DNA of 35,069 bases from NCBI GenBank assembly GCA_037445735.1, contig JBBIJY010000028.1:1-35069 (forward strand), written 5' to 3'. Each line of letters starts with the position of its first letter. Position 1 is the stretch's first letter. The notes beneath the pieces were generated by a model, which saw only the letters and a program-made list of their open reading frames with translations, made no database searches and was not told where the DNA came from. Made by a program: the position numbers and the translations under genes. This stretch comes from Armatimonadota bacterium. GTDB taxonomy: Bacteria > Armatimonadota > Fimbriimonadia > Fimbriimonadales > GBS-DC. Positions 1-35,069 of the stretch are shown here, in pieces.

Positions 1-55
1 CGATGGTGCCGATGTTGACATGCGGCTTCGTTCGCTCAAATTTCTGTCGTGCCAT
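1..55 (-). CDS. tuf: Elongation factor Tu, N-terminal fragment (runs off the window edge)
   Basis: Reverse complement of 1-55 reads MARQKFERTKPHVNIGTI. SD AAGGAGGAGG at 63-72; follows fusA. Not in the ORF track. Confidence 0.97.
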   Translation of the reverse strand, partial: MARQKFERTKPHVNIGTI

Positions 56-81
56 TGTTCATCCTCCTCCTTGTGTCAGTT

Positions 82-2178
<2,097 letters not shown>

Positions 2179-2195
2179 AGATAGTCAACCTCCTC

Positions 2196-2675
<480 letters not shown>

Positions 2676-2683
2676 TCACCTCG

Positions 2684-3094
2684 CTACTTTTTGGCGGCTT
2701 TGGGGCGTTTGGAGCCGTATTTGGAGCGCCCCTGCATGCGCCGATCCTGGTTGCGCGTGGTCGGCTGAACTTCGACGCCGGCGCAATCGAGCGTGCCGCG
2801 AATGATATGGTAGCGCACGCCTGGCAGGTCTTTCACGCGCCCGCCCCGCACCAGCACCACCGAGTGTTCCTGCAGGTTGTGCCCGATGCCAGGGATATAG
2901 GCGGTGATTTCGATGCCGTTGGTCAGGCGCACACGCGCGACCTTGCGCAGGGCGGAGTTCGGCTTCTTGGGCGTCATGGTGCGCACGATGGTGCAGACGC
3001 CCCGCCGCTGCGGACAGCCCTGCAACGCCGGCGACTTCGTCTTCCGAACCTTCGGTTTCCGACCCTTGCGTATCAGCTGATTGATTGTCGGCAT
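2684..3094 (-). CDS. rpsL: 30S ribosomal protein S12
   Basis: [42 protein letters not shown] upstream. Confidence 0.99.
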
Positions 3095-3120
3095 CTGACT
3101 GCCTCCTGATGCTGGGCATA

Positions 3121-3158
3121 GAAAAAGAGCCTCTCACACGCGGGGCGAGAGGCTCTTC
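3121..3158 (-). terminator. Intrinsic terminator-like hairpin in the rpsL leader
   Basis: AAGAGCCTCTC (3125-3135) pairs with GAGAGGCTCTT (3147-3157). On the minus strand the stem is followed by TTTTT, about 27 nt before the rpsL ATG. Confidence 0.75.
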
Positions 3159-3325
3159 GGCAGTGCGCCTTCAGGCGCATTCAGCCAGGTCTCGGACACC
3201 TCTTGCGGTGTCCGCGCCTCCGATAAGCCCCGTGTGCAGATGCACAGTGCCGTCTGCTGGTTCGGTTCATCGTTCGCTCATGAACCTCCCGACACACGCC
3301 TGCCCAGCACAGACGCGCATCCGAG
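3121..3325 (-). ncRNA. Structured ~200-nt leader or ncRNA upstream of the str operon (unassigned)
   Basis: Lies between the promoter (3331-3360) and the terminator. Hairpins GGTTCAT/ATGAACC, GGACACC-GCAAGA-GGTGTCC and GCGCC-TGAA-GGCGC, plus long-range pairings. Confidence 0.55.
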
Positions 3326-3330
3326 CCAGT

Positions 3331-3360
3331 ATTATATCCAATCGCATGCGAAAAAGTCAA
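3331..3360 (-). promoter_or_regulatory. Sigma70-type promoter for the str leader
   Basis: TTGACT (3360-3355), 18 nt, TATAAT (3336-3331). Confidence 0.8.
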
Positions 3361-3369
3361 GGGGGTGCG

Positions 3370-3531
3370 GGGCGGGTTCGAAAATTCCAACCAGAGGCAA
3401 GGATACCTCTCACCCCGACCCTCTCCCCAAAGGGGAGAAACTAACCCCCCTCTCCGCCTTTGGGAGGAGAGGGTACGGGTGAGAGGGCTTCACTCAGGTC
3501 GATATGATGCCCCGAATTTTCGAACACCCTC
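3370..3531. mobile_element. MITE-like element, copy 1 (TIRs enclosing an inverted pair of CCCTCTCCC palindromic repeats)
   Basis: Clearly homologous to 20246-20413. Right end TTTTCGAACACCCTC (3517-3531); left end GGGCGGGTTCGAAAA (3370-3384, 12/15 match). No coding capacity. Confidence 0.7.
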
Positions 3532-3539
3532 GACACCCC

Positions 3540-3567
3540 TTGACTTTTGCCGAAAGTGGGGTATAAT
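3540..3567 (+). promoter_or_regulatory. Sigma70-type promoter for the HNH transcript
   Basis: TTGACT (3540-3545), 16 nt, TATAAT (3562-3567). Confidence 0.75.
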
Positions 3568-3574
3568 AAGGGTG

Positions 3575-3724
3575 ATGCGGGAAGCCTATACGGTTCGCTT
3601 TGGTTCGACACGCTGGAGCACAGGCTCCTGGTTTGGCATGCGCAGCCGCTACCGTAAGCGGCTGATGCCGCCATACCGGGGGAGCCTGCGCCTGTGCTGG
3701 CGTGCGGCTCCCCGTTTTTATTAG
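3575..3724 (+). promoter_or_regulatory. Attenuator-like leader with a leaderless 49-codon uORF and terminator/antiterminator
   Basis: ATG 7 nt after the -10 box opens MREAYTVRFGSTRWSTGSWF...APRFY*. Terminator GGGGAGCC..GGCTCCCC-GTTTTT (3679-3719). Alternative pairing CAGGCTCC (3621-3628) with GGAGCCTG (3681-3688). Confidence 0.6.
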
Positions 3725-3741
3725 CAGGAGGTCGCCAGCAG

Positions 3742-4281
3742 ATGGGTGAGGTACTGGTGCTGAATCAGAACTTTGAGCCGTTGAACCTCTGCTCGATGCG
3801 CCGCGCGGTGAACATGGTGCTGGCGGGCAAGGCGGAGGTGGTGCGCACGAACGGGCACTTCATCCGCACGGTCAACGGCGGTTTCGAGGCGCCATCGGTG
3901 GTGCGCCTGCGCTATCTGATTAAGCGTCCGCTGCCGCAGGTGCGCATCAGCCGCCGCGCCATCCTGGCGCGCGACCGCTACACCTGCCAGTATTGTGGGC
4001 ATGTCTCGCGCGATTTGACGGTGGACCATGTGATCCCGCGCCGTCTGGGAGGCGGCGACACCTGGGAGAACCTGGTCGCCTGCTGCCGCCGGTGCAACCA
4101 TCTGAAGGGCGACCGCACACCTCATCAGGCGGGCATGAAGCTGATTCGCAAGCCGCGCCGCCCGAACTTCGTGCCCTACCTGAGCCTCACCCAGTATGTG
4201 AAGGCAATCTCGCGGGAAGCGTGGCGCGAGTTCCTGCCCCTCTACGAGGACTTCGCCACCACAGAAGTCGAAACCGATTGA
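3742..4281 (+). CDS. HNH endonuclease with N-terminal PLMP/RRXRR-like segment (IshB-like, 179 aa)
   Basis: SD AGGAGG before ATG 3742. [10 protein letters not shown]...TVDHVIP...[18 protein letters not shown] is a Zn-binding HNH. N-terminus [31 protein letters not shown]. Confidence 0.9.
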
Positions 4282-4290
4282 AGGGGGCGC

Positions 4291-4388
4291 TCTGTCTTCC
4301 TCGCCCAACACTTAAGCGTCAGCGGGAGAGGGGGGGCATCTTTCAGCCCCCCATCCCCTTGCTGACGGGTGGTTGGGCAGGAGGCAGA
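4291..4388. repeat. ~98-nt imperfect inverted repeat between convergent genes (possible bidirectional terminator)
   Basis: Nested arms TCTGTCTTCCT/AGGAGGCAGA, GCCCAAC/GTTGGGC, CGTCAGC/GCTGACG, GGGGGGC/GCCCCCC. Confidence 0.75.
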
Positions 4389-4392
4389 AGTT

Positions 4393-4737
4393 TCACTTGC
4401 CACGCGGCATCACTTTAATATCGCCGGGCTTCAAGCCGGGAATGCCACCATCGCCTGCCAGCCAGCCGCCCTTACACTCGTGGCAGACCGGCTTGCCCTG
4501 CTCGGCATTATCGCCACAGGGGCAGGCGCCCATCGCAATCATGCACTGATCGCACGGATGCTTCAGACAGCAGTTGTAGGTTCCCTTCTGGATAGCCCGC
4601 TTCTTCTCGGCGGCGATGGTCGCCGCCGCCCGTTTGACCGCTGGCGAGCGCATATCCTTCATCTGGGCAACCACAATCGCCAGAACGCCTGCCAGCACAA
4701 TTGCCATTGCACCAAGAATCAGCCGTGTATAGCGCAT
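4393..4737 (-). CDS. Small exported Cys-rich hypothetical protein (8 Cys)
   Basis: Signal-peptide-like N-terminus (..LAIVVA|Q); CCLKHPCDQCMIAMGACPC...VCHEC; SD GGGAGGGAG. Confidence 0.8.
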   Translation of the reverse strand: MRYTRLILGAMAIVLAGVLAIVVAQMKDMRSPAVKRAAATIAAEKKRAIQKGTYNCCLKHPCDQCMIAMGACPCGDNAEQGKPVCHECKGGWLAGDGGIPGLKPGDIKVMPRGK

Positions 4738-4786
4738 CGCTCCCTCCCGTGGGGGAGGGAACGAACGGGTGGGGTTGCGGGTTCCA

Positions 4787-5653
4787 TCAGGTGGCTTTCA
4801 GCGTGCGCGCGGTCTCTTCGGCGAGGCGCATCCAGTCCTGCAGGCGGAGTTCTTCGGCGCGGGCGGAGACGGGGATACCCGCCCGACGCAGAAGCGCGGC
4901 GGCACGGTCGGCATCATCGAACAGCGCGGCGAGCGCGTTGCGCAGGGTCTTGCGCCGTTTGCCGAACCCCGCCCGCACCAACCTGAAAAACCAGCGCTGC
5001 TCAACAGGCGGCAGGCGATCGGGCACAGGCACAAGGCGCACAATCGCGGAGTCCACCTCCGGCTGTGGATAGAACGCGCTCGCGGGCACGCGACCCAGAT
5101 ACTCCACCTCCGCATGGTACTGCGCGAACAGCGACAGCGCACCATACGCCGAGCCACCCGGCTGGGCGACCAGCCGCTCCGCCACCTCCTTCTGCACCAT
5201 CAGCACCAGCAGCGACAGATAAGTCCTGGCGGAGAGCAGATGCTCCAGCAGCGGCGAGGTGATGGCGTAGGGGATGTTCGCCACCACTTTCGCCGTCTCC
5301 TCGCCCCGCAACAGCTCCGGCACGGGCAGGCTCAACACATTCGCCTGAATCAGGGTGATGTTGGTCAGCTCCTGCTGGTGGATGAGGTTGTCCAGGATTG
5401 CCACGAGGCGGGCGTCCACCTCGACGGCGATCACGCGGCGGGCGTGCTCCGCCAGCATGAAGGTGAGCGCGCCCAGCCCCGCACCCACCTCCAGCACGGC
5501 GTCGGTCGGCTCCAGCCGCGCCGCCTCCACCACACGCGCCGCCACACGCCGATCGGTCAGAAAGTTCTGACCCCACCCTTTAGAAGGGCGGACGCCGTAC
5601 TCCGTCAGCCACGCGCGAATCTGGCGCACCGAAAAGGGATTAATCGCCGCCAT
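4787..5653 (-). CDS. rsmA: 16S rRNA m6,2A1518/1519 dimethyltransferase
   Basis: GQNFL, LEVGAGLGALT, VANIPYAIT, MVQKEVAERL, FYPQPEVDS, RRKTLRN. Start trimmed to ATG 5653 to avoid overlap with argB. Confidence 0.96.
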   Translation of the reverse strand: MAAINPFSVRQIRAWLTEYGVRPSKGWGQNFLTDRRVAARVVEAARLEPTDAVLEVGAGLGALTFMLAEHARRVIAVEVDARLVAILDNLIHQQELTNITLIQANVLSLPVPELLRGEETAKVVANIPYAITSPLLEHLLSARTYLSLLVLMVQKEVAERLVAQPGGSAYGALSLFAQYHAEVEYLGRVPASAFYPQPEVDSAIVRLVPVPDRLPPVEQRWFFRLVRAGFGKRRKTLRNALAALFDDADRAAALLRRAGIPVSARAEELRLQDWMRLAEETARTLKAT

Positions 5654-5672
5654 CGGGTACACTCTTGCCCGT

Positions 5673-6536
5673 ATGAGCATACCTGAAAGCGCACGATGGC
5701 AGGCAGAGACCCTCATTCAGGCACTGCCCTACATTCAGAAGTGGCGCGGCGCCATCTTCGTCATTAAGTACGGCGGCGCGGCGATGGTGGATGACCAGCT
5801 CGCCCTGTCGGTGATGCAGGATGTGGTGCTGATGCACTGCGTGGGCATCCAGCCCGTGGTGGTGCATGGGGGCGGTCCCGAAGTCTCCGAGGCGATGAAG
5901 CGGCTGGGCAAGCAGCCGACCTTCGTGCAGGGACTGCGCGTGACCGACGCCGAAACGATGGAGATTGTGGAGATGGTGCTGACGGGCAAGACCAATCGGC
6001 GGCTGGTGGCGGCGATTCATCAGCAGGGTGGGCAGGCGGTGGGCGTCTCCGGCAAGGATGGCAACCTGCTGATGGCGCGTAAGCTGGAAGGCGAGCTGGA
6101 TCTGGGCTTCGTGGGCGAGGTGGAGCAGGTGAACCCCGCCGTGCTGCACGCGCTGCTGCAAGCAGGCTACATCCCGGTGGTCAGCCCGATAGGGGTCGGG
6201 CGCGACGGCGCCAGCTATAATCTGAACGCTGACCATGTGGCGGGCGTGCTGGCAGCCGCGCTCGGCGCCACAAAGCTGCTGCTACTCACCGATGTGCCCG
6301 GCGTCTTAAGCGACCCCGAGAACCCCGATTCGCTGATCTCGGAGCTGAACCGCGAGCAGGTGCAGCGCATGCTGGAAGCGGGACGCATCAGTGGCGGGAT
6401 GATCCCCAAGCTGCAGGCGTGCCTCGTCGCGCTGGAGGGTGGCGTGCCCCGCGCCCACATTCTGGACGGGCGAACCCCCCATGCCCTGCTCATTGAGGTG
6501 TTCACCGACACAGGAATCGGCACGATGGTGCGCTGA
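5673..6536 (+). CDS. argB: Acetylglutamate kinase
   Basis: VIKYGGAAM, VVHGGGPE, GLRVTD, NLNAD, LTDVPGV, GGMIPK, GIGTM. Confidence 0.97.
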   Translation: MSIPESARWQAETLIQALPYIQKWRGAIFVIKYGGAAMVDDQLALSVMQDVVLMHCVGIQPVVVHGGGPEVSEAMKRLGKQPTFVQGLRVTDAETMEIVEMVLTGKTNRRLVAAIHQQGGQAVGVSGKDGNLLMARKLEGELDLGFVGEVEQVNPAVLHALLQAGYIPVVSPIGVGRDGASYNLNADHVAGVLAAALGATKLLLLTDVPGVLSDPENPDSLISELNREQVQRMLEAGRISGGMIPKLQACLVALEGGVPRAHILDGRTPHALLIEVFTDTGIGTMVR

Positions 6537-6555
6537 AAAAAAAACCTCTGACCCC

Positions 6556-6583
6556 TTGACAATCGCGCGAAATGTGCTATAAT
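6556..6583 (+). promoter_or_regulatory. Sigma70 promoter with extended -10 and upstream A-tract
   Basis: TTGACA (6556-6561), 16 nt, TATAAT (6578-6583) preceded by TGC; A9 run at 6536-6544. Confidence 0.75.
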
Positions 6584-6613
6584 AGGGTATCTTTCCGACG
6601 GAGGTAGACGAGC

Positions 6614-7441
6614 ATGGCACGAAAGGCGAAGTGGCTTGGAATTATCGGCGTCGCAACGGCGCTGCTCGGCGTTGCTATTGCGCAAACGCCCGTGGACAAA
6701 CTGAAACAGACGGGCAAAATGTCGTTCCAGCTGCTGGATGCATCGTACTTCATCAATCTCGGCGTCAATTGTGACATCCCGGCTTTCTCTGGCAACCTTG
6801 GCAACCAGAACCCCATCTGCATCACGCTCTCGGATCTCAACAATGATGGTGTCGCTCTCGATTTCCGGGTTCGCATCCGGGATATGGTCAACTCGATCGA
6901 CTCTGACGAGACGGTCGACTTCATCGCGACCGTTTTATCGTCCAACCAGGTTCGCTGGAATGCGCGGCGCACCTTCAGTCCACCTCTTTGCGTGGTCATT
7001 ACCATTGAGGGAAGCCAGTATCTCTTCCAGATGGACGAGGTTTATGCCCGGTTCCAGCTGCAGCTCACCGAGGGCAGCTGTATGACTGATCCGTATAGCT
7101 GTCTGGCGAGCGGGGTCGATATGACGCTGGCGCCGTTCGGGGGCGCGGCTGAGAACTATATGGGCTTCAACGGTCGCGCAATGCTGGGCGGCGATTGCAA
7201 CTCGGGTCCCGTGCCTGCCTGTGCCCGCGCGGAGGATCTTCAAATCAGCGCCTACAGCGGCGGGCTATCCATTCGCGGCGATGTTAATGGCGATCGTGTG
7301 GTGGACGACGCCGACCTGCTGGCTGTGCTGTTCGCCTTCGGGCAGAGCGGCTCCGGGCTTGACGAGGACATCAACCGCGACGGCACGGTGGATGACGCCG
7401 ACCTGCTGATCGTGCTGTTCAACTTCGGCAGCAGCTGCTGA
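6614..7441 (+). CDS. Secreted hypothetical protein with C-terminal dockerin-like double EF-hand domain
   Basis: SD GGAGG; signal peptide ending AIA|Q; C-terminus GDVNGDRVVDDADLLAVLFAFG...EDINRDGTVDDADLLIVLFNFGSSC. Confidence 0.85.
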   Translation: MARKAKWLGIIGVATALLGVAIAQTPVDKLKQTGKMSFQLLDASYFINLGVNCDIPAFSGNLGNQNPICITLSDLNNDGVALDFRVRIRDMVNSIDSDETVDFIATVLSSNQVRWNARRTFSPPLCVVITIEGSQYLFQMDEVYARFQLQLTEGSCMTDPYSCLASGVDMTLAPFGGAAENYMGFNGRAMLGGDCNSGPVPACARAEDLQISAYSGGLSIRGDVNGDRVVDDADLLAVLFAFGQSGSGLDEDINRDGTVDDADLLIVLFNFGSSC

Positions 7442-7762
7442 AGCCCCCTCACCCGTACCCTCTCCCCCACTGGGGGAGAGGGTCTTGGTTTTCTCCTCTT
7501 CCCGCTGGGGAGGGGGGTTAGGGTGAGGGCTATTCGCAGGCGCGGGGTGAGATGCCCCCTCACCCGTACCCTCTCCCCCGCTGGGGGAGAGGGATTCGAT
7601 ACCCCTCTCCCGAAGCTTTGGGAGAGGGTTGGGGTGAGGGGTTTTCTACCAGCGTGCGGTGCATAGCCCCCTCACTCGTACCCTCTCCCCCGCAGGCGGG
7701 GGAGAGGGACTAAACTTGCCCCTCTGGGGAGCGGGGCTAAACTTCTCCCTCTCCCCCTGGGG
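7442..7762. repeat. Cluster of BoxC/REP-like palindromic repeats (CCCCTCACCCGTACCCTCTCCC..GGGAGAGGG) in alternating orientation
   Basis: Units at about 7442-7482, 7490-7531 (inverted), 7554-7593, 7602-7641 (inverted) and 7665-7708, with partial units to 7762. Confidence 0.85.
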
Positions 7763-7843
7763 ATGATGGGCAAACTGGGAACCCAAACTGGCAGGAATCT
7801 CGACCAATGGGTAGAATCTTGTAAGCGAGGAGGTCGCAGAGCA

Positions 7844-8689
<846 letters not shown>

Positions 8690-8714
8690 TCGGCTTCCTT
8701 CAGCACCGCTGGCT

Positions 8715-8760
8715 GGGGAGGTTCCTCCTGCGTGTAAGGGGGAACCTCCCCTTTAGTTTT
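8715..8760 (+). terminator. Intrinsic terminator between convergent genes
   Basis: GGGGAGGTTCCTCCT-GCGTGTA-AGGGGGAACCTCCCC followed by TTTAGTTTT. Confidence 0.8.
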
Positions 8761-10171
8761 ACGGGACAGCGGCGGTTTGTTCGAACAGGTACTTATCCAG
8801 TTCCACATCGTCGGGGATGGGGATGGGGTAATCGCCGTTGAAGCAGGCAAGGCAGAACCGCTCGCGCGGCTGACCGCTGGCACGCAATAGCCCCTCGATG
8901 CTCAGGTACCCCAGGGTGGTCGCGCCCACCTGCTGGCGCACATCCTCCACCGTGTGGTGGGCGGCGACCAGCTCGCGCTGGGTCGCCATATCGATGCCAT
9001 AATGGCAGGGAAAGCGAATGGGCGGCGCGGTGATGCGCAGGTGCACCTCGCGCGCGCCCGCCTCAAACAGCAGTCGCACGATCTGGCGCGTGGTCGTGCC
9101 CCGTACAATCGAGTCGTCCACCACCACCAGCCGCTTGCCCGCAATCACCTCGCGCAGGGGAGTGAGCTTCAGGCGCACGCTGATCTCCCGCGTGCGCTGG
9201 TCGGGCTGAATGAAGGTGCGCGGCGCGTATCGGTTCTTGATCAGCCCCTCACCGTACGGAATGCCCGACTGCTGGGCGTAGCCCACCGCTGCTGGCACGC
9301 CCGAATCGGGCACAGGAATCACCAGCTCGGCGTCAGCGGGATGCTCGCGCGCCAGCTCGATACCCATCCGCCGACGCACCTCATAGAGCAGCTGGTTATA
9401 CAGGTGGCTATCGGGTCGCGCGAAGTAGATGAGTTCGAACATGCAGAGCGCCTCGCGCGGGCAGGGCAACCCTCTGAAGGAGCGGACACCCTGCTCATCG
9501 ATCAGCACGATCTCGCCCGGTTGCACCTCGCGCAGGAACTGGGCGCCAATCGGGTGCAGGGCGCAGGTCTCTGACGCCAGCACCCACGCCTCGCCCAGCC
9601 GTCCCAGGCAGAGCGGGCGCACGCCGAACGGGTCGCGCACACCAATCAGCTGCGTGGGCGTCAGAATCGCCAGCGAGTAGGCGCCGCGCACCTGACGCAT
9701 CGTGTCCTGGATCGCCGCCACAATATCGCCCCGATAGGCGCGGGCAATCAGGCGCAGAATCACCTCCGAGTCGTTGGTGGTCTCGAACGCCTCGCCCTCG
9801 CGCTCCAGCGCGGCTCGCAGATGGTGCGCGTTCACCAGATTGCCGTTGTGCGCAATCGCGATGTTGCCGTCGGAGGTGGGGCACGCCAGCGGCTGCACAT
9901 TGCGGATGGTGGATGAGCCAGTGGTGGAGTAGCGGGTGTGCCCGACGGCGATATGCCCGCGCAGGCTGTCCAGAATCGGCTCGCTGAACACGCGCGTGAC
10001 CAGCCCCAAATCTTTATACATGCGCACGGTTCTGCCGTCGGAGACGGCGATGCCCGCGCTCTCCTGCCCGCGATGCTGAAGCGCGAACAGCCCGAAGTAG
10101 GTCAGCCGTGCCGCGTCCCTGCCCGGAGCGTAGATGCCAAACAGCCCGCACTCCTCCCGCGCCTCGCCCAC
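8759..10171 (-). CDS. purF: Amidophosphoribosyltransferase (propeptide and Fe-S type)
   Basis: GTG 10171 gives MGEAREE|CGLFG; LQHRGQESAGI, GHTRYST, HNGNLVN, VVVDDSIVRGTT, CLACF. Confidence 0.97.
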   Translation of the reverse strand: MGEAREECGLFGIYAPGRDAARLTYFGLFALQHRGQESAGIAVSDGRTVRMYKDLGLVTRVFSEPILDSLRGHIAVGHTRYSTTGSSTIRNVQPLACPTSDGNIAIAHNGNLVNAHHLRAALEREGEAFETTNDSEVILRLIARAYRGDIVAAIQDTMRQVRGAYSLAILTPTQLIGVRDPFGVRPLCLGRLGEAWVLASETCALHPIGAQFLREVQPGEIVLIDEQGVRSFRGLPCPREALCMFELIYFARPDSHLYNQLLYEVRRRMGIELAREHPADAELVIPVPDSGVPAAVGYAQQSGIPYGEGLIKNRYAPRTFIQPDQRTREISVRLKLTPLREVIAGKRLVVVDDSIVRGTTTRQIVRLLFEAGAREVHLRITAPPIRFPCHYGIDMATQRELVAAHHTVEDVRQQVGATTLGYLSIEGLLRASGQPRERFCLACFNGDYPIPIPDDVELDKYLFEQTAAVP

Positions 10172-10219
10172 AGCAACTCTATTGTACCCGCTCTCTGAAG
10201 GTATAATCGATGGGCTTAC

Positions 10220-10238
10220 TATGGGCAGGATGCCCATA
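10220..10238. repeat. Short REP-like hairpin TATGGGCA-GGA-TGCCCATA
   Basis: Perfect 8-bp stem; same architecture as 26835-26862 and 30197-30256. Confidence 0.55.
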
Positions 10239-10243
10239 CGACG

Positions 10244-11134
10244 GTGATGAGCTGGCGAGTCTCTTTACATGGCGGGCACAGCGGGGAGTTCTGCGAGCAT
10301 GCAGAAGGCTCCCTGCGTTCGATTCTGGAGGCGGCGGAGCGCGCGGGCTATGCCGTCTTCGGCGTGAGCGAGCATATGCCGCGCGTCGAGCCGCGCTACC
10401 TCTACACCACCGAGCGCGAAAAGGGCTGGACGGTGCAGACGCTCGAAACGCTCTTCGAGCGCTATGCGGTCGCCATACGCGAACTCGCGCGCGAGTTTGA
10501 GGGGCGACTCGTGGTGCTGTGCGGCTTCGAGATCGAAGTGGTGCCGCCCGACCGCTGGGTGCAGCTGGTGGAGCGCTATCGCCGCGACTATGCGTTCGAT
10601 TACATCGTCGGCTCGGTACATTTCATTCGTGACGGCGGCATCGACAGCGACCCCGACGAACCCGACACACGCCGCGCGATTATCGAGTGTGGCGGCGTGG
10701 AGAACCTGGCGGTGGAGTATTACCGCGCGATGGCGGAAATGGTTCAGGCGGTGCGCCCGGAGGTGGTGGCACACTTCGATCTGGTGCGCTTGCTGGCGCA
10801 TCGGGTGGGCGAGCCGCGGGCGGCGGAGACGCCCCGCGTGCGCGACGCTGCCCTCAACGCGCTGGAAGCCGTCCAGTCCGCTGGCTCGTTGCTGGAGGTG
10901 AACACGGCGGGCATCCGCAAGGGGCTGGGCGCTCCCTATCCCGCCGACTGGATCGTGCAGACCGCCGCCGCGATGGGCATCCCGTTCTGCTTCAGCGACG
11001 ACAGCCACCGCCCGGAACAGGTCGGCTTCGGGCTGGAGGCTGCCCGCGAGCATCTGCTGCGCAACGGCGTCCGCGAAGTGCAGTTCCTCACGCGCCAGAA
11101 CGGCGCTATCGTGCGAGCGACCGCAACGCTGTGA
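10244..11134 (+). CDS. PHP-family histidinol-phosphate phosphatase (HisJ/HisK type)
   Basis: SLHGGHSGEFCEHA, VSEHMP, GFEIE, DYIVGSVH, AHFDL, EVNTAG, SDDSH. Confidence 0.88.
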   Translation: MMSWRVSLHGGHSGEFCEHAEGSLRSILEAAERAGYAVFGVSEHMPRVEPRYLYTTEREKGWTVQTLETLFERYAVAIRELAREFEGRLVVLCGFEIEVVPPDRWVQLVERYRRDYAFDYIVGSVHFIRDGGIDSDPDEPDTRRAIIECGGVENLAVEYYRAMAEMVQAVRPEVVAHFDLVRLLAHRVGEPRAAETPRVRDAALNALEAVQSAGSLLEVNTAGIRKGLGAPYPADWIVQTAAAMGIPFCFSDDSHRPEQVGFGLEAAREHLLRNGVREVQFLTRQNGAIVRATATL

Positions 11135-11870
11135 GCAGATCGGCGTACCGCTGGAAGTAGTCATACGCGCCCCGCCTACCTGCCACCGGGAGCGGCTGTT
11201 CGAGCGTGTCGGCGATAATCAGCGGCACACCGAGCTGGCGGGCGACTGCTTCCGCAAGGGGGGCTGGACCCGCGCTCAACACGCCGACTAATGGCACGCG
11301 CCGCGCTCGCTCCATCAGCTGGCGCAGGCGCAACAGGCTGGGCGGATGCTCCGCATCGGGCTGCAGACTGCCCAGCGAACGCAGCCCCAGCGAGCGGGTC
11401 AGCGGGCGATAGGCGTCGTGCAGCGCCAGATAATATTTGCCCTGCAGGCGGCTCCGCAGCTGGTCGCGCCGATGCTCCAGCTGACGAAAGAGCAGTTGCA
11501 GCTGCCGCCACGCCTGACGCACTGCGCGGGTTACCAGCCCGTCCTGCTCCGCCCAGCGCATCAGCCATGCACAGCATTCCCGCGCGTAGCCCAGATCGAG
11601 CCAGATGTGCGGGTCATCAGGCGGCGGCTGCAGATGCTCCATCAGGCGCATCACGGGCGGGCAGCGTGCGCCCAGCGCCCGCTGGAGCGTCGGCAGGTAG
11701 CTCTCGAGGCTGCCCATCGCCACGATTCGGCGTGACCGTGCCGCCGCGCGAACCATCCGCACGGTGAGCATCACCTCGTGCGCGTCCACCCCGCGCGGCT
11801 GAAGCAGCACCGCTGGTAGCGCCAGCGCCCGCAGCCAGTCCTCAATCACGATCAGCGTGGCAGCGTACAT
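11106..11870 (-). CDS. ZnuA/TroA-like metal-binding protein, divergent, no signal peptide
   Basis: GVDAHE, DPHIWLD and HDAY His motifs typical of cluster A-I solute-binding proteins. Confidence 0.65.
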   Translation of the reverse strand: MYAATLIVIEDWLRALALPAVLLQPRGVDAHEVMLTVRMVRAAARSRRIVAMGSLESYLPTLQRALGARCPPVMRLMEHLQPPPDDPHIWLDLGYARECCAWLMRWAEQDGLVTRAVRQAWRQLQLLFRQLEHRRDQLRSRLQGKYYLALHDAYRPLTRSLGLRSLGSLQPDAEHPPSLLRLRQLMERARRVPLVGVLSAGPAPLAEAVARQLGVPLIIADTLEQPLPVAGRRGAYDYFQRYADLLTALRSLAR

Positions 11871-11872
11871 CG

Positions 11873-14155
11873 CTACTCCCCACCCTGCAACTGCGCATAT
11901 TCGGCGCGGAGCGGCTCCGCCTGTTTCGATTCGCCCTGCTCAACCAGCAGGCGAATCAGCCCCTCCAGCGTGCGCAGGTGCGCCAGCCGAATCTGCTGCT
12001 CACGCTCCGGGTTATACAGTCCCAGCTCGCGTCCCATGCGGTTGAAGGGCAGGGTCAGCTCGCGATAGGCGCGGAACACCCTGAGCGCGGCTTCATACTC
12101 GGCGCGGGCGCGTGCGGGCGCGCCCTGCGCCTCGTAATGCTGCGCCAGCGCGAGATGCGCGAAGCCGTATGCCGTCTCCACCATCTCGGGCACGGCACGC
12201 ACGCGCCCATAGGGGCTGCGCTCCAGCGCCACGATGCGCTGATAGTATTCCAGCGCTCCGGGCGATAGAATCGGCTGGCTGGGGTCGGGCGTCTCGTACT
12301 GCGCCAGCTTGAGCAGTGCAGGCAGATTGTTCGGGTCGATCTGCAGCACCTGTTCGAAAGCGTTGCGGGCGCGGGCGCGATTGCCCTCACGCTCATAGTA
12401 TAATCCCAGTTTGTACCAGAATCGGGGCGCAGGCTTGAGCTGGACGGCGCGCTCCATCAGCGTGAACGCGGTCTCGCGTCGCCCCAGCGCGTAGTAGAGT
12501 TCGCCCGCATCCATCAGGTAGTCAGGGTTGTTCGAATCGAGCGAGCGGGCGACGCTCAGCAGCTCGGCAGCCTGCGGCGCGTGCCCGATGAGCGCGTGGT
12601 AGCGTGCCTGGTTCGCATACAGTTCGCCCAGCCCCATGCTGGCGAGGCTCATGCCGAGCGCGGCGCTCAGCACCAGGGTGGCGCCCCGCCGCTCAATCAC
12701 GCCTAACGGCACGGTGTACACGCCATCGATGGCGAACGCCAGACCCAGCGCGAGCAGCCCCATCAGCGTCAGCAGATTCGCAAAGCAGGCGATGTCCGAA
12801 TCGACACCGTTGTGTAAAGCGCCCGCGATCACGCCCGCCACCACGCCCAGCCGAATCGGGCGCCAGTCCGTTATTGATGCCCGCTGGAACCCGCCTCTGG
12901 AGTGCGGCAGCCCCGATTCAGCTGGCAGTTCAGGTTGGAGCGCGCGGGTCAGCCAGCCAATCCCCATCGCGACCAGCAACAGCAACGCGGGCAGCCCCGC
13001 CTCCGCCATCAAATCGAGATAGCTGTTGTGCGCCAGTCGGGTGAAGCCGACGCTGGCGTAGCGCGGATAGCGCCACTCGAACGCGCCCGGTCCAACGCCC
13101 AGAATCGGGTTCGCCAGCGCCATCCGCAGCGTGCCCTTCCATGTTTCGAGGCGGAACGAACCTGAATGCACATCCTGCGCCGCCGCCTGCGGGGTCAATC
13201 GCTGCACCGCTGGCTGGCTGAACCACAGCACGCCTGCCAGCAGCAGCACCACCAGCCCCAGTCGCAGCAGGAAGTCGCGGGTGAGCAGTCGCCAGGCGAG
13301 CGCCAGCCCCAGAAACGCGCCTGCCCCGCCTGCAAACGCCAGCACGCCCAGCCGCGAGCCTGTCAGCGCCAGCGCACTGAGTTGCAGCCAGAGCGCAACG
13401 GTCAACAGCGCGAGCCAGAGGAGGTGAACCCGCACCCCAGAGGAGTGAGAGGACGACTGGCTCCCCCTCTGGGGGAGCGGGTATGGGTGAGGGGGCTGCC
13501 CCCCACGACCCACGCACAGCAGCACGCCCAGCGTAACGGGCGCGAGCATCACCAGATAGCCCGCCAGCAGGTTCGGATTGAAAAAGCTGGCGAACACGCG
13601 CCAGTTCGCGACCCCAGCCCAGCGATTGAGCAGATATTCGCTACAGGCACGCAGGCTGATCAGCGCCGCCGTTGCAATCAGCGCGATCAGGATTGTCCAC
13701 GCGCTCGCGCCCCGCCGCACGACGGCGACAATCGTGAGCATCAGCATCAGCGCCGTACCCCACTCGGTAAGGCGTCGCAGCCCGTACCAGCCCGTGCCGT
13801 TGACGATGCTGGCGAGCGCGAGCCAGAGTATCAGCCCCAGCAGCGGCAGCAGCACGCGCCCCACCGGCAGGCGCCACATCGCCACATTCCAGCCGCACGC
13901 CAGCAGCCCCATCAGCACCGCGACACCCACCAGAAACGCGCCCATCAGCGGGAAATCACCGCTCCACAGCAGCCCATTAACCACCTGCTCCGGCGCGACA
14001 GCACGCGGACCGATATAGAGACCGCCAGTTAGCCACGGCGCCAGCGCCAGCGCACAGGCTTGCGAGCCGACCGTCAGCGCCAGCCAGCGCGGAAGCTGGA
14101 GCGGGAGCCTAATCCGACCGTTGCGGATGCGCTTGCCCGATTCGTTCACTCGCAT
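11873..14155 (-). CDS. O-antigen ligase / oligosaccharyltransferase-like membrane protein with C-terminal TPRs
   Basis: Multiple TM segments; RVFASFFNPNLLAGYL, LTGSRLG, RLETW...PILGVGPGAF, AHNSYL; TPR-like helices at the C-terminus. Exact start uncertain. Confidence 0.85.
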   Translation of the reverse strand: MRVNESGKRIRNGRIRLPLQLPRWLALTVGSQACALALAPWLTGGLYIGPRAVAPEQVVNGLLWSGDFPLMGAFLVGVAVLMGLLACGWNVAMWRLPVGRVLLPLLGLILWLALASIVNGTGWYGLRRLTEWGTALMLMLTIVAVVRRGASAWTILIALIATAALISLRACSEYLLNRWAGVANWRVFASFFNPNLLAGYLVMLAPVTLGVLLCVGRGGQPPHPYPLPQRGSQSSSHSSGVRVHLLWLALLTVALWLQLSALALTGSRLGVLAFAGGAGAFLGLALAWRLLTRDFLLRLGLVVLLLAGVLWFSQPAVQRLTPQAAAQDVHSGSFRLETWKGTLRMALANPILGVGPGAFEWRYPRYASVGFTRLAHNSYLDLMAEAGLPALLLLVAMGIGWLTRALQPELPAESGLPHSRGGFQRASITDWRPIRLGVVAGVIAGALHNGVDSDIACFANLLTLMGLLALGLAFAIDGVYTVPLGVIERRGATLVLSAALGMSLASMGLGELYANQARYHALIGHAPQAAELLSVARSLDSNNPDYLMDAGELYYALGRRETAFTLMERAVQLKPAPRFWYKLGLYYEREGNRARARNAFEQVLQIDPNNLPALLKLAQYETPDPSQPILSPGALEYYQRIVALERSPYGRVRAVPEMVETAYGFAHLALAQHYEAQGAPARARAEYEAALRVFRAYRELTLPFNRMGRELGLYNPEREQQIRLAHLRTLEGLIRLLVEQGESKQAEPLRAEYAQLQGGE
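13461..13497 (-). repeat. BoxC-like repeat embedded in frame in the ligase CDS
   Basis: Minus strand AGCCCCCTCACCCATACCCGCTCCCCCAGAGGGGGAG versus intergenic AGCCCCCTCACCCGTACCCTCTCCCCCACTGGGGGAG; encodes PPHPYPLPQRG. Confidence 0.8.
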
Positions 14156-14612
14156 AGCAAAAGACCGCCTTCAGCAGCGGCGACCACTGATAGTAGAGGG
14201 CGGGCATCTCAGCAAGCGTCGCCCAGCGGATACCATCCGATTCCGAGCCATCGGGCAACGGTTCGATGCGCGCTGCCCGCGTCAGGAATACAGGCGCGAC
14301 GCACTCGTCAGGCTCGCCCGGCGAGCATGGCTGGAGCCGATAGTAGCCGAGCAGTTCGAGCGTGCCCACAATCGCGCCTGTTTCTTCAAACGCTTCACGT
14401 CGCGCGGCATCTTCGGGCGATTCGCCCGGTTCCACATGCCCGCTCGGAGCGCAGTAGCCGCGCCCCGCAATGTTCGCCAGCAGGAACCGCCCGCGCCCGT
14501 CGGCAATCAGCACCACCACATAGCGTGCGGGCGCCGCTGGCAGCCTGTCAGACGGCACAAACTGCATCCGGCGCCCTGCCCACTCCGCCTGCAACCGATT
14601 CCACTCGCTCAC
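14109..14612 (-). CDS. NUDIX hydrolase
   Basis: Nudix box GHVEPGESPEDAARREAFEETG. GTG 14612 has SD GGAGG and overlaps the lepB stop (GTGA). Confidence 0.9.
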   Translation of the reverse strand: MSEWNRLQAEWAGRRMQFVPSDRLPAAPARYVVVLIADGRGRFLLANIAGRGYCAPSGHVEPGESPEDAARREAFEETGAIVGTLELLGYYRLQPCSPGEPDECVAPVFLTRAARIEPLPDGSESDGIRWATLAEMPALYYQWSPLLKAVFCYASERIGQAHPQRSD

Positions 14613-15151
14613 GGCACCTCCCGATACCCGCCCACCACCTTGCCCTGCACCCATGCCAGCGGGAATGGACCCCGCTGACGGCTATCGTCCGACTGCTCCA
14701 GATTATCGCCCACCACATAGATATAGCCCTTTGGCACGCGCGTGCCGTTCATCAGCGCCCAGAGACCCCAGTACTGGCGGGGCACCTCCTCACCCTCCAG
14801 CGCCACGACGCGCTTGATCAGCAGCGCGCCACCTGGCACCCGAATAACCACCACATCGCCCCTGCGAACGGGTCCAAAAAGCCAGTAGTTGGTGGTCATC
14901 AGCACGCGCTGCCCGTCGTGATAGGTCGGCTCCATCGAGTGCCCCTGCACCACCACCACGCGGAAGTTGATGGCAAACAGCAGCGCGGCGACACCGAACA
15001 CCGCCAGCATGCTGAAGGCACGCATGATGCGTCGCCTGTACGCCCCGTGCACATCCATCGGTACCGCCGAAGAGCCGACGCCCGCCGTCGCAGGCTGGAG
15101 CTGGCTCTCCGCGCTGGCGTTGTCCGGTGTGCCGTCCAGATCGTAGCGCAT
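14609..15151 (-). CDS. lepB: Signal peptidase I (S26)
   Basis: One TM segment, GHSMEPT (Ser), IKRV (Lys), GDN..SDDSR..GP. Confidence 0.9.
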   Translation of the reverse strand: MRYDLDGTPDNASAESQLQPATAGVGSSAVPMDVHGAYRRRIMRAFSMLAVFGVAALLFAINFRVVVVQGHSMEPTYHDGQRVLMTTNYWLFGPVRRGDVVVIRVPGGALLIKRVVALEGEEVPRQYWGLWALMNGTRVPKGYIYVVGDNLEQSDDSRQRGPFPLAWVQGKVVGGYREVP

Positions 15152-15164
15152 AGGCGACCCTCTC

Positions 15165-16034
15165 TCAATCGGGCATGTAGCGTTCGGCGCCTGCGGGCGG
15201 CTGCCACTTCTCGCGCGGATGATAGAACCGCCACACCTCGCGGGCTATCGCGCGGATCGCCACCTCGCCCTCGTTATCCGGCGTCCAGCGCGTGTCTTCT
15301 GCCTCCCTGGTATACACCGCCAGAATATACACGCCCGACGGGCTGAACACGATCCCCGTGTCCGAACGCGATTGATTGATCGCGCCCGATTTGGTGGCTG
15401 CCACCACCCACGGGGGCACACTGCTCCCGATGAGATCGTCGTAATACTGGTGGGCGAGGATTCGCAGCATGCGTTCACATGCGGCGGGTGTGCCCGCGCG
15501 TCCCGTGCGAATCGCGTCGAGCAGCTCCACCATCTCGTTGGGCGTACACATGCCCATGCCCCAGCGGTCGCGCAACGCTTTCAGTTCCTCGTCATCGGGC
15601 GGGTGCAGCATCAGCAGGCGCGTGTGCTTCAGCCCCAGCCGCTGCAGGTAGCGGTTCACCTCCACCGTGCCCAGCCGCCGCGCGAGCATCGCCGTCGCCG
15701 TGTTGTCGCTCACCGTAATCATCAGATGGATCAGCATCTTGACGGGCACTGACTGCTTCTCGCGATAGAACTGGAGCAGTCCCGCCCCGTCGCGCACATC
15801 GTCAGGCTGAATCGGGATCGCCTCATTATAGTTCAGCCGTCCCGCGTCGATCTCCTCGAACGCTTTCGCCATGATTGCCGTCTTGATGGTGCTGGCGGTG
15901 GGGAAAATCTCGTCGCCCAGCCGATGGATGCGGTGCTGATGGCGCGTGTGATAGAGGCTGTAGCCCATCACGCCGCGAAACCGCTCACAGATTGCGTCCA
16001 GCTTCGCCTTCAGTCGTGTCGGGTTGAGTGCCAT
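15165..16034 (-). CDS. Serine hydrolase, class A beta-lactamase-like fold
   Basis: FPTASTIK (SxxK), SDN, KSG; start trimmed to ATG 16034; no signal peptide. Confidence 0.85.
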   Translation of the reverse strand: MALNPTRLKAKLDAICERFRGVMGYSLYHTRHQHRIHRLGDEIFPTASTIKTAIMAKAFEEIDAGRLNYNEAIPIQPDDVRDGAGLLQFYREKQSVPVKMLIHLMITVSDNTATAMLARRLGTVEVNRYLQRLGLKHTRLLMLHPPDDEELKALRDRWGMGMCTPNEMVELLDAIRTGRAGTPAACERMLRILAHQYYDDLIGSSVPPWVVAATKSGAINQSRSDTGIVFSPSGVYILAVYTREAEDTRWTPDNEGEVAIRAIAREVWRFYHPREKWQPPAGAERYMPD

Positions 16035-16371
16035 CGTCAGGGAGATTGTACCCTGCCTGCCGATGGCACAGCAGAAAGTGGTCATGCCCGACATAGTAGT
16101 GAACGGAGTAGTCGGCGGGCTTGCACCAGACGATGCCTTTGGGCAGCCGTGCAAAGAACGGCTCCACCACGCGATGCGCCTCTTCCAGCGTGATGGGTTG
16201 ACCGTCCCGACGCGCGACCGCGCAGTGCAGCAGGTCATCCTCGCCTTCGAACTGCACGCGATAGTCGCCGATCAGCCCGCCGAACCGCTGCGCCTGATCG
16301 AGCGCGATGGGTTCCGATCGCTCAAGCGCGTCCAGCACCGCCTCCAGAATGCGCCGGGCTTCCGCCTGCAT
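15985..16371 (-). CDS. Hypothetical protein (128 aa)
   Basis: SD GAGG before ATG; globular-looking composition; fills the gap between co-oriented genes; 3' end overlaps the next start by 50 bp. Confidence 0.7.
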   Translation of the reverse strand: MQAEARRILEAVLDALERSEPIALDQAQRFGGLIGDYRVQFEGEDDLLHCAVARRDGQPITLEEAHRVVEPFFARLPKGIVWCKPADYSVHYYVGHDHFLLCHRQAGYNLPDDGTQPDTTEGEAGRNL

Positions 16372-16387
16372 GGTTTGCCTCAGTCCA

Positions 16388-18598
<2,211 letters not shown>

Positions 18599-18628
18599 GG
18601 CGTTATTATAGCCCACAGCGGCTGGTCA

Positions 18629-20038
18629 TCAGCACAGCTGGTACTCCGGGCTGGCAAAGATGATTTGCAGTGCACCGTTGATGATACTGGCGTCGTGCGA
18701 TGCGAGCGCGTCCAGCCCACCTCTGGACTGGAGATATTCGATCAGCTTGCGACGGGTCTCCTTCTGCAGGCGCACATCGAGCGTCTGTTCCAGTCGGTCG
18801 ACGAAGGTCTCCAGGCTGTCGGGCGCGGCTTCGCCGGCGAGGGTGGCGAGCGTGGTGAGCGCGGGGCGTGGGTTGCGTCCACGCCCGCCTGCACCGATCG
18901 CGGGTCCTGTCAACACCTGTGCGAAGCGCATGCGCTCCAGCATCGTACTGGAGCTGATCCATGCGGTGCCCCAGTCCCAGCCGGCGACGGAGGGCGGATA
19001 GAGCGGCGATTGTCCCATGCGGCGCATCCACTGCCCTGTCAGGCGCAGGAACGCCAGCAGCACGCGCTGTCCCGCCGCCGCGCTCAGGTTCACCTCGCGC
19101 AGTCGCTCGCCGACGCCCACCGCCCGCAAAGTGCCAATCACGAACTCTATCGGGCTTTTGATGCGCCGGCGGATCGCCCGCTCGCTCCAGAACGGCGCAG
19201 ACAACAGCAGCTGGCGCAGCAACGCCTTAATCTCATAGCCCGATTCGGTGAATACCCGTGCCAGCATCGCGACCACCTTCTCGTCGGGCGGGTCGATGTC
19301 GTTGATGAAGTGGCGGTAGAACTTGCGGGCGATGAAGGTGGCGGTGGCGGGATGCTGAACCGCGATTCGCACGATGTCGTCGCCGTTGAAGTTGCCGCGT
19401 TTGCCCAGAAACACCTTTTCGCCCTCATCGTGCTGGACGCGATTGAACACGAACGCGCCCGTTACGCGGCTGAAGGTCCAGCCCGTGAAGGCGCGCGCTG
19501 CCTCCTTGATGTCCTGCTCGGTGTAGTTGCCGATGCCCATCGTGAACAGCTCCAGCAGCTCGCGGGCGAAGTTCTCGTTCGGCTTGCCCTTCACATTCCG
19601 GAAGCCGTCCAGCCACACCAGCATCGCGGGGTCGCGCGCCACCTCCAGCACCAGCGTCTGGAAGTTGCCCACGCCCAGCCGCTGGAAGAGCTGAATCTGC
19701 ATCAGCATCAGTCGTCCGTCGTTCACTTTGGAGGCGGAGGTGGCGAAATGGTTGTGCCAGAAGAGCGCCATGCGCTCCTGCAGCGGGCGGCGCGTCACCA
19801 GCATGCGGTAGACCCACCAGCCGACGACCATCGGCGGCTGCAGGCGCGGGTTATCGCCCTGCAGCAGGCTCACAATCGCGCCGTCGTCAATCTCTTCTGG
19901 CTCCTGATCGTAGCGCAGTAATGCGTCGATGGTGCCCTCGACGCCCAGCGGCAGGTAGCGCTCCAGTTCCGTCTGGCTTGCGCCCAGCCCTGCCCGCCGC
20001 AACAGATGCGCTAGTCGCTCCCGCAGCGTGCTCTGCAT
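18629..20038 (-). CDS. DUF1800 family protein
   Basis: HLLRRAG, LQERMALFWHNHF, DPAMLVWLD, PNENFARELLELFTMG, PPSVAGW, SPEYQL; SD AAGGAGGA before ATG 20038. Confidence 0.9.
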   Translation of the reverse strand: MQSTLRERLAHLLRRAGLGASQTELERYLPLGVEGTIDALLRYDQEPEEIDDGAIVSLLQGDNPRLQPPMVVGWWVYRMLVTRRPLQERMALFWHNHFATSASKVNDGRLMLMQIQLFQRLGVGNFQTLVLEVARDPAMLVWLDGFRNVKGKPNENFARELLELFTMGIGNYTEQDIKEAARAFTGWTFSRVTGAFVFNRVQHDEGEKVFLGKRGNFNGDDIVRIAVQHPATATFIARKFYRHFINDIDPPDEKVVAMLARVFTESGYEIKALLRQLLLSAPFWSERAIRRRIKSPIEFVIGTLRAVGVGERLREVNLSAAAGQRVLLAFLRLTGQWMRRMGQSPLYPPSVAGWDWGTAWISSSTMLERMRFAQVLTGPAIGAGGRGRNPRPALTTLATLAGEAAPDSLETFVDRLEQTLDVRLQKETRRKLIEYLQSRGGLDALASHDASIINGALQIIFASPEYQLC

Positions 20039-20245
20039 AGCGTCCTCCTTGCTATTAGACGCCTCAAAAGAGAGAGGGTTCAATTTTGCGTGCGTGGACT
20101 GGGTTCATGGTATTTTGTATGCCTCCTGGAGTGCGGTTTGGTAGAGCGATTCTACAGGAGGTGCGCCCCTTTTTGCAGGTAGAGGTAGAGGCTGTGGAGG
20201 AGTGGGGGGTGGTATCGATGTGCTGGCGCATTTAGACCCACCCCT

Positions 20246-20413
20246 GAGGGTGTTCGAAAAATCCAACCAGAGGAAAGGCTGCCCCTTACCCCGACCCTCT
20301 CCCCAGCGGGGGGAGGGAGTCATTAGCCCCTCTCCCCCGCAGGCGGGGGAGAGGGTACGGGTGAGGGGGCTTCACTCAGGTCGATACTATGCCCCGAATT
20401 TTCGAACACCCTC
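20246..20413. mobile_element. MITE-like element, copy 2 (168 bp)
   Basis: Perfect 15-bp TIR GAGGGTGTTCGAAAA / TTTTCGAACACCCTC; flanks CCCACCCCT and CCCACTCCT (8/9 direct repeat); internal inverted BoxC-like pair. Confidence 0.75.
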
Positions 20414-20421
20414 CCCACTCC

Positions 20422-20451
20422 TTGACAAACGCCTCATGGATGGGGTATAAT
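20422..20451 (+). promoter_or_regulatory. Sigma70 promoter of the oxidase gene
   Basis: TTGACA (20422-20427), 18 nt, TATAAT (20446-20451). Confidence 0.8.
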
Positions 20452-20506
20452 AGCACCAGCTGCCAAAATGCCAGCAGGCAGCACAAGCAGAGAGGAGGTC
20501 GCAACA

Positions 20507-23292
20507 ATGCAAGGCAAGATGGTCAGAAGGATGCAGCGCGCCCTCCAGCAAGTTGCGCGGGGGGGGGGCGAACTGGTACAGCTTATTTAGAGTGTCCCCG
20601 CACATATCCAAGCGCGCAAACCAAACTTTTACGTGCCGAACCGCTCTTGCTAACCATGTTTCTGCTCTGTGCTACCCCCCTTGTCCATACCCAGAATCAG
20701 GCTACCGAGGGACGGTGGGATCGACTCTACTATTTGGATTCTGCTGGCAATCGACATGTTGTTGTCTGGCGTCGTAATTGGACGGAGTGGACCGATCAAG
20801 ATCAGGAGCGATACGGTCCTTATGAAGACCAGTCGCAGGCGATATTTGCGCCCTCATATGCTTGGATGGATATTTACGGCGTGCATGCGGTGGTGCTTCC
20901 CTTTGTGGGCGATCCAGCTGCTCCTTATGGCTGGGGCTGGGTGATGCTGTGGGGGCTCGGAAGAGAGCGCCACGACCCGGAAGACGACAACCCTGAAGAT
21001 GTAGATATTCCACGCCTTAACGCCTGGGAAGCAGAGCCAGATTTTTATCCACCGAATCGTTTTGTTAACCGTGCCGCGTTGACCTCGATCCTGCTGTGGA
21101 ATCCCGCAGTCTTACCTGATGAGCCACCTCTCACCATGACTGATCGGAAGCATGCCTACGGTTATGTTCGTTATCTATTCGACCACAGTCAGGTTGGATC
21201 CCTTTTTGAGCGGACGCCATGGACAGTACCGGGGCACTGGCCTGCCTTCAACCTGTTCTGCAGTGGGCACGCCCTGTTGCCCAATGGTAGGCTGCTGGCT
21301 GTAGGCGGCAACATCGGGATGTACACACGAGATGATAGTCAGGGTACAGTAAGCGGGCATGGTGGATTGCGCTTAGTTGCAACTTTTAACCATGAAAACT
21401 TCCAGCCGAGCGATGTAAGCCTCGATCAGCCACTATGGAGCTGGCAGTGGGGTCTTTATGAACCGCGCTGGTATCCAAGCGTGGTGTCACTACACGATGG
21501 TCGTACCCTTATTGTGGGCGGTTGGCAGGTCGATCCGCCGGTGGCTCGCCGAACCCATTTTTACGAGTTCTACGAGCTGTGCACAGACCAGCTGGCATAC
21601 TACGGTTGTTTCCGTATTCCGACAGAATATGTCGCTCTGCGTGAAAGTTATCCGCGCTTACTGATGGTTTCATATCGCGATAGTTTGGGTGCAGTGAAGG
21701 CACGCGTGCTACATGTCGGCTCCTATGACATCGAGAACGACGAAGCACGGCGTATTTATTACCTTGAACCACCATGGGACAGTCAGCCCAATGGGCTCAT
21801 TACCTGCTGGAAACGCGCCAGCGTGCAACTAAGAGCTATCCGTATTCACGGTACGGCGGTGCTGCTCCCGAACTACATGGCGACTAATCCGCAAAACCTT
21901 GCCCAGCAGGTGCTCAATCAGGTAATGGTGTTAGGTGGTGGCTATGGCTCATCTGAGTGGGATTCCCAGTTCGGTGGCTATGTGCGCGATGCCCATTCCA
22001 GCACGGAGATTGTGAGCGTGGCGAACGACACGGGCGTCATCAGCAGGAGTGATGGTCCCACGCTGCAAGTGCAACGGGCGCATCTGAACGCGGTGTTGCT
22101 GCCCACAGGGCAGCTGCTAATAGTTGGAGGCATTCACGGACTGTTCCACCCAGAGAATCCTCCCGCAGTTTCTTCAGCCAACTGGCTTCACCCTGATCAG
22201 CTGGCACGGGAGTCGGAGTTGCTGAGCTGGACAGGGTCTGGCTGGATGTCGCGCTTGCTGGCGCCTGCGCCTGCCGATGATAGGGATAGCGACGGGATTG
22301 TAGATGGAGCAAGAGTGTATCACTCCACAGCCCTCCTGCTACCTGATGGGCGTGTGCTAACGGCAGGTTCATCAGTAAACGCCTGGGTGCGTGCTTCTGG
22401 CGGAGGCTTTACGCGCAGAGGCGTGCACAACTATGTGCCGACCATCTACTCTCCCCCTTACCTGTTCAAACCCGATGGGACACGGCGCGGCGATGCCGAC
22501 CGTCCGCAGATTGTGAGCCTATCCGACACCGAGCTGAACTACGGGCAGCAGTTTGAACTGGAATATCGCTTAGCCGATGACAGTGCAGGCATCCAGAGTG
22601 CGGTGCTGGTGCGCCCCAGTTCGGTGACCCACTCCACCAACTTTGAGCAGCGACTGGTGCGCTTGCACTTCAAGCAGGAAGATCCGCTGATTCAGGTGAC
22701 GGCGCCGTGGCATCCCGCGATTGCTCCACCCGGCTGGTATATGCTCTTTCTGGTGGATGAGAACAACACCCCGTCCAAAGCGGTGTGGGTGTATTTGAGC
22801 CCACTGTCGGTGTGTACATTGAACCCATCGACAGTGGAGTTGCAGCTGGAAGGCGTTGACCAGTTGAGCGCGGAGCAAGCCGCGGCGATGGAGAACGAAC
22901 CCCTCACGCTGGAGTTTCGCAATCCTGCAACGGGCACAACCCTGCAGACCTTCACCCTGCCGATGGCACGCCCTGACAGCTCAGGGCAGGTGGCTTTAGA
23001 GGTATGGACCGACCTGCCGGCGGGCGGGTACGAGGTGTATGTGCGTCCCTATCGGTCGTGGTTGGGGCAGCGGGTGCGGGTGAACTGGCAGCCGGGTGGC
23101 CGGTTGCTCATTCCGTTGCGGAATGGGGATGTGGTGAAGGACAATCAGGTGGATTATGCCGACCTGGTGCTGGTGTTAGAGATGCAGGGTGCGACGGGTT
23201 TGAGTGAGGCGGATGTGAACGCGGATGGTGTGGTGGATGAACAGGATGCGGCGATAGTGGCGCAGAATGTGGGCGAGGTGGGTGATGAGTGA
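20507..23292 (+). CDS. Secreted galactose/glyoxal oxidase-like copper-radical oxidase (AA5-like, kelch + DUF1929 + dockerin-like tail); frameshifted at a G10 tract as written
   Basis: NLFCSGH (Cys), RWYPS (Tyr), RVYHS (Tyr-His), SVTHS (His). ATG 20507 with SD GAGGAGG is out of frame with the main ORF until the G run at 20559-20568 gains 1 nt. Confidence 0.85.
20559..20568 (+). repeat. G10 homopolymer (candidate slippage or phase-variation tract)
   Basis: GCGC-GGGGGGGGGG-CGAACT, lying between the SD-linked ATG and the signal-peptide h-region. Confidence 0.75.
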
Positions 23293-23388
23293 GCGTGCTT
23301 GAACTAACGGCAAGAGGTGATTAAAATCATCCCTGCGCAGATAAAGGGCGGTATAATTAGGAACGATTGCGAGGAGGTCAAAAGCGCT

Positions 23389-25536
23389 ATGCGAAGCAAG
23401 CAGGCGAGATGGCAGAGGTGCTGGTGTGCATTAGTCGGAACACTGCTGTTGGGGCTGGCTTACCCTCAGGGGCGTCCGGATATCCTCTGGATGGCAGGGG
23501 GACATTCTGGAGCGTCTGTCGTTGCCTTCTCGCCCGATGGACAACTGCTCGCCTCAGGCAGCTTGGATGGCACTGTTAAGCTCTGGCGCCTGTCCGATGG
23601 AAGGCTGCTGCATTCGTTGAGAGGGAATGTAGAGTGGATTCAAGCAGTGGCTTTTTCTCCTGATGGACGCCTGCTGGCAGCGGGCGGTGAACACCACGAC
23701 AGTAATGACGCTGGCGTAGTCGATCTATGGCAGGTATCTGATAGAAAGCGGCTGCGCACCCTGCGAGCGTATGCGAGCAGGATTCGATCAGTGGCTTTTT
23801 CCCCGGATGGGCGCTTTCTGGTATCAGGCGGCGAGCGTGGTCTGATTACTCGCAATCGCTCTTACTATCTGATAGGCAGCCTCGAAATGTGGCGCGTGTC
23901 GGATGGCGCCGCCGTGCGTGTAATCACGCTGCGCGAAGCCCCTTTAACAGCGGTTGCTTTCTCACCCGATGGACGCCTGCTGGCATCGGGCAGTAAAGAC
24001 GGGACTGTTCGCCTGTGGCGAGTGGCAGATGGGAGTCTGCTCCGCTCTTTTACGACATCGCCTGGCGCATGGGTCGTTCCGGTAGCGTTTTCCTCCGACG
24101 GGCGCTTGCTGGCAGCAGCAAGTGGCGCAGTGGTCTACTTATGGCGGGTGGCAGATGGGGCACTGATTCGAACTCTGGCTGCGTTCACTGAAATTGGCTC
24201 ACTTGCTTTTTCACCCGATGGGCAGTTGGTTGCTGCAGGGGAGTTGCAGGGCACGATTGATGTGTGGCGGGTGATGGATGGGGAGTTGGAGCGAGTGCTG
24301 GTGGGGCACGGACGGCCAGTGGTGTCGGTGGCGTTTTCAGCGGAGGGGCATTATATAGCGTCGGGGGATGAGGGGGGTCAGTTGCGGTTGTGGCGAGTGG
24401 CGGACGGTTCACTGCTGCGCATTCTCACTTACCATCAAGGGAGCATCAACTCGCTTGCCTTCTCGCCGGATGGGCGGTCGCTGGCATCTGGAGGCGGGCA
24501 TTATGATGACACGCTTCGTGTGTGGCGGGTCTCGGACGGAGTGCCGTTATATACGCGTTTTGCGCATGTACGCGGGGTTAACACGCTCACTTTTTCGCCG
24601 GATGGGCAGTTGCTGGCATCGGGTGGCACAGATACATTCATTCATCTCTGGCGGGCTGCGGACGGTCATTGGATTCGTACTCTCACGGGACATTTCGGGA
24701 GCATCTTTTCACTCGCCTTTTCGCCGGATGGGCAGTTGCTGGCATCGGGGAGCGGTTGTTATCCTTCCAGTGAGCCTGTTTGTGACAGCACGGTCCGACT
24801 CTGGAGAGTGTCCGATGGAGCGGAGCTGCGCCAGCTTAATGAAGCGGGAAGTTGGCGCGAGATTTTTTCTGTTGCCTTTTCGCCTGACGGTCAGCTGCTG
24901 GCGTCAGGAGGTTTCGACAATGCTGTTTACTTATGGCGGGTGTCAGACGGAGCATTATTGCGCACGATCACGCTACCATCGGGCGCCTGGGTCAACACGG
25001 TTGCTTTCTCGCCCGATGGGCAGTATCTGGCAGCGTCAAGCTCTGGAGGCAGGATTCATTTGTGGCGCGTATCCGACTGGATGTTGCTCTATACTCTTAC
25101 GGTAGAGAGCTCGCACCAGGAAATGATAGCCTTTTCGCCGGATGGACGCTATCTGCTCTCAGCTGGGTTTGATTGGCGTGTTATTAATCAATTTCTGGTT
25201 TTATCAGGCACAATCCGTTTATGGCGCGTGTCGGATGGGGCGTTACTGCGCCTTTATGACCAGGAAACAGGCGCCTCTGTTACTTCCATCCAGTTCTCAC
25301 CTGTGGATACACGGATGTTCACCTATGGGCGTTTTGATGGCACGGTCGTGGTGGCGCGTTATCGCATCTGGGGCGATGTAGATGGCAACGGCTGTGTGGA
25401 TGATTTAGACTTACTACGAGTGCTCCTCGCATTTGGGCAGAGTGGGGAGACTTTGCCCGAAGATATGGACAGCAACGGTGTGGTGGATGATGCTGACCTG
25501 CTGCTGGTGCTGCTCTACTTTGGGAATGAGTGCTAA
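23389..25536 (+). CDS. Secreted WD40-repeat protein (~14 repeats) with dockerin-like C-terminal domain
   Basis: TATAAT 23352-23357 and SD GAGGAGG; signal peptide; repeated VAFSPDGxLLASG...LWRVSDG; tail GDVDGNGCVDDLDLL...YFGNEC. Confidence 0.9.
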   Translation: MRSKQARWQRCWCALVGTLLLGLAYPQGRPDILWMAGGHSGASVVAFSPDGQLLASGSLDGTVKLWRLSDGRLLHSLRGNVEWIQAVAFSPDGRLLAAGGEHHDSNDAGVVDLWQVSDRKRLRTLRAYASRIRSVAFSPDGRFLVSGGERGLITRNRSYYLIGSLEMWRVSDGAAVRVITLREAPLTAVAFSPDGRLLASGSKDGTVRLWRVADGSLLRSFTTSPGAWVVPVAFSSDGRLLAAASGAVVYLWRVADGALIRTLAAFTEIGSLAFSPDGQLVAAGELQGTIDVWRVMDGELERVLVGHGRPVVSVAFSAEGHYIASGDEGGQLRLWRVADGSLLRILTYHQGSINSLAFSPDGRSLASGGGHYDDTLRVWRVSDGVPLYTRFAHVRGVNTLTFSPDGQLLASGGTDTFIHLWRAADGHWIRTLTGHFGSIFSLAFSPDGQLLASGSGCYPSSEPVCDSTVRLWRVSDGAELRQLNEAGSWREIFSVAFSPDGQLLASGGFDNAVYLWRVSDGALLRTITLPSGAWVNTVAFSPDGQYLAASSSGGRIHLWRVSDWMLLYTLTVESSHQEMIAFSPDGRYLLSAGFDWRVINQFLVLSGTIRLWRVSDGALLRLYDQETGASVTSIQFSPVDTRMFTYGRFDGTVVVARYRIWGDVDGNGCVDDLDLLRVLLAFGQSGETLPEDMDSNGVVDDADLLLVLLYFGNEC

Positions 25537-25568
25537 TGTTGGGCATCGCCCCCTACACAAGGAGGCAA

Positions 25569-26678
25569 ATGGCGATGCGTCACGGGCTGTGGGCGAGCTG
25601 GCTACTGCTGGGGCTGAGCTGGGCACTGGCTCAACGGATTATTCCGTTGAACTATCCTGGCTCCGAAACCGAGCGCGCCTTTCTTTCGGGCAATGGTCAG
25701 GTGGTGGTGACCACCTATAACAGAGGGGGCGTGCATTATCCAATAGTCTGGCGATCAGAGACGGGCTGGCAGTTTTTACGAGCAGATGGGGGGCTTACCC
25801 ACGACTATCGGGAAGCGCTTTCAGGTGGGGCGATGAACATCTCCTTTGATGGCTCTGTGGTGGTTGGAACGGGGCAGCAAGGTCCCTTTCGGTGGCGGCT
25901 GGGGAGAGGGTTGGAATATCTACCGTTGCCACCAGGCGCGCGCCTGGTAGGAATGCTGGATGTTGCGGCGGACGGACAGGTAGTCGCAGGGCAACTGTTT
26001 ATTCCGGAAGGAGGTCGGGCGCGCTCAGCCATTGTCCGCTGGCATACCGATGGGCAGATAGAATTGATCCCGGAGTTACGGGGCACAAATCTAACCGCAC
26101 TATCAGCAGACGGACGCGCTATTGTAGGGGACGATACCGAACGGTTCTACTTTGGTCAACCGTTTCGCTGGATAGAAGGGCGGGGTGTAGAGTACCTGCC
26201 AGGTTTTTCTGGCGGGACGGCACTGGCTGTTTCCGCCGATGGTCGCGTGGTGGCTGGGGAAGGCACGGCGGCATCCCTGAGCCGACAGGGGGCATGGCGC
26301 TGGGTAGAGGGAGAAGGGCTGGAGTGGCTATTCCCAGCGGGCATAAGCGTTTCAGCAGTGACAGTGATGTCATGGGATGGCACTATTCTGGGCGGTTTTT
26401 ACTTTCCGCCAGGTGCCTATAGCAGCCTGTTTCGCTGGCGAGAGGGGGTTGGGGTTGAGGATTTGAACGAGGTGTATGGATGGCTATTGCGGGGGCGCTG
26501 GCAATCGCTCCACGATATATCATCCGATGGACGCTACTGGTTGGGCTCTGGCGGTGGTTACGGGCTGTTCCTTCTGGACACGGTGCCGGAGGTGTCGTCG
26601 GTGTGGGTGCTGGTGGGTGGGTTGGGTTTGTTCGGTGGATGGCGGTGGGGCGGGCGCAGGCGCCAGGGTCAGGGCTAA
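25569..26678 (+). CDS. Secreted HAF-like extracellular repeat protein with PEP-CTERM-like tail
   Basis: SD AAGGAGG (start 25569 or 25575); signal ALA|Q; repeats (I/V/L)SADGxVVxG...WRW; tail VPEVSS + hydrophobic stretch + RRR. Confidence 0.82.
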   Translation: MAMRHGLWASWLLLGLSWALAQRIIPLNYPGSETERAFLSGNGQVVVTTYNRGGVHYPIVWRSETGWQFLRADGGLTHDYREALSGGAMNISFDGSVVVGTGQQGPFRWRLGRGLEYLPLPPGARLVGMLDVAADGQVVAGQLFIPEGGRARSAIVRWHTDGQIELIPELRGTNLTALSADGRAIVGDDTERFYFGQPFRWIEGRGVEYLPGFSGGTALAVSADGRVVAGEGTAASLSRQGAWRWVEGEGLEWLFPAGISVSAVTVMSWDGTILGGFYFPPGAYSSLFRWREGVGVEDLNEVYGWLLRGRWQSLHDISSDGRYWLGSGGGYGLFLLDTVPEVSSVWVLVGGLGLFGGWRWGGRRRQGQG

Positions 26679-26818
26679 CACCCATTGCCAAAATTGAACA
26701 GCACCAGCCGCAGGTCGGCATCGTCCACCGTGCCATCCTTGTTGATATGCTCATGGCGAGCATAGCTCCTGCCAGGTGTGCCAAACGCAAGCAGCACATT
26801 CAGCACATCAGCGTCATC
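26675..26818 (-). pseudogene. Orphan 3' gene remnant encoding only the dockerin-like tail
   Basis: Translates DDADVLNVLLAFGTPGRSYARHEHINKDGTVDDADLRLVLFNFGNGC*, preceded in frame by TAG TAA. Not in the ORF track. Confidence 0.8.
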
Positions 26819-26834
26819 TTACTACATTTAGGGT

Positions 26835-26862
26835 ATAGGGGCAACGGATGCCCCTATGCCAC
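26835..26862. repeat. REP-like hairpin ATAGGGGCA-ACGGA-TGCCCCTAT-GCCAC
   Basis: 9-bp perfect stem with GCCAC tail, at the truncation point of the pseudogene remnant. Confidence 0.55.
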
Positions 26863-26952
26863 TCTGGGCGTGGTGAGAAGCCAGTGGAGAGAGGTTTTTG
26901 GACAATCGCAGGGGTAGCCAATTCAGGACGGCATCGGGTACAATAAACATGG

Positions 26953-28224
26953 ATGAAAGCGACGCAATCGGTGCCGACGGCAGGCAAGGCGCCCACCGAG
27001 CGCGATCCCGAAGTGTTCGCCACCGTTGAGGAAGCCATCGAGATTATCCGCAACGGCGGCATGCTCATCGTGGTGGATGACGAGGATCGCGAAAACGAGG
27101 GCGATTTTGTGATGGCGGCGGAGAAGGTGACGCCCGAAGCGGTGAACTTTATGCTGCTGCACGGGCGCGGGCTGCTCTGCCTGCCCACCGACGGCGCACG
27201 GCTGGACGAACTCAACATCCCGATGATGACGCAGGTGAACGCGCCCTTCGGCACCCCGATGGCGGAAGCCATCGACGCCCGCACGGGCATCAGCACGGGC
27301 ATCTCCGCGTTTGACCGCGCCCGCACCATCCGACTGTTTGTGGACCCTGCCGCCAAGCCCAGCGACTTCGTGCGACCCGGGCATGTGTTCCCGCTGCGGG
27401 CGGCGCCAGGCGGCGTGCTGAAGCGAGCCGGGCACACCGAAGCCGCTGTCGACCTCGCCCGACTCGCAGGGCTGTTCCCCGCAGGCGTCATCTGCGAGAT
27501 TCTGAACGAAGATGGCTCGATGGCGCGCATGCCCCAGCTGATTCAAATCGCCCGCCAGCACGGCTTGAAAATCCTCACGATTGCCGACCTGATTGCCTAT
27601 CGGCGGCGCCACGAGAAGCTCATTCGCAAAGTTACGCCGCCTATCCATCTGCCCACCCGCTACGGCACTTTCAGCCTGCACGCCTATGAGAGCGAGGTGG
27701 ATCCGAACCCCTATCTCGCGCTGGTGATGGGCACGGTGGACGACGGCGAACCCGTGCTGGTGCGCGTGCATTCCAGCTGCGTCACGGGCGACCTGCTCGG
27801 CTCCCTGCGCTGCGATTGCGGCTCCCAGCTCCAGCTCGCCCTGCAAAAAATCGGCGAGGAAAAGCGCGGCGTGCTGGTCTATATCCTGCAGGAGGGACGC
27901 GGGATTGGACTGCTCAACAAGCTGCGGGCGTACCACCTGCAGGATCAGGGGCTGGATACGGTGGAGGCGAACCGCGCGCTCGGCTTCAAGCCCGACCTGC
28001 GCGACTACGGCATCGGCGCCCAGATTCTGGTCGACCTCGGCGTGCGCAAACTGCGCCTGATGACGAACAACCCCACCAAAATCGCCGGGCTGGAAGGCTA
28101 TGGGCTGGAAGTGGTCGAACATGTGCCCCTGATTGCCCCGCCCACCGAATACAACCGCCACTACCTGCGCACCAAAGCCGAAAAACTGGGGCACCTGCTG
28201 GAACTCGAAACCGAAGCCGATTAA
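26953..28224 (+). CDS. ribBA: Bifunctional DHBP synthase / GTP cyclohydrolase II
   Basis: VVDDEDRENEGD, TGISAFDRA, RPGHVFPL, GHTEA; RVHSSCVTGD..RCDCG, QEGRGIGL, RDYGIGAQIL, MTNNP. Confidence 0.97.
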   Translation: MKATQSVPTAGKAPTERDPEVFATVEEAIEIIRNGGMLIVVDDEDRENEGDFVMAAEKVTPEAVNFMLLHGRGLLCLPTDGARLDELNIPMMTQVNAPFGTPMAEAIDARTGISTGISAFDRARTIRLFVDPAAKPSDFVRPGHVFPLRAAPGGVLKRAGHTEAAVDLARLAGLFPAGVICEILNEDGSMARMPQLIQIARQHGLKILTIADLIAYRRRHEKLIRKVTPPIHLPTRYGTFSLHAYESEVDPNPYLALVMGTVDDGEPVLVRVHSSCVTGDLLGSLRCDCGSQLQLALQKIGEEKRGVLVYILQEGRGIGLLNKLRAYHLQDQGLDTVEANRALGFKPDLRDYGIGAQILVDLGVRKLRLMTNNPTKIAGLEGYGLEVVEHVPLIAPPTEYNRHYLRTKAEKLGHLLELETEAD

Positions 28225-28233
28225 TCGCCCTGC

Positions 28234-29124
28234 TCATTTCTCGAACAGCCAGAGCCGCACATTGCGGTAGAGGCGGGCAAGCTCGCAGGCGCGGGGCGCG
28301 CCCAGCACGCAGGCGGCGGTTGCGAGGCTATCGGCGGTGATGCCGTCGGGCGCGCGAACGACCGCCAGCACCAGCCGTGTCAGCCCCAGCCCCGTGCGCG
28401 GATCGACGATATGCGCGTACCGCTTGCCGCCAATCTCCACGAACTGCTCCGTGCTGCCCGAGGTGGAGAGCGCGCATCGGCTCAGGCTCAGCACGCGCGG
28501 CAGCGGCGTCGCTGGCTCCTCGGGAGCAGGACGCGCCACCTCAATCTGCCAGCCGTTCTGATCGGGCGGCGGCTCGCCGACCACCAGATCGCCGCCCATC
28601 TGCACCAGCGCGCGCCGAATGCCGAACCGTTTCAGCGTGCGCAGCGCCTCGTCGCAGCCATAGCCTTTGGCGATACCACCCAGATCGAGGCGCATGCCGC
28701 TGACGGCAAGTCGGGCGGCGCGTCGGCGCAGACTCAGCTCCAGCTTGCGCCAGCCGACTCTGGCTCGCGCGGCGTTCAGAGTCGCCTCATCGGGCAGTTG
28801 CCCTGTGCGGCGCGCCTCCCGCCAGAGCTGCGTCAGGGGTCCCACCGTAATATCGAACGCCCCGCTGGTTTGCTGCGCCAGGCGCTGCGCTCGCCATAGC
28901 ACATAGAACAGCTCCCGGCTCACCCGCACCCAGCGTCCGACGGCTTGCTCGCACAGGCGCATCAGCTCGCTGTCGGGGCGATAGTCGCTCATCTTCGCCT
29001 CCAGCTCGCTCAGGCGATGATAAGCCGCCCGGCACGCCTCCAGCGCCAGCGATTCGCGCCCGGCGTAAACCACCAGCCGCGCTTCCACCCCCATCCGCAC
29101 CTGCCGATACTCAAACCGTTGCAT
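28234..29124 (-). CDS. apbE: FAD:protein FMN transferase (ApbE family), no lipoprotein signal
   Basis: GAFDITVGPL, LDLGGIAKGY, GGD, STSG, HIVDPRTG, ADSLAT. Confidence 0.9.
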   Translation of the reverse strand: MQRFEYRQVRMGVEARLVVYAGRESLALEACRAAYHRLSELEAKMSDYRPDSELMRLCEQAVGRWVRVSRELFYVLWRAQRLAQQTSGAFDITVGPLTQLWREARRTGQLPDEATLNAARARVGWRKLELSLRRRAARLAVSGMRLDLGGIAKGYGCDEALRTLKRFGIRRALVQMGGDLVVGEPPPDQNGWQIEVARPAPEEPATPLPRVLSLSRCALSTSGSTEQFVEIGGKRYAHIVDPRTGLGLTRLVLAVVRAPDGITADSLATAACVLGAPRACELARLYRNVRLWLFEK

Positions 29125-29224
29125 GGGCAATCCTGTGGATGGCTGAAGCAGCGGTTCAGCTGCCAGACTGAAAGTTTACCCGCGAAAGACTTCTGCAGGG
29201 GTATACTGAAGGTGGTGAGAGGCG

Positions 29225-29794
29225 ATGGCGACCGTGCCTTCTAAAGCGCATCCTCGCCCCCCGCGCAAGCGCAGGTGGAGCGAGGCAGATCTGCTCCGCC
29301 TGCCCGATGATGGACGCAAGTACGAACTGGTTGACGGGAGGCTCAGGGAGGTGCCCACAGGCGGACAGCATGGATGGCTGGGTGTGCGGCTCAGCGCCCG
29401 CATTCTGGCGTTGCGGGCAGAGAGCCTCTATGTGTTCGATTCCAGCACGGGCTTCCGCATGCGTGGGGGCAATATTCGTAGCCCCGATGTGGCGGTGATG
29501 CGGCGCGAACGCCTGCCCGACGGCAAGCCGCCTATCGGCTTCATCGACGGCGCGCCCGATCTCGCCGTTGAAATCGTCTCACCATCGGAAGACCCGCACG
29601 ATTTACTGCGCAAAATCGGTGAATATTTCGATTCGGGCGCGCAGGAGGTGTGGCTCCTGCTGCCAGAGCGCAGAATGGTTCACCGCTATCGGGCGCCGCT
29701 GGAGGTGGAGATACTGCGGGCAGAAGACACGCTCACGGGCGGCGAGCTATTGCCCAACTTCGCTGTGCAGGTGAGCGAGCTGTTCGCCGATTGA
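29225..29794 (+). CDS. Uma2 family (DUF820) endonuclease-like protein
   Basis: YELVDGRL, RSPDVA, APDLAVEIVSPS, KIGEYFDSGAQEVWL, GGELLPNF; TATACT at 29202-29207. Confidence 0.92.
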   Translation: MATVPSKAHPRPPRKRRWSEADLLRLPDDGRKYELVDGRLREVPTGGQHGWLGVRLSARILALRAESLYVFDSSTGFRMRGGNIRSPDVAVMRRERLPDGKPPIGFIDGAPDLAVEIVSPSEDPHDLLRKIGEYFDSGAQEVWLLLPERRMVHRYRAPLEVEILRAEDTLTGGELLPNFAVQVSELFAD

Positions 29795-29820
29795 CAGGGA
29801 ACAGCTCGCTCGTGTAGAAT
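29791..29820 (+). promoter_or_regulatory. Sigma70 promoter overlapping the Uma2 stop codon
   Basis: TTGACA (29791-29796), 18 nt, TAGAAT (29815-29820). Confidence 0.65.
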
Positions 29821-29832
29821 CGAGTCGTTGCG

Positions 29833-30699
29833 ATGAGACGGCTGAGTCTGAGCGACTGGTATCGCTATCTGGAGAGCCAGTTTGTGGAGGAGGGTCAAAC
29901 GCCCGCGCCGCAGGAGTCGCCGAGCCAGAGCGAAACGGCTGCGGTGCAACCTGCTGCTGAGCCGGAACGCCCGCCCGCATCCCTGATGCCCCTGTCCCCT
30001 GCCCGCGAGGTGGCGAAGCCATCGCCTGCACCCGTCGCGGCGGTGCCCGTGCGTGAAGAGGCGGAGCCGCTGCCCTCCACCGCTCGCGAAGCCTACGCCG
30101 TCATCTCCATTCGTGTGCCCGACTTTCTGGCGTTTGTGCCGCCGCTGCGCGAGGAGCTGGGTCTGCCCGAACCTGAACCTGTTCCGCCGAGCGGGCTTGA
30201 ACGGGACGCTCAAGCCACTGCGAGCGCAGTTGAGCGGGACGCTCAAGCTCCTGCGACTCAGCCGCAGGTGAGCCGTGCCCCTCAACCCGTGCCGACTGCC
30301 GAGATTGCACCGCGCCTGCGCAAACGCCGCGCCCGACAAACCGACCCCGAAGCGCTCATCCCGCCCGAAATGGACGAAATCTGGGCGAAACTGCCCCGCT
30401 ACCTGCGCTACCTGTCGGAGTGGACGGACGACAGCGTAACGGACAAGTATTATCCCGTGCGGGGTCGCGAGAGCCGCGAGGAACTGATTGCTCGCCTGAC
30501 GGATCCCGTGCTGACGCTGGAGGAGGTCGCCCGCCTGCTGGGGGTCTGCCCCGCGACGGTGCGTCGCTACACCAATCGCGGCTGGCTGCGCCACTTCCGT
30601 ACCGAAGGCAACCAGCGCCGATTCCGACTCTCCGATGTGGTGGCGTTTCTGGAGGAGCAGATGAAGCGCGTGCCGCGTGGCAGTCGTGCCCGACGCTGA
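29833..30699 (+). CDS. Protein with C-terminal excisionase/MerR-like (HTH_17) DNA-binding domain and long Pro/Ala/Glu-rich linker
   Basis: LTLEEVARLLGVCPATVRRYTNRGWLRHFRTEGNQRRFRLSDV. Confidence 0.85.
   Translation: MRRLSLSDWYRYLESQFVEEGQTPAPQESPSQSETAAVQPAAEPERPPASLMPLSPAREVAKPSPAPVAAVPVREEAEPLPSTAREAYAVISIRVPDFLAFVPPLREELGLPEPEPVPPSGLERDAQATASAVERDAQAPATQPQVSRAPQPVPTAEIAPRLRKRRARQTDPEALIPPEMDEIWAKLPRYLRYLSEWTDDSVTDKYYPVRGRESREELIARLTDPVLTLEEVARLLGVCPATVRRYTNRGWLRHFRTEGNQRRFRLSDVVAFLEEQMKRVPRGSRARR
30197..30256. repeat. Tandem pair (33-bp period) of REP-like palindromes inside the HTH gene
   Basis: TTGAACG-GGA-CGCTCAA-GCCAC and TTGAGCG-GGA-CGCTCAA-GCTCC; encode ERDAQAT and ERDAQAP. Confidence 0.75.
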
Positions 30700-30722
30700 G
30701 CCGTGCCGCAGGGAGACCCGCC

Positions 30723-31913
30723 GTGAAAATCGCCCTCTTCTCGGAGAGCTACCTGCCCTACCTGAACGGGGTCAGCATCTCCATTCGCATCCTGCAGGAC
30801 GAACTGCAGCGGCGCGGGCACGAGGTGTGGGTCTACGCACCGCGCTTTCGGAACCACACCGACGACTCACCCTCTGTGCGTCGGTTCCCCGCCTTCTACA
30901 CGCCGTTCGAACCCGACTACCCGATTGGCTGGCTCTACGCGCCGCGCCTGTGGCGTGAATGGCGTCAGCAGGGGTTCGATATCGTGCATACGCACACGCC
31001 CTTCTTTGTGGGCATGGCGGGCGCCAGCTGGGCACGGCGCACCCGCACGCCCCTGGTCAGCACCTTCCACACACTGTACGAGGAGTATCTGCACTATGTG
31101 CCCTCGATAGTGCCACGCGGACTGATACGGCGCGTGTTGCGCTGGCATCTGCGTCGCTACTATGAGGGCGTGGACGCGATTATCACGCCATCGGAGGTCG
31201 GCGCGGCGGTGCTGCGTCGCTATGGGGTGCGCAAGCCCATCACGCCCATTCGCAACCCTGTGCTGCCGTTCCCCGACCTCAGCAAAGAGCAGGCACGCGC
31301 CACGCTGGGCATCCCGAACGAGGTCTGGATGCTGCTCTATGTGGGGCGCATGGCGCCCGAAAAGAATGTGCATGTGCTGTTGCAGGCGATGCCGCAGGTT
31401 GTGCGCGAGTGCCCGAACGCTTACCTGTGGCTGGTCGGATCGGGACCCTCACTCGAATCGCTTCAGCAGCAAGCCGAAGCGCTCGGCGTCGGCGACCATG
31501 TGCAGTTCACGGGAGCGGTGCCGCGCGATCAGGTGTCGCTTTACCTGCTCGCTGCCGATCTGTTCACCTTCCCATCGGTCACGGAGTCGCAGGGGCTGGT
31601 GCTGGACGAGGCGCAGGCGGCAGGTCTGCCCTGCATCGTGGCGAACGGGGGCGGCGCGCCCGAAGCCGTCGAGTATGGCAAGTGTGGGCTTATCGTGGAG
31701 CCGACGCCGCAGGCGTTTGTCGAGGCGATTCTGCGCCTCACCCGCGATTCAAACGAGCGTGAGCGCCTGCGTCAGGCAGGTCTGCGCAAGCGCGAAACGC
31801 TCTCCGTGCCTGCAGTGGTGGATCGCATCATAAAAGTCTACGAACAGGCGCGTGAGACCTCCTCACCCGCACCCTCTCCCCCACATGCGGGAGAGAGGGT
31901 TCAGGCTCGCTGA
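30723..31913 (+). CDS. Glycosyltransferase family 4 (diacylglycerol glucosyltransferase-like)
   Basis: GTG start KIALFSESYLPYLNGV, HTHTPF, STFHTLYEEYLHY, YVGRMAPEKN, ESQGLVLDEA. Confidence 0.9.
   Translation: MKIALFSESYLPYLNGVSISIRILQDELQRRGHEVWVYAPRFRNHTDDSPSVRRFPAFYTPFEPDYPIGWLYAPRLWREWRQQGFDIVHTHTPFFVGMAGASWARRTRTPLVSTFHTLYEEYLHYVPSIVPRGLIRRVLRWHLRRYYEGVDAIITPSEVGAAVLRRYGVRKPITPIRNPVLPFPDLSKEQARATLGIPNEVWMLLYVGRMAPEKNVHVLLQAMPQVVRECPNAYLWLVGSGPSLESLQQQAEALGVGDHVQFTGAVPRDQVSLYLLAADLFTFPSVTESQGLVLDEAQAAGLPCIVANGGGAPEAVEYGKCGLIVEPTPQAFVEAILRLTRDSNERERLRQAGLRKRETLSVPAVVDRIIKVYEQARETSSPAPSPPHAGERVQAR
31857..31900 (+). repeat. BoxC-like repeat forming the 3' end of the GT4 CDS
   Basis: CCTCCTCACCCGCACCCTCTCCCCCACATGCGGGAGAGAGGG; encodes SSPAPSPPHAGER. 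Confidence 0.8.
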
Positions 31914-31916
31914 AGG

Positions 31917-33218
31917 TCACTTCGCCAGGCGCAGGATGGCTTCGGCAAGGTGGATCGGGTCGTGGCGCACGAAGTCGCTCTCGCTGATAAAATTTCCAGT
32001 CACCACCCGATAGCCCATCGCGCGGATGCGATCCACATCGGGCACGACCATATCCTGCCCGCTGGCGCGATACCGCTCCAGCATTTCGGGGCTGGGCATG
32101 CGCGTGTTCACCAGCACATAATCAAACACGCGCCGACCCACATGCGCCTCGATCGCCCGCACATGGTCGGACGCCGTGAAGTTGTCGGTCTCACCGGGCT
32201 GGGTCATCACATTGCACACATAGATGCGGATGGCGTCGGTCGCATGCAGGGCGTCAGCAATCGCGGGCACGAGCAGGTTCGGTATGACGCTGGTGAAGAG
32301 GCTTCCTGGGCCCAGCACCACCACATCCGCCTGGCGGATGGCTTCGACGGCTTCGGGCGGCGCAGGCGGGTCCGGCGGTTTCAGATGCATGCGACGGATA
32401 CGCGCGGGATAGGCGACAATCGCCGTCTCGCCCTCCACGCAGGCACCGTCCTCCATCTCGGCGAGCAGGTTCACATGGCTGAGCGTGGAGGGCAGCACGC
32501 GCCCGCGAATCGCCAGCACCTTGCTCATCTCGCGCACCGCCTGCTCAAAATCGCCCGTGATTTGCGTCATCGCGGCAATCAGCAGGTTGCCCACCGAGTG
32601 CCCGCCCAGCGTGCCCGATTCGGAGCGGAACCGATGCTGGAGCAGGGCGGTCATCGCGCCTTCAGCGTCGGCTAAGGCAATCAGGCAGTTGCGGATGTCG
32701 CCCGGTGGCAGGATGCCCAGCTCCTGGCGCAGGCGCCCCGACGAGCCGCCGTCGTCGGTCACCGTCACAATCGCCACGATGTTGGCGGTGTAGCGTTTGA
32801 TACCGCGCAGCATGGTGGACAGCCCCGTGCCGCCGCCAATCACCGCCACGCGCTTGCCGTGCGCCATCAGCACATAGCGGGACAGCACATCCCACACGCG
32901 CCCGCTCACGCGCGGCTGCAAAATGTTCACCAGCGTGCGCCACGCCCGACGCAGCCCCCACCACCAGAGCATGCCACCAGCCGCAATCAACGCCATCCCA
33001 ATCGCGATTCGAGCGACCTGCACACCCTGCGCGGTGCTCAACCGATCGCGCAAAAAGGCATCCAGAGCATTGTAAGCCGTCTCCAGCCAGCGCGACGGCT
33101 GACCCATCAACAGCACATAGACGCCCAGCAAGGCAATCAGCACGCCGACGCTGGAGAGCAGCAGCCAGCGCTTCACCCGAATACCTGGCAGTAGCCACCG
33201 CAGGCGCTCGTTGGGCAT
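31917..33218 (-). CDS. yvcK: Gluconeogenesis factor YvcK/GlmR (CofD-related) with N-terminal TM segments
   Basis: [64 protein letters not shown]. Confidence 0.93.
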
Positions 33219-33219
33219 C

Positions 33220-34092
33220 TCACTCCTCACCTCGCTCGATATCGCGATGCTCCACGCTCACGCGGTAGCCCTGCCGCTCGAACCACTTCTGCAGGGTGTC
33301 CACCAGCACCACGGAGCGGTGTCGCCCGCCCGTACAGCCGATGCCTATCGTCAGATACGCCTTGCCCTCCTGCTCATACTGGGGCAGCAGGTGCTTCAGG
33401 AAGCTTTTCAGCTGCCTTATGAATCGCCGGGTCTGCGCGTCGCTCAGCACATAGTTGCAGACAGCGGGGTCGGTGCCAGGGCGGGGTTGCAGTTCGGGCA
33501 CATAGTGCGGGTTGGGCAGGAAGCGCACATCGAACACGAGGTCGGCGTCGGCTGGAATGCCGTATTTGTAGCCGAAGGAGATGAGCCGGATGCGCAGCGG
33601 GGCGTGGTAGCCCACCTCGCGATAGAGGGCGCGAATGGTGCTGCGCAGCTCCTGCGGGCGGAAAAGCGTGGTGTCCAGCACGCGGTCGGCTATCGCGCGC
33701 AGGGGCGCCAGCAGGGCGCGCTCGCGCTCGATGGCGTCCGTGAGCGCCGTCTGCTGCTGGGCGAGCGGGTGCGGGCGGCGTGTCTCCTTGAAACGGCGCA
33801 GCAGCACCTCGTCCGCGCAGTCCAGAAACAGCACCTCGATGGGGCAACAGCTGGCACGCCACTGCTCGATGCGTGCCGCCGCCTCGTTTAAGGGTTCGCC
33901 CGCGCGCGTGTCGATGACCACCGCGACGCGCTGACCTTCGTCCACCCGCGCCTTCAGCGAGCCAAGCAGCGAGGGCAGCAGGTTATCGATGCACAGGTAG
34001 CCGATGTCTTCGAGGGTCTGCAGGGCGAGCGTTTTGCCCGCGCCCGACACACCTGTCAACACAATCCATCGCCCCCGACCCTTCTTCGCCAT
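33220..34092 (-). CDS. rapZ: RNase adapter RapZ/YvcJ P-loop protein
   Basis: TGVSGAGKT, CIDNL, ETRRPHPL, SFGYKYGIP, FDVRFLPNPHY, IGCTGGRHRSV. Confidence 0.95.
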   Translation of the reverse strand: MAKKGRGRWIVLTGVSGAGKTLALQTLEDIGYLCIDNLLPSLLGSLKARVDEGQRVAVVIDTRAGEPLNEAAARIEQWRASCCPIEVLFLDCADEVLLRRFKETRRPHPLAQQQTALTDAIERERALLAPLRAIADRVLDTTLFRPQELRSTIRALYREVGYHAPLRIRLISFGYKYGIPADADLVFDVRFLPNPHYVPELQPRPGTDPAVCNYVLSDAQTRRFIRQLKSFLKHLLPQYEQEGKAYLTIGIGCTGGRHRSVVLVDTLQKWFERQGYRVSVEHRDIERGEE

Positions 34093-34099
34093 CCGCGTC

Positions 34100-34597
34100 T
34101 CATCTCCTGCTGGGCGCCAGCACCAGTATGGCAAGCATACCCTGAATCAGCCCTATCAGGGCGCCCTCCACCACGGCTGCCGTCGGGTTGCCCACCAGAT
34201 AGCCTGCCAGCGCCAGCCCGCCCAGCTGGGTAAGCAGCCACATCAGCAGGATACCCCCCACAATCGCAATCGCCATCAGCGCGGCGCGGCGTGCCCGCCG
34301 CACAAACAGCGCCGCCGCGCCCGTCAGCAGCGCGACGGGCAGGCTCAACAGCGCGCTCACGCCCAGCGACTCCTGCCAGTACGGGCTGGGCTGCACATCG
34401 AGCGCCAGCACCACGCGCTCACCCCAGCTGTAGGGCGGCTCGCGGTCAACCGCCTCAGTTCCGTACCGCGACTCCAGCCGATTCTCCAGCCGCTGACGCA
34501 GCTGATCCAGTCCCCACAGCACCCCGAAGTGCGCCGCCGTCAGCAGCCCATACAATCCCAGCCAGAGCGCGAACGCTCGCAGAAAACGCGCTATCAT
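34100..34597 (-). CDS. Hypothetical membrane protein (~4 TM)
   Basis: Hydrophobic segments; 7-bp gaps to both co-oriented neighbours. Confidence 0.75.
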   Translation of the reverse strand: MIARFLRAFALWLGLYGLLTAAHFGVLWGLDQLRQRLENRLESRYGTEAVDREPPYSWGERVVLALDVQPSPYWQESLGVSALLSLPVALLTGAAALFVRRARRAALMAIAIVGGILLMWLLTQLGGLALAGYLVGNPTAAVVEGALIGLIQGMLAILVLAPSRR

Positions 34598-34604
34598 AAC
34601 CGGC

Positions 34605-34979
34605 TTATGAACGGCTTTCCTCCTCCTTCAGCAGCCCGCTCAGCAGCCCGTGAATGACGCCCAGCACCACCGAGCCGTAAAGCGCCGCCCAGAAGTTGCC
34701 CACGCGAAAGCCCAGCGGCGCAATCGCGAACACAATCCAGAACAGCAAAGCGTTCGCAATCAGCCCCGCGATGCCCAGCGTGAGACAGTTGAGCGGCAGC
34801 ACTGCCAGCCGCACGACAGGTCGAACCAGCGCGTTCACCAGCCCTAAAATCAGCGCCATAACCGCCACATCGACCCAGTTCGAGCTGGGCTTCATATCCA
34901 GCCCCAGCGCCTGCCCGCTCCAGAAGGTCAAATAGAGCGCGAACCCAAAAACCACCCAGTTTACAATGAACCGTACCAT
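34605..34979 (-). CDS. YvlD/DUF360 (phage holin superfamily IV) membrane protein
   Basis: ALILGLVNALVRPV..LPLNCLTLG..NALLF..GF.V.NFWAALYGS; TATACT 7 nt before ATG 34979. Confidence 0.85.
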   Translation of the reverse strand: MVRFIVNWVVFGFALYLTFWSGQALGLDMKPSSNWVDVAVMALILGLVNALVRPVVRLAVLPLNCLTLGIAGLIANALLFWIVFAIAPLGFRVGNFWAALYGSVVLGVIHGLLSGLLKEEESRS

Positions 34980-35069
34980 CACTTGGAGTATACCCTGCAA
35001 GAATCCCTGTTTCGGCAGGATTCCCGGCGCCGTGCGCGTATTCTCCTGTCGCTCGCATCGCCCGAAACA

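Follow-up and report, generated by a model that had tools for sequence, protein, structure and literature searches.

The window analysed here is a 35,069-nucleotide stretch of an Armatimonadota genome (assembly GCA_037445735.1, contig JBBIJY010000028.1). Within it, a nuclease gene is preceded on the same strand by a promoter, a small unannotated ORF and an intrinsic terminator lying inside that ORF, and is followed by a GC-rich hairpin (Table 1).

Table 1 Features of the nuclease locus (positions in the window).
Feature	Position	Strand	Description
Sigma-70-type promoter	3540-3567	+	-35 TTGACT 3540-3545, 16-nt spacer, -10 TATAAT 3562-3567
Near-leaderless, unannotated small ORF	3575-3724	+	49 codons; ATG 3575, TAG 3722-3724
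Invariant peptide core RWSTGSWFG, codons 13-21	3611-3637	+	codon-entropy alignment
Candidate antiterminator, 5' strand	3618-3629	+	codons S-T-G-S-W; pairs with 3680-3691 (terminator 5' arm)
Inner hairpin P2	3628-3680	+	-32.7 kcal/mol, z -5.06
Intrinsic terminator	3679-3719	+	stem 3679-3692 with 3699-3713, U-tract 3715-3719; inside small ORF
Shine-Dalgarno (SD) AGGAGG of nuclease gene	3726-3731	+	10 nt before ATG
IshB-like nuclease gene	3742-4281	+	179 aa; basic C-terminal tail
PLMP domain, ~residues 1-60	3742-3921	+	fold and profile
Zn-HNH domain, ~residues 70-134	3949-4143	+	CxxC...CxxC, D95-H96...N110...N119 invariant
GC-rich hairpin	4284-4394	.	~111 nt; -68.2 kcal/mol, z -5.3, 0/200 shuffles

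The nuclease ORF, with the N-terminus quoted in the original prediction and a Zn-HNH domain, is real. The catalytic D-H...N...N residues of the HNH domain and its four Zn cysteines are invariant across 40 family sequences. Pfam assigned the domain to HNH_5 (2.9e-15, residues 82-134) and HNH (2.4e-13), its nearest relatives were the HNH domains of IscB and Cas9d (TbaIscB, 1.5e-18), and the NCBIfam model guided_IscB matched the protein at 7.3e-20 but under the family cut-off. Neither a RuvC nor any further domain was found in the protein by Pfam and profile searches. At the N-terminus, the Pfam RRXRR/PLMP profile scored 16.3 bits (E 0.0093, below its cut-off of 25), aligning residues 4-42 with profile positions 1-39; such sub-threshold matches (16.3-19.3 bits against 25) were in register in 17 of the 40 family members.

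An AF2 model of residues 1-62 (pLDDT 89.7) was aligned to 48,161 PDB representative chains. The best five matches were the N-terminal PLMP domains of HfmIscB, TbaIscB, OrufIscB, DtIsrB and another IscB (Z 7.5, 7.5, 6.4, 6.0 and 5.4; rmsd 1.8-3.2 over 48-49 residues), the sixth-best being already down at Z 3.1; the N-terminal domain of IF3 (IF3-N) also appeared in the fold-match lists at Z 2.8. Foldseek searches placed IscB/IsrB proteins at ranks 1-4 and 6-10 (TMq 0.58-0.66). The PLMP domain, originally called by eye, is thus borne out by fold, clearly in both Foldseek and the PDB alignment, whereas the Pfam profile remained sub-threshold. Together, the profile and modelled-fold results support the predicted assignment of the product as IshB-like, with PLMP and HNH domains, no RuvC and a length of about 180 aa.

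Within the IscB/IsrB/Cas9 lineage, IshB is the branch about which least is understood. The excerpted secondary literature describes PLMP and HNH proteins of ~180 aa that are related to IscB/IsrB and received the name IshB from Altae-Tran et al. 2021 (PMC11610941, PMC10734217); they have also been listed with the OMEGA nucleases or viewed as possibly ancestral (PMC10530073, PMC13284715). The excerpts of these four sources give neither a function nor an RNA partner. The present protein shares with IshB its length, its N-terminal PLMP fold, the IscB/Cas9d-like HNH domain and the lack of RuvC, but the locus differs in lying outside any insertion sequence, in its near-universal single-copy presence in the phylum, in having neither TnpA nor an omega-like RNA, and in a translated leader as candidate control.

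Exactly one match to the nuclease gene was found in each of the 41 genomes of its order and in 140 of 151 sampled Armatimonadota genomes; its own genome carries one copy. Identity across the phylum is 45-60%, with a 59% identical homologue in the cultured Fimbriimonas ginsengisoli. The gene is flanked by rpsL-rpsG-fusA and rsmA-like genes, and no transposase was found near it, the single Y1_Tnp match of the genome being on another contig (C1, not C28). It is a chromosomal, single-copy, vertically inherited core gene and not a mobile element.

The promoter agrees with the consensus at 11 of 12 positions; the region holds three promoter-like sites in all, where 0.4 would be expected. All 25 of 25 relatives of family f1 have a -10-like hexamer at the identical offset, and only 7 nt separate the end of the -10 element from the ATG of the small ORF. 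The terminator hairpin with its U-tract (3679-3713 for the hairpin; -29.0 kcal/mol, z -4.8) lies 22 nt from the nuclease ATG, the SD sequence included. Its stem is near-invariant among the 25 family relatives. Using a hairpin-plus-U-run rule, terminators were called in 31/34 motif-bearing loci of the order and ahead of the gene in 19/25 other Armatimonadota loci; between families their sequences vary freely and resemble generic GC-stem terminators. GGAGG is near-invariant in the leader alignment, and the order hairpin, 6-12 nt, SD and ATG is common to loci across the phylum. We found no other promoter-like site for the nuclease, and the 22-nt gap leaves no room for one; therefore, the terminator must regulate the nuclease, whatever the peptide does.

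Since the leader is conserved and bounded from promoter to terminator, a discrete terminated transcript of about 145 nt is plausible from the sequence. The original prediction had described a highly paired leader of ~150 nt: the bounded unit stood, but the 176-nt leader as a whole folds only slightly more stably than shuffled sequences (z -2.08; 7 of 200 shuffles as stable). The 5' arm of the P2 hairpin coincides with the conserved codons F-G-M-R-S-R-Y-R, and other genera have P2-equivalent hairpins of different sequence.

Codon-level analyses revealed that the leader ORF is under protein-level purifying selection. Its dN/dS is 0.23 in frame versus 1.96 and 0.91 in the shifted frames, and that of the core is 0.13 versus 3.07 and 0.77. 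Core entropy at codon positions 1/2/3 is 0.31/0.49/0.92, placing variation mostly at third positions; the Arg codon preceding the first Trp shows 0/0.33/1.76, and a Ser codon switches from TCC to AGT in other families. Both Trp codons are invariant in 33/33 distinct sequences, and the motif W-x-x-[GD]-[SN]-W (the W-x4-W core) occurs upstream of the nuclease in 34/41 genomes of the order. Conservation of the peptide is limited to codons 1-27, beyond which the frame differs between genera. Codon adaptation of the leader is 0.61, compared with 0.75-0.80 for the nuclease gene, fusA and rpsL, which is suggestive, though not decisive, of non-optimal leader codons.

The stop codon lies past the U-tract, as it does in family f1 and in most motif loci, so that terminated transcripts of this family would have no stop codon; this arrangement is absent from two loci (L118 and L124) and from most other Armatimonadota lineages. 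An ORF held open through the terminator was rejected as a signal of selection (30/34 loci in frame versus 26 and 24/34 in the other frames). The motif occurs once in the organism's own genome and therefore belongs to the nuclease gene; two loose matches (C46:5166 and C6:70530) are inside other coding regions, have neither promoter nor terminator and were set aside as chance. Searches with the leader peptide gave no match in Pfam, NCBIfam, PADLOC or PHROGs and no candidate in a word-indexed protein search with all 49 residues, and look-alike small proteins (57-63 aa) numbered only 4 among 1.84 billion representatives.

The same architecture extends beyond the order. Among the 19 of 25 other Armatimonadota loci that have a terminator, 16 have an ORF of 30 codons or more whose stop falls between -20 and +15 nt from the start of the terminator stem, compared with 1/19 at each of three shifted control positions and 0/19 on the reverse strand. 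The peptides are small, basic and lineage-specific, the peptide family being wholly replaced across the phylum although the nuclease is kept.

We evaluated whole-leader and local folds for structures competing with the terminator. The RNA from 3616 to 3694 is predicted to form one extended hairpin (-50.2 kcal/mol, z -5.1), and the potential of the motif to pair with the terminator arm is kept in 95.6% of cells across 25 relatives, versus 29-54% when the pairing is slid. The best partner of the terminator arm is the motif window in most family-f1 loci, whereas in distant families the best competitor lies 21-33 nt past the first Trp codon and not on the motif. The antiterminator conformer is the minimum-free-energy fold of the whole leader in three relatives (L011, L013 and L024). 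Both structures are almost invariant, and no compensatory base changes for either were found within the family, so that support comes from thermodynamics and the conserved pairing potential. In a crude, qualitative ribosome-masking fold model applied to 10 of 15 leaders, the hairpin picked in one (L031) was not the terminator; for the nine with the true terminator picked, its predicted probability without a ribosome ranged from 0.00 to 0.90, and masking the ORF region as by a ribosome mostly raised it.

With a promoter, a leader ORF and an intrinsic terminator directly preceding the nuclease, we consider it probable, though by no means secure, that this single-copy IshB-type gene is gated by a ribosome-dependent transcription attenuator. 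The mRNA would begin at or beside the AUG of the 49-codon ORF, from a strong promoter, and the conserved codons (RWSTGSWFG...RYR) would base-pair with the terminator 5' arm as an antiterminator. RNA polymerase would then either stop, leaving a ~145-nt transcript that lacks a stop codon, or read on into the nuclease gene, depending on the position of the leading ribosome. With a ribosome sitting on the motif codons or slightly beyond them, the antiterminator would be lost and the terminator could fold; no ribosome, or one keeping pace with polymerase into the terminator, would favour read-through. Peptide-level conservation suggests that the nascent chain itself may set ribosome speed through a programmed pause or arrest. 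We infer that translation controls termination with this sign, through a peptide with an arrest function and in response to a sensed signal. An effect of ribosome position has precedent: the excerpt of PMC4824070 reports that termination fell from ~90% to <10% when a stop codon 28 bp ahead of a terminator was shifted to 5 bp from it, and that the effect was gone once translation was uncoupled.

The proposed attenuator shares with the trp and pyrBI types a promoter, a short leader ORF, a candidate pair of mutually exclusive antiterminator and terminator, and a structural gene right after. In both, the end of the leader ORF falls within, at or beyond the terminator, so that a ribosome can block it; the pyrBI leader ORF runs through its terminator. 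It differs in that the mRNA looks leaderless, the gene encodes a nuclease rather than a biosynthetic operon, and the leader peptide is conserved (dN/dS 0.23). Classical, codon-counting attenuation works without peptide conservation, and the selection signal may therefore stem in part from a function of the peptide itself. SecM, TnaC and MifM are regulatory nascent (arrest) peptides, and the present leader resembles them in several ways: it is a small upstream ORF, specific to its lineage, in which some 20 residues including critical Trp are conserved; conservation ends where the stall site would lie; and unrelated sequences replace it elsewhere while the regulated gene is kept. Unlike them, it has no similarity to any known arrest motif, and its putative output is intrinsic termination.

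The small ORF might instead encode a trans-acting micro-protein, either ArfA/BrfA-like, made from a non-stop mRNA and kept low by trans-translation, or one that binds or inhibits the nuclease; the terminator would then serve mainly to end the small gene itself. Peptide-level purifying selection would fit this explanation, as would the small, basic, lineage-specific peptides, the family-f1 stop codon beyond the terminator and the normal stop of the ORF at the terminator base in other lineages. According to the excerpt of PMC6881298, brfA likewise has a terminator within its coding region and a tmRNA-tagged product; small basic ORFs with an internal intrinsic terminator and a non-stop terminated mRNA are common to ArfA/BrfA and this leader. 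The two differ in that there is no sequence similarity, the present ORF is always linked to the nuclease gene, and most other Armatimonadota lineages have a normal stop at the terminator base. Known rescue factors are mutually unrelated in sequence, and sequence therefore cannot decide the kinship of the leader peptide. We nevertheless regard a micro-protein as unlikely: peptide conservation covers just ~27 residues, after which the reading frame differs from genus to genus, profile and protein searches found no family or homologue outside such leaders, and the nuclease has no room for a promoter of its own, which makes its regulation by the terminator necessary. A binding partner fits poorly with a peptide family replaced across a phylum in which the nuclease stays 45-60% identical. 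Complex prediction for the nuclease and a 34-residue leader peptide scored 0.00 and is no evidence either way.

The leader RNA, terminated or as a 5' UTR, might alternatively be bound by the PLMP domain through the SD-adjacent terminator hairpin, for autoregulation or as a complex like that at an omega RNA 3' end. In favour are the PLMP fold itself, a terminator stem that hardly varies within the family, and the hairpin, 6-12 nt, SD and ATG layout held phylum-wide. In the excerpt of PMC9581776, the IsrB PLMP domain is described as touching both the hairpins at the 3' end of the omega RNA and the SD just upstream of the coding region, and as resembling the IF3 N-terminal domain, which was also matched here (Z 2.8). 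Such binding is nonetheless improbable in our judgement: terminators differ freely between families as generic GC stems, the 5' segment is coding, and RNAalifold detected no covariation beyond the hairpins in family leaders. A search of 3100-4800 against 4227 Rfam families, HEARO and omega RNAs included, returned none at gathering score; with E relaxed to 10, the only matches were microRNA-like ones to palindromes, all below threshold. Short-match searches for a genomic target of the leader gave chance-level hits only (E at least 0.076), mostly to the GC-rich terminator region.

An omega-type programmable guide RNA, with a variable 5' guide and a scaffold directing HNH cleavage from a mobile element, would suit an element that lies ahead of a PLMP protein gene and varies more in its 5' part than in the conserved part and terminator behind, but such a guide is highly implausible, given one gene per genome (41/41 in the order, 140/151 in the phylum), the only Y1 transposase match on another contig, a leader unique in the genome, a "variable" part that changes synonymously, as codons, and an element of ~145 nt that no Rfam family matches at threshold. 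The original prediction of a released small RNA partnering or guiding the nuclease is consequently unsupported, the conservation being at the amino-acid level, the gene single-copy and no Rfam family reaching its threshold. The HEARO/omega searches proposed with it returned no family at threshold, and for the covarying scaffold with a variable segment the RNAalifold covariation term was -1.04, almost none, and the 5' segment is coding. The locus showed no IS200/IS605-type element, multiple copies or adjoining TnpA, and no cognate omega/HEARO RNA.

The hairpin downstream of the nuclease gene, first described as ~98 nt and as a second structured element bracketing the gene, is real but longer (~111 nt), and is not a conserved element of the locus. 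It fills the gap to a convergent minus-strand ORF (4393-4737) and is unique in the genome; among 12 loci compared, it is kept only in the closest relative (L005, 98% identical), and the 10 others differ there. It is probably a species-specific bidirectional terminator or palindromic element outside any conserved unit.

Returning to the attenuator, the tempting guide-RNA reading is corrected: the conserved "RNA" is more probably a translated leader with a terminator switch, and the "structured RNA" before the nuclease has the look of an on/off switch that senses the ribosome. That a member of this family can be a chromosomal gene present once in nearly every genome of a phylum speaks for a cellular, not a selfish, role. 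In a quite speculative extension, to which we attach little weight, IshB-type proteins would be ancient housekeeping nucleases rather than insertion-sequence cargo, with expression wired to the state of translation by a nascent-peptide sensor (non-stop abortive transcript versus read-through). The IF3-N-like PLMP domain would bind its own leader at the terminator hairpin and SD, and that cis contact would be the non-mobile ancestral state of the IsrB/IscB omega RNA 3' end and, ultimately, of Cas9 tracrRNA scaffolds; the substrates of the nuclease may be nucleic acids associated with stalled translation. The lineage-specific conserved leader peptides are candidate new regulatory nascent chains from a poorly studied phylum, and the leader ORF with its invariant W-x4-W core offers an experimental handle on when cells want the nuclease.

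Domain searches recovered the HNH domain of the nuclease in Pfam (HNH_5, 2.9e-15, residues 82-134; HNH, 2.4e-13), and the top NCBIfam model was guided_IscB (7.3e-20; 71 bits, far under the 175-bit cut-off), followed by Cas9d. A profile of 40 nuclease family members matched the TbaIscB HNH domain (1.5e-18) and, at about 1e-12, proteins of the Cas9d type. The zinc cysteines (CxxC...CxxC), D95, H96, N110 and N119 were invariant in the 40-sequence family alignment; judged by sequence, the nuclease therefore looks catalytically competent. The PHROGs family phrog_16726 (phage, annotated HNH endonuclease) matched residues 3-164 (E 5.6e-37), a span that takes in the PLMP part, so PLMP + HNH proteins exist in phages or prophages too.

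The original prediction had assigned the N-terminal PLMP domain by eye. The Pfam RRXRR/PLMP model gave a weak match (E 0.0093; 16.3 bits, cut-off 25) that was in register, profile positions 1-39 corresponding to nuclease residues 4-42. The AF2 models had a pLDDT of 88.3 for the whole protein and 89.7 for residues 1-62 alone, a four-stranded sheet with one helix. When the 62-residue model was aligned to 48,161 PDB representatives without the Foldseek pre-filter, the top five chains were the N-terminal ~50 residues of HfmIscB (Z 7.5), TbaIscB (7.5), OrufIscB (6.4), DtIsrB (6.0) and another IscB (5.4), whereas the sixth reached Z 3.1; Foldseek with the same model placed these IscB/IsrB families at ranks 1-4 and 6-10 (E ≥ 0.075). 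The five leading chains, well separated from the next, indicate that the by-eye call was correct. This PLMP + HNH architecture is shared with IshB, as outlined in passages of PMC11610941 and PMC10734217.

The nuclease belongs to the core genome and is not mobile. Its own genome (99% complete) holds one copy, the sole other match being weak and confined to the HNH region (E 1.5e-6), and the only Y1-transposase match sits on a different contig. Exactly one match was found in each of the 41 genomes searched from the same order, with identity dropping with taxonomic distance (genus 93-98%, family 74-86%, order 56-61%), and exactly one at E ≤ 1e-20 in 140 of 151 genomes of an even phylum sample (138 of 148 in its high-quality subset). 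The family, also common in Chloroflexota and Acidobacteriota, comprised at least 590 relatives by tblastn and, at E ≤ 1e-10, 5,243 protein clusters named just 'HNH endonuclease' or 'McrA'. ComF-type phosphoribosyltransferases were the upstream neighbour in 52 of 75 loci scanned in an Acidobacteriota-dominated sample, which counts as one lineage-level observation because the genomes are related. In those 52 loci, the IshB-type gene lies directly behind the ComF-type gene (Pribosyltran plus double zinc ribbon), with both on one strand. The upstream sequences inspected from the Acidobacteriota-type loci (L052-L113) kept the nuclease frame open for ~30-45 codons ahead of the match and contained no leader ORF with a terminator; with this arrangement, the same gene would be regulated in another way.

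Features of the nuclease locus
Feature	Position	Strand	Description
Near-consensus promoter	3540-3567	+	TTGACT-16-TATAAT; ends 7 nt before ATG 3575
Small leader ORF	ATG 3575 to TAG 3722-3724	+	49 codons
Candidate antiterminator	RNA 3616-3694	+	one extended hairpin; -50.2 kcal/mol, z -5.1
Inner hairpin	3628-3680	+	-32.7 kcal/mol, z -5.1
Terminator	stem 3679-3692 with 3699-3713, U-tract 3715-3719	+	-29.0 kcal/mol, z -4.8
Nuclease ribosome-binding site	10 nt before nuclease start		AGGAGG
Nuclease ORF	3742-4281	+	179 codons
Downstream hairpin	4284-4394		very stable; fills gap between two convergent genes
rpsL-rpsG-fusA			neighbours of nuclease gene, divergent
Cys-rich ORF and rsmA-like gene			neighbours of nuclease gene, convergent

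The leader ORF encodes a peptide that is near-invariant in relatives, in the same frame (M-x11-12-RWSTGSWFG-x-R-x-R-[YF]-R). The motif occurred in 27 of 30 loci of the first set and in 7 of another 11 from the order (34/41), with core variants RWRTGSWFA, RWSTGNWM and HWRCDNWF in other families; its strict form occurs once in the own genome. Variation is held in third codon positions (entropy 0.31/0.49/0.92 by codon position for the core, 0/0.33/1.76 for the Arg codon that precedes the first Trp), and the second Ser codon of the core alternates between TCC/TCT and AGT, a switch that abolishes a small local hairpin present in the window. Nei-Gojobori dN/dS over codons 1-27 of 25 family sequences was 0.23 in frame versus 1.96 and 0.91 in the shifted frames, and over codons 9-27 was 0.13 versus 3.07 and 0.77. 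Past codon 27, the same DNA is used in different frames between genera; thus peptide-level constraint is limited to the N-terminal part. We found no Pfam or NCBIfam family, no PADLOC or PHROGs match, and no relative in a word-indexed protein database, and among 1.84 billion representatives a profile search returned only four small proteins at E ≤ 1e-10 (57-63 aa), all of the same leader type.

Before the terminator 3' arm exists, the RNA is predicted to form an antiterminator in which motif codons 3618-3629 pair with the terminator 5' arm (3680-3691). This structure is the whole-leader MFE in three other genera, and its pairs form in 95.6% of cells versus 29-54% when slid by 1-3 columns (25 family sequences); the same sequences held no compensatory changes, and the RNAalifold covariation term was only -1.04. 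In most loci of the nuclease's family-level group (f1), the terminator arm pairs best with the motif window (-18 to -27 kcal/mol; median for comparison -8 to -13); for the other f1 loci, as for more distant families, its best partner sits 21-33 nt further on. The U-tract and the nuclease ATG are just 22 nt apart, a stretch that includes the SD, and a promoter scan gave no promoter-like site downstream of that at 3540, so the nuclease would be transcribed only by read-through. In one related genus (loci L011-L023), the CCCC run of the terminator 3' arm can also pair with a GGGG(G) run that lies beyond the U-tract, 10-12 nt further on and immediately ahead of the SD, forming a small extra hairpin in read-through transcripts only.

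The layout recurs with other peptides. Where the W-x4-W motif is missing (seven order genomes), and in other Armatimonadota, its position is occupied by different small ORFs, including a widespread class (...SLR-x-LEDG-x-C-x-R-x-H... / ...RLLDDS...), in which direct inspection of upstream sequences revealed synonymous and Arg/Leu six-fold codon changes, and a further class (...HWRHHRFGH...). In 19 of 25 such loci a terminator lay no more than 170 nt from the start of the nuclease, and 16 of the 19 had an ORF (≥ 30 codons) whose stop fell between -20 and +15 nt of the stem start, versus 1/19 at each control offset (40, 60 or 80 nt) and 0/19 on the reverse strand. According to a part of PMC4824070, a stop codon 5 bp ahead of a terminator lowers termination from ~90% to <10%, which requires translation, with full termination beyond ~27 nt; by analogy, the stop positions found here are those where a ribosome would interfere with the terminator.

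A ribosome-dependent attenuator upstream of the nuclease is the best-supported reading, and the conserved peptide is its unusual element. Either sign of control would be compatible with the sequence. A crude ribosome-footprint masking model covered 10 of 15 leaders; in the nine for which it chose the real terminator (the hairpin was mis-picked in one), the predicted terminator probability was 0.00-0.90 with no ribosome and mostly higher with the ORF region covered. As a nascent chain, the peptide might signal a pause or arrest, with SecM and TnaC as the analogy; alternatively, it might be an independent small protein. A link to non-stop mRNA or trans-translation is kept as a rival because the terminated leader RNA in the nuclease's family has no stop codon, the same situation as for brfA in the part of PMC6881298 that describes it. 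The idea of a ribonucleoprotein of leader RNA and nuclease survives in a weaker form only, in which the PLMP domain might bind the leader hairpin and SD: excerpts of PMC9581776 describe the IsrB PLMP domain contacting the omega RNA 3' hairpins and the SD upstream of its coding sequence, and a hairpin and SD occupy the same relative place here, the contact itself being seen in IsrB. The leader as a guide RNA was not borne out.

The downstream hairpin is unique in its genome and was retained in one of 11 relatives compared (L005, 98% identical), the others having different hairpins at this position. The simplest view is that it is a local palindromic element or bidirectional terminator, outside any conserved unit. 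The convergent 114-aa ORF at 4393-4737 (-) combines a hydrophobic N-terminal segment with a C-terminal part that is rich in Cys and holds several CxxC-like pairs. GC-rich palindromic repeats (3404-3488, 7507-7757, 20282-20368; arm type CCCCTCACCC.TACCCTCTCCC / GGGAGAGGGT.GGGGTGAGGGG) are intergenic and partly in tandem, one lying just upstream of the leader promoter. Sub-threshold microRNA-like Rfam matches stem from these repeats, which look like REP-type elements; the sole Y1-transposase match (175227-175559 on contig C1) could be the matching RAYT. Of the genes at 6614-7441 and 7763-8689 (+), one presumably encodes a protein with dockerin-like C-terminal repeats and the other a prepilin-type DUF1559-like protein with an N-terminal methylation motif, both judged by eye.

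These results confirm the observation of an IshB-like nuclease with a structured leader, and identify an IshB-type nuclease of the core genome that is preceded by a probable switch made of a translated leader peptide and a terminator: a known kind of regulation, here attached to the IshB-type family.
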